64,000 nucleotides of DNA from the NCBI GenBank assembly GCA_965262745.1, contig OZ253558.1, forward strand, positions 1,623,735 to 1,687,734, written 5' to 3'. The DNA comes from Chloroflexota bacterium. Lineage in GTDB: Bacteria > Chloroflexota > UBA11872. Each line of letters begins with the position of its first letter. Position 1 is the first letter of the stretch. Both the position numbers and the translations under genes were made by a program. Below are positions 1 through 64,000 of this stretch, piece by piece. The notes under the pieces were generated by a model, which was not told where the DNA came from, searched no databases, and was given only the letters and a program-made list of their open reading frames with translations.

Positions 1-112
1 TACGTTTGATGATAGCAAAGGCCCTTGGGGGCTTATCCATCTCCGCCGGCTGCTGATCGACGCGGTTGAATATCAGCGATCGGCGGGTCCAGGCGGCTTC
101 GCGGCGTGCGCC

Positions 113-1627
113 CTAGCCTTTGATGACACCCAGCGGCCGCAATCGGGCCACGTTGCGCGAGATGCCGGCACCGTGGGTGATGGCGGTCACGTCGGCCACG
201 TTCTTGTAGGCGTCGGGCGCCTCCTCGCTGAGTAACCGGGGGTTGCGGGCGCGAACGGCAACGCCCATGGCGCCAAGGCGGTCGATCATGTTGACCCCGC
301 GCAGAAGCCGGCGCGCCGCCGAGCGGCTCAGCGCGCGGCCGGCGCCGTGACAGGTGGAGCCGAAGGACTGCTCCATCGCGCCCACGGTGCCAACGGCGAC
401 GAACGACGCCCGCCCCATGTCGCCCGGAATGAGCACCGGTTGACCAACATCCAAGTATTTGCGCGGAAGGTCCGGGTGCCCCGGTGGAAAGGCGCGCGTG
501 GCGCCCTTGCGGTGGACGCACACCCGACGCGGCTGCCCGTCAACAATGTGCTCCTCGATCTTGGCAATGTTGTGCGCCACGTCGTACACCACATCCATTC
601 CGAGATCACGCGCCGATCGACCGAACACGCCCGCGAGGGTCTCCCGCGTCCAGTGGGTGATCGCCTGCCGGTTGGCCCAGGCAAAGTTCGCGCCGCACGC
701 CATGGCCGCCAAGTAGGCCTGCCCTTCCGGCGAGCGCAGTGGGGCACAGGCCAGTTGGCGATCGGGCAATTCGATAGCACGGCTCGCCGGTGCTTGGGCG
801 AACGTCTGCAGGTAGTCCTGACAGATCTGGTGTCCGCAGCCGCGAGATCCCGTGTGCAGGTAGATCACCACGGCTCCCGGGGAGCCGACCCCGAGCGCCT
901 CCGCCGCGGACGCATCGAAGACCTCGTCGACGGCCTGCAACTCGAGAAAGTGATTGCCCGAGCCCAGCGTGCCGAGCTGGCCGGCGCCGCGCTCCTTGGC
1001 ACGCGCCGAAACGGCGCTCGGATCGGCGCCTGGCATCGTCCCGGACTCCTCGGCAACTTCAAGGTCCTCGGGCCAGCCGTATCCCTGGTCGACGGCCCAG
1101 GCCGCACCGCGGCGAAGCACTCGATCCATCGTCTTGTGCGTCAGTCGGATGCGGCCCTTGGTCCCCATGCCGGCCGGCACGGCGCGGAAGAGCGAATCCA
1201 GAACCTCGTCAAGCCGCGGACGAAGGTCCGCCTCCGTAAGGTTCGTGCGGATGAGCCGCACTCCACAGTTGATGTCAAAACCGATGCCGCCGGGCGATAT
1301 CACGCCGTCGCGCACGTCGGTCGCCGCCACGCCGCCGACAGGAAACCCGTAGCCCCAATGCACGTCGGGCATGGCCAGCGCGTGCCCGACGATGCCGGGC
1401 AGGAACGTGACGTTCGCCAGCTGCTCCAGCGGCTTGTCGGACAGGATGCTGGGAAGCATCGACTCGGATGAGTAGATGACCCCAGGCACCCGCATGCCGG
1501 GCTTGTAGCTGGTTGGGATTTGCCAGCGAAACTCGTCGAGGCGCTCGAGCTGCGACGCGTCGGGACCGGCGGCCGGCGGCTGCGCCGCGCGATCACGGGA
1601 ACGCCGCCCGCGGCGTTGGGCGCTCAT
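113..1627 (-). CDS. rtcB: RNA-splicing ligase RtcB
   Basis: 504-aa ORF with RtcB hallmark motifs (MPDVHWGYGFPVGGV, GSGNHFLE, HTGSRG); true start may lie slightly inside the ORF. Confidence 0.9.
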   Translation of the reverse strand: MSAQRRGRRSRDRAAQPPAAGPDASQLERLDEFRWQIPTSYKPGMRVPGVIYSSESMLPSILSDKPLEQLANVTFLPGIVGHALAMPDVHWGYGFPVGGVAATDVRDGVISPGGIGFDINCGVRLIRTNLTEADLRPRLDEVLDSLFRAVPAGMGTKGRIRLTHKTMDRVLRRGAAWAVDQGYGWPEDLEVAEESGTMPGADPSAVSARAKERGAGQLGTLGSGNHFLELQAVDEVFDASAAEALGVGSPGAVVIYLHTGSRGCGHQICQDYLQTFAQAPASRAIELPDRQLACAPLRSPEGQAYLAAMACGANFAWANRQAITHWTRETLAGVFGRSARDLGMDVVYDVAHNIAKIEEHIVDGQPRRVCVHRKGATRAFPPGHPDLPRKYLDVGQPVLIPGDMGRASFVAVGTVGAMEQSFGSTCHGAGRALSRSAARRLLRGVNMIDRLGAMGVAVRARNPRLLSEEAPDAYKNVADVTAITHGAGISRNVARLRPLGVIKG

Positions 1628-1639
1628 CGGGAGCTCACG

Positions 1640-2077
1640 CTAGACATCCAGAATCACACGGACGCGCACGGCGTCGGCTTCGCAGCGCACGGCAACATCG
1701 TGGTAGCTCACGGCCTTCACACCCACCCCCAACTGGTGGCGAGCCTCGTCAAACGTCTCACCCCGAGCAGTGGCGGAAAGCCTACAGGCGTCGGCCACCG
1801 AAATCTCGAAGTCGGCCCACAGCCAGCCGTCAGTGTCAAACATATAGATCAGCTCGCTGAGCCAGGCCACCAGCAACGCGGCGGAATCATCGGCGGCGAC
1901 TTGAAGCATCCGGGTGTCGTGAGGGCACACTGAACCGCCGTCCAGCATGATGGCCTGTAGCCCCAAGCCGGCCTCCGCGAGCGCCTCGCCAAACGTCGCG
2001 CCCCACGCCTCGAGCCCAATGTCCGCCGTATGGTCGAACGTGGCGTATCCATGCGCGCGGCCCGGGTTGCTCGGCAT
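1640..2077 (-). CDS. Archease (RtcB activator)
   Basis: 145-aa ORF with the FDHTADIG archease signature; immediately upstream of rtcB on the same strand with a 12-bp gap. Confidence 0.85.
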   Translation of the reverse strand: MPSNPGRAHGYATFDHTADIGLEAWGATFGEALAEAGLGLQAIMLDGGSVCPHDTRMLQVAADDSAALLVAWLSELIYMFDTDGWLWADFEISVADACRLSATARGETFDEARHQLGVGVKAVSYHDVAVRCEADAVRVRVILDV

Positions 2078-2156
2078 GTCGGCTCCTTCGGCTCAAGCAT
2101 ATGCGAGGTGCCGGGGTTTAGACTTGGCCTGGCAGTACCACGGGCACCCCGGAACA

Positions 2157-3443
2157 GTGACCAGCACCGATACGTTCTTGTCCGTCGATGAGGCACGCGA
2201 GCGCATTCTGGCAGCCGTGGCGCCCCTGCCCCCAACTCTGGTGGGTCTCGCGGAAGCGCACGGGCTGGTCACCGCCGAGAACGTGGCGTCCCGGGTCGAC
2301 GTGCCCGGCTTCGACAACTCGGCATTCGATGGATATGCGCTGCGCGCGGCAGACGTCGCCGGCGCAGGAGCAGATGCCGCCGCATCGCTGCGCGTGATCG
2401 GTGAGGTGGCCGCGGGCCGCCCGGGCGAGGTGCGAATCGAGGCCGGCACCGCGGCGCGGATCATGACGGGGGCGCCCATCCCGCCGGGCGCCGACGCCGT
2501 GCTGCCGTTCGAGGACACGGACGGCGTCGATTGGGCGCGGAGATCCGGGACCGGCAACGGTCAGGTCCGGGTCCTGGAAGCCGCAGAGGTCGGCGAGAAC
2601 ATTCGACGGCGTGGGGGCGACGTTATGGCGGGCGATGTCGTCGCTCCCAAAGGTCGCGTGCTGGACGCGGCCCACATCGGCGTGCTGGCCTCGGTGGACG
2701 TCACCGAGGTTCGCGTCCACCCACGCGCCCGAGTCGCGATACTGCCGACCGGCGATGAGATTGTTGAGGTCGGCGAACCCATTGCGCCGGGACAGGTCCG
2801 CAATAGCAATGCCTGGGGTCTGACCGCGCTTGTTAGGCGCTACGGCGCAATTGCGCAGCGTCTCCCGATCGCTCCCGACACCGAGGCCGGGTTGCGGGCC
2901 GCGATCCGGCACGGCCGGGAAGCTGACCTCCTCGTCACCATCGGCGGCGTTTCAATGGGGGACTACGATCTGGTGCGCAACGTGATCGCGTCGGCCGGCC
3001 GCATGGATTTCTGGCAGATCAACATGCGGCCGGGCAAACCGCTGGCTTTCGGCGAGATCGACGGCACGCCAGTGATCGGCCTTCCCGGGAACCCGGTCTC
3101 GAGCATGGTCTGCTTCGAGCTATTCGTGCGGCCGGCGCTGCTGAAGCTGATGGGGCACACGAGCCTCGAGAATCCTATGGTTCACCCGCGCACCTTGGAA
3201 CCCCTGCGCAGCTCCGCCGGCAAACGCACGTTCGTGCGAGTGAGCGTGCGGCGCGACGGCGGTGAACTCGTCTGCGCGCCCGCTGGCGAGCAAGATTCGT
3301 TCCGCCTCACGTCGATGACCCAGGGCAACGGCCTGGCGGTGGTGCCCGAGGGAGCCGTCATCCAGGCCGGCGAGCCGGTGTCAGTGATCGCCCTGGACGA
3401 GCGCGAGATGCTGCTGCTGCAATCGGACACGCTGATACCATGA
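2157..3443 (+). CDS. moeA: Molybdopterin molybdenumtransferase MoeA
   Basis: MoeA-like sequence (PGFDNSAFDGYALRAADV, GGVSMGDYD). The track ORF starts at 1947 and would overlap archease on the other strand; the in-frame GTG at 2157 or TTG at 2175 is a more plausible start. Confidence 0.8.
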   Translation: MTSTDTFLSVDEARERILAAVAPLPPTLVGLAEAHGLVTAENVASRVDVPGFDNSAFDGYALRAADVAGAGADAAASLRVIGEVAAGRPGEVRIEAGTAARIMTGAPIPPGADAVLPFEDTDGVDWARRSGTGNGQVRVLEAAEVGENIRRRGGDVMAGDVVAPKGRVLDAAHIGVLASVDVTEVRVHPRARVAILPTGDEIVEVGEPIAPGQVRNSNAWGLTALVRRYGAIAQRLPIAPDTEAGLRAAIRHGREADLLVTIGGVSMGDYDLVRNVIASAGRMDFWQINMRPGKPLAFGEIDGTPVIGLPGNPVSSMVCFELFVRPALLKLMGHTSLENPMVHPRTLEPLRSSAGKRTFVRVSVRRDGGELVCAPAGEQDSFRLTSMTQGNGLAVVPEGAVIQAGEPVSVIALDEREMLLLQSDTLIP

Positions 3444-3452
3444 CAGGCCCAC

Positions 3453-3529
3453 GGGCGCGTAGCTCAGCTGGTCAGAGCGCGCGGTTCACATCCGCGAGGC
3501 CATAGGTTCGAGTCCTATCGCGCCCACCA
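3453..3529 (+). tRNA. tRNA-Val (anticodon CAC)
   Basis: Cloverleaf built by hand: acceptor GGGCGCG/CGCGCCC, D-arm GCTC..GAGC, anticodon loop TTCACAT, T-arm AGGTTCGAGTCCT, CCA encoded. Confidence 0.9.
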
Positions 3530-3600
3530 AGATCGTTTCTGCCACTCCGGGCGTCGCGGGGAGTCGAGGACCCTTCCGAAGTGACCGGCAGAGTCTGGAC

Positions 3601-4812
3601 TCCCGCGTGCGGAGACCTTTGCGTAATTCCAGGGCCGGGGCGGAAAATCGTGCGTTGCCGTCCTGACGATTGGGGAGTGGTCGAATGCACCGCGATATGG
3701 GCCAGCCGTCGCTGGCGGAAGTGTTGGTGTCGGAGACCCTCGGCCAGAACCAGCGGCTGGAGCGAATCGCCGCCGCGGTGGACTGGGACCGGCTCGGTCA
3801 AGTGGTGGCCGGCGTGCACGCGGCACCGCGCGGGCGGCCCAGTTATCCGCCGCTGTTGATGGTCAAGGTGCTGCTGCTCCAGCAGTGGTACACGCTCTCG
3901 GATCCCCAGTTGGAAGAGGCGCTCGGCGACCGGCTCTCCTTCCGGCGCTTTGTGGGACTGGGGCTGCAAGACGACACGCCCGACCACTCGACCATCAGCC
4001 GCTTTCGGGCCGCATTGGAGGTCCAAGAGCTCAGCGCGCCGTTGTTCACGGAGGTGGCGGCCCAACTGGACGCGCAGGGCTTGGTGCTGAAGCAGGGCAC
4101 GCTGTTGGACGCCACGCTGGTGGCGGCCCAGGTGCGCCGCCCGCCGCTGGCGGCGGGGCGCGGCGCGCGGAGTGCCACCGACCCGGAGGCGGCCTGGACG
4201 CAGACGGGGCGGGGCGGCCGGTCGCACTTCGGCTACAAGGTGCATCTGGGGGTGGATGCCGACACGGGGGTGGTGCGGCGGGCGGCGTTGACCCCCGCCA
4301 ACGTCTACGAGAGCGAGGTGGCCGACGCGTTGGTGAGCGGGGACGAGCAGGCGATCTATGGCGACCGGGCGTATGAATCCAACCGCCGGCGCCAGTGGCT
4401 GCGGGCCCAGGGGATCAACGACCGGATCATGCACCGCTCCCACAAGCATCAGCGGGCCCTCCCCTACTGGCAGCAGCGGCGCAACGCCCTCATCGCGCCC
4501 CGCCGGGCGTTGGTGGAGAAGGTCTTCGGCACGCTCAAGCGCAGCTATGGCTACCAGCGGGTCCGCTACCGCGGCCTGGGGCGCAACGCCGTGGAGCTGT
4601 GGTTCAAGCTCATGGCCTACAACCTGCGCAAAGCGGACACCTTGGCCTGGGGCGCCGCCTGACCCCGGGCGCGGTGCGCCTCGGGCTGGCGTGATCTCCG
4701 CCCCAGCGCGGCGGCGGAGGCGCGCTGGGGCAACTGCGCCAGCTCCCGCGCCCCGTCGGCAGCCCTCCCCACGGGCCATCCCCCAATTATTCAAAGGTCT
4801 CCGCAAGCGGGA
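3601..4812 (+). mobile_element. IS5-family insertion sequence (about 1.2 kb) with imperfect terminal inverted repeats
   Basis: Left end GCGGAGACCTTTGCGTAATT (from 3609) is the reverse complement of the right end AATTATTCAAAGGTCTCCGC (to 4804); a single DDE transposase ORF lies inside; it sits 72 bp after tRNA-Val. Confidence 0.75.
3670..4662 (+). CDS. IS5/IS4-family DDE transposase
   Basis: 330-aa ORF typical of IS5-family transposases (N-terminal DNA-binding region, C-terminal ...AYNLRK tail); the 444-aa antisense ORF over it is a GC artefact. Confidence 0.85.
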   Translation: MGSGRMHRDMGQPSLAEVLVSETLGQNQRLERIAAAVDWDRLGQVVAGVHAAPRGRPSYPPLLMVKVLLLQQWYTLSDPQLEEALGDRLSFRRFVGLGLQDDTPDHSTISRFRAALEVQELSAPLFTEVAAQLDAQGLVLKQGTLLDATLVAAQVRRPPLAAGRGARSATDPEAAWTQTGRGGRSHFGYKVHLGVDADTGVVRRAALTPANVYESEVADALVSGDEQAIYGDRAYESNRRRQWLRAQGINDRIMHRSHKHQRALPYWQQRRNALIAPRRALVEKVFGTLKRSYGYQRVRYRGLGRNAVELWFKLMAYNLRKADTLAWGAA

Positions 4813-5034
4813 ACATTCGGGCGACGAACCGAGCGTCGCGACTCGTTGTCAGTTCGCTGGTAGCCGTGCCGATCCCGGCGCCGGTGTAGCAACATTGCTT
4901 GCTCGCGCTGCCGGCCCGGAAATGGCAGTTTTCCGAACCCGGCGCTTCCATATAACAGTGAGGGTTAGAAGTTGACCCAATCCCTCGCCCGAATCAGTGC
5001 GCGAAGGCCATGGACAACTATCGGCGTATAGGGT

Positions 5035-5773
5035 GTGCTGGTGGTGGTCGCCCTCGCACTCGTTCAGAATCTCTTGGCCAGCGCCACCACGACCGACTTC
5101 CGGCTGGCCGACCAATACGAATCCGAACGCGCAGCCGCCTTGCTCGAAGAGAGGTTGCGCGGCGCATCTGGGCTACGCCCTTTCCACTTTTTCAGCAAGG
5201 TTGCTGAAACACATGAAGACCTTGGGCGCCGGCTTCAATGACGAAGAGCGCGAGAGTTTCATGGCGGTCTGGCGCTATTCCGGTCACCTGATGGGCATCC
5301 CCGAGACGATCCTGTTTCGTGATGAAGAGGAAGCCCTGAAGCTCTATGAGATTGGCATCATGTGCGAGCCGGATGCTCCGATCGAATCGGTGGTGATGGC
5401 CCACTCCCTGGTAAACGCAGCTCCGTTGATTGCCGGCATGACGAGTCCGGAAGACCGTCAGAAATTAGCGAAATACGTGTACCGTATTTCCCGCGGACTT
5501 CTCGGCAGAGGCACTTGCCAACAACTCACTTGCCAACAACTAATGTATCCCGCGCATTCATCCTTTGGAGCGGTCGCGTGGTTTAGATTCCAGCAGCGTT
5601 ACGGTCACATTACTGGCAAGCTGCTTCCATTGCTCAGAATTCTTCCGGTAAATACAGGGGATAGTAACTACACTAGGTTTACATCTTTGCTCGAGACTTC
5701 AGTGTACGACGAGGAAGGAATCCACTACAAACTGCCCGACCACGTCTACGCGGAGGAGTCCTCCAAGTGGTGA
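5035..5773 (+). pseudogene. MpaB-family (DUF2236) oxygenase-like gene remnant, frameshifted
   Basis: Two overlapping frames (5035-5241 and about 5213-5773) together resemble an MpaB-type oxygenase; GC is markedly lower than the surroundings; it lies directly downstream of the IS. Confidence 0.3.
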
Positions 5774-5964
5774 GAATGTAGTCCCGTCTGCTGGGACCGA
5801 TATCGCCTTCGACATCAAGCAGCCTCAGGGAGCCCCGATAGCCAGACTCCCAGAGGACGTGCAGAACAGCATCCGAGAGTGGATCGCATCGGCCGAAGGT
5901 CGCGCAGTTCGGCAAGCGCGCGCATAACTACCATCCGGTGCGTCGCCCTAGCGGTCGCAGGGCA

Positions 5965-6351
5965 TTAGAAGTCCCCGAAGGGCCTCACCTTTTCCTCAAG
6001 CCACGCACGCAGCTGAGCGAACCGGAACGAGTTGGTGGCGAATAACTGCATGAAGTACCCGTACGCTTCAGGGTTATCGCACTCAATGAAACGGCCGTTT
6101 AGGCGCAGGAAGGCGTCGGTGGCGAAAAAGGCAGCCCGCTTGTTGCCGTCCACGAAGGGGTGATTCATGGCCAGGCTCTCCAAGAGCGCGGCGGCTTCAT
6201 CGAGGAGACCGTCGTAGTAGCCGAGCTGCGGGCGCATGATGCCGGACTCGAGCGCGCCGGCGTCGCGCAAACCGGCGCCACCGCCGAACTCGGCGACCTG
6301 GGCATCGTGGATGGCTACGACTTCCTCAAGCGTGGGGAAGTCGTGCGTCAT
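5965..6351 (-). CDS. doc: Doc (death-on-curing) Fic-family toxin
   Basis: 128-aa ORF with the Fic/Doc motif HPFVDGNKR. Confidence 0.85.
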   Translation of the reverse strand: MTHDFPTLEEVVAIHDAQVAEFGGGAGLRDAGALESGIMRPQLGYYDGLLDEAAALLESLAMNHPFVDGNKRAAFFATDAFLRLNGRFIECDNPEAYGYFMQLFATNSFRFAQLRAWLEEKVRPFGDF

Positions 6352-6578
6352 TGCGCCAACAGTTCAGCCAGAAGCCGGTTTTTTTCGACGCTCGCCCGAT
6401 AGTGCGCCATAACCTCGGGGCGAACCTTTTGCCGCGCCCGGCTTTCGATGTAGTGGCCCATGGCGTCTTCCAGCACCGCCTGAAAATGGCGGCCGTCGTT
6501 GCGGGCGATCTGGCGCATCGCCGTCAACAGCTCTGGGTCGGCCTGGCTGGAAAACTTCACACGCGGCGTAGCCATCAC
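6348..6578 (-). CDS. Ribbon-helix-helix (Phd-like) antitoxin partner of Doc
   Basis: 76-aa ORF directly upstream of doc with a 4-bp ATGA start/stop overlap; beta-strand-plus-helices pattern typical of CopG/RHH antitoxins. Confidence 0.6.
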   Translation of the reverse strand: MMATPRVKFSSQADPELLTAMRQIARNDGRHFQAVLEDAMGHYIESRARQKVRPEVMAHYRASVEKNRLLAELLAQ

Positions 6579-6767
6579 TCAACCTCCTTGCCCACTGCCT
6601 TGACCATGCATCAATGCAGAGATGGGGTCAAGAAGCAGCTTGACAGAGATGGCCAAAGCGCGAACAAGCCGCCATCGCCAGCATGATGGGCAGTTCGCGA
6701 ACCGCCCCAACACGAGGGCACTGACCCCGCGGCACGAAAGCGTATCGCGGGCGACGCTCGCTTAGAC

Positions 6768-7178
6768 TTGCGCATGACCGCCTCACTTGCCGTAGCCCTG
6801 GTCAGCGGCATCGCCGCCGGCCTCGTTGTCGGCATCGGCGTGGCTTGGATGGCCCCGCGGTTGCGTCGTGCCCACAAGACTTCCGCGGATGCCTCAGGCT
6901 CCAGCGAGGCGCGGCTCGCGCGAGATTTCACCGTGCTGGCGGAGCTGCTGGCGGAACGTCTGGCCAAGATCTGGCTGGCCGACACCCCCGGGGCACCTGC
7001 GGCGGACGGCGATGCGCTCTATCACCACGTGCTGGAATCCACCACGACGATCGTGCGCCAAGCCGGGGCGTCGCCGAAGGCGGCAGCCGCCGTGGGCGCG
7101 CTCACCGCCAAGCGGGTGCGGCCGGGCCCGATTCGCGGCCGGCGCGACGACGGGTCCCCGGTGGGACCCCCCAGTTAG
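6768..7178 (+). CDS. Hypothetical membrane-anchored protein
   Basis: 136-aa ORF with an N-terminal hydrophobic helix; no recognisable domain. Confidence 0.3.
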   Translation: MRMTASLAVALVSGIAAGLVVGIGVAWMAPRLRRAHKTSADASGSSEARLARDFTVLAELLAERLAKIWLADTPGAPAADGDALYHHVLESTTTIVRQAGASPKAAAAVGALTAKRVRPGPIRGRRDDGSPVGPPS

Positions 7179-7187
7179 GAGCGCCGC

Positions 7188-8114
7188 CTAAGCCGGAACA
7201 GCCGTCCGAGCGAACTCCGGCAGATAGGACTTGAGCAGAGAAAAGGCGGCGTCGATCTGCGCGTCGTCATGGGATGTCTTGGGCGGTGCGACCCAGCGCT
7301 CCATGACCCCCACGCGGCTCAGCAGACCCTTGGCGGTGGCGTGGCCGAAGCCGGGCTGTGCCAGGAACAGCTCCAGGAATTCATTGTTGCGGTTTTGGGC
7401 GGCCGCCGCGGCCTCCAGGTCGCCCGTCCGCCACGCCTCGTAAATGTCCAGATTCAGCTGCGGCGCCATGTTCGGCGTCATGCCCGTGGTGGCCGACGCG
7501 CCGGAGATGAGAGCGTGAAGGAACGTCACGTCGCCGCCGACGACGACCCGAAATTCAGGACCGCCGCGCGTGGCGGCCAGATAGCTCATCACGTTCGCCA
7601 CGGAGCCTGAGCTGTCCTTGGTGCCTTGTACACCGACGTCGCGCAGCCGCAGAAGCGTCGCCGGCTCGGTGGCGACCTTGGTCATGCGTGGGATGTTGTA
7701 GAGCAGCACAGGGACGGGCGACGCGCGAACCACGCCCTCGAAATGCAGGACAAGCTCGTCCTGGGTCATCGGAAAGTAGAACGGCGGGTTCACGAGCGTG
7801 CCGTCCGCGCCCAGCTCCCCGGCCGCGCGGAGCTGCTCGTGGGTGCGGGTCACGTTGGGCTGCCCACACGCCACAATCACCGGCACGACACCGTCGACCT
7901 CATTTACGGCTGCCCGAATGACGACCTCGCGATCCACATCGTCGATGGAGGCGAACTCGCCCGTCGTTCCAAGCACCACGATCCCGTGGCAGCCAGCATC
8001 GACGACGCGCCGAATGAGACGCCGCAGCGCGGCTTCGTCCACGGAGAAGTCGGCGTGGAGCGGCGTGAGCAGCGCGGGTATCACGCCGTGGATGCGGGAC
8101 TGAAACGTCGTCAT
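7188..8114 (-). CDS. Dihydrodipicolinate synthase family protein (DapA/NAL-type aldolase)
   Basis: GTTGEFASI motif and class I aldolase fold; start taken at MTTFQ rather than the longer track ORF. Confidence 0.8.
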   Translation of the reverse strand: MTTFQSRIHGVIPALLTPLHADFSVDEAALRRLIRRVVDAGCHGIVVLGTTGEFASIDDVDREVVIRAAVNEVDGVVPVIVACGQPNVTRTHEQLRAAGELGADGTLVNPPFYFPMTQDELVLHFEGVVRASPVPVLLYNIPRMTKVATEPATLLRLRDVGVQGTKDSSGSVANVMSYLAATRGGPEFRVVVGGDVTFLHALISGASATTGMTPNMAPQLNLDIYEAWRTGDLEAAAAAQNRNNEFLELFLAQPGFGHATAKGLLSRVGVMERWVAPPKTSHDDAQIDAAFSLLKSYLPEFARTAVPA

Positions 8115-8236
8115 GAGGAGTCCAAGCGCTGATGCAGGCCGGCAGCGACCGAGTATAGGCGCCGCTCCACGCGCACGATGCCCCAGAATGGCATCATCGC
8201 CGCGGCGAGACGGCAGGCAGCGAGGAGTTGCGTCCA

Positions 8237-9181
8237 ATGGAATACGTGAACATGGGTCGTTCGGGGCTCAAGGTGTCCCGGATCGCGCTCGGATGCGGGT
8301 TCCGCGGGATGACGGACCAAGACGCGATGGAGCGTGTGATCACGCATGCCATCGACCGAGGCATCAACTTCATCGACTGCGCGAACACCTACGTCGGCGG
8401 AGTCGGGGAGCAGGTGCTGGGGCGCGTATTGGCGCGGAATCGCGACGATCTGGTCATCACCACCAAAGTGACGTCGATCGTCGCGGAGGGACCAAACGAC
8501 ATCGGCAGCTCGCGCTACCACATCATGCGTGAGATCGACCGCAGCCTGCGCCGGCTCCAGACCGACCATGTGGACATCTACATCGTCCACTGGCGCGATC
8601 ACACGACGCCACTGGAAGAGACAGTTCGAGCGATGACCGACGTTGTGGCCAGCGGCAAGGCCCGGTATTGGGGTGTCTCCAGCTATCAGGCGTGGGAGGC
8701 GTGCCAGGCGCTCTGGATTGCCGACCGGGCGGTTGCGCCCGGATTCATCACCACGCAGAACCAGTACAGCCTGCTGCACCGCGACCTTGAGCAGGAGATT
8801 TTCCCCTTCTGCGCCGAATTCGGCATCGGCGTGATGGCGTTCTCACCGCTTGCCGTCGGCGTGCTCAGCGGTGACCTGCAGCAGGGCCAGCCACCCCCTG
8901 CCGGCACGCTGTGGGCGCGGCAACCACCAGGGGATCTTCAAACGATCATCACCGACCGAGCGCAGCGGGTCATCGACGCCCTGCGCGAGATCGGCGCTGC
9001 CCGCGAGCGACATCCCACATCCGTTGCGATCCAGTGGGTGCTCTCCCATCCCGAAGTCAGCACCGCCATCGCCGGCCCGGATACCACCGAGCAACTCGAC
9101 CCGTACGTGGACGCCGTTGGCTGGGAATTGACCGCCGACGAGCGTTCGCGGCTCGACGAGGCCTCGGGCCCCGCGGACTAG
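8237..9181 (+). CDS. Aldo/keto reductase
   Basis: AKR family sequence (MEYVNMGRSGLKVS.. start, IDCANTY, HWRD motifs). Confidence 0.85.
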   Translation: MEYVNMGRSGLKVSRIALGCGFRGMTDQDAMERVITHAIDRGINFIDCANTYVGGVGEQVLGRVLARNRDDLVITTKVTSIVAEGPNDIGSSRYHIMREIDRSLRRLQTDHVDIYIVHWRDHTTPLEETVRAMTDVVASGKARYWGVSSYQAWEACQALWIADRAVAPGFITTQNQYSLLHRDLEQEIFPFCAEFGIGVMAFSPLAVGVLSGDLQQGQPPPAGTLWARQPPGDLQTIITDRAQRVIDALREIGAARERHPTSVAIQWVLSHPEVSTAIAGPDTTEQLDPYVDAVGWELTADERSRLDEASGPAD

Positions 9182-9951
9182 ATATTCGAGCGGGACTGCC
9201 CGCCGTCCACGTTGATGCAGGCGCCGGTGACGAGGCTGGCCTGTTCCGAGGCCAGGAATGTCGCCACGGCGGCCACCTCCTCGGGACGGCCAAACCGGCC
9301 CATGGGCATATCGCGCTCGACGAACGCCGCGATGCCCTGGGGATCGCGGCGCTGTCGCCGCTCCCAGCCGCCGCCGGGAAACAGAATCGAGCCCGGCGCC
9401 ACGGCGTTGACCGTGATGCCAAAGGGCGCCAGCTCGTGCGCCATCGACGTTGCCAGACTATTCATCGCCGACTTGGCGGCGTTGTAGGCCGGTGGGCCGC
9501 CGCCCTCGCGGCCGTAGATGGACGTGATATGCACGATGCGGCCCCAGCCGCCGGCTTTCATGAGCGGCACCGCCGCACGGCTGGCCCGCACGGCCGCCCA
9601 TAGATTCAGGTCGAGCGTTGTGGACCAATGCTCGTCGGTGCCCGTCATGAAGCCGGTGTCGCCAGCCGAGCCGCCGACGTTGTTCACCAGCACGTGAATG
9701 CCCCCGAGCTCGGCCACCGTGCGCGCGACCGCCTGTGCCGGCGCGGCGACGTCGCGAATGTCGAGCTGGAGCGAGAACGCGCGAACACCGAGCGCCGAAA
9801 TCTCGTCGGCGGTGCGTTGCAGGTCCTCCACGCCTCGAGCCACAATCGCCACGTCACAACCCTCGGCAGCAAGCCCGAGGGCAATCGCCCGGCCGATACC
9901 ACGGCTCCCACCGGTCACGAGCGCGATTCGATCACGCAGGCCAACGTCCAT
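9178..9951 (-). CDS. SDR-family oxidoreductase (FabG-like)
   Basis: TGGSRGIGRAIA Rossmann motif, NNVG and the YxxxK catalytic pattern. Confidence 0.85.
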   Translation of the reverse strand: MDVGLRDRIALVTGGSRGIGRAIALGLAAEGCDVAIVARGVEDLQRTADEISALGVRAFSLQLDIRDVAAPAQAVARTVAELGGIHVLVNNVGGSAGDTGFMTGTDEHWSTTLDLNLWAAVRASRAAVPLMKAGGWGRIVHITSIYGREGGGPPAYNAAKSAMNSLATSMAHELAPFGITVNAVAPGSILFPGGGWERRQRRDPQGIAAFVERDMPMGRFGRPEEVAAVATFLASEQASLVTGACINVDGGQSRSNI

Positions 9952-10005
9952 CGGTGCACCCTGTTTCTACGCGGCGTTCGGCAACCCAAGCCCCCCACGT
10001 CCAGC

Positions 10006-10851
10006 CTACTGGGCAGGCTCGCTCACATGAATCAGCGACAACCTCGGCGCTTCCGCCGGAGCATTGATACGCACGGGGATCCCGACGGTGCCGATCCCGC
10101 GCGTGATGTACACCAGCCGCCCGTCAATGTGCATCAGCCCACTGGGTCTGGGCAGCGCCAGACGCGTGCTGGTCATCGGAGCCGTCATGAGCGGAGGCAC
10201 GATCTGACCGCCGTGGGTATGCCCGCAGACCACGAGATCGCCCCTCATTTGCCCAAGCCGCGGTACGGCGTCCGGGTTGTGCGTCAGCAGAAGGGTGAAG
10301 GCGTCGTCGTCCGCCCCGTCGAACGCACGCGCCGCGTCGTCGACGCCATACGTCGCATCACCGATGCCGACGATGGCGAGAACCGCGTCGCCGATGCGGT
10401 GGTACACCCGCGCGTTGTCAAGCACGGTGATGCCGTGAGCCTGAAACGACTGCCGCATGGATCCCAAGGGCTGGGTACGCAGGCCGATCCACGAGGGGTC
10501 GGTCGAGGCGCGGGAAACGAACAAATCATGGTTGCCCCATACAGCGTAGGCGCCGTGCACGGGCTCGACGGCCGCCAGCGCCTCGGCCACAAGCGGCGCG
10601 GCATCGACCCGGTCACTGAGGTCGCCGCAGGCGAAGAGGAAATCGGGCCGCGTACCAGCGAGCTTGCGCAGCGCCTTCAGGCTGGGGGTGCGGGCCGAAC
10701 GCACGTGAAGATCGGAAACAACCTGGACGGTTAGCCCACTGAGCGCGGGCGGCAGCCGTGGCAGCGGCACAGGCACGTGCGCCACGGCTGCGTCGGACGA
10801 TCGGGCGACGGTGCGAGCCGCCAGCCCCAGAGCGCCAATTCCGGCTAGCAC
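10006..10851 (-). CDS. Metallophosphoesterase (calcineurin-like)
   Basis: GDLSD, GNHD and GHTHGG motifs; signal-peptide-like N-terminus. Confidence 0.75.
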   Translation of the reverse strand: MLAGIGALGLAARTVARSSDAAVAHVPVPLPRLPPALSGLTVQVVSDLHVRSARTPSLKALRKLAGTRPDFLFACGDLSDRVDAAPLVAEALAAVEPVHGAYAVWGNHDLFVSRASTDPSWIGLRTQPLGSMRQSFQAHGITVLDNARVYHRIGDAVLAIVGIGDATYGVDDAARAFDGADDDAFTLLLTHNPDAVPRLGQMRGDLVVCGHTHGGQIVPPLMTAPMTSTRLALPRPSGLMHIDGRLVYITRGIGTVGIPVRINAPAEAPRLSLIHVSEPAQ

Positions 10852-10926
10852 TGCCGTCCGACGGATGTTCAGACCGGCAACTCACGGGATGGGCGCCGTC
10901 CAGAACGTCGGCGAGGGGTCGAAGGA

Positions 10927-11937
10927 CTACAGGCCGTGGCCGTCCTCCGGCGCCACGGCTGGGCCATCGATCAGCGCGTCGACCGGCGTCGACTCCACGT
11001 GGGCGCTCATCGCGCGAAACTTGGCATAGCGGTCCGTCACCAGGTCCTGCGGCGAGGTGCCTTGAAGCTCGTCAAGCGCGCCGGCCAACGCCGCCTTGAG
11101 ATTCAGCGCGGTGGCGTCGTAGTCGCGGTGCGCTCCGCCGGGCGGTTCGGGGACGATGCCATCGACGAGATCGGCGGCGTAGAGGACATCGGAGGTCAGC
11201 CCAAGGGCTTCGGCGGCGCGCTCCGCAAACTTCGAGTCTCGCCAAATGATCGCGGCCGCGGCCTCGGGCGAAGCCACCGAATAGATCGCGTGCTCCAGCA
11301 TGAGAATCCGATCGCCAACGCCCATCGCCAGGGCGCCGCCGCTGCCGCCTTCGCCGATCACCGCGACGACGATGGGTGTCTCCAAGCGCGCCATAGCCGC
11401 CATGCTCTCGGCGATGGCCCACGATTGCCCACGCTCCTCGTCCTCCAATGCCGGACCGGCACCCGGGGTGTCGAGCAACGTGACGACGGGAAGACCAAAA
11501 CGCTCCGCAAGCTTGAATAGGCGCATCGCCTTGCGGTAGCCCTCGGGATGCGCCATCCCAAAATTCCGCTCGACATTCTGGCGCGTGCCGCGCCCTTTCT
11601 GATGGCCGACGACCACGACCCGGCGGCCTTTCAGCGATCCAACGCCGCCGACGATGGCCATGTCATCCCCATACCGCCGATCGCCATGCAACTCGACAAA
11701 GCCGTCGATCATGCGCTCGATGAAGTCGAGCGCATGGGGCCGATCGCGGTGACGGGCCAGCTGCACGCGCTGCCAGGGGGTCAATCGAGAGAACACGTCG
11801 GCGGTGCGTGCGTCGAGCTCGAGCTGCAGCAACTCCAGCTGCCGCAATACATCGGAGGCGGAATCCAAGTCGCTTTCGGCTTCAAGCTCGGAGATGCGGC
11901 TGCGAAGGTCGTCAAGGTCGCGCTCGAATTCAAGCAC
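10927..11937 (-). CDS. accA: Acetyl-CoA carboxylase carboxyltransferase alpha subunit
   Basis: 336-aa ORF with AccA family sequence (FGMAHPEGYRKA.., PVVTLLDTPGA). Confidence 0.9.
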   Translation of the reverse strand: MLEFERDLDDLRSRISELEAESDLDSASDVLRQLELLQLELDARTADVFSRLTPWQRVQLARHRDRPHALDFIERMIDGFVELHGDRRYGDDMAIVGGVGSLKGRRVVVVGHQKGRGTRQNVERNFGMAHPEGYRKAMRLFKLAERFGLPVVTLLDTPGAGPALEDEERGQSWAIAESMAAMARLETPIVVAVIGEGGSGGALAMGVGDRILMLEHAIYSVASPEAAAAIIWRDSKFAERAAEALGLTSDVLYAADLVDGIVPEPPGGAHRDYDATALNLKAALAGALDELQGTSPQDLVTDRYAKFRAMSAHVESTPVDALIDGPAVAPEDGHGL

Positions 11938-11948
11938 CGGGTTTCTCG

Positions 11949-12836
11949 CTAGGCTAGCCGCGCCTGGGCAGCGTCGCCGACCCCAGCGCCGCGGGATGCG
12001 CGCGCGGGCGCCAAGAGCTCGATGAGGCGCCCGATCGTGCGGCGCTGGTCGCGCCGAGGAACCACCGCATCAATCATCCCGCGTCGCAGCACCCACTCGG
12101 AGGTGTGGTCGTCGGCCTGTGCCCGGCGGCTCAAGGTCCCCTGCACCACGCGCGAGCCTGCGAAGCGGATCGTGGCGCCAGGCTCGCCGATGATGACGTC
12201 GGCGACCGCCGCAAAGCTGGCCGTCACTCCGGCCAGTGTGGGATCTGCCATGAGCGCGATGTATGGAACTCCGGCGTCAGCCAGGCGTGCCGCGGCGGCG
12301 GTTGTCTTGGCCATCTGCATCAAGGCAAACACACCCTCATCCTGCCGGGCGCCGCCCGATGCCGTCACCATCAGCAGCGGTATACGCCAGTCGTGAGCAA
12401 GCTCGAACAGCCGCGCGATGCGCTCACCGGTGGCCCCGCCCATGCTGCCAGCGATAAACCCAAACTCCATCACCCCCACCGCCACCTCGTGGCCCTGGAT
12501 GCGACCGACCCCGCACACGACAGCCTCGGAGCGACCGGTGGAGGCCTGGGCTTTGGCGACTCGGTCTGGGTAACGACCGCTCGGACGGGAGAAAGTGAGC
12601 GGATCGGCCGTCATCACGTGCGCTGCCAATTCTCGAAAGCTCGCGGCGTCGTCTAAAAGGAGGTCAAGCCTTTGACCGACCGTGAGGCGATCGTGGTAGT
12701 TGCATCGGGTGCATACGTGCAGGCCCGCCTCGAACTCCGGGCGGTAGTGCATGGCGTTGCACTTGCGGCAGGTGACCCACAGATCGGCCGGGACGCCGCC
12801 GCGCCGGCGACCGGAAAGGAGATCACGCACGGGCAT
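11949..12836 (-). CDS. accD: Acetyl-CoA carboxylase carboxyltransferase beta subunit
   Basis: Zn-ribbon CxxC...CxxC followed by the carboxyltransferase domain; start set at MPVRDLL (ATG at 12836) inside the longer track ORF. Confidence 0.85.
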   Translation of the reverse strand: MPVRDLLSGRRRGGVPADLWVTCRKCNAMHYRPEFEAGLHVCTRCNYHDRLTVGQRLDLLLDDAASFRELAAHVMTADPLTFSRPSGRYPDRVAKAQASTGRSEAVVCGVGRIQGHEVAVGVMEFGFIAGSMGGATGERIARLFELAHDWRIPLLMVTASGGARQDEGVFALMQMAKTTAAAARLADAGVPYIALMADPTLAGVTASFAAVADVIIGEPGATIRFAGSRVVQGTLSRRAQADDHTSEWVLRRGMIDAVVPRRDQRRTIGRLIELLAPARASRGAGVGDAAQARLA

Positions 12837-12933
12837 TACGCAGCTCGCAACGCGGGTCGTGGCAACGAGGTATGACCATGCGCCCCCTGGGGATAGATCG
12901 CGGAGTATATCAACAGGGTGTGGACAGTTGGGA

Positions 12934-13638
12934 TTATGGCGCACGTGGGCGATCCGGCGGCGGTCGCGCAGCCACCACGGCCCCCACCCAGCGTGCGCCC
13001 CGACGCCTGAGCGCCCGCGCAGCCGCCTCGAGTGTCGCTCCGGTGGCCGCCACGTCGTCGACGAGCAGCACGCGGGCGCCGCTGATGTTCTGAAGGCACG
13101 TAAAGGCGCCTCTGACATTGCGCCAGCGCTCTTCACGCGCCAGCGATGTCTGCGGAGCCGTATCGCGGTGACGGACCAAGTGCTGGTCAAGCACAGGCAC
13201 GCAGAGCCGTTGGGTCAACTGGGCCGCGATGAGCGCACTCTGGTTGAAGCCGCGCTCCCGCTCGCGCCGGGCCCCGAGGGGTACGGGCACGAGCACATCG
13301 ACATCGAGCGTTTCGGGCAGCGCCTGAGCTGCGACCCGGGCAAGCACCTTCGACAGATACCGCTTGTTCTGGAACTTTAGCCGCAGGATCGCCTCGCGCA
13401 CGGGTGTCTCATAGGGGTACCGCACGAACACATGATCGATGCGCCGCTCCTGATGACGGCACGCGGCGCACTGATCGCCGTATTCCATCGCCCGATTGCA
13501 TTGGCGGCAGCACGGGCGCGCAAGGGGTTCGAGCCGGGACATGCAGGCGGCGCATACGCCCTCGCCGAGCGCCCCACACCCCGCGCACACCGGTGGGAAG
13601 ACGACATACGCCAGGCCGCGCCCAAGGGTCCGGACCAC
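12934..13638 (-). CDS. comF: ComF-family phosphoribosyltransferase-domain protein
   Basis: N-terminal Cys-rich zinc finger and a C-terminal PRTase motif (VLLVDDVAATGATL). Confidence 0.75.
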   Translation of the reverse strand: MVRTLGRGLAYVVFPPVCAGCGALGEGVCAACMSRLEPLARPCCRQCNRAMEYGDQCAACRHQERRIDHVFVRYPYETPVREAILRLKFQNKRYLSKVLARVAAQALPETLDVDVLVPVPLGARRERERGFNQSALIAAQLTQRLCVPVLDQHLVRHRDTAPQTSLAREERWRNVRGAFTCLQNISGARVLLVDDVAATGATLEAAARALRRRGARWVGAVVAARPPPDRPRAP

Positions 13639-13699
13639 CTCACCGATCGGCTTCAGCGGCGGCGCACCCAGCCCGCCACGAACGCGGCGCGGGCCCCGG

Positions 13700-16204
13700 T
13701 CACCCCGGGGGCGCGGGCGCCGCTTCGGTCACAGCTCGCTGAACTTGGACCACGACAGGCTCGCCGTCCTCGACCCGCAACTCGAACACCTTCCCAGCGC
13801 CGTCACCGTCGACAACGTGCTCGGTTAGCGGCTCGTCAACATACCGGCTGACAAGCTGGCGCACCGGGCGGGCGCCCTGATTCCGGGCGGCACCTACACG
13901 CACGACGTAGTCCAGCGCCTCTGATGTGACGTGCAGCTCAAGTCCAACCGCCCGCGCGCGGAGGATGGCGGCCGAGAGGAGCCGTCGCGCAATCTCACGC
14001 AGCTCCGCATCGCCAAGGTCATGAAACACCAAAAGGCGGTCGATCCGGTTCAGAAACTCTGCCGGAAGATGGCGTCGCGCATGCTCTCGCATGCGTGACT
14101 CAAACGCTGCGCGCTCGCCCGCCTGCTGCGCCAGGCCGGAGGTGAAGCCAATCTTCGGCCCGCGCGACTCCTCCACGCCCAAATTCGACGTCAGCACGAT
14201 GATGGTGCTGCGGAAGTCGACCGTGCGCCCGTTGGCGTCGGTGAGCACACCGTCCTCCATGACCTGCAACAACATGTGCAGCGTCCGGGGATGTGCCTTC
14301 TCGACGTCATCGAACAGCACGACGGAGAACGGATTGCGACGCACGGCCTCCGTGAGCTCACCCGCCTGGTCGTGTCCCACATAGCCGGGCGGCGACCCGA
14401 CAAGGCGGGACACCGCGTGCCACTCGCCAAACTCGCTCATGTCCACCCGAACGAGCTTGAGCTCGTCACCGCTCACGAATTCGGCCGCGGCTTTCGCCGT
14501 TTCGGTCTTGCCAACGCCGGTGGGACCAACCAAGAGAAACGATCCGATCGGACGGCGCGGATCACGCATGCCCGCCACCGCGCGGCGCAGCGAGCGAGCG
14601 AACTCGCCGAGCGCCTCGTCCTGCCCAACGACCCGCTTCTGGAGCAATGATTCGATGGCCAGGAAGCGCTCGGCTTCAGCCTCGATGAGCGTGGGCATGG
14701 GTACGCCGCTCCAGCGCGACACGATGCCAGCTACCTCATGCACACCAATCACGGGCGTATTCGCCCGCGCCTCGGCCTCCCAGGCGCGCCGCTCGTCACG
14801 CAGCTCCTCGCGCAGCTTGGCCTCCGCCGCCGCCAACTCCAGGACGTGCGCCGGTTGGCCGTCGACGCCGAGGTCGGCGCGTTGCGTCGCCAAGTCGTCC
14901 AGGCGCTGTTCAAGTTGCCGGAGACGCTCGGGAGCCGTGAGCCGCGCCACCTTGGCCTTGGCGGCGGCTTCGTCGATCAGATCGATAGCCTTGTCGGGTA
15001 ACTGACGCTCGGTCAGGTACCGCCGCGACATACTCACCGAGGCCACCAAGGCTTCGTCGCTGATCTTCACGCCGTGATATTGCTCGTAGACCGGACGGAG
15101 CCCCTGCACGATCGCGATTGCGGACTCGTCATCAGGTTCACCGACATCGATGGGCTGGAGCCGCCGCGTCAAGCTCTTGTCATTGGCGATATAGCGGCGG
15201 TATTCGCGCCAAGTGGTAGCACCGATCAGCCGCAGCTCGCCACGCGAAAGATGACCCTTCAGCATGTTGGCCGCATCGAGCGACCCCGCCGCCCCACCGG
15301 CACCGACGACCGTATGCACTTCATCGATGAACAGGATGACGTTGGAGTCTCCGCGAGCCTCGGCAATGACCCCCTGCACACGCTCCTCAAACTCTCCGCG
15401 GTACTTGGTGCCGGCGATCGTCGCAGCCAGGTCGAGCGCCACGATGCGGGCCGCGCGCAGGTCGGGTGGAACATCCCCCCGCTTAATGCGCTGCGCCAGC
15501 CCCTCGACAATGGCCGTCTTGCCAACACCGGCATCGCCGACGAGCACGGGATTGTTCTTCGTCCGGCGGACGAGGATTTCAATCATCCGATCCATTTCGG
15601 CCCGTCGACCGACTACTGGATCAAGGTCACCGCTCTCGGCGGCGCGGGTCACGTCGTGGCCGTACTCCGCGAGCGGGCTCTTCGCCCGCCGACGCCCGCG
15701 GGGGACGGCTCGGCGCCCGCCACCGCCAACACGGCCGGGCCGGTACGACGCCTCGATGCGCCGGCGAACCGACCGAAAGTCGAGACCGGCCTGGCGCAAG
15801 CCCTCGCCGGCCAGCCGGCCATGGTGGGCCAGTACGCCCAAGAGCAAATGCTCGGTGCCGATGAACCGTACCCCGGTGCGTTCCGCTTCAAGCGCGGCGG
15901 CGCGCAGCGCGTTACGGCCGCCCGAACCCAGCGGTCGACGGCCGGTGGCGTGATCGCCGCCGGGACCCAAGGCTGCCACCACTGCCCCGCGCAGCTTCAG
16001 CACGTCAACGTGAGCTTCACGCAGAATGCGCGCAGCCGCCGTTTGCGGCGAGGCCAGGATCGCCAGCAGCAGGTGATCGGCGCCCACGCTTGAATGCCCG
16101 AGGTTGGTGGCTTCAAGCTCCGCCTGGGCGAGAATCCGCCGCCCCTTGGTTGTGAGACGCCGCAGATACTCGACCGGTTCGTACTCGTCGCGCGTTGACT
16201 CCAC
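13700..16204 (-). CDS. clpC: ATP-dependent Clp protease ATP-binding subunit ClpC
   Basis: Two Clp_N repeats and two AAA+ modules (GDAGVGKT, GPTGVGKT) with a short middle domain; the track ORF extends to 16339, but an in-frame GTG at 16204 gives a typical ClpC N-terminus. Confidence 0.85.
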   Translation of the reverse strand: MESTRDEYEPVEYLRRLTTKGRRILAQAELEATNLGHSSVGADHLLLAILASPQTAAARILREAHVDVLKLRGAVVAALGPGGDHATGRRPLGSGGRNALRAAALEAERTGVRFIGTEHLLLGVLAHHGRLAGEGLRQAGLDFRSVRRRIEASYRPGRVGGGGRRAVPRGRRRAKSPLAEYGHDVTRAAESGDLDPVVGRRAEMDRMIEILVRRTKNNPVLVGDAGVGKTAIVEGLAQRIKRGDVPPDLRAARIVALDLAATIAGTKYRGEFEERVQGVIAEARGDSNVILFIDEVHTVVGAGGAAGSLDAANMLKGHLSRGELRLIGATTWREYRRYIANDKSLTRRLQPIDVGEPDDESAIAIVQGLRPVYEQYHGVKISDEALVASVSMSRRYLTERQLPDKAIDLIDEAAAKAKVARLTAPERLRQLEQRLDDLATQRADLGVDGQPAHVLELAAAEAKLREELRDERRAWEAEARANTPVIGVHEVAGIVSRWSGVPMPTLIEAEAERFLAIESLLQKRVVGQDEALGEFARSLRRAVAGMRDPRRPIGSFLLVGPTGVGKTETAKAAAEFVSGDELKLVRVDMSEFGEWHAVSRLVGSPPGYVGHDQAGELTEAVRRNPFSVVLFDDVEKAHPRTLHMLLQVMEDGVLTDANGRTVDFRSTIIVLTSNLGVEESRGPKIGFTSGLAQQAGERAAFESRMREHARRHLPAEFLNRIDRLLVFHDLGDAELREIARRLLSAAILRARAVGLELHVTSEALDYVVRVGAARNQGARPVRQLVSRYVDEPLTEHVVDGDGAGKVFELRVEDGEPVVVQVQRAVTEAAPAPPG

Positions 16205-16208
16205 AGTG

Positions 16209-16412
16209 CTAGCTCGCGAATGGCTGGGAGATGGTCTCCAGCAGGCCGTCGAGCCCCTCGCCAATGCTATCGCCCAAGCCCGTGAGGACGAGAACAAGCA
16301 CCACGACGAAGGCGACGGCGACCAGCGCGTAGCCAACAACGCCCTGCCCGCCCTGGCCGACTATTGGACCGCCGTACGAGCGATCAGCCTGATCGTTCGA
16401 ATCGTCCTGCAT
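16209..16412 (-). CDS. Possible small membrane protein upstream of clpC
   Basis: ORF MQDDSNDQADRSYGG..VGYALVAVAFVVVLVLVLTGL.. with one hydrophobic helix, downstream of a sigma70-like promoter; it overlaps the spurious 5' extension of the clpC ORF. Confidence 0.25.
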   Translation of the reverse strand: MQDDSNDQADRSYGGPIVGQGGQGVVGYALVAVAFVVVLVLVLTGLGDSIGEGLDGLLETISQPFAS

Positions 16413-16439
16413 GCCAAGTACCACGTGGTTCCCCTAGGG

Positions 16440-16469
16440 ATGCTAGGAAGCACGCCGACAGCGTGTCAA
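16440..16469 (-). promoter_or_regulatory. Sigma70-like promoter (-35 TTGACA, 18-nt spacer, -10 TAGCAT) for the clpC locus
   Basis: Read on the minus strand: TTGACA at 16469-16464 and TAGCAT at 16445-16440. Confidence 0.35.
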
Positions 16470-16670
16470 CGCCGCCCTGCCGACGTTTGCAGTAACAAAG
16501 AGCAACCAATCGGCGGTCGAGCTTCCAGGAGCGCCCAAAGTCAGTGTAGGCGCCGGTGAAAGGCGTGCCCATCGACCCGCGGCCGAGCCGGATTTTCGTT
16601 GCCCACCTGATAGAATTGGTGTCAGAACCTCTGCCAGTCCGCTTTATCAAAGGGAGTCCACCAAGCACGC

Positions 16671-17183
16671 ATGGGGCTTACGCACTTCGACGGTGCCGGT
16701 GCTCCGCGCATGGTGGATGTCAGCGCAAAACCCGAGACAAGTCGGCTGGCGGTGGCGGCCGCGCGAATCGAGATGCTGCCCGCCACGCTAGCCATGATCC
16801 GCGCGCAGCTCGATGGCCGTGAGACGCCTCTGCCAAAGGGTGACGTGGTGGGTGTGGCCCGGGTGGCCGGGATCATGGCCGCAAAGCGCACACACGACCT
16901 CATCCCGCTGTGCCATCCGCTGCCTTTGAGCGGCATCGACCTGGCGATTGACCCCGCCGCGGATCCGCCGGGGCTCACCATCGAGGCCACCGTGCGCACG
17001 ACCGCGCGCACGGGTGTGGAGATGGAGGCATTGACGGCCGTTTCAATCGCCGCGCTGGCCGTCTATGACATGTGCAAAGCCGTCGACCGCACGATGACCG
17101 TGCGCGACGTTCGACTCTTACGGAAAACCGGCGGCGCCAGCGGTGACTTCGAATCCGCCGGCCAGCCGGCCAGGGAGGTCTGA
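16671..17183 (+). CDS. moaC: Cyclic pyranopterin monophosphate synthase MoaC
   Basis: 170-aa MoaC family sequence ([12 protein letters not shown]). Confidence 0.9.
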
Positions 17184-19643
17184 GTGGCCGACGAACGCCT
17201 GTTGCCCATCGAGCTCGCCGAGGAGATGGAAGCCTCCTACATCGACTACGCCATGAGCACCATCATGGCGCGCGCCATCCCGGACGCGCGCGATGGACTC
17301 AAGCCGGTGCAGCGGCGGTTGCTGTATTCGATGGACGAGTTGGGCTCCGCGCCGGGCGCGGGCTATCGCAAGTCGGCGCGCGTGGTGGGTGACACGATGG
17401 GCAAGTACCACCCGCACGGCGATAGCGCGCTTTACGACGCGCTCGTGCGCATGGCGCAGCCGTTTTCCCTGCGCTACCCGCTCGTGGACGGCCAAGGCAA
17501 CTTCGGCTCGGTCGACGGCGATCCGGCCGCCGCCATGCGGTACACCGAGACCCGGCTGACGGCGGTGTCGGCCGAGATGCTCGACGAAATCGATCGCGAC
17601 ACCGTTAATTTCGTCGAGAATTTCGACGGGACCTCCGAGATGCCCGAGGTCCTGCCCTCTGTTGTCCCCAATCTGCTTCTCAACGGCGCCACGGGCATCG
17701 CGGTCGGGATGGCGACGAGCCTCCCGCCGCACAACCTGCGCGAAGTCGGACGCGCGATCCAGCACCTGCTGGACACCCCGGACGCGAGCCAGGACGACCT
17801 CATGAAGTTCGTCAAGGGCCCGGACTTCCCAACCGCGGCGGTGATCATCGGGGCCGAGGACATCCAAGAGACCTATCGGAAGGGCCGCGGCCGGGTGCTG
17901 GTGCGCGCCCGGGTCACGATCGAGGAGGTCCGGGGCGAGCGCATGGCGCTGGTCGTCACCGAGCTGCCCTACATGATCAACAAGGCCACGTTGATCGAGC
18001 GCATCGCCGACCTCGTGCGCCACCGCACCGTCGAGGGCATTTCGGACCTTCGCGACGAATCCGACCGCCATGGCATGCGGGCCGTGATTGAGTTGAAGCG
18101 CGACGCCCGGCCGTCGGCGGTGCTCAACCAGCTCTACAAGCACACGGCGCTGCAATCCACGTTCAGCATCAACATGCTGGCCCTGGTCGACGGGCGGCCG
18201 GAGCAGCTCACGCTCAAGCGCATGATCGAGATCTTCATCCAGCACCGGCAGGAGGTGATCCGCCGACGGACGACCTTCGATCTGAAGAAGGCGCGTGTCC
18301 GGGAGCACCTGCTCGAGGGCTATGTCATCGCGCTCGACAACATCGACGCCGTCATCAAGTGCATTCGCGCCGCCGCCGACACGGAAGCCGCGCGTCGCGA
18401 GTTGATGCAGCGATTCGGCCTTTCCGAAACCCAGGCCAACGCGATTCTCGACATGCAGCTGCGCCGGCTGGTGCGGCTCGAACGGCAGCGCATCCTCGAC
18501 GAGCTCGATGCCGTGCGGGCGGAGATTGCCGACCTCATGGACATCCTGGCCGACCCGAACCGGGTGCGCGAGATCATCCGCAGCGAGACCCGCGCCATCG
18601 TGGATCGCTTCGGCGACGAGCGCCGCACCGAGATCCTGACCGGCGCGAGTGGCGAGTTCTCGGATGCCGACCTCGTGGCCGATGAGGATTGCCTGGTCAC
18701 GCTCTCATCGAATGGTTATGTCAAGCGCGTGCAGGCAACCGCCTACCGCCGGCAGGGTCGCGGCGGCCGCGGGATCATCGGCTTCCGCAGCAAGGCCGGC
18801 GGCATCGTCGAACACTTCCTCATCACCAACTCGCACGACCACCTGCTCTTCTTCACGAGCCGCGGCAAGGTCTACCGACTGCGGACCTACGAGATCCCCC
18901 AGCACGGCCGCGACGCGCAGGGCATCAACGTGATCAACCTGTTGCCCATCGAGCAAGGCGAAACGGCCACCGCCATCCTCGCCATCCCGAACTTCGAGGC
19001 GGGCGACTACCTCGTGTTCGGGACGCGCCGAGGCGAGGTTAAGCGCAGCGCGCTGACGCAGTTCGTCACCGCCCGCAGCAACGGCCTGCTGGCCATGGAC
19101 GTGGAGCCTGACGACGAGCTGGCCTGGGTGCGCCTGGCCACCGACGAGGACAGCGCGATGTTCTTCACCCGGGAGGGCATGGCCATTCGCTTTCTTCTCG
19201 ATAACGTGCGCGCCAGCGGCCGGACGAGCGGCGGCGTGCGCGCCATCAGCTTGACCAACGACGACGAGGTCGTGGCCATGGACCTCGTGCATGAGGAGGC
19301 CTACGTACTTCTGGTCACCAGCAATGGGTTCGGCAAGAAGATGCCGGTGTCGGACTTCCGGTCTCAGGGCCGCGGCGGGCAAGGCGTGCGCGCCATCAAT
19401 CTCAACGAGAAGACCGGCCCGGTGGCCGATGCGCGCACGCTTCTCAGCCCCGACGAGGAGATCGTGTTGGTCTCCTCCGACGGCCAGGTGATCCGCTGCG
19501 GCCTCAAGGACGTGCGCCCGTTGGGACGCTACGCCGCCGGCGTGATCGTGATGCGCATGAAAAACAGCGTAGGCCTGCTGCGCGTGGCCCGGCTGGCCGA
19601 CGGCCGCGACGGGGAACGGGATACCCAGCCCGAGGCATCCTGA
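17184..19643 (+). CDS. gyrA: DNA gyrase subunit A-type type IIA topoisomerase
   Basis: 819 aa; catalytic region AMRYTE and a GyrA-box-like [13 protein letters not shown]; GTG start overlaps the moaC stop (TGAGTG). Confidence 0.8.
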
Positions 19644-19753
19644 CCGACCCGCCAACGGCACCCGGGAAATATCTCAGCGGAGAGGGAACGTTTCACCGCT
19701 GTCGCGCGTAATATCAGTTAGCGGACAGATTTCATCGGCGCCTGGAGTTCACG

Positions 19754-21496
19754 ATGCGGCGACTTCGAGCAGGATTCGTCATCCTCATCGTGCTGGCGCT
19801 CACGGCATGCGGCGAGGCGGATAGTGGAGCCGAATCGCTAGAGCTCAACGACAGTTCGATGGCCGAGCCGGCGATGGCAATGGCTACCAGCGCGCCCAGG
19901 GCCGTGCGCGAGGTGGTCGAGGTCGAGGTCATCCGCGAGGTGCCGGTCGAGGTCATCAAAGAGGTGATGGTCGAGGTCGAGAAGGTTGTCGAGAAGTCCG
20001 TCTCGACAGAGTCGGCTGCCGCTGCCGCGCCGCAGTCGCTCGACGCCGGTGTGGTCGAGCGCCAGATCATCCGCACCGGCACGCTGAGCGTTGTCGTCAC
20101 CGATCTCGCTGCCGCGGTGACGCAGGTTCAGGACATAGTCGATGGCATCCCCGGGGCCTTTGTCGCCGCGTCCAACATCCAGCAGGACGACCCGCGGCGC
20201 GTGAGCACGATCACCGTGCGCGTCCCCGTCGCGACGTTCGACGCCACGCTCGCCGCCCTGCGCAACGTCGGCGCCGAGGTGATCGACGAAGACATCCGCA
20301 GCCAGGACGTCACGGCGCAGTACACCGACCTGACCGCCCGCCTGCGCAACGCCACCGCCGCGGAGCAGCAGCTGCTGGAGATTCTCACCCGCGCGGTAAG
20401 CGTGCAGGACACCATCGACGTGCAGCGCGAGCTCACCCAGGTGCGCGAGCGCATCGAGGTGCTCCAAGGCCAGCTCAATTTGCTGACCAACCAAACCTCG
20501 CTCGCCACGATCACGCTGCGCCTGCACCCAGCATCGGATCTGATCGTGACGCGCGAGACCCCAAGCCATTTCCAAATGCATGACCAAACCCACCTCGCCG
20601 TGACGGTGCGCAACGACGGCACCGTGGACCTGATGCAGGTGGAAATCGCTGACCGGCTGGACCCGGGCATGATCTTCTTGGCCGCTGGCGAGGGCGCCGT
20701 CTACGACGCAGCCGCCCACACGGTGCGGTGGACGATCGACCGTCTGAGGCCCGGCGAAGCGCGCTTCCTCGGCGCCGAGGTCCGCCTGGAGAGCGATGAG
20801 CCCGAGATGCAGGCACGCGCCGAGGTCTCGACATCGAGCCCGGAGGGTGACGCCGCCAACAACCGCGCCACGGCGACCCTGACGTTCCATGTGGACCTGG
20901 CCATCACCAAGGATGGCCCGCCCGCCGTGCCGATCGGTCGGGACGCCGCGTACGGCCTGGAGTTCCGCAACACCGGCAACACCGACGCCCGCAACGTGCG
21001 CCTGGAAGAACGCTTGTCCGACGGCATGCAGTTCGTGCGCGCGGATGGCGGCGGCCGATTTGACGCCGACCGCGGCATGATCGTATGGGAGTTTCCGCGG
21101 CTTGCGCCCGGGTCTGTCGACCGCGTGACCTACGTGGCGCGCGTGGAGGCCAGCGCGGGCCGTCTCCAAACCGACACCACGATCACATCCGACGAGCCGG
21201 ACCGCGCCGGCGTGGACAACACGACAACCACATTCCTCACCGTGTTGCCGGAGGACGTAGCCGACCGCGAGGTCTGGAGCCCCGGATCAACGGCTCGCGA
21301 GAGCGTCGATCGGCTGGGGCGCTTCGCCCAGTGGGCCGCCGACGCCGGGCTCACCATCGGCATCATCGGCGTGCCCGTCCTGGTCGTGCTGGCGATCCCC
21401 GTCCTGGCCGTCCGCGCGGTCCGGCGGCGCCGCCGCGCAGCCAATCGGGGAAGCGGCGTCAACGACGCCCCCTCCGGTAATACGCCGTCGGCGTGA
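19754..21496 (+). CDS. DUF4349 plus DUF11-repeat lipoprotein, tandem paralog 1
   Basis: Lipobox LALTACGE, DUF4349-like region (IIRTGTLSVVV..TARLRN), DUF11-type repeats, C-terminal TM anchor; the C-terminal tail is fused to a gyrA 3' remnant. Confidence 0.7.
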   Translation: MRRLRAGFVILIVLALTACGEADSGAESLELNDSSMAEPAMAMATSAPRAVREVVEVEVIREVPVEVIKEVMVEVEKVVEKSVSTESAAAAAPQSLDAGVVERQIIRTGTLSVVVTDLAAAVTQVQDIVDGIPGAFVAASNIQQDDPRRVSTITVRVPVATFDATLAALRNVGAEVIDEDIRSQDVTAQYTDLTARLRNATAAEQQLLEILTRAVSVQDTIDVQRELTQVRERIEVLQGQLNLLTNQTSLATITLRLHPASDLIVTRETPSHFQMHDQTHLAVTVRNDGTVDLMQVEIADRLDPGMIFLAAGEGAVYDAAAHTVRWTIDRLRPGEARFLGAEVRLESDEPEMQARAEVSTSSPEGDAANNRATATLTFHVDLAITKDGPPAVPIGRDAAYGLEFRNTGNTDARNVRLEERLSDGMQFVRADGGGRFDADRGMIVWEFPRLAPGSVDRVTYVARVEASAGRLQTDTTITSDEPDRAGVDNTTTTFLTVLPEDVADREVWSPGSTARESVDRLGRFAQWAADAGLTIGIIGVPVLVVLAIPVLAVRAVRRRRRAANRGSGVNDAPSGNTPSA

Positions 21497-21705
21497 TCGT
21501 GATGCGTCTGACGGAGAAGGTGAACCAGCCGCGCCTGGCCCGGCGGGCCGTCGGCCGCGACGGAGAACGGCAGAGCCAGACCCCAGCGTCCTGACCGATC
21601 TGCCGCCGACCGCGGCAAAGTTCCTGATCGGACAGGGAACGTTTCATCTCCGCCGTGCGTATTATCAAGTACCAGACCATGCTCGAAAGCCATTGGGAGT
21701 TCACC

Positions 21706-23481
21706 ATGCGGCGGAATGGCCACCGGGAAATCACTTTGCGGCGCTGTCGAGCAGGATTTGTCGCCCTCGCCATCGGCGCGCTGACGCTTGGGGCGTGCGG
21801 TGAGGCTGAAGTCGTCGAAAAGATGGTGACGGTGACCATCACTGAGGTCAAGGAAGTCATCAAGGAAGTTCCGGTCGAGACGGTGGTCACCAGGGAGGTC
21901 ATCAAGGAAGTGGCGGTTGAGACGGTGGTCATGCAGGAGGTGGCGGTCGAGAAGGAGGTCATCCGAGAGGTGGCGGTTGAGAAGCTGGTGACGGCGCCCT
22001 CATCCGCGTCGTCTGGCGCACTTCCCGAGGGCGCACGGCCGGCACTCACGGCCCTCGTGGCCGAGCGCCACATCATCCGCACCGGCACGCTCAGCATGGT
22101 GGTCAACGATCTCCCGGTCGCCGTGACGCAGATTCGAGAGATCGTGGCCAGCGTTCCGGGTGCGTTCATCGCCTCGTCCAACGTCCAGCGTGACGATCCC
22201 GATCGGACGAGCACCATGACGGTGCGGATCCCCTCCCAGGCGTTCGATCCCGCGCTCACCGCGCTGCGCAGCATTGGCGCCGAGGTGATCGACGAAGACA
22301 TCCGCAGCCAGGACGTTACCGAGCAGTACACCGATTTGGCCGCCCGTTTGCGCAACGCCAAGGTGACCGAGGAGCGACTGCTGGACATCCTCGGCCGCGC
22401 GAAAGACGTCGAGGAGACGCTCAACGTCGAGGCCGAAGTCGCCAAGGTTCGCGAACGCATCGAGTTGCTCCAAGGCCAATTGAATGTGCTGACAAACCAG
22501 ACGTCGCTGGCAACGCTCGTGATGCAACTGCATACGGTGGCCGACCTGATCCTCGAGCGCGAAGCCGTGCTTAACTTCCAGATGCATGACCGCACCCAGC
22601 TTGGTCTGACGGTGTACAACCAAGGCACGGTGGAGCTTGCTGAGGTCAAGGTCGTGGACCGGCTGGATCCGGGCATGATCTTCGTGAACGCCGACGAAGG
22701 CTTCACCTTCGACGACACTTCCAACACGGTCTCGTGGACCATCGACCGGCTGGGTGCGGGCCACTCGCTCACCCTCCGCACGGAAGTGAGGCTGGAGAGC
22801 GACGGGCGCGACATGGAAGCGCGCGCCGAGGTCTCGACGGCCAGCCCGGAGCGTGACCCCACCAACAATAGCGCCGTCACCAAGCTGAGATTCCACGTGG
22901 ATCTGGCCGTCGAAAAGGACGGCGGGACGGTGGTGACCAGCGGTGAGGACATCTCGTACAGCGTTGATTTCAGGAATTCCGGGAACACCGACGCCCGCAA
23001 CGTGCGCCTGGAAGAACGCCTGCCCGAGGGCATGGCGTTAGTGCGCGCGAGTGGCGCCGGCCGCTATGACGCCGGCCGAAACGCGATCGTATGGGAGTTT
23101 CCGCGGCTCGCACCGGGGTTTGGCGACCGCGTGAGCTACGTGGCCCGCGTGGAGACGGACTCGGGCCATCCCCGAGTCGACACGACGATCACGTCGGACG
23201 AGCCTGAACGCGTCGGCGTGGACAACTCGACGACCACTTTCCTAACCGTGTTGCCGGAACCGGAGCCGACGCCGGAGCCGACACCGGAGCCGGTGCCCGA
23301 GCCCGAACTCTGGGACCCCGGTTTAGCGGCTCGCGAAAGCGCCGATCGGCTAGGGAAGTTCGGGCAGTGGGTCTCGGATACCGTGGTGACCGTTGGCATC
23401 ATCGGCGGACCCATCGTGGCCGTGCTGGGGGTCATCGCCGGGGCGGCCTACGCGGTCAGGCGGCGCTGGCGCAGGGCCTAG
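21706..23481 (+). CDS. DUF4349 plus DUF11-repeat lipoprotein, tandem paralog 2
   Basis: Same architecture as paralog 1 (lipobox LTLGACGE); ATG at 21706 preceded by GGGAG. Confidence 0.7.
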   Translation: MRRNGHREITLRRCRAGFVALAIGALTLGACGEAEVVEKMVTVTITEVKEVIKEVPVETVVTREVIKEVAVETVVMQEVAVEKEVIREVAVEKLVTAPSSASSGALPEGARPALTALVAERHIIRTGTLSMVVNDLPVAVTQIREIVASVPGAFIASSNVQRDDPDRTSTMTVRIPSQAFDPALTALRSIGAEVIDEDIRSQDVTEQYTDLAARLRNAKVTEERLLDILGRAKDVEETLNVEAEVAKVRERIELLQGQLNVLTNQTSLATLVMQLHTVADLILEREAVLNFQMHDRTQLGLTVYNQGTVELAEVKVVDRLDPGMIFVNADEGFTFDDTSNTVSWTIDRLGAGHSLTLRTEVRLESDGRDMEARAEVSTASPERDPTNNSAVTKLRFHVDLAVEKDGGTVVTSGEDISYSVDFRNSGNTDARNVRLEERLPEGMALVRASGAGRYDAGRNAIVWEFPRLAPGFGDRVSYVARVETDSGHPRVDTTITSDEPERVGVDNSTTTFLTVLPEPEPTPEPTPEPVPEPELWDPGLAARESADRLGKFGQWVSDTVVTVGIIGGPIVAVLGVIAGAAYAVRRRWRRA

Positions 23482-24269
23482 CTCGAGGCGCTGGTGTAGC
23501 GGCTGAGGCCGAGGCTCCAGAATCGCGTGGCCGCCAGCACTGCGGTGACGGCGATCACGGGAGCTGCCCACACGAGCCACGACGGGTCGCGCCCGGTCAC
23601 CACCTGCGCCGGGATCGTCGTGACAAACGCCACCGGGAACACGAAGGTCAAGAGTTGACGCAGCCAGAACGGGTAGACCTCGATCGGGTAGCGTCCGGTT
23701 TGGAAGAAGAGATTGAAGATCATCGTCACGTTGGCCACGCGCACGAACCAGAACACAAGCGTGGTCAGCGCCAGCCAGATGGCGTAGACGATCGCCACGC
23801 CGCAAATCAGCAATCCCACGAACAGCAGCACGCCCCAGCCCGAGACGTGGGTTTCGAGGCCAAGGAGCGCCACGGTGAGGACGATGGCGCCGAGCACGAT
23901 GTCCGATACGTGCCAGACGGCAAAGCGCCGGGCGCTGGCCAGGAACAGGGCCGGCACCGGTTTCATGAGCACGTAGTCGAACGTGCCGTCGCGGACTTCC
24001 TCGACGACCCGGTTAAGGCTTGGCGACATGAACATCGCCACAAAGCCGTTCACAAAAACGAATATCCCCAGCAGCGACATCGTCTGTCCCAGCGTCCAGC
24101 CGCCGAGCGTTTCCGTGTGCGCAAAGATCACGGCCACGCTGCCGATGGCGGTGCCCAGGTTGAGCACGCTGCGGATCACGTTGCCAAGCAAGTCGCCCCG
24201 GTAGGCGAATTCTTCCTGGAGCGCCGAGCGAAAGAAGGCGCCGGCGATCCGGGCGAGCCGCCCGATCAC
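23478..24269 (-). CDS. ABC-2 family transporter permease
   Basis: Six predicted TM helices of the ABC-2 type; GTG start at 24269 overlaps the upstream stop (GTGA). Confidence 0.65.
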   Translation of the reverse strand: MIGRLARIAGAFFRSALQEEFAYRGDLLGNVIRSVLNLGTAIGSVAVIFAHTETLGGWTLGQTMSLLGIFVFVNGFVAMFMSPSLNRVVEEVRDGTFDYVLMKPVPALFLASARRFAVWHVSDIVLGAIVLTVALLGLETHVSGWGVLLFVGLLICGVAIVYAIWLALTTLVFWFVRVANVTMIFNLFFQTGRYPIEVYPFWLRQLLTFVFPVAFVTTIPAQVVTGRDPSWLVWAAPVIAVTAVLAATRFWSLGLSRYTSASS

Positions 24270-25069
24270 GCGCCCACCGCCGCATAGCGCTTGACGCCGG
24301 CCCGCCAGAGCAGCACGAATGCCGTCGCCGCCGCCACGGTCCAGCCGGCCTGGATGGCCAGTCCCGCGGCGAGCTCCACACCCTGGACCCGGCCGAGCGC
24401 CACCTCGATCGGGAAACCGACCGTATAGCGCATTGGCAGCACCATGGCGGCTTGCTGCAGCAGGCCGGGAAGCACGGCAACGGGCGCGACCTGCCCGCCG
24501 AGCAAGAGGGTGAGACTTATCCAGATATCCCAGAAGGACATGGAGCGCGTGGTCCAAAACGCCAGCATGGCGAAGCACGAGCCGACAAGGAATGACATCA
24601 CCGCCGCCATGACCATGGACGGCGCGAAGAGCGCGATCCCCACCCAGTCCGGATCGAAGGCGGGGCGGAGAATCAGCGCCAAGCCGACCCAGATCGGGAT
24701 CAGAAACATCAGATTCACGGCCTTGTAGGCCAGGTTGAGCGCCCCCGCGCGCCAGAACGGATGCAGCGGCCTGAGCATGTGCGCGGAGAGCCTGCCGGTC
24801 TGGATCGTCGGCGCCATCGTGTAGACCTCGATCGCCAAGGTGAGGTGCGAGACGGCCATGAAGACGAGGTAGTAGAGGACGAAGTCGTCGCGGCCATAGC
24901 CGGCAATGGTTCCGTCGCCGACCACCGTGGACCAGATGACCAGGTAGATGATGGGATTCACCACCTGCCAGAGGCCGTAGAGGAACATCTCGATGCGGTA
25001 CTGGAAAAGGTCCGCCAGCTCCGCCCTGAGCAGCGCCGCAAAGCCCGCCAGCGTGCGCGAGCGCATCAC
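24266..25069 (-). CDS. ABC-2 family transporter permease
   Basis: Polytopic membrane protein; start overlaps the ATPase stop by 4 bp. Confidence 0.7.
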   Translation of the reverse strand: MMRSRTLAGFAALLRAELADLFQYRIEMFLYGLWQVVNPIIYLVIWSTVVGDGTIAGYGRDDFVLYYLVFMAVSHLTLAIEVYTMAPTIQTGRLSAHMLRPLHPFWRAGALNLAYKAVNLMFLIPIWVGLALILRPAFDPDWVGIALFAPSMVMAAVMSFLVGSCFAMLAFWTTRSMSFWDIWISLTLLLGGQVAPVAVLPGLLQQAAMVLPMRYTVGFPIEVALGRVQGVELAAGLAIQAGWTVAAATAFVLLWRAGVKRYAAVGA

Positions 25070-26049
25070 GACTCGCGCCGGTGAAACACCTGGTCGATGA
25101 CGTACTCCAGGGGAGGGTCCTCGACGCTGAGATCGGTCACCGGCAGCTCAGCCAGCAACCGGGCCGTGACGGCCGCCGCCTTGGCTTTGTCGGTCCGAAG
25201 CTGGATCTGCACGTCGTCCGCGGCGACGACTTCGCCGTAGGCCGAGACGTCCGCGCGGTCGATGGGGCGTTCCAGATGCAGGGTGATCGTTTTGTGCGGG
25301 GCGTAGCGGTCGATGAGGCCCGTGAGCAGGCCGTCATAGAGGAGCTTGCCGCGGTCGATCACGACCACGCGCTCGGCCAGCGCCTTCACATCAGCCATGT
25401 AGTGGCTGGTGAGCAGAATGGTGGCACCGGTGGTGGCGTTGTAGCGCATGACGAAATCGCGAATGCGTTGCTGCATCGTCACGTCAAGCCCGATGGTCGG
25501 CTCGTCGAGAAACAGCACGCGAGGGCGGTGCAACAGACCGGCCGCCAGCTCGGCCTTCATGCGCTCACCGAGTGAGAGCTGGCGCACGGGCTTCGTGAGC
25601 AGCGAATCGAGATCGAGCAGATCGACGAGCAGGTCGAGCGACTCCTGGTACGCGGCGTCGCGCAGTCCAAACACGGCCTTGTTGACCAGGAACGTGTCCA
25701 TGGCCGGCAGGTCCCAGTAGAGCTGCTGGCGCTGCCCCATGATGAGCGTGATCGCGGAGAGGAACTCGCGCCGCCGTTCCCACGGGGTGAAGTCCAGCAC
25801 GGTCGCCTCGCCGGCCGTCGGGTGCAGGAGCCCGCTCAACAACTTGAGCGCCGTCGTCTTCCCCGCGCCGTTGGGTCCCAGGAATCCGACGATCTCGCCG
25901 GGCTGCATGTCGAAGGTGATGTCGTCGACGGCGCGTACGATCCGATGGCGGCGGCGCACGACGCTGCGCAACGACGCCCGCAGGCCGCCTTCACGGTCGG
26001 CGACCTGATAGTGCTTGACCAAATTGCGGACACGAATATCGGCGGTCAT
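25066..26049 (-). CDS. ABC transporter ATP-binding protein
   Basis: Walker A GPNGAGKTT, signature LSLGERMK, Walker B LFLDEPT. Confidence 0.9.
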   Translation of the reverse strand: MTADIRVRNLVKHYQVADREGGLRASLRSVVRRRHRIVRAVDDITFDMQPGEIVGFLGPNGAGKTTALKLLSGLLHPTAGEATVLDFTPWERRREFLSAITLIMGQRQQLYWDLPAMDTFLVNKAVFGLRDAAYQESLDLLVDLLDLDSLLTKPVRQLSLGERMKAELAAGLLHRPRVLFLDEPTIGLDVTMQQRIRDFVMRYNATTGATILLTSHYMADVKALAERVVVIDRGKLLYDGLLTGLIDRYAPHKTITLHLERPIDRADVSAYGEVVAADDVQIQLRTDKAKAAAVTARLLAELPVTDLSVEDPPLEYVIDQVFHRRES

Positions 26050-26124
26050 GCGGAATCACGGGGCGCGCGGCTCCCGAGCCTAGCGCCTCATGTCTCGCCC
26101 CCAGATCAGACCGGGACGCCCGTA

Positions 26125-26147
26125 CCCGGCACCGCGGCGGTGCCGGG
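26125..26147 (-). terminator. GC-rich hairpin downstream of the NHL-repeat gene
   Basis: CCCGGCACC-gcggc-GGTGCCGGG, 9-bp stem; no U-tract. Confidence 0.3.
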
Positions 26148-26160
26148 TCCTCATGCGCCG

Positions 26161-27012
26161 TTAGCGCGCGGGTACGTATTTGTGCAGGTAGCTGTCTCCG
26201 CCAACTTCGGCCACGTACACCGCGCCTTGATCGTCGACCCAGATTCCGTGCGGCCCGCCGATCCGATCCGGCGCCCGGTCCTCGGCCCAGCGAGTGATCA
26301 CCTTGCCGTCAAAATCCAGAATCGTGACGCCGCGATTGAGCTCGGATACGAAAATGGCGCCACGGTCCTCGTCAACGTAGAAGTCGCTCGGCAACGGGAT
26401 ATCGCCCCACTCGGTGATATAGACGCCGTCGGGATCGAAGACCTGGATGCGGTCGTTCTCGCGATCGGCCACCAGCACCCGGTTATCCGGGAGCACCCAG
26501 ATTCCGTGCGGCAGCGCGAATTGGCCAGGGCCGTTGCCTGGCTCGCCCCAGGTGACGGCATGCCGTCCGTCGGGATCGAATCGGTGGCACTTCGTATCGC
26601 CGTAGCCGTCGGACACGAAAATGGTGCCATCGGGCGTGACATAGGTGTTCGTGGGCTGATTGAACAGTCCCGCGGACGCGCTGGTGACGTACGGATAGCC
26701 CAGCCGACCCTTCAGCGTGCCGTCCGTGCCGTAGATCCACACCACGTGCGCGTGCTGGTCGGTCAACCAGAGCTGCTCATGCCGATCCAGGAACACACCG
26801 TGGGCATAGCAGAGCTCGGCGTCGCCCCAATGGCCGATGACCTCACCCTCCCGCCCAATGACCGTCATGGGACGGGTGCCGCGATTGAAGCAGTACACGC
26901 GGCCCAGGCGGTCCGTGGCGATGCTGCCGATCCAGCCGAGGTACCAGTCGGGCGGGAGCTTGAGCCAGCCGTCCACGTAGTCGTAGGTAAATTCGCCGGA
27001 CCCAACACGCAT
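26161..27012 (-). CDS. NHL-repeat six-bladed beta-propeller protein
   Basis: Repeated aromatic/Gly-rich NHL-type blades; start set at MRVGSGEF (ATG 27012) inside the longer track ORF. Confidence 0.65.
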   Translation of the reverse strand: MRVGSGEFTYDYVDGWLKLPPDWYLGWIGSIATDRLGRVYCFNRGTRPMTVIGREGEVIGHWGDAELCYAHGVFLDRHEQLWLTDQHAHVVWIYGTDGTLKGRLGYPYVTSASAGLFNQPTNTYVTPDGTIFVSDGYGDTKCHRFDPDGRHAVTWGEPGNGPGQFALPHGIWVLPDNRVLVADRENDRIQVFDPDGVYITEWGDIPLPSDFYVDEDRGAIFVSELNRGVTILDFDGKVITRWAEDRAPDRIGGPHGIWVDDQGAVYVAEVGGDSYLHKYVPAR

Positions 27013-27302
27013 GCCGTTCTCCGAAAGCCGTCGCCACCGTGCGCAGCGTAGCGGGTCCGCAATCTGCCGTCTCCAGCCATGCCAGTGTGCCCTTCGCCAC
27101 GGTGCCGCGAGGCGCCTGCACATAAGGTTGGAATGCACATGTTGGCCGCCCAGGCGGGGCGGCTCGGCAGTTGGAGGTTCGTGGTGAAGAAGACGGTAGC
27201 GGTGCTGGTTCTGGCGATCGCGGCCGCGGTGCCGCTCGTCGTGCGGCATCTACGTCGCGGATCGGAGACCGAGGTCTCGGCCTCGGCCTAGCGATCAGCG
27301 CA

Positions 27303-27332
27303 GGCCCGGGCGGCGCTCGCGCCGCCCGGGCC
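27303..27332 (+). terminator. Perfect 14-bp-stem hairpin followed by a T-rich tract
   Basis: GGCCCGGGCGGCGC-tc-GCGCCGCCCGGGCC then TTCTTGGTG. Confidence 0.35.
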
Positions 27333-27414
27333 TTCTTGGTGCGTCGAGCCGAATCGCGAACAAGGCGTCCAAGGACTTATCCTTAGTAGATCGCAATTCT
27401 CAACGGACAAGCAA

Positions 27415-28257
27415 ATGTTCCAGACCATCGGGCGTACGTGGGAGCTCATCAAGATGAGCTGGGCGGTCCTAAAGCAGGACCGTGAGTTGGTGCTGTTTCC
27501 CGTCATGTCGGCGGGGGCGCTGGCGATCCTCGCCGGGCTGATGTTTGGAATCGGGTCCAGCCTCGGGACCGTGGATCGCCTGTCAGCGGCTGAACCTACC
27601 GCCGGCGAGGCCGATATCGTGCTGCTCGCCGTGACGTACTTCGTGCTGGCGTTCGTGGTCATCTATTTCAACTCGGCGCTCATTGGCGCCGCGATGATCC
27701 GATTGGCCGGCGGCGACCCAACCGTCGGAGACGGCCTGCGAATGGCCAACAAGCGCCTCCCGCAGATCCTGGGATGGGCGCTCATCTCGGCGACCGTCGG
27801 ACTCATCCTGCAGCTCCTCCGCAATCAGTCGCGCGACAACATGGTTGCGCAGATCGTGCTCGGGCTGGTCGGTGGCGTCTGGGCCTATCTCACGTACTTC
27901 GTCGTACCGATTCTGGTCGCGGAAGGCCTGGGACCGATTGGCGCGATCCGGAGTTCGGGATCACTGTTCAAACGCACCTGGGGCGAGCAGGTCACGTCAA
28001 ATGTCGGCTTCGGCATTCTCGGGATTGTCGCCGTGCTGATTGGCGCCCTGCCCGCCGTTCTCGTAGCCGCGGTCAGCATTCCTGCCGGCATCGCGGTGGC
28101 CGTGGTAACGGTGGGGCTCGCCCTGGCGATCGTGAGCACACTGGAGGGTATTTTCAAGGCTGCCCTCTACGGCTATGTAGCGGATGGACGCGTCCCCGAG
28201 CAGTTCACGCGCGACTCGCTGGCGGGGGCCTACCAGCCCAAGACAGGGCGCATGTAG
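27415..28257 (+). CDS. Polytopic integral membrane protein of unknown function
   Basis: 280-aa ORF with about six hydrophobic helices. Confidence 0.5.
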   Translation: MFQTIGRTWELIKMSWAVLKQDRELVLFPVMSAGALAILAGLMFGIGSSLGTVDRLSAAEPTAGEADIVLLAVTYFVLAFVVIYFNSALIGAAMIRLAGGDPTVGDGLRMANKRLPQILGWALISATVGLILQLLRNQSRDNMVAQIVLGLVGGVWAYLTYFVVPILVAEGLGPIGAIRSSGSLFKRTWGEQVTSNVGFGILGIVAVLIGALPAVLVAAVSIPAGIAVAVVTVGLALAIVSTLEGIFKAALYGYVADGRVPEQFTRDSLAGAYQPKTGRM

Positions 28258-28359
28258 GCCAAGCTCGTTCCCGAATGTAAGTTGGTACTCTTTAAAGTGC
28301 GGGCAGGGCCGGATACCATCGTGCTCGGTCACGCATGCGGGATGCAGGAGTAAACGGTC

Positions 28360-29409
28360 TTGGCGGAAGGTCCACGCTTCAGTCGGCGCCGGCTGCACGC
28401 ACTAGCAGCCGGCAGTCTCGCCGTCGCAGCCGGCGGCTTGGTGACATCCGCCGCTGCCGAAGGCCCGGACGAGTCGGCCGCGCAAACGGTCTACGCCTCC
28501 GAAACCGGCCACCACATGACTGGTCCCATTTTCAACTGGTGGCTGCAATACGGGCGCGAATCGGAAATTGGATGGCCGGTCACCGAGCCGCTGCCGTACG
28601 GCAGGGAGACGCTGCAGTATTTCGAGCGCGGTGCGCTGCTCACCTACGCCTCGGCGCAGGATCCGCTCGGCGTCGTTCCGTTGAACCTGGGAACGGCCTG
28701 GGCTCTGCAACAACAAACAGCGGATCAACCGCACGACTACGAGTGGTGGTTTCCACAGTCCGAGCGTGGCGTGCATCCGGCGTTCTGGGAGTCGTTCCGG
28801 GAGCGCGGCGGCGCCTTCACGTTTGGCTTCCCCATCCTTTGGGGCGCAGAGACTACCAGCGGGTTCCGCCAGCCCTTCAGCCGCGCGCTCTGGCGGGATA
28901 GCTCCCAAGGCCTGGTCCAAGATCCGGTGGGCGTCTACGTCGCCCGGGCTCGCAGCATAGGCATGGCCCGCGTCCGGCAGTCGCGACTGGCGCCGTCCTA
29001 CGATCCAGCGCACTGGCCGGCGCGGCCCACCTACGGATCAGACCGCCGCGCGGAGGTCGATCTCACCCGGCAAATCACCACGTTCTACGCCGCCGATCAA
29101 CCGGTCTACCGGGCGCTGATTTCAACCGGGTTGCCGCCTGACTTCACGCCGGCAGGGGACTACAACATCTTCTGGCGGATCGAGCGCGCGCGCTTGATAT
29201 CCAACGGCAGCACGGTGAAAACGTACGACGTGCCCAACGTGCTTCACGTGCAGTACTTCACCCGTGAGTGGATCGGGTTCCACTACGCCTATTGGCACGA
29301 CGCCTTCGGCAGCGTGCAGAGCGCCGGGTGCGTGAACATGCGGCTCCACGACTCCGAGTGGGCGTGGGACTTTTGTGCGAATGGCACGCAAGTAGTCGTG
29401 CACGAGTAG
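28360..29409 (+). CDS. L,D-transpeptidase family protein
   Basis: Tat-like signal (RRRLHALAAGSLAVAAG) and YkuD catalytic motif HYAYWHD..GSVQSAGCVNM. Confidence 0.8.
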   Translation: MAEGPRFSRRRLHALAAGSLAVAAGGLVTSAAAEGPDESAAQTVYASETGHHMTGPIFNWWLQYGRESEIGWPVTEPLPYGRETLQYFERGALLTYASAQDPLGVVPLNLGTAWALQQQTADQPHDYEWWFPQSERGVHPAFWESFRERGGAFTFGFPILWGAETTSGFRQPFSRALWRDSSQGLVQDPVGVYVARARSIGMARVRQSRLAPSYDPAHWPARPTYGSDRRAEVDLTRQITTFYAADQPVYRALISTGLPPDFTPAGDYNIFWRIERARLISNGSTVKTYDVPNVLHVQYFTREWIGFHYAYWHDAFGSVQSAGCVNMRLHDSEWAWDFCANGTQVVVHE

Positions 29410-29469
29410 CGCTCGTCCGAATGCGCCGGCCGCAGCAGAGGCCGTCGCGACGACACTAGCCGCCGCCTC

Positions 29470-31341
29470 CTATTCCGCCGGAACGCTGTTCTCCTCCGCC
29501 TGCGGCGAGTAGGGGAGATGTCCCGCTGGCAACGGTTCGCGGCGCTCCGCAACAAATCCCATGGCTTGGGCGTCGGCTGCAACCGAGGCAAGGCCAAGGT
29601 ATTCAATGGTGTCGGCAAATGGCCGGCCGGTCGCCGGGTCCCAGCCATGGTCGCGGTAGTAGGCCGTTACCTCGTCCCTGACGCCGGCCCGACTGAGCGG
29701 CTGGTTGCGCAGCGGCCCGTGGCGCAGCGGCTCGTGCAAGCGGTCCGGTAGGCGGTCGTCCTCCGGCTCCAGCCCTTCCCGAAGGTTGAAGAGCCGCGCC
29801 ATGGTGACGCCGCGCTCGAACGTCGCGTGCAACTCGTCCGGCGAAACATCCCAACCCGTGGCCGCGTTCAACAGACTCAGCGTCGTGGCCTCGTCGTACT
29901 GCAAGAAGTGACACAGGCCCACGGTATTGCGGAGCCCGGAACGCTTACCCGCGGCACCGGTGTGGTCGCCGCCGGTTGGAGCGACCGGATAGTTGCGGCG
30001 CATGCCCGGCATCGCGCGCGGATCGTGCATGGCTACTTCGAGCCCCTTCACGTGCACGACCCGCGCCTCGGCGTCGGCGCCGAGGGTGCGCGCCGCCCGC
30101 AGCGAGCCCTCGGCCAGGAGATCGCCCACGCCTTTACGGTGGGCGATCTTTCCGATCACGCGCAGCACGTCGTCGGCCGACCCGATGCGCAGCGTCTCAC
30201 CGTCGAGCTGCTGCTCGCCCAGCAAGCCAAGCTCGACCATTTCCATGGCCCAGGCGATCGTCGCGCCGCACGAAATGCTGTCCATGCCGAGCGCGTTGAG
30301 CATCTCGTGGCCCTTGCAGATGGCCATCACGTCGGTCACGCCCGTGTTGGGACCAATTGACGCCAGCGTCTCGTATTCCGGGCCGCCGTACTTGGGGTCC
30401 ACCGTGAGATCCGGACGCTTGATCTTGACGCGTTTCTTGCAGCGCACGGAGCAGGCGTAGCACCGGTCCATCTCGTGGTCGGTGAGTTCCTGGATGGCCA
30501 CGGCATCCACCCGGTCGGCGCCCTCCAGCCGGCCGTCGCGAAAGTTATGCGTGACCAGGTGACCCTCGAGCTGCTTCGATCTCACCATGGCGCCGGTGCC
30601 CCAGGTGTGGAGCCGATGGTGCGCCTCGCCTGGCGCCAGCGTCTCCTGCGCGACCCAGCGGGAAACTCCGGCAATCGCCCGGGGGTCGGCCGCTTGCACC
30701 GGCTGGGCACCGCGCACGGCAATGGCTTTCAGATTCTTCGATCCCATGACGGCGCCTAGGCCCGTGCGACCGGCCACCTCGTTGAGATCGTGAACGATGC
30801 AGGCAAACCGCACCAGGTTTTCCCCGGCCGGACCGATCTGGGCCACGCGAACGCGCGGGTCGCCCAACTCCTCCCGAATCTGAGATTCCACCGGCCCCGT
30901 TAGCTCGCCCCAGAGCGGCCGCGCGTCGCGCAGCTCGACCGCGTCGTCGTCGATCCAGAGGTACACGGGATGGGCCGCCCTCCCGTGCACGATGATGGCG
31001 TCCCAACCGGCGCGCTTGAGCTCGGCGCCCCAGTAGCCACCAGCCTCGGATTCACCAAAAAGGCCGGTGAGTGGCGACTTGGCGCCCACGCTGTGCCGGC
31101 TGCCGCCGGGAACGGAAACACCCGTAATCGGTCCGAGCGCGAACACGAGGCGGTTCGCTGGATCGAACGCATCGCTGCCCTGCGGGACTTCGGTAAGCAG
31201 CGTGTGGGCAATGACGTTGCGGCCGCCCATGTGCAGCCGCAGGAAGTCCGCGTCGGGCCGAACGGTCGCGATACGACCGGTGGTGAGATCGACGCGCAAG
31301 AAGCGCCGGCGCACCGAGCCCTTGGAGAGTGGCACCTTCAC
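29470..31341 (-). CDS. aor: Aldehyde:ferredoxin oxidoreductase (tungsten AOR family)
   Basis: 623-aa AOR family sequence (LRVDLTTG.., Cys ligands for the 4Fe-4S cluster, tungstopterin-binding regions). Confidence 0.85.
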   Translation of the reverse strand: MKVPLSKGSVRRRFLRVDLTTGRIATVRPDADFLRLHMGGRNVIAHTLLTEVPQGSDAFDPANRLVFALGPITGVSVPGGSRHSVGAKSPLTGLFGESEAGGYWGAELKRAGWDAIIVHGRAAHPVYLWIDDDAVELRDARPLWGELTGPVESQIREELGDPRVRVAQIGPAGENLVRFACIVHDLNEVAGRTGLGAVMGSKNLKAIAVRGAQPVQAADPRAIAGVSRWVAQETLAPGEAHHRLHTWGTGAMVRSKQLEGHLVTHNFRDGRLEGADRVDAVAIQELTDHEMDRCYACSVRCKKRVKIKRPDLTVDPKYGGPEYETLASIGPNTGVTDVMAICKGHEMLNALGMDSISCGATIAWAMEMVELGLLGEQQLDGETLRIGSADDVLRVIGKIAHRKGVGDLLAEGSLRAARTLGADAEARVVHVKGLEVAMHDPRAMPGMRRNYPVAPTGGDHTGAAGKRSGLRNTVGLCHFLQYDEATTLSLLNAATGWDVSPDELHATFERGVTMARLFNLREGLEPEDDRLPDRLHEPLRHGPLRNQPLSRAGVRDEVTAYYRDHGWDPATGRPFADTIEYLGLASVAADAQAMGFVAERREPLPAGHLPYSPQAEENSVPAE

Positions 31342-31586
31342 TCGCCTCCGGTCATTGGCACGAGAATGTCGACGACGTCGCCGGCCGCCAGCTTCGCATC
31401 ACGCTGGGCTAGCTCGCCATTGAGGCCAATGGTAAGGCGCGGCTCCGCGTCCACGCCAAACCGCCGCAGCAGGTCCTCGACCGAGGTCCCGGCCGGAACG
31501 TCAACCTCACGGACCGCGCCAGTTCCCGGAAAGTAGCGGGCCAGGTCCGCGTATGGGCGCACGCGCACGCGCAGCGGCGGCAGCAT
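31338..31586 (-). CDS. MoaD/ThiS-family ubiquitin-like sulfur-carrier protein
   Basis: Small beta-grasp-like ORF ending ..DILVPMTGGE; its stop overlaps the AOR start by 4 bp; start taken at MLPPLRV. Confidence 0.6.
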   Translation of the reverse strand: MLPPLRVRVRPYADLARYFPGTGAVREVDVPAGTSVEDLLRRFGVDAEPRLTIGLNGELAQRDAKLAAGDVVDILVPMTGGE

Positions 31587-31668
31587 CGTCCACCCATCGT
31601 CGCCGACAAGCCCCACGACGACAAGACTGGCGAACCGGCGCGCGTAGGTTCCGACGCAGGAGCCGACG

Positions 31669-32589
31669 CTACGGCACCGACCGCCCGCGGACCGCCGTCG
31701 ATATGCGATAGACCGCCGTTTGCGCGGTCACAAACAAGGTGCTCCACGTCGGACCGCCCCAGGCCAGGTTCGATGGACGGGCCGGGGTGACAATCACGCC
31801 CAGCACGGTGCCGTCCGGCTCGACGACCCATATGCCGCCGGGACCCGTGCTCCACAACCGGCCCGCCGCATCGCACTTCATGCCGTCCGGATTGTTCGCC
31901 GCCGGGTGCGCGTCCATGTCCACGAACTGCCGCGGATTTATCAGCGACCCCTCCCGCGTCACGTCAAACGCCCACACGTCGCGCGGTCCACCGGAGTCAC
32001 CGATGTAGAGGACGGATTCGTCAGGCGAAAACGCCAGCCCATTCGGCCGCACGAATCGATCGGCCACCAGAGCCATCGATCCGTCGGGCGAAAGCCGGTA
32101 CACACCGTTGACCGGCTGCTCCTTGGCCTCGGGGCCCAGCGGATCGATGCCATAGGGCGGGTCCGTGAAGTAGATGTCGCCGTTGCGGCGCACGGCGACG
32201 TCGTTTGGGCTGTTGAGCCGCCGTCCCTCGAAGTAGGCGGCGATGGGCACCGGCTGCACGTTGACGTCGAAACGCAGGACTGCCCGGGCGCTATGCGCGC
32301 ATGCCAGCAGGTTCCCGTTGGGGTCCAGCGTCAGCCCGTTTGTCGCGCCGCTGGCCGCGCGAAACGTCGTCAGCTCGGGGCCCTCCGGCAGCTCGCGCCA
32401 GCGGCAAATGCGGTCGTTCGGTATGTCGCTGAACAGCAGGTGGTCGCCCCGCCAGAGCGGCCCCTCGGTGAAGCCAAGCCCACTGGCGATCCGCTCGAAC
32501 TGCGCTCCGGGCGCCACCAACTCGTGCAGCTGTCCGCTGCGATCCTCGAGCGCGAGTGCCTGCCCTTCATCGACGAATTGGTGCGCCAT
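31669..32589 (-). CDS. SMP-30/gluconolactonase/LRE family protein
   Basis: Beta-propeller lactonase signature ([25 protein letters not shown]). Confidence 0.8.
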
Positions 32590-32732
32590 TGGATCCTACG
32601 CGTGCTGTCAGGCGGTGTCGGCCCGATGATGCCCCACGGCTGGCGGCGCGCGCGAGGCCGCCGCTGGTTGACAGCCGTTCCAAGGCGCTCCTAGCCTCAT
32701 GTCGGCGCCTGCTCACCACTACGGCAAGACGT

Positions 32733-34730
32733 ATGACAACTGACCAGATCGCTCACCATTCCTCCGAGGCGTCGCAACTCTTCGAGCCGCCGCCGGCGTT
32801 CGCCGCGCGCGCGCGCATCGGCTCGATGGAGCAGTACCGCGAGCTCTATCGACGCAGCCTTGACGAGCCGGAAGCTTTTTGGCGCGAGATCACGGACGGC
32901 TTCGAGTGGATGAAGCCGTGGACCACGCTTCTCGAGTGGGAGCCGCCGTTCGCCAAGTGGTTCGTCGACGGCACCACCAACATCAGCGTGAATTGCTTGG
33001 ATCGTCACGTGGCCGCCGGTCGCGGCGATCGCGTCGCGTACTACTGGGAAGGCGAGCCGGGCGATACGCGCGTCATCACCTACGCCGAGCTTCTGCGCGA
33101 CGTGCAGCGATTTGCCAATGCGCTGCGTGGGCTAGGGCTGAAGCGCGGCGAGCGCGTGCTGCTCTACATGCCCATGGTGCCCGAGTTGCCGGTGGCCATG
33201 CTGGCCTGCGCCCGCCTGGGCCTGGTCCACAGCGTTGTGTTCGGCGGGTTCAGCGCCGATGCCATTCGCGACCGCGTGAATGACGCCGGCGCCTCGCTGG
33301 TAATCACCGCCGACGGCGGCTGGCGTCGCGGCCGCGTGATCCCGCTGAAAGCCAATGTTGACGCCGCCCTGGCGGACGGCGCCTGCCCGTCGGTTGGCAA
33401 CGTGATCGTGCTGCGGCGTTGCGCCAACGACATCGCCTGGGTCGACGGACGTGACGTGTGGTGGGACGACGCCATCGCCGGGCAGTCCGACGAATGCCCG
33501 GCGGCAGAGCTTCCCGCCGAGCATCCGCTATACATCCTCTACACCAGCGGCACCACCGGTAAGCCCAAGGGCGTCGTGCACACCACGGCGGGCTACATGG
33601 TCTACACCGCCGCCACCGCCAAGTTGATCTTCGACCTGCGCGACGACGACATCTACTGGTGCACCGCCGACATCGGCTGGGTCACGGGGCACAGCTACAT
33701 CGTCTACGGCATCCTCGGCAACGGCGCCACAAGCGTGATCTACGAAGGCGCGCCCAACGCACCGAAAGAGGATCGCTTCTGGGCCATCGTCGAGAAATAC
33801 GCCGTCACGGTGCTGTATACGGCTCCCACGGCCATTCGGACGTTCGTGCGCTGGGGCGACGAGCACCCCAACGCGCACGATCTCACCAGCCTGCGGCTGC
33901 TCGGGACCGTCGGCGAGCCGATCAACCCCGATGCGTGGTTGTGGTATCACCGCGTCATCGGCGGCGGGCGCTGCCCCATCGTGGATACCTGGTGGCAGAC
34001 GGAGACCGGCGGCATCCTCATCACGCCGCTGCCGGGCGCCATTCCGCAAAAGCCTGGCTCGGCCACACTCCCGTTCCCCGGAACCGAGCCGGAAATCGTC
34101 GACGAGCAGGGGGAATCCCTGCCCGACGGCACTCGCGGCCTCTTGGTGCTGAATCGCCCCTGGCCGGGAATGCTGCGCGGCATCTATAAGGACGGGTGGG
34201 GCATTCCGGGACACCCGGGCGAGCACGGCGACGCCGAGCGTTTCATGGAGCAGTATTGGGCCAAGTTCCCCGGGCGCTATCTGACCGGCGACGGGGCCGT
34301 GCGCGACGCCGACGGCTATTTCTGGATCATTGGGCGGGTCGACGACACGCTCAATGTGTCGGGGCACCGCATTGGCACGGCGGAGGTCGAGAGCGCCCTG
34401 GTCAGCCATCCCGCGGTGGCGGAATCCGCGGTCGTCGGCACACCGGACCCCATCACCGGGGAATCCATCGCCGCCTTCGTCACGCTGCGCGGCGGCATCG
34501 ACACCTCGGATGAGATGCAGGCCGAGTTGGTGGCGCACGTGGGCGAAAAGTTGGGAGGCTTTGCGCGACCCAAGCAACTTCGATTTGCCGACGCCCTGCC
34601 CAAGACCCGCAGCGGCAAGATCATGCGGCGGTTGCTGCGCGATATCGCCGCCGGCCGCGAGGTCGTGGGCGATACCACCACGCTCGAGGATCTCACGGTG
34701 GTGGCTCAGCTACGGGGCGAGGAGGAATAG
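32733..34730 (+). CDS. acs: Acetyl-CoA synthetase
   Basis: AMP-forming Acs family ([20 protein letters not shown], conserved C-terminal Lys); start at MTTDQIAHH inside the longer ORF. Confidence 0.9.
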
Positions 34731-34837
34731 CCGCCCTGCACCGACCCTCGATCCCGCCCACCATTGCCATCGAAGGTAATACCATGGCCGCGCCGTCGCG
34801 ATCTGGGCGGCGCCACTCAGCGGAGCAACGCAGGTCT

Positions 34838-35407
34838 ATGCACGTCACCGGGTCCAGCCGAACCGCGCGCCTCGGGCGCGTCATCTGCGCGTTTCTGAGC
34901 GGTGTTTTCCTCGCCGGCGCCGTCGCGGCTTGCGGCGAATCCAGCCGCTTCAGCCACATCGCGCCAACCCCCGAACCCACCCCGGTCGTCGTCCAGCTGC
35001 TCGCCATGGTCCCCTCTGGACGCACGATGCCTCCGGTGGCGCCGTCACCGCCCGCCCGCACGCCGGAGACGGTAACCACCATGGCGGCGCCAACGCCCAT
35101 CGTCATCGAGACGCCGACCGAAGTCGTGGACGAGACGCCGAGCCCGACGCCGACCGAGCCGCCCACAGGCCCGTTCACACCCGAAGAAATCGGTAGCCAA
35201 CTCTTTGTCGACAACGGCTGCTTCGTCTGCCACGCCGAAGACCTCAGCGGCGGCATCGGCCCGGCCCTTGCGGGGCGCACACCGGAGGACCTGACGGATG
35301 ACCGCATTCGATCGCAGATCGGCACCGGTGGAAACGGGATGCCGTTCTTTGAAAACCTCACGGCGGAGCAAATCGAACAGCTCATGGCGTTCATTCGCAG
35401 TTCCTAG
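34838..35407 (+). CDS. Lipoprotein c-type cytochrome (class I) with Pro/Thr-rich linker
   Basis: Lipobox LAGAVAACGE, PT-rich spacer, single CFVCH haem-binding motif, then GGNGMP. Confidence 0.7.
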   Translation: MHVTGSSRTARLGRVICAFLSGVFLAGAVAACGESSRFSHIAPTPEPTPVVVQLLAMVPSGRTMPPVAPSPPARTPETVTTMAAPTPIVIETPTEVVDETPSPTPTEPPTGPFTPEEIGSQLFVDNGCFVCHAEDLSGGIGPALAGRTPEDLTDDRIRSQIGTGGNGMPFFENLTAEQIEQLMAFIRSS

Positions 35408-35476
35408 GCAGCCATGACAATCCGCGGCTGTACGCCGGACGTAGAATTTGAGGGAAGGCGGGTAAGGAGCGCTGGC

Positions 35477-36139
35477 ATGCGGAGGATGATCGCTGCGTGC
35501 ATCGCCGTCGCCGCGGCTGCGGTCGTCCTGACCGCGTGCGGCGAAGCCGCCGAGCCCGCAGCACCCGCCGCCGAGGTGAAATACGCGGCAATCGAAGCGC
35601 CCGCGCCGCCCACGGCAACGGATACCCCCGCCCCTCCGCCCGCGCCAACGCCGCAACTGACTCCTACGCCGGTTCCACAGCCGGCTGCCCCGGCAAGGGC
35701 GGCCGCCGTCGACTTCTCGCTCCCGAGCGCCCAGGGCCCGCAATACACCCTGAGCTCCTTCGCGGGACAGCGGCCGGTGGTCGTCGTCTTCTACCGCGCC
35801 TTCTGGTGAGGGACCTGCCGTACCCAGCTCGTGGAGCTGCAAAACGACTACCAGGACTTCCAATCGCGCGGCGTCGAAATCCTCGCCATCAGCACTGACA
35901 CGCTCAATGACACCGCCGGCATTGTTGAGCGGATCGGCCTGCAATTCCCGGTGCTCTACAACTCCGAGGGCGATGTCCCGCGCGCGTACGGCATCTTCGA
36001 TCTCTACGGCGACGGTCTCGCCACGGGGTCGGCGTTCCTGGTCGATCTTGATGGAAACCTGGCCTGGAGTTCGATCTACAGCGGCATTCACGACCTCATC
36101 AAGTCAGACGACATCCTGGCGGCCATCGACGCGCTGTAG
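35477..36139 (+). CDS. Candidate selenoprotein: lipoprotein thioredoxin-fold (TlpA/ResA-like) thiol-disulfide oxidoreductase with an in-frame TGA at 35807-35809
   Basis: Two track ORFs (35414-35809 and 35831-36139) share one frame and are separated only by a TGA that sits at the first-Cys position of the redox motif (FYRAFW-U-GTC); SD AAGGAG precedes the ATG at 35477. Confidence 0.5.
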
Positions 36140-36141
36140 AG

Positions 36142-36495
36142 CAACGGCGCCGCACGCACCCCGGAGAGCGTGACCACCATGGCGCCGCCGCCACGGTTGG
36201 GGCGGCGGCAACCCCGACCCCGAATGGCACGCCGCCCCCCACTCCAACGCCGAAGGTCCAGACCGACGAAGAGCCGCCCTGCCGGCAACTCTTCGTCGAC
36301 AACGGCTGCACGGTCTGCCACGGTGAAGACCTGAGCGGCGGAATCGGATCACCGCTTGCCGGCCGAGCCCCGGACGATCTCACGGAGGAGCGCATCCGCT
36401 CCCAACTCGCCGAGGGTGGAAACGGGATGCCGCCGTTTCCCGATCTGACGGAGGTTCAGATCGGTGAACTGATCGCGTGCATTCGCAGTTCGTAG
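36142..36495 (+). pseudogene. Degenerate duplicate of the cytochrome c gene 3' portion (CTVCH retained, no start)
   Basis: Frame-1 translation ..QLFVDNGCTVCHGEDLSGG..GGNGMPPFPDL..IACIRSS* parallels the end of the gene at 34838-35407; an indel breaks the upstream frame and there is no initiation codon. Confidence 0.4.
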
Positions 36496-36564
36496 GCCGC
36501 GATGGCAAACCGCGCCGGCTCGCTCAGCGTAGAATCTGAGGGAAGACGGGTGAGGAGTTTCGGC

Positions 36565-37635
36565 ATGCGGAGGATGATCGCCGCGTTAATCGCCATCGCC
36601 GCGGCTTCTGTAGTCATTGCGGCGTGCGGCGAATCCGCCGAGCCCGCGGAATCCGCCGCTGGAGCTGCCGTCGCCAGCGAGGCAACCGCGGCCCCCGCGC
36701 CGCCGACGGCAACGGTCACGCCCGCCCCTCCGCCCGCACCGGTGCCGACAGCCACCAGCCCACCGACGCCAGCCGCAACCCCGCCGCCGACCGCCACGGC
36801 GGTCGCGGGAGCGGCCCTGGCGGCCACTTCCGCACCGACTGCGGTAGTCGTCGCCGCGGCGCCGACGCCCACAGCCGCTCCCGCGCCGACCTCAACGCCG
36901 GCGCCCGCAGTAACGCCCACGCCGGCGCCCCTCCCGACCTCAACGCCGCAGCCCACGCCGACGACGGCCGCTGTGCCAACTCCAACTCCCGCACCAACGC
37001 CCGCACCGGCGCCCACGCCAACACCGCAGCCCACACCCGCGCCCACGGCAGCGCCGACGCCGACCCCCGCACCCCAGCCAACGCCGCAGCCGACACCCAC
37101 GCCCGCGCCAGAGCCCACGCCAACGCCGCAACCGACGCCGACGCCCGCGCCACAACCGACCCCAACGCCAACACCGCCACCCGCGCCAGCCAGGGCGGCC
37201 GCCGTCGACTTCTCGTTACCGAGTGCCCAAGGCCCGCAATACACCCTGAGTTCGTTTGCGGGACAGCAGCCGGTGGTGGTGGTCTTCTACCGGGCCTTCT
37301 GGTGAACGACCTGTCGCACGCAGCTCGTGGAGCTGCAGAACAACTACCAGGAGTTCGAATCGCGCGGCGTGGAAATCCTCGCCATAAGCACTGACACGCT
37401 CAATGACACCGCCGGCATTGTTGAGCGGATCGGCCTCCAATTCCCGGTGCTCTACAACACCGAGGGCGATGTTCCCCGGGCGTACGGCATCTTCAACCTC
37501 TACGGCGACGGTCTCGCCACAGGGTCAGCGTTCTTGGTCGATCGTGACGGGGGCCTGGCCTGGAGTTCTGTCTACAGCGGCATTCATGACCTGATCCCCT
37601 CAGCCGACATCCTGGCAGCCATCGACGCCCTCTAG
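36565..37635 (+). CDS. Candidate selenoprotein paralog: lipoprotein thiol-disulfide oxidoreductase with an expanded PT-rich linker and an in-frame TGA at 37303-37305
   Basis: Track ORFs 36502-37305 and 37327-37635 are in frame across the TGA (FYRAFW-U-TTC); SD GAGGAG precedes the ATG at 36565. Confidence 0.5.
36700..37190 (+). repeat. Coding low-complexity Pro/Thr/Ala-rich repeat region (linker)
   Basis: Reiterated [15 protein letters not shown] codon repeats inside the gene at 36565-37635. Confidence 0.7.
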
Positions 37636-37729
37636 GACACAAGCGCAGCCCGACGCGCGGTGCCTGTCCGCGACGCACGGCGGGTCACGCGCCTACAATC
37701 GCGCCCGCCCATACTGACGAAGAAAACCT

Positions 37730-38794
37730 ATGAGCAAACCGCTGCGGGCCGGCGTGGTCGGCCTCACCGGCATCGGCGCCAAACGGTCGGCCCCAGGCCC
37801 AGGCCCTGGCACCGGCGTTGAGATGCCTCACTCCCACGTCGGCGCCTACCTCCACGTCGCCGCCACCGAGCCCGTCGCGGTGTGCGACATCGTGCCCGAG
37901 AAGCTGGATGGCTTTCACCGCGACTGGGCCGACGTGTTGCCCGACACGCGCGGCTACACCGACTACCGCGAGATGTTGGCCCGCGAGCAACTGGACGTCA
38001 TCAGCGTCGCGACCCCCGACGACCGCCACGCACAGATAGTTGTCGACGCGGTGGCCGCCGGGGTGCGCGGCATCATCTGCGAGAAGCCCATTGCCTCGAC
38101 GCTGGCCGACGCCGACCGCATGATCGCCACCGTCGAAGCCGCGGGAGTCCCCATGCTGGTGGACCACACGCGGCGCTGGATGTTTCCCTGGGTGCAGGTG
38201 GCCGAGGTGATCGCCTCGGGGGAGATCGGCGAGGTGCAGCGCATTGCCGCCCAGCAGGGCGGTCCGCGCGCGATGCTGTTCCGCAACGGCACCCACATGT
38301 TCGACACCATCCTCTGGTTCGCCGGCGGCAGGCCCACCGCGGTCTACGCGCTCGCTGAAGCCGGCTTCGCCGACTACGGCCCTCGCTACGCCAGCGACGG
38401 CGGCCACGACCCCGACACCGATCCCGCCATGTCCGCCATCATCGAGTTCGACAACGGCGTTCGCGCATTCTGGAACATGTGCAAGACCATGCCGCAGGTA
38501 TTCGATGTCGCCGTATTCGGCACCTCCGGTATCGTGCGCGTCGGCGACTCGGACGACGCCACCGTCACCGTCAAGGACAGCGGCGGCTTGAAACAGCGCT
38601 CGCTTCCCCGGCCGCAATACACGCTCGGCCACATCGCCGGCTGCGTCGACGAGATGGTGCATCTGATCAACCACGGCGGCCGCCCCTCAATGGACGGTCG
38701 CACCTCGCGCCAGGTCGTCGAAGTGCTCCTGGCCGCGCTGCAGTCGCAACACGCCGGCAACGCCCGCATCACCCTCCCCATCAGCGACGCCTAG
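37730..38794 (+). CDS. Gfo/Idh/MocA family oxidoreductase
   Basis: N-terminal Rossmann fold (RAGVVGLTGIG), EKP motif, C-terminal alpha/beta domain. Confidence 0.85.
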   Translation: MSKPLRAGVVGLTGIGAKRSAPGPGPGTGVEMPHSHVGAYLHVAATEPVAVCDIVPEKLDGFHRDWADVLPDTRGYTDYREMLAREQLDVISVATPDDRHAQIVVDAVAAGVRGIICEKPIASTLADADRMIATVEAAGVPMLVDHTRRWMFPWVQVAEVIASGEIGEVQRIAAQQGGPRAMLFRNGTHMFDTILWFAGGRPTAVYALAEAGFADYGPRYASDGGHDPDTDPAMSAIIEFDNGVRAFWNMCKTMPQVFDVAVFGTSGIVRVGDSDDATVTVKDSGGLKQRSLPRPQYTLGHIAGCVDEMVHLINHGGRPSMDGRTSRQVVEVLLAALQSQHAGNARITLPISDA

Positions 38795-38837
38795 CCGGCG
38801 GCGGCTAGGGATAGTCCGAATAAGTCGATGGACGCCG

Positions 38838-38887
38838 CCCCAATCCGTTCGCCCTGAGCTTGTCGAAGGGACTACCGAACGGATTGG
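38838..38887. terminator. Long inverted repeat between convergent genes (possible bidirectional terminator)
   Basis: CCCAATCCGTTCG ...24 nt... CGAACGGATTGGG, 13-bp arms. Confidence 0.3.
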
Positions 38888-38929
38888 GACACATCGAGGC
38901 CAGGGCCTCCTTGTTTGTTCAGAGGTTCC

Positions 38930-39925
38930 CTAGAGCGACTTGATATAGGCCACGATCGCCAGCAGCTCTTCCCGCGAGAGCAGCGTATCGAGGTCGGCCT
39001 GCATCAGGCCCGGCTCGAATCCCGCCACGACTTCCGTGTTGGGATCGACGATCGCCCGCAGCAGATAGGCGTCGTCGGCGATCACCGTTGAGCCATCCGA
39101 CAGCGTTACCTGGCTGACGTAGAGGCCCTGCCAGGTGGGGCCGATGCCCTCAGACCCGTCGCTGCTGTGACAGGCCTCACAGCCGACGGCACGAACCAGC
39201 ACGGCCCCCAGGCCAGGATCGGGCGCCGCCGGCGTGGGAGTCGGTGTTGGCTGTGGCGTGGGCGTCGGCTGTGGCGTCGGCGTGGGCACTGGCACCGGCG
39301 TCGGTGTGGGAGTCGGTTCCGGCGTGGGCGTCGGCATGGGGGTCGGGGTGGGTTCGGGCGTGGGTGTGGGCTCTGGTGTCGCTGTCGGCGTCGGGGTCGG
39401 CTCCGGCGTTGGTGACGGAGTCGGGGCAGGCGTAGGTGTCGGCGTGGCCGTAGCTGTCGGCGTCGGTTCCGGCGTCGGCGTGGCTTCCGGTGTGGCTGTG
39501 GATTCGAGCGTGGGCGTCGGCGTGGGGTCCGAGGTGGGCGACGGCGCGGGCGTGGGTTCAACCGTGGGTGTCGGCTCCGGCGATGGTGTGGGCGCTGGGG
39601 TCAGCGTGGGCTTTGGCGTCGCCGGTGGCTCCGGCGTTGAGGCCGATGTGGGCTCCGGCGTGGACGTGGACTCTGACGTCGGCGCGGGCGCGAGCGTCGG
39701 TGTAGGCGCCAGCATCGCCGCAGTCGCCGGTGTTGACGCAGGCGTGGGCGCCAGGGTGGGAGATGGCGCCACCGTCGTACCCGCTGCTGGCGGCGCCGAG
39801 GCTTCCCCGCACGCCAGGCACAGAAGGCCTATCGCGACAATGAGGCCCGCTATCCGGAAGCTGCCTACCGAACCATGCGATTCGCGCGTAGGCGCGCGCC
39901 GACGACCGCTTTCGTGTCTACGCAC
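38930..39925 (-). CDS. Lipoprotein c-type cytochrome with a long Pro/Thr-rich linker
   Basis: GTG start, lipobox LLCLACGE, about 180 aa of PTPEPTPT repeats, CEACH haem motif and a class I cyt c C-terminal domain. Confidence 0.7.
39230..39790 (-). repeat. Coding low-complexity Pro/Thr-rich repeat region (cytochrome c linker)
   Basis: Reiterated GGTGTGGGCGTCGGC-type units on the plus strand, equivalent to PTPEPTPTP codon repeats. Confidence 0.7.
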
Positions 39926-40202
39926 GCGTCAGCTAACGCAACCCGCGAATCACCCGCATTCAGGGTGCCATGGCTGGGCAAAGGCGGGCGTGTCCCGCCA
40001 TCTCGTCGCGCGTCGCATATGCACGAGAGTATCGCGCGTGGACCACTTGTCACGCGTACGCAGGCTGCCGCGCGTGCAGCGGAACACCGGAAATCCCGCG
40101 ACCGCTCAGAAGTCGCGTCCGTCAAACACCGAGCGACCGGTTCGCCTGCGGCGTTTCCCATGAGCCGTCGGGCACGAACCTCACGGTAGTGTTCTCGGAG
40201 GA

Positions 40203-41225
40203 TTGGTACATTCTGCCGTCGCCGTGCTTGGGTCACCATGGCGGGAACCAGAAGGCACCGTGATCGTGCTGGAACAGTTTTCGGCGAGGCATTGGGTCAG
40301 CGTCGCACGCCGCATCCCAACGCACGCCGCACGGCTCATAGGCGCGCTGGTCTCCTACGGGGCATCGGCGCTGCTGCTCGCAGCCACGTTGCTCCTGGCG
40401 ATCATCCCCGCCAGAGTCGCCGATGCCGTCGCCGCCTGGCTGGGGCGCCGCGTATACGCGTGGGGCGGGCGTCGAACGCGCCAGCTGCGCGCCAACCTGT
40501 CCGTGGTCATGGGCGCGTCCGCCACGGCGCAGGAGGTGAACGCAGCGGCCGCTGATGTGTACGCCAGCTACGGCCGCTATCTGGCGGAGTACTTCACGAT
40601 GATTTGGCCCGATTGGTGGCGCCGCCAGCGCCGCGTCGAGATTGATTCGTCAGAGCTGGCGGCGGCACTTGGGGCCGGCCGGGGCGCCATCATCGTGAGC
40701 ATGCATGCCGCCAACTTCGAGATCGCCGCCCGCGAGCTGCGGCGGCGGCACGCGCCGATATCCTCCGCCGGCGAACGGATGCGCCCCCACTGGCTGGGCC
40801 GCGTCATCGCGATGATCCGGCGGCAGGCGCGGATCGCGGTGCACGACGAACGCCATGCCGCCCGCCCGTTGCTGCGCGCGCTACGCCGCAACGAAGCAGT
40901 CGGACTGGCAGCCGATCGGGTCATCTTCGGCGACGGCGTGCCCGTGCAGCTGTGCGGCGAGACCGCGCTGCTCCCAAAGGGACCCGCCATGCTCGCCATC
41001 ATGAGTGGCGCTCCGCTCATGCCCGCGTTCACCCGGCGCTTGCCCGACGGCCGCGTCGAAGGCGTCTTCGGACGCGGCATCGACCTGAGCGACCTCGACC
41101 GCTCAGATGCCGGCCTGCAGGAGGGCGTGCAACGCATGGCGGATGCGCTCACGGAAATGATCGGCTTCGGCTACCGCAGCTGGTACGCCCTGCACCCGGT
41201 ATGGCAAGCGGCGAAGGTGCCCTAG
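40203..41225 (+). CDS. Lysophospholipid acyltransferase (LPLAT/HtrB-like) family protein
   Basis: Lipid A biosynthesis acyltransferase-like sequence with an N-terminal TM helix; start uncertain. Confidence 0.55.
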   Translation: MVHSAVAVLGSPWREPEGTVIVLEQFSARHWVSVARRIPTHAARLIGALVSYGASALLLAATLLLAIIPARVADAVAAWLGRRVYAWGGRRTRQLRANLSVVMGASATAQEVNAAAADVYASYGRYLAEYFTMIWPDWWRRQRRVEIDSSELAAALGAGRGAIIVSMHAANFEIAARELRRRHAPISSAGERMRPHWLGRVIAMIRRQARIAVHDERHAARPLLRALRRNEAVGLAADRVIFGDGVPVQLCGETALLPKGPAMLAIMSGAPLMPAFTRRLPDGRVEGVFGRGIDLSDLDRSDAGLQEGVQRMADALTEMIGFGYRSWYALHPVWQAAKVP

Positions 41226-41265
41226 CGCTCAGGCACCGCTGGTCGCAGCCTAAGCGCCGCGCAAC

Positions 41266-42018
41266 TTACGAGGCGGTTCCGGCGCGCTCGAGGAACTCCC
41301 TCGCCCCTTGCTCCAACCAGGGCATCCAGGGCGGGTGCAAGAACCGGGCGCCAACGTCGAGCCAGTGTTCCACGGTTGGCGTAAAGGCAAGCGTGCCCGC
41401 CACACGACCGGCGGCGACGATCTGGCGAATCGCTTTCTCCGTAACCTCCACCACCTCCGGCGCCGCGTTATCCAGAATCCCCATGCTCTGGCCCAAGTCC
41501 GACGGCGCCACGAAGAACACGTCGATATGGTCGACCTTGAGCAGCTCGGGGAGGTTGTGGACCGCCACAATGTCCTCGACCAGAATCACAATCAGCGTCT
41601 CGTCGTTCGCCTTGTTGAGGTAGTCCTCGACGCCGTGACCCTGGCGTGAGCCGAACATGCCGCGGTGACCGATGGGCGCGAACTTGGCGGCATCGACGAT
41701 CTGACGCGCCTCATCCGCCGTGTTGACGTGCGGCACCACAATGCCCTGCGCCCCCTGGTCCAGCGTGCGATAGATCAGGCCGGGTTCCACCCGGTTCACA
41801 CGCACGATCGACGTCGCGCCCCACAGATCGCAGGCGCGCGACAGGTCGGCGATATCGCCGAAGTCCACCGGCCCATGCTCGGCTTCAATCCAGAATCCGT
41901 CGAACCCCAGCGGCCCCATTTCGTCGATCATGTCCGGCGTGTTCACGCCGGCCGGGACGGTTGCCACGCCGCCCTCGGCGAGCTTGCGCTTGACGCGGTT
42001 CGGTCGAATTTCGGCCAT
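41266..42018 (-). CDS. HpcH/HpaI-family 2-keto-3-deoxy acid aldolase
   Basis: 250-aa TIM-barrel aldolase family sequence. Confidence 0.8.
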   Translation of the reverse strand: MAEIRPNRVKRKLAEGGVATVPAGVNTPDMIDEMGPLGFDGFWIEAEHGPVDFGDIADLSRACDLWGATSIVRVNRVEPGLIYRTLDQGAQGIVVPHVNTADEARQIVDAAKFAPIGHRGMFGSRQGHGVEDYLNKANDETLIVILVEDIVAVHNLPELLKVDHIDVFFVAPSDLGQSMGILDNAAPEVVEVTEKAIRQIVAAGRVAGTLAFTPTVEHWLDVGARFLHPPWMPWLEQGAREFLERAGTAS

Positions 42019-42109
42019 GCTCTCGTCCTTGCGGTGATCGACGGCTCAGCAGCGGCCGCCAGCGTAAGGCATGGGCGCGCCAAGCATCTTCCGGCCCAAC
42101 CGGAAGCGG

Positions 42110-43201
42110 TTAGGTGCGAGTAACGGTGATGTAGGTCCCCGACACCTCGCTCATGCGCGGGTTGTTCGGATCGGTGCGCCCGTAGGCCGCCAGCAAGGTG
42201 TCGGGCGCGACCTCTTCCACCCAGTCGTAGCTGCCGCAGTCCCACGGCTGCGGGCCCAGGTGCAGGCAGAAGTGCCCGATCCACGAATGACCGTCGTCAA
42301 GGCTAAAAGCCAGCCAGTCGCCCGGTCGCCCGTAGACCACCGCCAGCACGCCGTTGGCCATGCGACAGGCGTTGGGCCAAACGCCGCGGTCGGCGATGGG
42401 GTCGGCCACGCTCCAAGTGCGCCCATCGTCCGCCGAACGGCTCAGATACAGCGGCGAATGGCGGCCGTCATAGCGGCCGCCGCTGCGCATGAAGCACAGC
42501 ACGTCACCGCTGGGCAGCGTCAGCAGCGCCGGCTCGTCGAAGCCTTCGATCCGCACGTGGTCGTCCGGCGTGAGGTCCGACGCCACCGTCGCGCGGTATT
42601 GCCAGCTCCGGCCACGGTCCGCAGAGCGCACGACGTAGCTGCTCTGCTTGCGATTGCCGGCAAACCGTCCGTGCACGCCGGCCAGCAGGCTGCCGTCGCT
42701 GAGCGCCACCATGTTGTGATCGACGTACGAATCCACGTGGCGGCCCGAGCGCTCGCTCTCCGCCTCGCTGATGGCGGGGACGCCGGAAATCTCGACGGTC
42801 TCGGCGGTGAAGCTCTGTCCGCCGTCGGTGGAACGAAGCGCGCGGCCGAGATAGACGCCGGGGCGGTCGGTCTTGCCAAGCCACGGATCTTCGGAGCCCT
42901 CCAGGCCGACCAGCTCCCCGTCGTCGAACTGATGCACCTGGTAGGTGGACCACGCCGGCGCCGGTTCCCACGACTGGCCCGCGTCGCGCGACGCACGCCA
43001 CGTCATCGCCCCATCGCCCGAGGGGACGCCTCCGGCGATCAGGCGGCCATCCCGATGCTTGAAGAGGAATCCAAACGGACACTCACGATCTTGCTCGGGA
43101 ATGAGCGTGATGGTGTGCTCAACTTGGATCGTCAGGCCGGGCAGCTCATAGTGCCCCCGGCAAAGCGCTTCGCGGTCGATGGGCGGGTCTAAGGTGGCCA
43201 T
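42110..43201 (-). CDS. BNR-repeat sialidase-like glycosyl hydrolase
   Basis: Four Asp-box motifs (SxDxGxTW/F: STDGGQSF, SADRGRSW, SADDGRTW, SLDDGHSW); start ambiguous (43201 or 43291). Confidence 0.65.
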   Translation of the reverse strand: MATLDPPIDREALCRGHYELPGLTIQVEHTITLIPEQDRECPFGFLFKHRDGRLIAGGVPSGDGAMTWRASRDAGQSWEPAPAWSTYQVHQFDDGELVGLEGSEDPWLGKTDRPGVYLGRALRSTDGGQSFTAETVEISGVPAISEAESERSGRHVDSYVDHNMVALSDGSLLAGVHGRFAGNRKQSSYVVRSADRGRSWQYRATVASDLTPDDHVRIEGFDEPALLTLPSGDVLCFMRSGGRYDGRHSPLYLSRSADDGRTWSVADPIADRGVWPNACRMANGVLAVVYGRPGDWLAFSLDDGHSWIGHFCLHLGPQPWDCGSYDWVEEVAPDTLLAAYGRTDPNNPRMSEVSGTYITVTRT

Positions 43202-43353
43202 GTGGCGCTCGCTTCGCGGTGATGGCGGGACGCGCTGGGCGCCGACGGTAGCACTCGGCGATCCCAGCAGAGCCGAGGCAAAGACCGACATTCGCCGACG
43301 TGTCGAGCGCCTACCATGCGGCCAGCGAGCAACCGAGCCGAGGAGTCGCTGCA

Positions 43354-44661
43354 ATGACCGAAACCCAGACCAGAGAGCGTGTATTGGCCGAGGTCGATGC
43401 TCTGGCCGATGACCTGGTCCAGATGACCATCGACACCGTCCGCATCCCGTCGGTGAACCCGACCTATCCGGGCATCGACGTTGCGGCCGCGCAGGGCGGC
43501 GAGACCCGCGTGAACGAGTTCTGCAAGCCGCTCATGGAGGACGTGGGCCTGCAGACGGATATGTGGGAAGCCGAGGAAGGCCGCGCCAACCTTGTCGGCA
43601 AGCTCAGCGGCGCCAGCGGCGGGCGGTCGCTGCTCTTCAACGGCCACGTGGACGTGGTACCGCCCGGACCGGACGCCAACTGGACAAAGGCGGGGCCATG
43701 GAGCGGCGAGGTCATCGACGGCCAGATCTGGGGCCGCGGCTCGTGCGACATGAAGGGCGGAAACGCCGCCGCGCTCATCGCGCTGCAGGCGGTCTTGAAG
43801 GCCGGCCTGCACCCCAAGGGCGACGTGATCATCGAATACGTCGTGGGCGAGGAGATGATGAACACCGAGGCCGGGACCGGCGCGGCCATCGAGCGCGGCT
43901 ACACGGCCGATGCGGCGATCGTGGCCGAGGCGTCCGGCCCGCCCTACCGCTTGGGCATCATCCCGGCCTCGCCCGGCCTGCTGTACATGGCCTGCACCAT
44001 CCAAGGCCGGGCGGTGCATGCCTCGATGCGCGACGAGCTGATTCGGGCGGGCGGCGGCGGCGCGTCCATCGGCGTCTCCTCCATCGACAAGGCCCAGCTG
44101 GTCATGGACGGCTTGCGCCGGCTGGAGGAGGAGTGGGGGCAAACGAAGTCGCATCCGATGTTCAAGCGTCCCGGGCATTTCACGATCTACCCCGGCCTTG
44201 TGCAGGGCGGTCCGAACGGGCCGTTCGTAATCTCCGAGGAAAGCCGGGTGGAGTACGCGATCTGGCACCCGCCCCAGGATCCGGTTGAGGACGTCAAGGC
44301 CGAGATCGAGACCCACATCGCGCGCGTGGCAGCCACGGATTCGTGGTTGCGTGAGCACCCGCCAACGGTCGAATGGCTGCTCTGGTGGCCGCCGTTCGAC
44401 GTGCCGCCCGACGCGCCCATCTGCCAGGCCCTCGAGGCGGCCTATACCGGCGTGTTCGGCACGGAAGCGCCGTACTACGGCTTCGCCGCCGTCGACGACG
44501 GAGCGTTCCTCAATCGCGCGGGAATTCCGGCCATCACCATCGGGCCGGGGAGCCTGCTGGTAGCGCACGGCCCCGACGAGCACGTGGCCATCGACGAGTT
44601 GATCGACGCCGCCAAGATCTACGCCCTGGCCATCATCGAATGGTGCGGCGTCGAAGCATAG
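43354..44661 (+). CDS. M20-family metallopeptidase (ArgE/DapE/acetylornithine deacetylase-like)
   Basis: LLFNGHVDVVP, GRGSCDMKGG and C-terminal HGPDEH motifs. Confidence 0.8.
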   Translation: MTETQTRERVLAEVDALADDLVQMTIDTVRIPSVNPTYPGIDVAAAQGGETRVNEFCKPLMEDVGLQTDMWEAEEGRANLVGKLSGASGGRSLLFNGHVDVVPPGPDANWTKAGPWSGEVIDGQIWGRGSCDMKGGNAAALIALQAVLKAGLHPKGDVIIEYVVGEEMMNTEAGTGAAIERGYTADAAIVAEASGPPYRLGIIPASPGLLYMACTIQGRAVHASMRDELIRAGGGGASIGVSSIDKAQLVMDGLRRLEEEWGQTKSHPMFKRPGHFTIYPGLVQGGPNGPFVISEESRVEYAIWHPPQDPVEDVKAEIETHIARVAATDSWLREHPPTVEWLLWWPPFDVPPDAPICQALEAAYTGVFGTEAPYYGFAAVDDGAFLNRAGIPAITIGPGSLLVAHGPDEHVAIDELIDAAKIYALAIIEWCGVEA

Positions 44662-44737
44662 GGCCTGCGTAAACTGTGAACGCCGGTCCCACGATGACCG
44701 ATCCGGTGGCAAACACCAGCGGACCGAGGCGCCCAGC

Positions 44738-45643
44738 ATGAACCGCACACACTCCTGCGAACCCACGATGACCGATGAGGACGTGGTGTGGTTCTGCCGC
44801 AACGGCTACTGGATTCTCGAAGCCGTCGTGCCAGACGAGATCAACCGGCGAGCGCTGGACTACCTGGCGTCGAACACGCACTTGGAACCCACCGAGATCA
44901 TGGCGGAGGACTGGTTCGTCGACGGCGTAATTCTCAACCCCGCGGCCGCCGGGGCGGTGCGCTCGCTGCTGGGAGACGACTTCGCCTTGCCGACGCTGAT
45001 GGCAAATCATCGCGGCACGGGCCCGGCCAAGCCGCAGGATTGGCACCGGGACAGCGGCTCACGCCATGGCCCGGAGCTCAACTACCTACAGGTCTTCTAC
45101 TACCCCCAAGACGTGCCGCGGGAGATGGGTCCCACCGAGCTGCTGCCGGGCTCGCACTTCCTCTATCAGCGCGAAAAGCTGATGGCGCACTACGGCGCGA
45201 TCAAGGGCGGCGTGCTCACCACCGGGCCGGCCGGTTCCGTTTTCATCACGTCATACAACATCTGGCACCGCCGAGCGGCCCGCACGGCGACAGCGGCGGC
45301 CGGTGTGCGCAACTTGCTGAAATACAACTACTGGCGCACCGCCGACCCGCGGCGGGACTGGATCGTGAGCCCGGAGTTTGACGTCGCGTCGGCGGATTTC
45401 GTTGTGGACGGGGTGCGGTTCTCCGAGGCGGTCCGCGACTGCGTCGACGCGGCCGAGATGTATTACTGGCTCAGCGGCAAGATCGACGAGTTTCACTATC
45501 TGGGCGGCCAGTCGTGGCCCGCGGACATCCTGCAAACCAAGCCCGCGCCCGGTACCCACGAAGGCGCCAGATACCGCCGGCGCTACGGCGTCCCAGGCGA
45601 CGTTACCGATCGACGGAGTCGGCAATCCGGGCGGCTCCGGTGA
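44738..45643 (+). CDS. Phytanoyl-CoA dioxygenase (PhyH) family Fe(II)/2OG oxygenase, paralog 1
   Basis: PhyH-type double-stranded beta-helix; HxD...H facial triad region (WHRD, NIWHRR). Confidence 0.75.
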   Translation: MNRTHSCEPTMTDEDVVWFCRNGYWILEAVVPDEINRRALDYLASNTHLEPTEIMAEDWFVDGVILNPAAAGAVRSLLGDDFALPTLMANHRGTGPAKPQDWHRDSGSRHGPELNYLQVFYYPQDVPREMGPTELLPGSHFLYQREKLMAHYGAIKGGVLTTGPAGSVFITSYNIWHRRAARTATAAAGVRNLLKYNYWRTADPRRDWIVSPEFDVASADFVVDGVRFSEAVRDCVDAAEMYYWLSGKIDEFHYLGGQSWPADILQTKPAPGTHEGARYRRRYGVPGDVTDRRSRQSGRLR

Positions 45644-45736
45644 GGTGAAGGACGACGCCGGCCGCACGCGGCCGCCCCAGTGCCGAGCTAGGATGGGGTG
45701 CGCGAGCGCCACGGCGCGACCGGCGGAGGTCAACTG

Positions 45737-46105
45737 ATGAAGGACCCGCGGCAGATGGTGCGGCAGTGCATCGACGAGCTGCGCGAAGGGCGCCTGACCG
45801 AGGAGCGGCTGCACGAACTGGAGGACGCCCTCGGCGCGGAGCGACCGCGGCGCTGGGACCTGCTGTACCTCCAGGCGGCCAAGTCGTCGGAAGCCTCGGA
45901 CGTCGTCGGGATGCGCCTGATCCGCAACGGCGAGGTGGTGTATCCGCTGCCGGCGCCCGAGGACTGGCCCTATAAGACCGTGCTGGACGCCATCAACGAC
46001 GGCTGGCGGGTGGTGAAGTTCCCCGAGCTGGCGCTGCTGATGGACGAGGGCCGCACCTACGGGCTCTCCTGCGAGTTCATCCTGGAACGGAGGGCCGCCG
46101 CATGA
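45737..46105 (+). CDS. Hypothetical small protein between the PhyH paralogs
   Basis: SD GGAGG precedes the ATG at 45737; stop overlaps the next start (ATGA); no recognisable domain. Confidence 0.4.
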   Translation: MKDPRQMVRQCIDELREGRLTEERLHELEDALGAERPRRWDLLYLQAAKSSEASDVVGMRLIRNGEVVYPLPAPEDWPYKTVLDAINDGWRVVKFPELALLMDEGRTYGLSCEFILERRAAA

Positions 46106-47016
46106 CCATGACCAAGCGCACCTACTCCAGCGCGCCGACCATGACGGATGACGACGTGATCTGGTTCTGCCGCAATGGGTACTGGATTCTGGAAGGCGTG
46201 GTGCCCGACGAGATCAACCGGCGAGCCATGGACTATCTGGACGCACATCCGATCTCGGAGCCTTCGGGAATCCTGGAAGAGGATTGGTTCATCGAGAACG
46301 TGATCGTCAACCCCGCAGCGGCTGGAGCGGTGCGCTCGCTCCTCGGCGACAACTTCACGCTCCCCGTACTGATGTCGAATCACCGGGGCACCGGCCCGCG
46401 GCATCCGCAGGACTGGCACCGGGACGGCGGCTCGCGTTACGGCCCCGAGGTGAACTACCTCCAGGTCTTCTACTACCCACAAGACGTACCGCCCGAGATG
46501 GGCCCGACCGAGCTATTGCCGGGCTCGCACTTTCTCTACCAGCGGGAAAAGCACATGGCGCACTACGACGCGGTCAAAGGGAGCGTGCTGACCGCCGCGC
46601 CGGCAGGCTCGATCTTCCTCACCTCCTACAACATCTGGCACCGGCGCGGCGCGCGCACGGCGCCTGAGTCCGCCGGCATTCGAAACCTGCTGAAATACAA
46701 CTACTGGCGCACGGAAGATCCCCAGCGGGATTGGATCCAAGAGCCGGACTTCGACATCGAGTTTGCCGACTTCGTGGTGGACAGCCTGCGCCATTCGGAG
46801 TTGATGCGCGATTGCGTCGATGCGGCCGAAATGTATTTCTGGCTCTGCGGCAAGTCCGACGAGTTCCGCTACCTGGGCGGGCAGGGTTGGCCGGGCGATA
46901 TCCCCGAGAACAAGGCCACGCCCGAGGCGATCGCCCGCACGCGCTACCGCCACCGCTACGGGGTACCCGGGGACATGACGGACCGCGGCGGACGGCGCGC
47001 GGCACGCATCTGGTGA
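46102..47016 (+). CDS. PhyH-family dioxygenase, paralog 2
   Basis: About 70% aa identity to paralog 1 over its full length. Confidence 0.75.
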   Translation: MTMTKRTYSSAPTMTDDDVIWFCRNGYWILEGVVPDEINRRAMDYLDAHPISEPSGILEEDWFIENVIVNPAAAGAVRSLLGDNFTLPVLMSNHRGTGPRHPQDWHRDGGSRYGPEVNYLQVFYYPQDVPPEMGPTELLPGSHFLYQREKHMAHYDAVKGSVLTAAPAGSIFLTSYNIWHRRGARTAPESAGIRNLLKYNYWRTEDPQRDWIQEPDFDIEFADFVVDSLRHSELMRDCVDAAEMYFWLCGKSDEFRYLGGQGWPGDIPENKATPEAIARTRYRHRYGVPGDMTDRGGRRAARIW

Positions 47017-47017
47017 C

Positions 47018-47869
47018 ATGATCTGGGACATCGAGCGGCACGCGGCCGAGATCGAGCGCGATGGCTACACCATCATGGAGCGCGTGCTGCCACAAGCTGA
47101 GATTGACGCTACGCGCGCCGCCATCGAGGAGACGCTGGCCGCCGAGGAGACCATCGGGCGCAAGTACGGCCTGCAGAGCGCCAACCTTCGGATGGTATTC
47201 AACGCCCAGGCCAAGCACCGCCACTTCCACGGCCTGCCGCTGCGGTACCCGGCGCCCGTGGAAGTGGCGCAGCGGGTGCTCGGCGACGACATGTTTGCCC
47301 ACGACGTCACCATCCGGGTGCCCATGCCGACCGGCGAGAAAGACCACCGCCGATTCGGCGGCAACCTGCACGCTGACTGGAGCGATTTCACCGTCAAACC
47401 GTTCCTCGGCGGCCGGCACTACGCGATGGGCATCCAGGCGGCCTGGGCCCTCACGGAGTTCTCAACGGAAACCGGCGGGCCGGTGGTCTGGCCCGGGTCG
47501 CACCTCGCCGTCGAGATTCCACCCGAGGAGCCGGAGACGCTTCCGCCCGGGTGGAAGATCGCCGAAGCGCCGGCGGGATCGGTGCTGCTTTGGGACGCCG
47601 GTTTGTGGCACACCGGCGGCACCAACCACGGCAACCAGCCGCGCTACTCGCTGATCCTCTTCTTCCAGCGCTGGTGGGTGAAGGGCTTCAACGACTCCTA
47701 TCGCTACATGCCTCCCGACATGCGCGAGAAGATGTCGCTGGCCGAACGCCAGTTCTGGGGACTGGAAGCCGGGGTCCCGCCCAACACCCACTTCCGCGGC
47801 ATGAGCCGCGAGCAGATCGAGGCGCTGACGCCGGCCGAGAAGGCCGTGCTCAACATCGCGGCGTACTAG
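47018..47869 (+). CDS. PhyH-family dioxygenase, divergent paralog 3
   Basis: PhyH-like sequence (LHADWSD.., GSVLLWDAGLWHTGG); start abuts the preceding stop. Confidence 0.7.
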   Translation: MIWDIERHAAEIERDGYTIMERVLPQAEIDATRAAIEETLAAEETIGRKYGLQSANLRMVFNAQAKHRHFHGLPLRYPAPVEVAQRVLGDDMFAHDVTIRVPMPTGEKDHRRFGGNLHADWSDFTVKPFLGGRHYAMGIQAAWALTEFSTETGGPVVWPGSHLAVEIPPEEPETLPPGWKIAEAPAGSVLLWDAGLWHTGGTNHGNQPRYSLILFFQRWWVKGFNDSYRYMPPDMREKMSLAERQFWGLEAGVPPNTHFRGMSREQIEALTPAEKAVLNIAAY

Positions 47870-47948
47870 CACCGCGCGTCCGCGTTGACGCCCATCGCTC
47901 CACCCGCATAGCATCGACCCGCAGCGCCAGCCGTCCGCGGGAGCCGCC

Positions 47949-48638
47949 ATGTCTATATCTGGGCCGCTCGACGAAGCCACGTTTGCCGCGCTCAAAGCCG
48001 CCGACAGCCCCACGCTGTCGAACGCCATCGAAGAGTTGGCGGTGCGCGACCACCGGGTTGGCTTCGCCGGGTCGCGGGTGCGCTGCATGTTTCCCGAGCT
48101 TGGCGTCACGCTGGGCTATGCCGTCACGGCGCAGATCGACACCACCGGACCCGGCCCGGTCGAGGTGGGCCGCGGCATGCGCGAGTTCGCCGAGCTTCTG
48201 GCCGCCGCCCCCAAGCCCGCGATCGTCATCGTGCAGGACATTGGCCCGCACAAGGCACGCGCCGCGATGTTCGGCGACTATGCCGCCACGTTGTACGGCG
48301 CTCTCGGCGCCGTGGCCTTCATAACCGACGGCGCCATCCGCGACGTGGATCAGCTGCGCGAGATGCGCTTCTCCTGTTTCGCCGCCGGCACGTCGGTCTC
48401 CCACGGCAACCCGCGGCGCATCACGATGGACATCCCGATTGAGATCGACGGCATGGTCGTCGAGCCCGGCGACCTGATCCACGGCGACGTGAATGGCCTG
48501 CTCAACGTGCCCCTCGCGGCCACTCAGGATCTGCCCGCGCAGGTCGAGCACGTGCGCGCCACCGAGCGGGCGGCCATGGACGCGCTGATCGGGCCGAACG
48601 CCTCGGTGGACGAGGCTCTCTCGCAGATGGGGCACTGA
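47949..48638 (+). CDS. RraA-family protein (RraA / 4-hydroxy-4-methyl-2-oxoglutarate aldolase family)
   Basis: 229-aa ORF with RraA-fold sequence (GDYAATLYGALGAVAFITDGAIRD). Confidence 0.75.
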   Translation: MSISGPLDEATFAALKAADSPTLSNAIEELAVRDHRVGFAGSRVRCMFPELGVTLGYAVTAQIDTTGPGPVEVGRGMREFAELLAAAPKPAIVIVQDIGPHKARAAMFGDYAATLYGALGAVAFITDGAIRDVDQLREMRFSCFAAGTSVSHGNPRRITMDIPIEIDGMVVEPGDLIHGDVNGLLNVPLAATQDLPAQVEHVRATERAAMDALIGPNASVDEALSQMGH

Positions 48639-48641
48639 GCC

Positions 48642-49526
48642 GTGGCGCTGAAGTATTCGGTCGTTATGGCAACGCTGGCGACCTGCCCCGGCGGAAACGT
48701 GTGGGAGGACCCCGACACTGTGCTGGGCGCCGTTGCCGACGCGGGCTACGACGGCGTCGACCTGGACGCCGAGCCCGACCGCATCGACGAGGCGCGGTTC
48801 AACGCCGTGGTCGACAAGGCGCGAAACCTGGGGCTGCGGATCCCATCGCTCCTCGGCGCCTGGGGCGGCTGGCACGCCGGAGAGGAGCGCGACCTGGCGT
48901 CAGCGGACGAGTCCAAGCGCCGCTACGCCGTCGACTACGCCAAGCACTGCCTCGACCTGGGCGCCACCCTCGACGAGCCGCCGGTCTACGAGATCTGCGC
49001 CGTGTCCTTCGTGCCCGAGTATCCGGTAACCAGCGTCCCCTTAGGCATGCTGCGGCGCCAGTTCGAGCGGTCGGCGCGTGAGATCGCGGACCACGCCGAA
49101 TCCGTGGGCGTGCCGGTAGCCATCGAGCCCGTCAATCGCTTCGAGGGCTACGCCGGGTTCATGAACTCAGTTGTCGAAGCGCTCGCCGTCGTCGAGGCAG
49201 TGGGGTCGGACTACCTGGGCATCGTGGCCGACTTTTTCCACCTCAACATCGAGGACGGCCCGGTCACGGAAGCCCTGCGGACCGCGGGCAAGCACCTGCG
49301 GCACATCCACCTCGCCGACAGCAACCGCCAGATGCCCGGCACCGGCCACCTCGACTTCAGCGACATCGTGCGCGTGCTGCATGCCATCGGCTATGACGGC
49401 TATCTCTCGATCGACTGCGTCCCGGCCAAGCCCGACTGGCGAACAGTGCTCACATCCACGCGCGAGTTCATGAACCAGATCGAAACCAGCGTGGACTTAC
49501 AGCGGCGCCTGGCGAGCGTCGCCTAG
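48642..49526 (+). CDS. Sugar phosphate isomerase/epimerase (xylose-isomerase-like TIM barrel)
   Basis: AP endonuclease 2 / xylose isomerase-like TIM barrel motifs (IEPVNRFE, HLADSNR). Confidence 0.8.
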   Translation: MALKYSVVMATLATCPGGNVWEDPDTVLGAVADAGYDGVDLDAEPDRIDEARFNAVVDKARNLGLRIPSLLGAWGGWHAGEERDLASADESKRRYAVDYAKHCLDLGATLDEPPVYEICAVSFVPEYPVTSVPLGMLRRQFERSAREIADHAESVGVPVAIEPVNRFEGYAGFMNSVVEALAVVEAVGSDYLGIVADFFHLNIEDGPVTEALRTAGKHLRHIHLADSNRQMPGTGHLDFSDIVRVLHAIGYDGYLSIDCVPAKPDWRTVLTSTREFMNQIETSVDLQRRLASVA

Positions 49527-49552
49527 CCACACCAGCTGCCCGAGCACGAGCC

Positions 49553-50593
49553 GTGTCTAGCACCCCGACCAATACCCAAGTAGTCCTGGCGCGCCGGCCG
49601 CCGGGCGTGCCCACCGTTGACGACTTCGAGATCGTCGAGTCGCCGATCCCGCGGCCGGTCGCCGGCGAGGTGTTCGTGCGCACGATCTATGTCTCCGTCG
49701 ATCCCTACATGCGCGGGCGCCTCTGGGAGCAGCCGTTGCGCGGGGACCCCATTGCACTCGGCCAGGTGATGATCGGCGAGGGCGTGGGCGAGGTGGTCTT
49801 TTCGAGCGACCCGCGCCTGCGCGAGGGCGAGATCGTGCGCGGCGAGTTCGGCTGGCAGAAATACGCCGTCACCAACCTGGACGCCCTGGAGATCATCGAC
49901 CGTCAGGCCGCGCCGCTATCCACCGCGCTCGGCGTCCTCGGCATGCCCGGTCTGACGGCCTACTACGGCATGCTCGAGGTGGCGCGGCCGCGCGCGGGCG
50001 ATACCGCGGTGGTAACGGCCGCCGCCGGGGCCGTGGGCAGCGCCGCCGGCCAGATCGCCAAGCTCCAGGGATGCCGCGTGGTGGGCATCTGCGGCAGCGA
50101 CGCCAAATGCATGTATCTCGTCAACGAGTTGGGCTTTGACGCAGCGATCAACTATCGCTCCCAGCCGCTGGACGCCGCGCTCGAAAGCGCCTGCCCCGAC
50201 GGCATCGACGTGGTCTTTGAAAACGTGGGCGGCGAGGTTCTCGAGGCCTTGCTGCGGCGCATCAACCTCCATGCCCGCATCGCCCTCTGCGGCGCGATCT
50301 CGCAATACCACTCCACCGAGCTTGCCCCGGTCCCGCCGCATTCGCGGACCCTCCACAGCCGCCGCGCGCGCATGGAGGGATTCCTGGTCAACGACTTCGT
50401 CGACCGCGACGCCGAGGCCATGGCCGCGCTCACCGAATGGGTCGCGGCCGGCCAGCTCACCTACCGCGAGAACATCGTGGCCGGCATCGAGAACGCGCCC
50501 GCCGCCTTCGTCGGGCTCTTCACCGGGACCAACATCGGCAAGCAGCTCGTGCGCGTGAGTCCCGAAGACGTGTCCGTCGTCGAGCCGCAGTAA
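49553..50593 (+). CDS. NADP-dependent oxidoreductase, MDR family (YncB/LTB4-12-HD-like)
   Basis: N-terminal ..FVRTIYVSVDPYMRGR.. and AAGAVGSAAGQIAK nucleotide-binding motif. Confidence 0.85.
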   Translation: MSSTPTNTQVVLARRPPGVPTVDDFEIVESPIPRPVAGEVFVRTIYVSVDPYMRGRLWEQPLRGDPIALGQVMIGEGVGEVVFSSDPRLREGEIVRGEFGWQKYAVTNLDALEIIDRQAAPLSTALGVLGMPGLTAYYGMLEVARPRAGDTAVVTAAAGAVGSAAGQIAKLQGCRVVGICGSDAKCMYLVNELGFDAAINYRSQPLDAALESACPDGIDVVFENVGGEVLEALLRRINLHARIALCGAISQYHSTELAPVPPHSRTLHSRRARMEGFLVNDFVDRDAEAMAALTEWVAAGQLTYRENIVAGIENAPAAFVGLFTGTNIGKQLVRVSPEDVSVVEPQ

Positions 50594-50629
50594 CTAAACC
50601 ATTCGGTAGTGGGTCACTTTGGCTTCGTC

Positions 50630-50723
50630 ATTCCCGCGAAGCATGTCCCCGAGAAGGCGGGGAGCGGGAATCCAGCCCCGCGCCCGGAAACGACCGGTGT
50701 AGGGGCAACCCTCGTGGTTGCCC
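50630..50723. terminator. Two GC-rich hairpins between convergent genes
   Basis: ATTCCCGC..(TCCCCG/CGGGGA)..GCGGGAAT at 50630-50671 and GGGCAACC-ctcgt-GGTTGCCC at 50703-50723. Confidence 0.25.
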
Positions 50724-50808
50724 GTTCGCGACCCTGTGCCCGCGCCGACGGGTTGCAATGCCGCAGCCTCCCAAGCAAAACGACCCACTGCCAACCATTC
50801 GAGCGGCG

Positions 50809-51453
50809 TTAGCCCGGGTCCACGCGCGCCGCCAACTCGTTCCAGGCGGCCTCGACCCGCGCCACGGCGCTGAGCGTGGCATAGGTGTCGGGCCACATCG
50901 AGTCCACGATTGCCTTCGCGCCGGCATCGTCCCCCGCCGCCGCCAACTCCTCGATCTCGACGGTGCGCGCGGCGTGCCGCGCGGCGCTTTCGCTCGCCAG
51001 CCGGGCCAGCTCCCGCGACGCCCGGAAATGCACGCGGGCAAGGTCCGCGGTGGATATCCCGGCGGACGGATCGTGCTCGGCGCGCTCCTCACTCGTGGCA
51101 TGCCCGTACTTGGGCGGCAGGCGGGACCCGTCCGGCGCGTACATCGTGTGCGTCGGCTCGACGTGCGGCGTCACCGAGAGATACATGATGACCGGCTCGT
51201 CGCCCACGACCCGCACCTGGTGCAACTGGTCCCGATCAGCGAAGCACAGCTCACCCGGCCCCAGCACCGCGGTTTCGCCGTCGATCTCGAACTCGGCGCG
51301 GCCCTGCAGGATCAGGAAAACCTCCCCGCCAAGGTCGTGGCTATGGCGCGTGGCCACGGCGCCCACCTCGAACCGCAGGAAGCGCGCCCGGATCTCGGGC
51401 GTAATGACGACGTTCTTGATATCGCGGCGATAGTCGAAGACCTGCAGCGGCAT
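50809..51453 (-). CDS. Cupin-domain protein
   Basis: RmlC-like cupin motif G(E)VFLILQGRAEFEIDGE.. and a second cupin-like half. Confidence 0.65.
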   Translation of the reverse strand: MPLQVFDYRRDIKNVVITPEIRARFLRFEVGAVATRHSHDLGGEVFLILQGRAEFEIDGETAVLGPGELCFADRDQLHQVRVVGDEPVIMYLSVTPHVEPTHTMYAPDGSRLPPKYGHATSEERAEHDPSAGISTADLARVHFRASRELARLASESAARHAARTVEIEELAAAGDDAGAKAIVDSMWPDTYATLSAVARVEAAWNELAARVDPG

Positions 51454-51455
51454 GT

Positions 51456-51487
51456 CTAAGCGGCTCCTTCCAGGTGTGCGAGCACGA
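51456..51487. repeat. Direct repeat copy A (duplicated 3' end of the MocA-type gene), islet boundary
   Basis: CTAAGCGGCTCCTTCCAGGTGTGCGAGCACGA matches 53295-53326 at 29 of 32 positions; the reverse strand still encodes VLAHLEGAA*. Confidence 0.7.
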
Positions 51488-51490
51488 CTG

Positions 51491-52432
51491 TCAGATAGCC
51501 GGACTTGAGCAGAGCAGCGTGGCGGACTCTCCCGTGTGGCCTATGCAAGTACCTTCCAATGGACGGCCGCTCGGCAGAGTGCCGCCAATACTTAGGCCAA
51601 GCAGGGACTTGGCAGTGTCAGCTCCAGCTAGATGAACGGGAACGGTGCAAAACGCCCCGAAATTCGAATAGTTCCATGACGCGTTACCCACGATCGTTAA
51701 GGGATTCCCTTCGCCCAACTTCCCCAGTTCCTGTAGGGGTTGGCTGATTCGGCTGTCGCCGTTAAGTGGGAGAACCACAAGGTGGTCGGCGATCTTCAGC
51801 ATCCAGCACGGCAGGGGGTCACTCACCAGCATGATGTCATTGAGGGGCACCTCTTCCGGGTCATTGATGACGTACTCGCTGAGAGTGGTGAACTTGAGTG
51901 GATCCAGGATTCGTTGTCGGATCGGCGATAGGGCACCGCCGTGGACGTATGAGTATCCGCCGCGCTGGCCCAGCAGGGAGAACATGGCGAGGTACGCCGA
52001 CTTCAGCGATGACGCGGCAACAGCTTTGGCGTCCGGGATCCTAATCGACATCGTAAACGTCCGCGATCCGGAGTTCTCCAAGGCTCGCCAGTCCTGCCTC
52101 GTGTATCCCGCGAAGGGTGGAGTAAGGGCCTTGCCATCGCGGGACAGCATGAATGTGTCGCGTTTCCCGAGGATGTCGACTGTGACGCCAAACCGGTCCT
52201 TTGCACGGCTTGCGGCCGCCTGATCGATGCCGCGCCCGGCCTCTGAGTTGCAGTTCTTGCAGGTGAGACAGCGAGCCTTGCCGCCAAGCGCTTTAGTGGG
52301 AACGTGCTCCAGCGTGACCGTCCTGCCGGAGGACGCCTGGTGCCGGGTGAAATCGGTCAGGCAGATCGGACAGGCGGTGTTTCCACGGTCATACAGGCGG
52401 AGCCGCTGGCTTCTGCCGGCTTTTCGAGACAT
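51491..52432 (-). CDS. HNH-endonuclease-domain protein with a roughly 250-aa uncharacterised C-terminal domain (islet gene 2)
   Basis: N-terminal CPIC..EHVP..GG..CLTCKNCN HNH zinc-finger motif; low-GC sequence; start taken at MSRKAG (track ORF extends to 52594). Confidence 0.5.
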   Translation of the reverse strand: MSRKAGRSQRLRLYDRGNTACPICLTDFTRHQASSGRTVTLEHVPTKALGGKARCLTCKNCNSEAGRGIDQAAASRAKDRFGVTVDILGKRDTFMLSRDGKALTPPFAGYTRQDWRALENSGSRTFTMSIRIPDAKAVAASSLKSAYLAMFSLLGQRGGYSYVHGGALSPIRQRILDPLKFTTLSEYVINDPEEVPLNDIMLVSDPLPCWMLKIADHLVVLPLNGDSRISQPLQELGKLGEGNPLTIVGNASWNYSNFGAFCTVPVHLAGADTAKSLLGLSIGGTLPSGRPLEGTCIGHTGESATLLCSSPAI

Positions 52433-52577
52433 GCCAGGACGTGCGGGGCTGTCAAGGGGTATTGGAGACCCTAGCAAGAACGTCGCCTCGAAACCCTTGG
52501 TGTGCCAAGTCAGGTCCAGCTCGATCGCGCAGGCGGGCCGCAGTCGTCGGTGGGTGGCCCGGTTGTCCAGAACTCCC

Positions 52578-53288
52578 CTAAGGCAAGTCGGCAAGAAGAC
52601 CTGTTACGTCGCCGCGGAGTTCTGTGAGGCGATCGTGCGATTGCGTCCGAGCGTGCTGCCAAGTTTCGAACGTCTCAAGTGGCGTAGCCAGTCCGTGATC
52701 GGCAACGGCCCTAATGACTTCGCGCATTTGGCGCGCAGTCTCTTCTAATGTCTCGTCAGCGAGTTCGGCTACGACCTGGAATATGGGCATGCAGATCTCG
52801 AGCAGTTGCCGTAGTTGAAGATCGGGGTGCATTTCCGCCAAGAGCTTCCGCCCACCCTCAGCGGTCAATCGACCCTCGGCAATCTCGCGAGACGCACTTC
52901 CTACGGTCGCGATAAAGGCATCCAGCTTGCGCAAGTGCGTGAGGTACGTGTCGATGAGGAGCGCTCGGTGACGAAGTACGTCCCCGATCACTAGACGGTC
53001 GCGCTGAAGTCGACGCTCCTGCTCGTAACGATCCGCGGCAAGAGTTCGCTCGTGATCCATCTGGTCTCGATGCCGTGCGCGCTCATGCTGTAACTGACTT
53101 CGATGGCGAGCTTCATCGCGCCGATGCTGTCGAGCAGCGATGAGTGACTGAATCAGAAATGTCCCGGCAGCTCCGAGTGCGAGCGACAGAAGAATCTTGA
53201 CGAGATCAAACCACATAGCCGGATCACCTGCCTCAATCGCTTTTCTGGCCACACCTGCGACTTCTTGGTCCATGCCGACATCTTTCAT
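52578..53288 (-). CDS. Membrane-anchored, highly charged coiled-coil protein (islet gene 1)
   Basis: One TM helix (LVKILLSLALGAAGTFLIQSLIA) followed by an Arg/Glu/His/Asp-rich helical region; low GC; no known family recognised. Confidence 0.45.
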   Translation of the reverse strand: MKDVGMDQEVAGVARKAIEAGDPAMWFDLVKILLSLALGAAGTFLIQSLIAARQHRRDEARHRSQLQHERARHRDQMDHERTLAADRYEQERRLQRDRLVIGDVLRHRALLIDTYLTHLRKLDAFIATVGSASREIAEGRLTAEGGRKLLAEMHPDLQLRQLLEICMPIFQVVAELADETLEETARQMREVIRAVADHGLATPLETFETWQHARTQSHDRLTELRGDVTGLLADLP

Positions 53289-53294
53289 GCATGG

Positions 53295-53326
53295 CTAGGC
53301 GGCTCCTTCCAGGTGCGCCAGCACGA
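53295..53326. repeat. Direct repeat copy B (native 3' end of the MocA-type gene), islet boundary
   Basis: CTAGGCGGCTCCTTCCAGGTGCGCCAGCACGA; see copy A. Confidence 0.7.
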
Positions 53327-54389
53327 TATCCCGCACCAGCGCCACATGCTCGATGGCCTCACGGCCCGGCGTGAGCGGCTGCTCGCCCCGTGCGATGCAC
53401 GCCGCGAAGTGCTCCAGCTCCAGCTTGAACGGGTTAGCTTGCCATGACCGCGTTGTGCTGGCGGCATGGCCCTCGGCGTCGATCTGCTGCACGGTGACGT
53501 CCGTCGGCAGACCGCGGCTCCACCCGGTCGGGAACGAGGCGATCACGCGATCGCGCGAGCCGTAGACCTCAAGCGTCTCCTCGAAATTCAGCAGCTCCGG
53601 CAGGTCCACCCAGGTGCACACGGCCCGCGCGTCGCCGGCATACTCCAGCACCGTCGTCAGCGCGACGCCGCCGGCCCAGATGTCGGCGCTCACCACCCGA
53701 CGCGGGCTGCCAAACATGCCGTGCAGATTGCCGATGTCGTGAATCATGCTGCCGTTGATGACCTCGAAGGCGCGGCGCGCGTCGGGATCAACCTCGCTGC
53801 GGCCCAGCGCCTCGGCCACGAGCCGGTCCGACTCGGTGCGCCCAGCCTCAATCACCGCGGCCGGCAAGTCTGACGGCACGTAGTAGTCAAATGTCTCCAA
53901 ATGCAGCGCATTGTCGGGATGCAGGTGGTTGACCTGGATCAAGCGCACGTCGTCGATCCGAGCCACCCGCCGCTGCGCGAACTGGTAGGCCGGGTCATGG
54001 CGCTTCATGTAGGCCGCCTGATACACGACCCCGGCACGGTCCGCGGCATCGGCCATCGCCCGCGCCTCGTCGACCGTGTAGCAGACCGGCTTCTCGACCA
54101 GGATGTGCTTGCCGGCCCGGGCGGCCGCGATGGCGGGCGGCGCATGCGTGCCCGAGTTGCAGACGATGACGGCGTCGATATCCGCCCGCTGGACCAGCTC
54201 GTGATAGTCAACGTGCCGCCGCTCCGGCGGGACGCCGTAGGCGGCCCCAACGTGCGCCAGCAACTCGCGCGACAGGTCGCACAGGCCGGCCACCTCAAAG
54301 TCGCTCGACAGCTCGACAAGGTGCGGCAGATGCTGGATTTGAGCGATCCCGCCGCACCCCACGACACCCACCCGCAGCCTGCTCATCAT
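53295..54389 (-). CDS. Gfo/Idh/MocA family oxidoreductase
   Basis: RVGVVGCGGIAQ Rossmann motif, EKP motif; start at MMSRL. Confidence 0.85.
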   Translation of the reverse strand: MMSRLRVGVVGCGGIAQIQHLPHLVELSSDFEVAGLCDLSRELLAHVGAAYGVPPERRHVDYHELVQRADIDAVIVCNSGTHAPPAIAAARAGKHILVEKPVCYTVDEARAMADAADRAGVVYQAAYMKRHDPAYQFAQRRVARIDDVRLIQVNHLHPDNALHLETFDYYVPSDLPAAVIEAGRTESDRLVAEALGRSEVDPDARRAFEVINGSMIHDIGNLHGMFGSPRRVVSADIWAGGVALTTVLEYAGDARAVCTWVDLPELLNFEETLEVYGSRDRVIASFPTGWSRGLPTDVTVQQIDAEGHAASTTRSWQANPFKLELEHFAACIARGEQPLTPGREAIEHVALVRDIVLAHLEGAA

Positions 54390-54708
54390 CGACACCACCT
54401 GCAACGCACAATCGGCACGCCGAGCCTACCGCCTGATCCAAGCGGCAAGGGCCAGCAAGGCCACGAGGCCGATCGGTTCAGCGATCCAGCGGCACGCCCG
54501 GAGGGATTCGAACCGCCGATCCCTGGTTCCGAAGGCCCGATCCGGCCATCTGGTGAGGCTCGATTGGAACCGATGTGGACCGCTCCAAACCGGTTAGCGG
54601 GGACCGCTCGTCCGATCACGTTGGACCTGGCCCGATCAGCATCGATCCAAAACTAGAGCAGGACTAGGGCAACACCTGGGGTGTCCCCGCCGGTTCACTC
54701 CCCGGAGA

Positions 54709-55578
54709 TCAGCGCTCCTCGAGGGCCTCAGCACCGGTCTGCAGTCGCCACCGCAGCGCCGGGTTGGCACGCACGCGATCATGAATGCCATCAAGCGGCA
54801 GCGTCTCCGGGCGAATCTCACCGTCGGCCAGGGCCTTGAGAAACGCGAGGTGTCCGGGTTCAAGCTCAAGGACCTGGCCTAGGAGACGCACGGCGTCCGC
54901 CTACGCACCGCCCAGCGTCACCGGGCACGGACGACGAGCACGGTTCTGACGATATCGAGATCCGGCGCTGCGCTACCGGCAACCGGCGCCGCGTCGAACA
55001 GGTCGCGAGCCAGTCGGCGCCGAGCCGGCGCCACCAATTTGCTGGCCACAAGTTCCGGGAATTACAGCATCTGCATCGTAGGCGTCGACCGGTCGTCGCC
55101 AAACGGTGCCGCAACCATCGACCGCAGGGCACGAGCACCGGCACGCGGTCAAGGAAATTCAGATCTACTTTGAGCGTAGCCGACCGGCCGCGGCGGTCCG
55201 TATAGCCCAAGCGGAGGGGGCCATGGCATGGCTCCGCCGTTCCTCGGCCTCCGCGTACCCCAACGACTCGGCAAGTGCCGTCAATTCGCGAAGCAGCTCA
55301 GGGCGCCGCCGGCGCGCGTCCGCCGAGTCCGTGCTGCCGACGTCGTCCAAGTCCACGTCCACGGATAGCCGAGGCAAGTTCAGAAAGCCCAGGTTTAGTG
55401 CCGTCCCACCGCGAAGGCAGACCTCGTCGCCAGCGGAGGTCGCCGCAACTCGCTCGCTTCGCCCGTCGGCGAGCCGAGGCTGGACTTCCGCGAAAGCGGG
55501 AATGACGGGCTCAAAGTGACCAAACACCCGCTCCCCGCAGTGTTTGACACCCGACAATTCGGAACCTAAGCTCAGCAT
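54709..55578 (-). pseudogene. AbiEii/AbiGii-type nucleotidyltransferase toxin gene, frameshifted remnant
   Basis: 55165-55578 encodes an N-terminal fragment with the LRGGTALNLGFLNLPRLSVDVDLD motif; the continuation is spread over two other frames (54866-55210, 54709-54891); no AbiEi partner is present. Confidence 0.4.
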
Positions 55579-55614
55579 ATCATCTGATGACCTAATGATC
55601 GCATGATGGCATAG

Positions 55615-56439
55615 ATGGCGCGGCCGATTCGATCACGCCTGCATGACGAAGTGGTCGTTGCATATACCGGACGCATCGTGCGGGAAGAGATAGTCCCCGG
55701 CGATTTCTTGCCCCCGGAGCCCGTCATGGGGGCCGAGTTCGGGATCAGCCGTGCCGTCGTCCGGGAAGCCCTTCGGATCCTCGCCGCTCGCGGCCTTGTC
55801 GGGGTTCACCAGGGGGTCGGCACGATCGTGCGCGATCCGCACGACTGGAACGTTCTCGACCCTGGGGTCACCGATGCGTTTCACGAGAGCCCGCAGTTTC
55901 CCGCGCTAGTCGATGAGATGCTCGAAGCGCGACGTGCGGTTGAGGTCCAGGCAGCGGCGCTGGCGGCGCGGCATGCGGTGCCGGAGCAGAAGCGAAGGAT
56001 CGACGAAGCGCTGGCGGCCATCCCCACGGCGATCGGTGACGATCCGAAGCTCTTCAACCAGCGGGATATCGACCTCCACGCGGTAATCCTCGAGGCTACG
56101 GAGAACCGCTTCCTCTACCGAGCGCTGTCACCGCTGTTTCCGCTGCTGCGGACCGTGATCCGGCTGTCCACACGAGGAAGCGAATCGGACCCAATTGTCT
56201 ACGCCGCCAAAGCTCACGGCGAGATCGTCGACGCCATCATGCGTGGGGACGCCGACGCGGCCGCGGATGCGATGTCGCGGCACCTTTCACGAACCGAAGC
56301 CGACATTCGCCGCGCCATGGACCGACTCCGTCGAGTGTCTGAAGCGGGAGTGCCGGATCGCGATGGCCGGCGGCTTGACTCGATCGAATCAACGAAGCAG
56401 TCGCTGGTGCTGGAAGGAGGTCGCCATAGCGAATCCTGA
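55615..56439 (+). CDS. GntR-family (FadR/FCD subfamily) transcriptional regulator
   Basis: N-terminal winged HTH (FGISRAVVREALRILAARGLV) and a C-terminal FCD-type helical domain. Confidence 0.85.
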   Translation: MARPIRSRLHDEVVVAYTGRIVREEIVPGDFLPPEPVMGAEFGISRAVVREALRILAARGLVGVHQGVGTIVRDPHDWNVLDPGVTDAFHESPQFPALVDEMLEARRAVEVQAAALAARHAVPEQKRRIDEALAAIPTAIGDDPKLFNQRDIDLHAVILEATENRFLYRALSPLFPLLRTVIRLSTRGSESDPIVYAAKAHGEIVDAIMRGDADAAADAMSRHLSRTEADIRRAMDRLRRVSEAGVPDRDGRRLDSIESTKQSLVLEGGRHSES

Positions 56440-56664
56440 CAGGTAAATGGCGGATGTTCGGGTTTGAACCGATGACCAACGCGCACGGTCGGATGACGCT
56501 CGCCAAGATTGAGGATATGTGGCGAGAGCTCGGGGGCTCTGCGAGCCGCACACCGGCGGGCAGAACGAGCATAGCCACGAGAGCGAAGATTCATTGTGCG
56601 GCGAGGGTTTCCGACGCCTGAGGTGAATCGGGCACGTCCGACGGTGATGATTGGGAGGTTGGAG

Positions 56665-58422
56665 ATGAACGCGAAGTTTATGTCACGACGACAGGCTCTT
56701 CGAGCCGTGTTGCTCGCAACGGCTGGAGTGGGAGCGACCGCCGCCTTGGCTGCCTGTGGGGAAGAAAAAGTCGTCGAGAAGATTGTGACGAAAACAGTCG
56801 AAGTCGAGAAGGTCGTCGTCAAGGAAGTTCCTGTTGAAGTCCTCGTTCCCGGAGGCGCTGAGCAGCAGGTACTACGGTTCGGCGCTTCAGCCGAGATGGG
56901 CTCCCTCGACAATCAAGCCGACCCGAACTCCGAGCCCAGCCGGGCGGTGATCGCCAACATCCTCGAGAACTTGACGCGCTACGGGTACAAGGCCACGAGC
57001 AAGGGGACGCGCACGAAGGACCACAATTCGGTGGTTCCGTGGCTGGCTGAAGGCTACGAGGTTGCGGACGATGCGAACTCTGTCACGTATCGGATTCGCC
57101 AGGGAATAACCTTTGGCGACGGCACGCCGTTGACGGCTAACGACGTCGCCTACAGCATCGAGCGATCGCTCACCATTCCCGGTATTCCGGCGTTCATTCT
57201 GGGAGTGATCGGCAATTTCACGGTGGAGACCAAGCCCGAGGTCATCGATGACTTCACCGTGAAGTTGCACGTCACGCCGCAGGCCAATTCGTTCACCATT
57301 CTGTCCGCGACCGAAATGGGGCCCTATGCGCCGATCATGAACAGCAAGGCGCTGCAGGCGCACGCGACCGGCGATGATCCCTGGGCGCAGGAGTGGGCGG
57401 CGACCGTGGAGGGCGCGGCGTCGATCGGCACCGGCCCCTGGATTGTCGAGGAGTTCGAGTCGACGCGATTTCTCCTGCGCGGCCGGCAGGACTACTGGGG
57501 CGGCTCCGACTACTCAGCCCGGCCGGGCGTCGGGGCGATCGAGGGAACCGTCATCACCGATGCCACCCAGCGGGCGCTGCTGCTGCGCGAGGGGGCTATC
57601 GACATGACGGAGCAGCTGCTGCTGAAGGACCTGAAGGAGTTTGACGACGACCCTGCCTTCACCGTGCACCATGCCCCGGGCAGCGAGCATCATTACCTGG
57701 CGCTCAACATGAGCGAGCCGCCGTTCGACGACGTGCGCGTGCGCCAGGCGCTCAACCACGCCCTGCCGCGTCAGCAGCTCGTCGACCAATTGACCTTCGG
57801 TTTCGCCCGCGCCGCCGAGGGACCGGTGCCGTCCATCTGCGCCGGCTACCAGCCGTACTATCAGCAGTACGACTACAACCTGGACAAGGCCGGTCAGCTG
57901 CTCAGCGACGCCGGCCACGCGGACGGCCTCAGCTTCACCGTCAGCCAGGACGAGAGTTCGGCCATCCAGGGGCAGGCCCTGCAAGTGCTTGCGGGCGAGC
58001 TGAGCAAGATCAACGTCAACATGGAGATTCAGAAGCTCTCGTCGGCAGCGGTGTTGGAGGGCTGTGACCTGCGAGAGGATGGGTCCCAGCAGGCCCAGTG
58101 CGTCGCGGCGACCATGAACTGGCCGCCCCTGATTTTCGACGCGGCGTACTTCATGATCTTCGGCTACAAGTCCGACTCGCGATCCAACTGGAGCAAGTGG
58201 GGCACGTCCGAGACGGACGACCTGATCACGGCTGCCGTGGCCGAGCTGGATGCGTCGAGCAAGCTCGACCAGGTCGCCGAGATCCAACAGCGAATTGCCG
58301 ACCAAGCGCCGCGCGTGCCATTTCTGGACGTCGACTCACACGTGGTGAGCATGAGCGCCGTCGAGGACGTTCGCATCATGGATGTCTGGCCGCGGTTCGA
58401 GGATATCCGTGTGAGGAGCTGA
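56665..58422 (+). CDS. ABC transporter substrate-binding lipoprotein, family 5 (DppA/OppA-like)
   Basis: Tat/lipobox N-terminus (RRQALRAVLLATAGVGATAALAACGE), SBP_bac_5 family sequence; SD GGGAGG precedes the ATG at 56665. Confidence 0.85.
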   Translation: MNAKFMSRRQALRAVLLATAGVGATAALAACGEEKVVEKIVTKTVEVEKVVVKEVPVEVLVPGGAEQQVLRFGASAEMGSLDNQADPNSEPSRAVIANILENLTRYGYKATSKGTRTKDHNSVVPWLAEGYEVADDANSVTYRIRQGITFGDGTPLTANDVAYSIERSLTIPGIPAFILGVIGNFTVETKPEVIDDFTVKLHVTPQANSFTILSATEMGPYAPIMNSKALQAHATGDDPWAQEWAATVEGAASIGTGPWIVEEFESTRFLLRGRQDYWGGSDYSARPGVGAIEGTVITDATQRALLLREGAIDMTEQLLLKDLKEFDDDPAFTVHHAPGSEHHYLALNMSEPPFDDVRVRQALNHALPRQQLVDQLTFGFARAAEGPVPSICAGYQPYYQQYDYNLDKAGQLLSDAGHADGLSFTVSQDESSAIQGQALQVLAGELSKINVNMEIQKLSSAAVLEGCDLREDGSQQAQCVAATMNWPPLIFDAAYFMIFGYKSDSRSNWSKWGTSETDDLITAAVAELDASSKLDQVAEIQQRIADQAPRVPFLDVDSHVVSMSAVEDVRIMDVWPRFEDIRVRS

Positions 58423-58586
58423 GGCCCGATACGTGTGAGCCACCTGAGCAAGGGGCTTGCCCATGCGGGGACAGGCCCTTGCTCGGGTCCAGCGGTGTCC
58501 GCAGCGCCACGTAGCCGCACGGATCGAACCGATCGGCTGAGCGCGGTCGCGGGCGGACGGGCGCAGGACCAGGAGAAGAGTGCGCG

Positions 58587-59603
58587 ATGACGCGGCGGCG
58601 ATACCTGTTGCGACGGCTGGCGTTGCTGGTGTTGGTCGTCTTCGGCATCTCGATCGTTGCATTCCTCTTGGTGCACGTGATTCCCGGCGACCCTGCCCGT
58701 TCGCGGTTGGGGGTCTTCGCCACCGAGGAGCTCGTGCAGCTGAAACGGGCCGAGATGGGCCTCGACAAATCGTTGCCGGAGCAATACGCCACCTACACGG
58801 GCAACTTGTTTCGCGGCGATCTCGGTGATTCGTGGCGCACCCACAATCCCGTAGCCGAGGACTTCCTGGATCGGTTTCCGGCCACCATCGAGCTCGCCCT
58901 GGCCGCGTTGCTCATCGCCGTCGTGCTCGGCGTGTCCCTCGGCGTCGCGGCCGCGCTGCGGCGCAACGGCCCGTTTGATCACCTGGCCACGTTGCTCGGC
59001 ATCCTGGGCATCTCCGCGCCGGTGTTCTGGATCGGCCTGCTCCTGATCATCGCGTTCGTCACCCAACTGCATATCCTGCCGGCGCCGCTCGGCCGCCTGG
59101 CACCGGACGTGGACGCACCCACTCGGATCACCAGTCTCTACGTCGTCGATAGTCTGCTGACCGCCAATTGGGAGAGCCTGAGATCCAGCCTGCTCTATCT
59201 GGTGCTGCCTGCCGTCACGTTGGGCATCCTGCCGCTGGCGCCGATCACGCGCATGACGCGCGCCGCCATGATCGAGTCCCTCGATTCGGACTTTGTCCGC
59301 GCGGCGCGGGCGTTGGGTCTCTCACGCACGCAGGTCGTGCTCAAGATCGCCCTTCGCAATGCGCTGATCCCAGTCGTGTCCATGGCGGGCCTGCAACTCG
59401 GCTACCTGGTTGGGGGCGCGGTTCTGGTTGAGATTGTCTTTACCTGGAACGGCATCGGTCTGTACCTGTACCGCAGCGTCATTGGCCTCGACTTCGCGCC
59501 CATCCAGAGCTTGGTCCTCATCGTCGGGGTGTTGTTCGCGCTTATCAACCTAGCCGTCGACATGCTCTACTTCGCGATCGATCCGCGGATCCGGGTGGCC
59601 TGA
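58587..59603 (+). CDS. ABC transporter permease (DppB/OppB-like)
   Basis: BPD_transp_1 permease with the EAA-loop region. Confidence 0.85.
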   Translation: MTRRRYLLRRLALLVLVVFGISIVAFLLVHVIPGDPARSRLGVFATEELVQLKRAEMGLDKSLPEQYATYTGNLFRGDLGDSWRTHNPVAEDFLDRFPATIELALAALLIAVVLGVSLGVAAALRRNGPFDHLATLLGILGISAPVFWIGLLLIIAFVTQLHILPAPLGRLAPDVDAPTRITSLYVVDSLLTANWESLRSSLLYLVLPAVTLGILPLAPITRMTRAAMIESLDSDFVRAARALGLSRTQVVLKIALRNALIPVVSMAGLQLGYLVGGAVLVEIVFTWNGIGLYLYRSVIGLDFAPIQSLVLIVGVLFALINLAVDMLYFAIDPRIRVA

Positions 59604-59604
59604 C

Positions 59605-60507
59605 ATGGCCACCGCCGAGCTCGTCCCGGCCCGACTACGCGGCGCCCTGGATTTACCCGGCCGGCGCGTTGCCGCCGTGTGGTACCAGGTGAGTCAAAAC
59701 ACTCTCACCGTCATTGGCCTGATCTTGATCGCGATCGTGGTGGTGTTCGCCATCTTCGCGCCCCTGATCGCGCCGGCGAACCCAGTGAGCGGCGACCTGC
59801 TCAATACCACGCAACCACCGTCCTCGCAGCACCTCATGGGAACGGATCAGTTTGGTCGAGACATCTTCTCGCGGGTTGTGCACGGGGCGCGGGTCGACCT
59901 GGCGGTGGCGAGCATTGTGGTGTCCGTCGCGTTCGTGCTGAGCGTGGTGCTGGGCGCCTTGGCCGGGTTCGCCGGTCGCCTGCTGGACGAATTGGTCATG
60001 CGAGCCATGGACGTCGTGTTTTCGTTTCCCCCGCTGATCCTGGCCATCGGCATCGCCGTGACTATCCGGCAAGGCGGCATGCTCAGCTTGGTAGTTGCCC
60101 TGACGGTCATCGCCATCCCGCCGATGGTGCGGATCACGCGGGCTGAGATTCTCCACCGCAAGGAGAGCCTGTATGTGGAAGCCGCCCGCGCCATCGGCAG
60201 TTCACCGTTGCGTGTCTTGGCGGTTCACCTGGTGCCCAACTCGTTGCCGCCATTGGTGGTGCAGGCCACGCTGACGTTCGGCTACGTGATCTTGGAGACG
60301 GCGGGGCTGAGTTTCATCGGCGTGGGCGTCAAACCGCCGGCCCCCGAGTGGGGCATCATGGTCAGCGAGGGTTCGCCCTATGTCCGTACGGGCGAGTGGT
60401 GGATCTCCCTGTTTCCCGGGCTCATGATCTTCGTCACCGTGCTCGGGTTCAATCTGGTCGGCAACGGCTTGCTGGACGTGCTCAATCCGCGGCGGCGGCG
60501 ACAGTGA
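59605..60507 (+). CDS. ABC transporter permease (DppC/OppC-like)
   Basis: Permease with N-terminal OppC-type extension; stop overlaps the next start (GTGA). Confidence 0.85.
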   Translation: MATAELVPARLRGALDLPGRRVAAVWYQVSQNTLTVIGLILIAIVVVFAIFAPLIAPANPVSGDLLNTTQPPSSQHLMGTDQFGRDIFSRVVHGARVDLAVASIVVSVAFVLSVVLGALAGFAGRLLDELVMRAMDVVFSFPPLILAIGIAVTIRQGGMLSLVVALTVIAIPPMVRITRAEILHRKESLYVEAARAIGSSPLRVLAVHLVPNSLPPLVVQATLTFGYVILETAGLSFIGVGVKPPAPEWGIMVSEGSPYVRTGEWWISLFPGLMIFVTVLGFNLVGNGLLDVLNPRRRRQ

Positions 60508-61502
60508 GCGCCGAGGGTCCCCTGCTCCGGGTCTCCGAGTTGCAGGTTCACTTCGGCACTCGCGAGGGCACGCTCGAGGCAGTGGATCGCATCAGCTTCG
60601 AGATCGGATCCAATGAGACCTTCGGTCTCGTCGGCGAGAGCGGTTCCGGAAAGTCGGTCACCGCCCTCTCGATCCTGGGGCTGGTGCCTCCGCCCGGGCG
60701 CATCGTGGGGGGCGACGTGGTCTTTGGCGGTCGCAACCTGCGCCAGCTCCCGGAGCGCGTGTTGCGCACCATCCGTGGACGCGAGATCGGAATGATCTTC
60801 CAGAATCCCCGGGCTTCTCTCGATCCGGTGCGCACGGTGGCGGTGCAGCTCTCCCGCGCGTTGCGCGCCCATCACGATCTTGGCCGAGCCGAAGTCCGCC
60901 GCCAGTCCATTCAGACGTTGCGCGACCTCGGCATGCCCGACCCCGAGGCAGCGCTCACGATGTACCCGCATCAACTCTCGGGGGGCATGTGCCAGCGCGT
61001 GATGGTCGCGATGATGCTGTCCTCGAGTCCGCGGCTGCTAATCGCCGATGAGCCGACCACGGCGCTGGACGAGACCGTGGGCGCGCAGCTCCTGGAGCAC
61101 CTCCGCCTATTCAAGGAGACGTATGGCGCCTCCATCCTGTTGATCACGCACGACATGGGCGTCATTGCCGAGATGTGCGATCGCGTGGCCGTGATGCACG
61201 CCGGGCACGTCGTCGAGGTCGGGCCGGTTGGCGCCGTCTTTCGAGATCCCCGCCACCCCTACACGCGCGCGCTGTTGGATTCGACATTGCGTGTTGATCG
61301 CGATCGCCCACTGTCGGACATCGAGCGCATTCCGGGAGTCGTTCCCAACCTGTTGCGTCCGCCGCCGGGCTGCCGATTCGCCGACCGCTGTGCGTACGTG
61401 CTGCCGGTCTGCCGGCCGGTGAGACCCTCGAGGCTAGAAGTGGCGCCGGGTCATCACGTCCTCTGCCAGGAGACGGTTATCCGTGAATTCGCCGCTCCTT
61501 AG
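60504..61502 (+). CDS. ABC transporter ATP-binding protein (DppD/OppD-like)
   Basis: Walker A GESGSGKS, LSGGMCQRV signature, oligopeptide C-terminal domain; GTG start. Confidence 0.85.
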   Translation: MSAEGPLLRVSELQVHFGTREGTLEAVDRISFEIGSNETFGLVGESGSGKSVTALSILGLVPPPGRIVGGDVVFGGRNLRQLPERVLRTIRGREIGMIFQNPRASLDPVRTVAVQLSRALRAHHDLGRAEVRRQSIQTLRDLGMPDPEAALTMYPHQLSGGMCQRVMVAMMLSSSPRLLIADEPTTALDETVGAQLLEHLRLFKETYGASILLITHDMGVIAEMCDRVAVMHAGHVVEVGPVGAVFRDPRHPYTRALLDSTLRVDRDRPLSDIERIPGVVPNLLRPPPGCRFADRCAYVLPVCRPVRPSRLEVAPGHHVLCQETVIREFAAP

Positions 61503-62493
61503 CGTCACCAAGCTGTTCAAGTATTTCTCCACGCGCGGTCAGCGCGAGCTCCGTGGGACGCCCGAGCAGCTCCGACACGACGGGCCGCTGCGCGCGGTGG
61601 ACGGGGTGACGTTTGAGGTGCGCAAGCACGAGACCTTTGGGCTGGTGGGGGAGAGCGGCTGCGGCAAGTCCACGTTGGGAAGGTGCATCCTGCGGCTGCT
61701 CCAGCCCACCGCCGGATCGGTCGTGTTTGGCGACGAGGACGTGACGCAGGCCACCGACCAGCGGTTGCGCGAATTGCGTCGTCGCATGCAAATCGTCTTC
61801 CAGGACGCCGGCCAATCGCTGAGCCCGATGCGAAACGTCCAAGCCACCCTGGCCGAGCCGCTGCGCATCCACGCTCTGGCCCGCGGCCCGGCCGTGGGAA
61901 CGCGCGTGCTCGAGCTGCTGGGCCAAGTGGGGCTCGAACCGATGCACCGCAGCCGGTATCCACATCAGCTGAGCGGCGGCCAGCAGCAACGGGTGGCGAT
62001 CGCGCGGGCCCTGGCGACCGAGCCCGACTTCATCGTCCTGGACGAACCGACCTCGGCCCTGGACTCATCCTTGAAGCTCACCGTCGTCGATCTGCTGGAG
62101 CAGGTCCAGGGGGCGACCGGAGTTTCCTACCTGCTGATCTCGCATGACCTCACCATCGTGCGGCACACCTGCGACCGTGTGGCGGTGATGTATCTCGGAG
62201 CGATCGTCGAAATAGGCGCCACCGCGCGAATCTTCGACGACGCCTTGCACCCGTACACGCAGGCGCTGATCGCGTCGATACCGATCCCGGATCCGTTCAC
62301 CAAACGGGAGCGCATCTTGCTGCCGGGCGAACCGCCCAGCCCCGCCAACATTCCCACCGGGTGCCGCTTCCAGACGCGCTGCTCGTTCGTGATGGACCGT
62401 TGTCGACGCGATGAACCGTCGCTGCTGGAAGCCAAGCCAGGCCATCGGGTCGCCTGCTTCCTCTACTCCGAGCCGGAGGTGGCGCCGACATGA
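61483..62493 (+). CDS. ABC transporter ATP-binding protein (DppF/OppF-like)
   Basis: Walker [25 protein letters not shown] signature. Confidence 0.85.
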
Positions 62494-64000
62494 GCCAGAG
62501 CCTAGCCGTGGATATCGGCGGCACGTTCACCGACCTCGTGCTGTTCGACCATGAGACGCGGGCGCTGCGGGTGGCCAAGTCGTCCTCGAGCCCCGACGCT
62601 CTTGCTGAGGGCGTGTTGGCGTGCCTGGCGAGCTCCAGCGTCGAGCTTGCCGAGGTCGACTTCTTCGTGCACGGCACCACCATCGGTCTCAACGCCATTC
62701 TCGAAGGCAAGGGCGCCCCGACCGGGCTCGTGACCACTAGGGGCTTTCGCGATGTCTACGCGATCGGCCGCATGGACAAGCCCGATATGTACAGCTACGT
62801 CTACCAGAAGCCTCGACCGCTCGTGCAGCGGGACCTGGTGTTCGAGATCGACGAGCGGATCGACGCGTTCGGCCAGGTGCTCGTTCCGCTCGACACGGCG
62901 GAGGTTGAGGCAACGGCGGGGGCGCTCACGGAGCGCGGGGTGCGCTCGGTGGCGGTTTGCACCCTGCACGCCTATGCGAATCCGACGCATGAGCTGGAGC
63001 TCAAACGAATCCTCGAACAGCACATGGATGGGGTGAGCATCTCGCTCTCTCACGAAGTCAGCGGGGAATGGCGCGAGTACGAGCGCACCAGCACCGTGGT
63101 CATGAACGCCTACTTGCAGCCGTTGATCACCGCATATCTGGAAGAGCTTGAGCGCCAACTTGCCCGGCGCGGGTTTCTCCGCTCGCTCTATGTGATGCAG
63201 TGCAACGGCGGCATCATGAACACGGCCGTGGCCAAGACCCGGTCGATACAGACGTTGCTGTCCGGTCCGGCGGGCGGCGCGATCGGCGCGTCGCAGGTGG
63301 CTCGTCGGCTGGGTGATGCCGACATGATCAGCCTCGACATGGGCGGCACGAGCTGCGACGTGAGTCTGGTCATCGACGGCGACGTGGGCCTGACCACCGA
63401 CACGGACATCAACCGGCTGCCCGTGCTGGTGCCCATGCTGCAAGTGAACGCCATCGGCGCCGGTGGCGGCTCCCTGGCGCGGGTGGAGTTCGGCGGTTCC
63501 CTGCGGGTCGGTCCGCAGAGCGCCGGCGCGCGGCCGGGTCCGGCCTGCTATGGACGCGGCGGCCGGGAGCCCACCGTCACCGATGCCAACCTGGTGCTCG
63601 GGCGCATCAGTGCGGATACGTTCGCAGACCTGGGACTCCAGATCCAGCCCGATCTGGCCGCCGAGGCGGTGACGCGCGGCGTGGCCGAGCCCCTGAGCAT
63701 GAGCCTTGAGCAAGCGGCCGAAGGGATCGTGCGACTCGTGACGAACCACATGGCCAATGCGGTGCGCGAGATCACCATCGGCCGCGGGCTGTCCCCCGGT
63801 GACTTCAGCCTGCTCGCCTTTGGCGGCGCGGGGCCGATGCACGCGGTCGGCATTGCGCGGGAAATCGGAGTCGCCAAGGTGGTTGTCCCGGCGGCGCCGG
63901 GAACGTTCTCCGCGTGGGGCATGTTGTTCGCGGACTTTCGGCAGGATTTGGTTCGAACCGTTGTAGTCGCCGCCGACAGCGGCTCTCTGTGTGAGATCGA
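62490..64000 (+). CDS. Hydantoinase/oxoprolinase family protein (HyuA-like), 3'-truncated by the window edge
   Basis: [18 protein letters not shown].. N-terminus typical of the hydantoinase A/oxoprolinase family; ATG overlaps the preceding stop (ATGA); the ORF runs off the window. Confidence 0.8.
   Translation, partial: MSQSLAVDIGGTFTDLVLFDHETRALRVAKSSSSPDALAEGVLACLASSSVELAEVDFFVHGTTIGLNAILEGKGAPTGLVTTRGFRDVYAIGRMDKPDMYSYVYQKPRPLVQRDLVFEIDERIDAFGQVLVPLDTAEVEATAGALTERGVRSVAVCTLHAYANPTHELELKRILEQHMDGVSISLSHEVSGEWREYERTSTVVMNAYLQPLITAYLEELERQLARRGFLRSLYVMQCNGGIMNTAVAKTRSIQTLLSGPAGGAIGASQVARRLGDADMISLDMGGTSCDVSLVIDGDVGLTTDTDINRLPVLVPMLQVNAIGAGGGSLARVEFGGSLRVGPQSAGARPGPACYGRGGREPTVTDANLVLGRISADTFADLGLQIQPDLAAEAVTRGVAEPLSMSLEQAAEGIVRLVTNHMANAVREITIGRGLSPGDFSLLAFGGAGPMHAVGIAREIGVAKVVVPAAPGTFSAWGMLFADFRQDLVRTVVVAADSGSLCEI

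What the first reader, a model, noticed from the sequence alone, without database searches (positions are those of the whole stretch)
51456..53326. Low-GC 1.8-kb islet flanked by 32-bp direct repeats: membrane coiled-coil protein plus HNH-nuclease-domain protein
Shown by the sequence:
- A 32-bp direct repeat at 51456-51487 and 53295-53326 (CTARGCGGCTCCTTCCAGGTGYGCSAGCACGA, 29/32 identical) brackets about 1.8 kb.
- GC drops to roughly 48-58% inside the islet, against about 68% outside.
- Both repeat copies encode VLAHLEGAA-stop on the reverse strand, i.e. the 3' end of the MocA-type oxidoreductase gene. So the insertion went between that gene and a cupin gene that was originally 2 bp downstream, and it rebuilt the gene end.
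- It carries two genes and no integrase or transposase. One (52578-53288) has a single TM helix followed by an extremely charged R/E/H/D-rich coiled coil. The other (51491-52432) has an N-terminal HNH zinc-finger nuclease motif (CPIC..EHV..CLTCKNCN) and an unrecognised roughly 250-aa C-terminal domain.

Inference: a compact horizontally acquired two-gene cassette, either a candidate anti-phage/abortive-infection or toxin-immunity module, or a phage remnant (i-spanin-like protein plus an HNH homing nuclease).
Basis: partly seen in the sequence, partly recalled or inferred. Interest (0 to 1): 0.8.

Follow-up and report, generated by a model that had tools for sequence, protein, structure and literature searches.

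The report
Accessory islet with orphan HNH nuclease
A real 1.8-kb strain-variable insertion in a Chloroflexota metabolic operon holds two unrelated genes acquired separately: a lineage-specific membrane protein, and a solitary HNH nuclease from a large uncharacterised family that sits near integrases and defence islands, so it is a modest lead, not a new two-gene system.

Summary
The repeat is 38 nt (34/38 identical), none is expected by chance, and three related Chloroflexota genomes have a clean empty MocA-stop/CC/ATG-cupin site.

The "two-gene cassette" reading does not hold. A related strain carries gene B alone at this junction. The HNH gene occurs without gene B in 12 other contexts. The HNH coding part also has its own recombination history.

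The repeat is the duplicated 3' end of the MocA gene. In sister strains the HNH gene is followed by a remnant of the spacer that elsewhere leads into a P4-type integrase gene. In this window both junctions lie at 9-10-nt microhomologies. I read the islet as a decayed, remodelled integrative insert.

The HNH protein has a good AlphaFold model. Only its N-terminal HNH domain matches known structures or families; the 235-aa C-terminal domain matches nothing tested. The family is large (2,246 clusters at 50% identity). Members lie beside Hachiman, a PARIS-like pair, GmrSD, an MmeI-type restriction gene, PADLOC candidate genes, toxin-antitoxin pairs and integrases.

It is most likely a stand-alone mobilome or defence nuclease, which is inferred and untested. 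No phage link was found. Interest is moderate to low.

The parts
53289..53326 (-). MocA-proximal copy of the 38-nt direct repeat. It is the native 3' end of the MocA-type oxidoreductase gene (VLAHLEGAA-stop), followed by CC and ATGC. GGAAGGAG (53303-53310 on the plus strand) lies 14 nt before the first ATG of gene B.
   Evidence: identical in layout to the empty sites in L005, L008 and L014
52578..53288 (-). Gene B, 236 aa (231 aa if it starts at the second ATG, 53273). It has an N-terminal single hydrophobic helix, a very charged long helix and a C-terminal helical bundle. It is an orphan: the search found only the window's own sequence plus two clusters, all at this same junction.
   Evidence: dN/dS 0.25-0.30; no Pfam, PHROG, PADLOC, NCBIfam or PDB match
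52433..52577 (-). Spacer between gene B and the HNH gene. The HNH-proximal 86 nt (52433-52518) are shared with the unrelated locus L002, so they belong to the HNH module. The gene-B-proximal ~24 nt are shared with L041.
   Evidence: no Rfam match and no unusual folding
51491..52432 (-). HNH-CTD gene, 313 aa. Residues 1-77 form an N-terminal zinc-finger HNH domain of the Endo VII type (CPIC...TLEHVP...CLTCKNCN). The C-terminal domain of about 235 aa has no detectable relative outside this family.
51481..52518 (-). Extent of the HNH module as defined by nucleotide homology (87.6%) to L002. It overlaps the cupin-proximal repeat copy by 7 nt; the shared string TCGTGCT(G/C)G is a 9-nt microhomology with the MocA sequence.
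51450..51487 (-). Cupin-proximal copy of the repeat. It is the displaced MocA 3' end and carries the cupin ribosome-binding site GGAAGGAG and the cupin ATG(C).
53295..54389 (-). MocA-type (GFO_IDH_MocA) oxidoreductase gene, the target gene, intact in this window.
50809..51453 (-). Cupin_2 gene, originally translationally coupled to the MocA gene.

Best explanation
The 1.84-kb segment is a genuine, strain-variable insertion in the coupled MocA->cupin junction of a Chloroflexota genome. It was assembled in steps from two unrelated single-gene modules.

Step 1 (inferred from the allelic series). Gene B went into the last codons of MocA, and at least 39-100 nt of the MocA 3' end were duplicated. 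This is the L041 state and is the classical signature of site-specific integration into a gene's 3' end.

Step 2. A solitary HNH-CTD nuclease gene landed just downstream of gene B. It came from a context where it sits tail-to-tail with a P4-type tyrosine integrase. Sister locus L040 still keeps 134 nt of that HNH-to-integrase spacer, but the integrase itself is gone.

Step 3 (this window only). Both junctions were remodelled at 9-10-nt microhomologies: TAG(A)CCATGC on the gene B side and TCGTGCTGG on the HNH side. This restored the native MocA end upstream and left a 38-nt copy downstream. Both copies plausibly persist because one finishes MocA and the other carries the cupin ribosome-binding site.

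Function. The two genes are not a system. Gene B is a lineage-restricted membrane-anchored helical protein under purifying selection, with an unknown role. The HNH-CTD protein most likely works as a stand-alone metal-dependent DNA endonuclease carried by mobile elements and defence islands. Its invariant Endo VII-type HNH centre would do the cutting, and its family-specific C-terminal domain would supply target recognition or control. The nuclease fold, residue conservation, selection and genomic company are shown here. The substrate, the trigger and any defence role are inferred.
For: Empty and filled alleles:
- Clean empty sites occur in L005, L008 and L014. Other small insertions occupy the same spot in L006, L007, L009 and L010.
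- Gene B alone is in L041. Gene B plus HNH is in L040, L054 and L055, with different junctions.
- Flank identity shows that filled and empty alleles are interleaved among relatives.

Separate histories of the two modules:
- Module boundaries were mapped by blastn.
- L040 shares the HNH gene plus 134 nt of downstream spacer with L002 and L003, where that spacer runs into an integrase gene.
- HNH synonymous divergence (dS) is 0.16 between L040 and L002, but 0.33 between the window and L040. A breakpoint lies near the start codon.

Junctions and repeats:
- The microhomologies were read directly.
- Flanking direct repeats are the only or nearly the only such pairs in L040, L002, L053, L054, L041 and L042.
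- L042 has a tRNA-Leu triple array around the HNH gene, plus integrase pseudogenes.

The HNH protein:
- HNH_5 scores above its Pfam cut-off.
- C21, C24, E42, H43, C58, C61 are invariant and N62 is at least 90% conserved in 57 sequences.
- The AlphaFold model has pLDDT 85.7 and pTM 0.81.
- dN/dS is 0.22-0.47.
- The family has 2,246 clusters at 50% identity.

Genomic company of family members:
- A PARIS-like AAA_15 + DUF4276 pair and GmrSD.
- An MmeI-type restriction gene, CBASS and an integrase.
- Hachiman HamA/HamB.
- PADLOC candidates PDC-S26 and PDC-S65.
- RES-Xre and RelE/HigA toxin-antitoxin pairs directly upstream.

Precedents:
- Integrase-less, repeat-flanked tandem islands in Chloroflexota (PMC3146451).
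- Integrase-proximal defence hotspots (PMC9122126).
Against: - No integrase, or fragment of one, is in the window. The att-type origin therefore rests on sister loci.
- The order of steps is a parsimony argument from four lineages.
- PADLOC (2023 version) does not recognise the protein.
- Only 4 of 13 contexts have recognised defence systems nearby. Three contexts (the window, L051, L052) are plain housekeeping neighbourhoods.
- The C-terminal domain is never seen with another effector, so there is no domain-swap signature typical of defence sensors.
- No biochemical evidence exists.
- Three of the four repeat mismatches are synonymous. With only three coding differences this is not significant, and it is equally compatible with import of one copy from another allele.
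Confidence: 0.5

Rival explanations
1. The HNH-CTD gene is a selfish, free-standing homing-type endonuclease gene. It would cut HNH-less alleles, or gene 3' ends and tRNA genes, and spread by repair. The islet and its repeats would be by-products of its own activity.
For: - The gene is solitary. Nucleotide homology between loci is limited almost exactly to the ORF, from about 5 nt before the ATG to CAGTCGYGC at the stop.
- It sits between housekeeping genes in the window, L051 and L052.
- It lies next to tRNA genes in L042 and L052.
- It shows presence/absence polymorphism among close relatives.
- HNH alleles recombine between genomes.
- In two independent loci the 5'-truncated target copy abuts the same position of the HNH tail.
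- Endo VII-motif homing enzymes exist (F-CphI, PMC6083498).
Against: - The same kind of repeat flanks inserts that lack the HNH gene: gene B alone in L041, an unrelated ORF between tRNA-Leu copies in L042, and small hairpin elements in L006-L010.
- Homing gives gene conversion without target duplication.
- Target sequences differ in every locus.
- No phage, intron or intein context was found.
- ORF-only homology is also expected from purifying selection at about 80% identity.
- Integrases or their fragments lie next to the gene in three contexts.
Confidence: 0.2
2. The islet arrived in one step, by illegitimate recombination or replication template switching of a gene B-HNH fragment from a related strain into an empty junction. 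No integrase was ever involved at this locus. The 38-nt repeat is simply the offset between the two microhomology joints.
For: - Both window junctions sit at 9-10-nt microhomologies between the islet ends (as seen in L040 and L002) and the native junction.
- The MocA end upstream is fully native.
- There is no recombinase in 64 kb.
- The closest relative in flank identity, L005, is empty.
Against: - This does not explain the older L041 and L040 states, which have a 31-39+ nt duplication and a replaced MocA C-terminus.
- It does not explain the spacer remnant that points to an integrase-adjacent origin.
- It is compatible with step 3 of the best explanation rather than opposed to it.
Confidence: 0.25
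3. Gene B and the HNH gene form a cooperating pair: a toxin-immunity, abortive-infection or membrane-sensor plus nuclease-effector defence module.
For: - The genes are adjacent, on the same strand, 145 nt apart, and probably co-transcribed within the operon. No terminator-like site was found.
- Both are under purifying selection.
- The pair is kept together in the window and in L040, L054 and L055.
Against: - Gene B occurs without HNH (L041). HNH occurs without gene B in 12 other contexts, with no conserved neighbour.
- Gene B has only two homologous clusters in 5.8 billion sequences, against 333 for HNH.
- The two genes have discordant histories.
- PADLOC gave no hit for either.
Confidence: 0.05
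4. The islet is a phage remnant: an i-spanin-like lysis protein plus an HNH homing or packaging nuclease.
For: - Gene B has the gross shape of an i-spanin, with an N-terminal membrane helix and a charged helix.
- The HNH motif gives weak PHROG hits to endonuclease VII (E 0.004-0.06).
Against: - No relatives of the HNH protein were found in IMG/VR or in 50,697 phage records.
- BFVD fold search gave no hit with E <= 0.001.
- Gene B has no PHROG hit below E 0.1.
- There is no holin, endolysin, o-spanin, terminase or structural gene in the neighbourhood.
Confidence: 0.03

Closest known systems
Integrase-type genomic islands in the 3' ends of tRNA, tmRNA or protein genes, including integrase-less 'cis-mobilizable' derivatives (e.g. 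Dehalococcoides ssrA islands, PMC3146451)
   Same: - A complete target gene lies on one side, and a displaced, imperfect copy of its 3' end on the other.
- The inserts are low in GC and vary between strains.
- Tandem accretion is seen (L042 tRNA-Leu array).
- Relatives of the HNH gene sit next to P4-type integrases (L002-L004, L042).
- Many such islands lack their own integration module.
   Different: - No integrase is in the window.
- The insert is only 1.8 kb.
- The window's junctions are at microhomologies rather than at a common crossover core.
- The extent of the repeat differs between sister strains (31-39 nt ending at GCGCAC, against 38 nt ending at CCATGC).
- Excision was not shown.
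His-Me finger (HNH) nucleases of the zinc-finger Endo VII / HNH_5 type (PF14279; Jablonska et al. 2017, PMC5714182, lists an uncharacterised PF14279-only group)
   Same: - It has the CxxC...(E)H...CxxC-N motif, with these residues invariant or nearly so.
- The Pfam hit is above the cut-off.
   Different: - A 235-aa C-terminal domain occurs only with this HNH and has no match in PDB or BFVD.
- The Endonuclease_7 model itself scores below its cut-off (17.7 against 23.6 bits).
Cap5, the HNH-SAVED effector of CBASS
   Different: - That CBASS operon has its own SAVED protein.
- No cyclase is near the window gene.
- There is no evidence for a nucleotide ligand.
Free-standing homing endonuclease genes (T4 mob genes; F-CphI, PMC6083498; PMC2790892)
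   Same: It is a solitary nuclease ORF lodged between conserved genes. It is polymorphic among relatives, and alleles recombine.
   Different: - It is chromosomal, on islands or on a plasmid, not in phages.
- Target duplications flank the insert.
- Inserts without the nuclease show the same repeats.
Defence hotspots next to P4-type integrases (PMC9122126)
   Same: In L002 and L003/L004 the HNH gene is the first cargo gene beside the integrase. It shares the hotspot with a PARIS-like pair, GmrSD, an MmeI-type restriction gene and CBASS.
   Different: These are not E. coli P4 satellites, and no satellite core genes were identified. The window copy has left that context.
Phage i-spanins (Rz type), as a comparison for gene B
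   Same: It has an N-terminal membrane anchor followed by a charged helical region.
   Different: - There is no sequence or family match.
- There is no o-spanin, holin or endolysin.
- It is 231-236 aa long and has an extra helical bundle.
- It is found only at this chromosomal junction.

Membership tests
HNH / His-Me finger nucleases (Pfam HNH_5, PF14279) | Match to the family profile above the curated cut-off | tested here: met
   29.4 bits against a cut-off of 27.5, E 7.4e-7, residues 21-73
HNH / His-Me finger nucleases (Pfam HNH_5, PF14279) | Beta-beta-alpha-metal fold with conserved catalytic His and a Cys4 zinc site | tested here: met
   [not shown]
HNH / His-Me finger nucleases (Pfam HNH_5, PF14279) | Metal-dependent nuclease activity | not testable with these tools
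   Needs purified protein.
T4 endonuclease VII family (PF02945) | Match to the family profile above the cut-off | tested here: not met
   17.7 bits against a cut-off of 23.6. The profile search of PDB gave 1e7d at E 0.086.
Known anti-phage defence systems (PADLOC-DB 2.0.0) | Match of either protein to any defence-protein model | tested here: not met
   0 families for both proteins. Distant family members give only weak PtuB hits restricted to the HNH motif (E 1e-5 to 6e-3), and no PtuA is nearby.
CBASS Cap5 (HNH-SAVED) | C-terminal SAVED domain and an adjacent CD-NTase | tested here: not met
   [not shown]
Type II toxin-antitoxin or two-gene defence module | The two genes co-occur across genomes | tested here: not met
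   Gene B is alone in L041. HNH is without gene B in 12 other contexts.
Free-standing homing endonuclease gene | Presence/absence polymorphism at one site among close relatives | tested here: met
   Empty sites occur in L005, L008 and L014. Filled sites occur in the window, L040, L054 and L055.
Free-standing homing endonuclease gene | Insertion by gene conversion without target duplication, with the nuclease required for spread | tested here: not met
   Target duplications flank the insert. Inserts without HNH have the same duplications.
Free-standing homing endonuclease gene | Site-specific cleavage of the nuclease-less allele | not testable with these tools
   Needs a cleavage assay on the empty junction.
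Integrative element / cis-mobilizable element (att-flanked) | Direct repeats derived from the 3' end of the target gene, with the complete gene on one side | tested here: met
   the same layout is seen at tRNA-Leu in L042
Integrative element / cis-mobilizable element (att-flanked) | Cognate integrase inside the element or nearby | tested here: not met
   tblastn with the L004 integrase finds nothing in the 64-kb window. Integrases or fragments lie next to the HNH gene in L002, L003/L004 and L042-44.
Integrative element / cis-mobilizable element (att-flanked) | Excision to a circle and a restored empty site | not testable with these tools
   Needs read-level data or PCR.
Insertion sequence / transposon | Transposase, terminal inverted repeats, short target duplication | tested here: not met
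   There is no transposase domain. No terminal inverted repeats lie at the islet ends. The duplication is 38 nt.
Phage spanin (i-spanin) for gene B | Family match, and a lysis cassette with o-spanin, holin and endolysin | tested here: not met
   No PHROG hit below E 0.1. The neighbours are metabolic genes.

The most novel reading that the evidence does not exclude
The HNH-CTD protein could itself be the insertion enzyme of a new kind of minimal mobile element. It would be a one-gene unit that targets the 3' ends of genes and tRNA genes and leaves long (30-190 nt) target duplications, possibly acting in trans on neighbouring cassettes.

This would explain three observations: the recurrent flanking repeats, the ORF-sized unit of homology, and the identical position at which the displaced target copy meets the HNH tail in two independent loci.

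A milder version is that it is a new single-protein anti-phage nuclease with a sensor fold not seen before (my estimate about 0.3).
Probability: 0.05. Interest if true: 0.85.

Novelty: new variant of a known kind. Interest (0 to 1): 0.35.

Why it matters
The islet itself is ordinary genome flux. It is a small accessory insert in a hot spot that has been hit repeatedly, and its allelic series shows how inserts can enter a translationally coupled gene junction while both flanking genes stay intact.

The useful lead is the HNH-CTD family. It is large (over 2,000 clusters at 50% identity). It is found in Actinomycetota, Bacteroidota and contigs of Chloroflexota-type context. It has no name in NCBIfam, no Pfam model for its C-terminal domain and no PADLOC match, and that C-terminal domain has no structural relative in PDB. 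It repeatedly sits beside integrases, toxin-antitoxin pairs and known defence systems.

If it is a defence nuclease, it adds a single-gene system with a new control domain. If it is a selfish nuclease, it would be a rare chromosomal example.

Tried and rejected
Searches that found nothing useful:
- A search with the C-terminal domain alone, looking for other effector fusions, recovered only the same HNH family.
- The metagenome scan gave only 2 loci and the viral scan none. The context sample therefore rests on 13 loci.
- Plasmid and phage tblastn gave only two plasmid-collection members and no phage.
- No Rfam family and no unusual RNA structure were found in or around the islet. No promoter-like or terminator-like sites were found.
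- Gene B was searched against PDB sequences, Pfam, PHROGs, PADLOC and NCBIfam with no result. Its single-sequence AlphaFold model is all helix and not suited to fold search.

Ideas considered and dropped:
- The ~200-aa ORFs called upstream of the HNH gene in L003 and L004 might be gene B analogues. Their translations look like non-coding sequence.
- Short similarities between the HNH upstream region and integrase 3' ends in L002 and L003 (21-35 nt, 77-86%) might be remnants of a target duplication. They are near noise level and are not collinear between the two loci.
- The HNH-less 239-252-aa 'truncated' homologues might be decaying copies. In L051, the one case checked, the full 313-codon frame is open, so there the short form is a start-codon call.
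- The repeat flanking HNH in L047 is a multicopy MITE-like element, not a target duplication.
- The in-frame TGA in gene B of L040 (a 5x contig) is absent in the same lineage in L054 and L055, so gene B is not a pseudogene there.
Full report
**Observation.** The repeat is real and a little longer than reported. It is 38 nt, at 51450-51487 and 53289-53326, with 34/38 positions identical. A search for the 32-nt core with up to 3 mismatches finds exactly these two sites and none in 100 shuffles. In the whole 64-kb window only four direct-repeat pairs of this kind exist (at least 28 nt, at least 84% identity, 0.7-3.6 kb apart), and one brackets the islet.

On the minus strand each copy reads VLAHLEGAA-stop, then two bases, then ATGC. 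Three mismatches are synonymous third positions and one is in the two-base spacer. The GC drop is real but milder than stated: 59.6% against 66.6%. The GC3 contrast is sharper: 71% (HNH) and 57% (gene B) against 88-90% in the flanking genes. The two ORFs, the HNH motif and the membrane plus charged-helix shape of gene B are as described.

**Organism and empty sites.** The MocA protein finds its closest relatives in Chloroflexota metagenome-assembled genomes (94% in OZ244789.1).

The same spot has been hit repeatedly. L006, L007, L009 and L010 carry different 90-250-nt hairpin-rich inserts after CACCTGGAG. In L006 and L007 a displaced CACTTGGAAGGAGCCGCTTAGCC is visibly kept in front of cupin, and L009 and L010 keep matching remnants there. 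GGAAGGAG is the cupin ribosome-binding site. An insert survives here only if MocA still ends properly and cupin keeps that site. This is a sufficient reason for the duplicated segment to persist (inference).

**An allelic series.** The same locus occurs in other assemblies.
- L041 (flanks about 86% identical to the window) has gene B only. MocA is broken after GCGCAC and continues into 55 nt of insert-derived sequence (VLAH-SSGQ-stop). Behind gene B lies about 95 nt that ends in a decayed copy of the MocA 3' end, of which 39 nt are 87% identical.
- L040, L054 and L055 (flanks about 92% identical) have gene B plus the HNH gene. They share the left junction of L041 and have a 29-37-nt repeat. 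In that lineage MocA is 5'-truncated.
- The window differs at both ends. The native MocA end runs right up to the gene B ATG. The displaced copy starts 6 nt after the HNH stop.
- By flank identity the window, L040 (filled) and L005 (empty) are about equidistant (90-92.5%). Filled and empty alleles are therefore interleaved. This means either repeated loss through the repeats or spread between relatives by recombination.

**Two modules, not one cassette.**
- Gene B's search found only the window's own sequence plus two other clusters in 5.8 billion sequences, all at this junction. The HNH gene has 333 homologues.
- blastn shows the HNH module shared with the unrelated locus L002 runs from window 52518 to 51481, at 87.6% identity. 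In L040 the shared part also includes 134 nt downstream of the stop.
- In L002 and L003/L004 that downstream spacer leads into the 3' end of a convergent P4-type tyrosine integrase gene.
- The HNH coding region of L040 is closer to L002 (dS 0.16) than to the window (dS 0.33). The 100 nt upstream are closest between the window and L040, so there is a recombination breakpoint near the start codon.
- Both genes are under purifying selection: dN/dS is 0.25-0.30 for gene B and 0.22-0.47 for HNH, against 0.12-0.15 for cupin.

**Junction anatomy.** On the gene B side the window reads ...GCCGCCTAGCCATGC|ATG. L040 reads ...GGCGTAGACCATGC|ATG there, and the native junction is ...GCCGCCTAGCCATGC|CGCT. 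On the HNH side the window reads ...TGACAGTCGTGCT|CGCACACC. L002 reads ...TGACAGTCGTGCTGGTATCGCC, and MocA reads ...GATATCGTGCTGGCGCAC. Both window-specific joints therefore lie in 9-10-nt microhomologies, which points to illegitimate recombination or template switching rather than a recombinase at this last step (inference).

The older L041 and L040 layout is different. It has a complete or replaced gene end on one side and a displaced 3' copy on the other. That is the ordinary signature of integration into a gene's 3' end.

**Flanking repeats are a general feature.** Imperfect direct repeats, with a different sequence each time, bracket the HNH gene in several loci:
- L002: 126 nt, 87% identical, enclosing the HNH gene plus an integrase fragment.
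- L053: 74 nt.
- L042-44: copies of tRNA-Leu.

In these loci they are the only, or nearly the only, such pairs.

L042 has three tRNA-Leu(tag) copies. One complete copy is followed by an unrelated ORF. A second, divergent complete copy is followed by the HNH gene. A third, 5'-truncated copy abuts the HNH tail, and a frameshifted integrase follows.

The same kind of repeat also flanks inserts without the HNH gene: L041, the ORF cassette in L042, and the hairpin inserts. The nuclease is therefore not needed in cis to make them. Chloroflexota precedent exists: Dehalococcoides ssrA islands form tandem, repeat-bounded arrays, and about half of them lack an integration module (PMC3146451).

**The HNH-CTD protein.**
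- Residues 21-73 match HNH_5 above the Pfam cut-off. Endonuclease_7 scores below its cut-off.
- C21, C24, E42, H43, C58 and C61 are invariant in 57 sequences, and N62 is at least 90% conserved. The LEHVPP...GG...LTC..CN signature extends to members of about 20-30% identity.
- The AlphaFold model is confident (pLDDT 85.7, pTM 0.81).
- A profile search of 1.84 billion representatives finds 2,246 clusters (916 at E <= 1e-10). Those inspected are about 290-350 aa with the same two parts.
- A search with the C-terminal domain alone recovers only this family.
- PADLOC, NCBIfam and PHROGs do not recognise the protein beyond the HNH motif. NCBI calls the Mucilaginibacter plasmid member 'hypothetical protein'.

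**Company it keeps (13 independent contexts).**
- Recognised or candidate defence systems nearby in 4:
  - L002: a PARIS-like AAA_15 + DUF4276 pair and GmrSD.
  - L003/L004: an MmeI-type restriction gene adjacent and CBASS 7 kb away.
  - L056 (Embleya): Hachiman HamA/HamB 1.5 kb upstream, PADLOC E 3e-29 and 4e-102.
  - L049: PDC-S26 directly upstream and PDC-S65 downstream.
- A toxin-antitoxin pair directly upstream in 2: L048 with RES-Xre in an ICE-like region, and L057 with RelE/HigA on a plasmid.
- P4-type integrases or their fragments within about 1.5 kb in 3.
- tRNA genes within 0.5 kb in 2.
- Transposase-rich regions in 3.
- Plain housekeeping surroundings in 3: the window, L051 and L052.
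- No conserved partner gene, and no phage record or viral contig.

This is the profile of a mobilome cargo gene of the defence-island type, as at integrase-proximal hotspots (PMC9122126). It is association only, not proof.

**Gene B.** It has one hydrophobic segment (residues 32-50). Residues 53-112 are 55% R/K/D/E/H. AlphaFold predicts a 115-residue helix, then a helical bundle. It has no family, structure or defence-model match. It is conserved as a protein, but only at this junction in this lineage. I can say only that it is a membrane-anchored helical protein. The i-spanin idea has no support.

**Verdict.** The islet is a decayed, stepwise-built insert, not a functional two-gene system. 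The most probable role of its HNH gene is a stand-alone DNA nuclease of mobile elements or defence islands, with a new C-terminal control or recognition domain. I put my confidence in the whole account at 0.5: high for the structural history and about 0.4 for the defence-type function.

A selfish homing-type nuclease is the main functional rival (0.2). The idea that the nuclease itself drives insertion with long target duplications is not excluded but is unlikely (0.05).

In novelty terms this is a variant of known kinds, namely an integrative islet and an HNH nuclease with an unknown partner domain. Interest is moderate to low (0.35).

Noticed in passing
window 50609-50700 (between cupin and the ADH gene); also L006, L009 and L010 at the MocA/cupin junction: These are hairpin-forming MITE/REP-like elements (CGTCATTCCCGCGAAG...GCGGGAATCC). 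Short copies recur in several related genomes, including as independent inserts at the very junction that holds the islet.
   Followed up: partly
window 35687-36139 and 37183-37635; also 35052-35091 and 36150-36189: A 453-nt direct repeat (88.7% identical, 1,496 nt apart) and a 40-nt repeat lie nearby. The long ORFs overlapping the region have no Pfam match. It may be a tandem duplication or another repeat-flanked insert.
   Followed up: partly
L042 8254-11040 (same in L043 and L044): There are three tRNA-Leu(tag) copies in tandem, separated by single-gene cassettes (an unknown ~400-aa ORF, then the HNH gene). The first two copies include the 3' end of an IS1595 transposase gene (190 nt, 92% identical). 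A frameshifted P4-type integrase follows the third copy.
   Followed up: partly
L002 2411-8858: A small defence island holds GmrSD, a PARIS-like pair (AAA_15/21 ATPase plus DUF4276), the HNH gene and a 168-aa integrase fragment. The last two are enclosed by a 126-nt direct repeat.
   Followed up: partly
L040 2364-3257; L054 4406-5104: In the sister lineage the MocA gene is 5'-truncated and preceded by a PIN/DUF7662 pair, so the target gene is already a pseudogene there.
   Followed up: partly
L051 782-1747, and probably the other 239-252-aa HNH homologues (e.g. P0092, P0096, P0101): The HNH-less 'short' form P0092 is a start-codon call. In L051 the full 313-codon frame, including the HNH motif, is open. 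The other short homologues start at the same internal Met but were not checked.
   Followed up: partly
L056 2971-7385 (Embleya sp. NBC_00896, NZ_CP108777.1): A Hachiman pair lies in a stretch with no gene in the PLSDB gene table, which lists only 7 features for this 3.1-Mb record. Its HamB helicase carries a C-terminal HIRAN domain.
   Followed up: no
L042 9966-9995, L051 ~727-760, L052 ~9948-9980: A conserved palindrome, GAGACCGTCTC, lies about 35-45 nt upstream of the HNH start in three loci. It is absent from the window copy and may be an operator.
   Followed up: no
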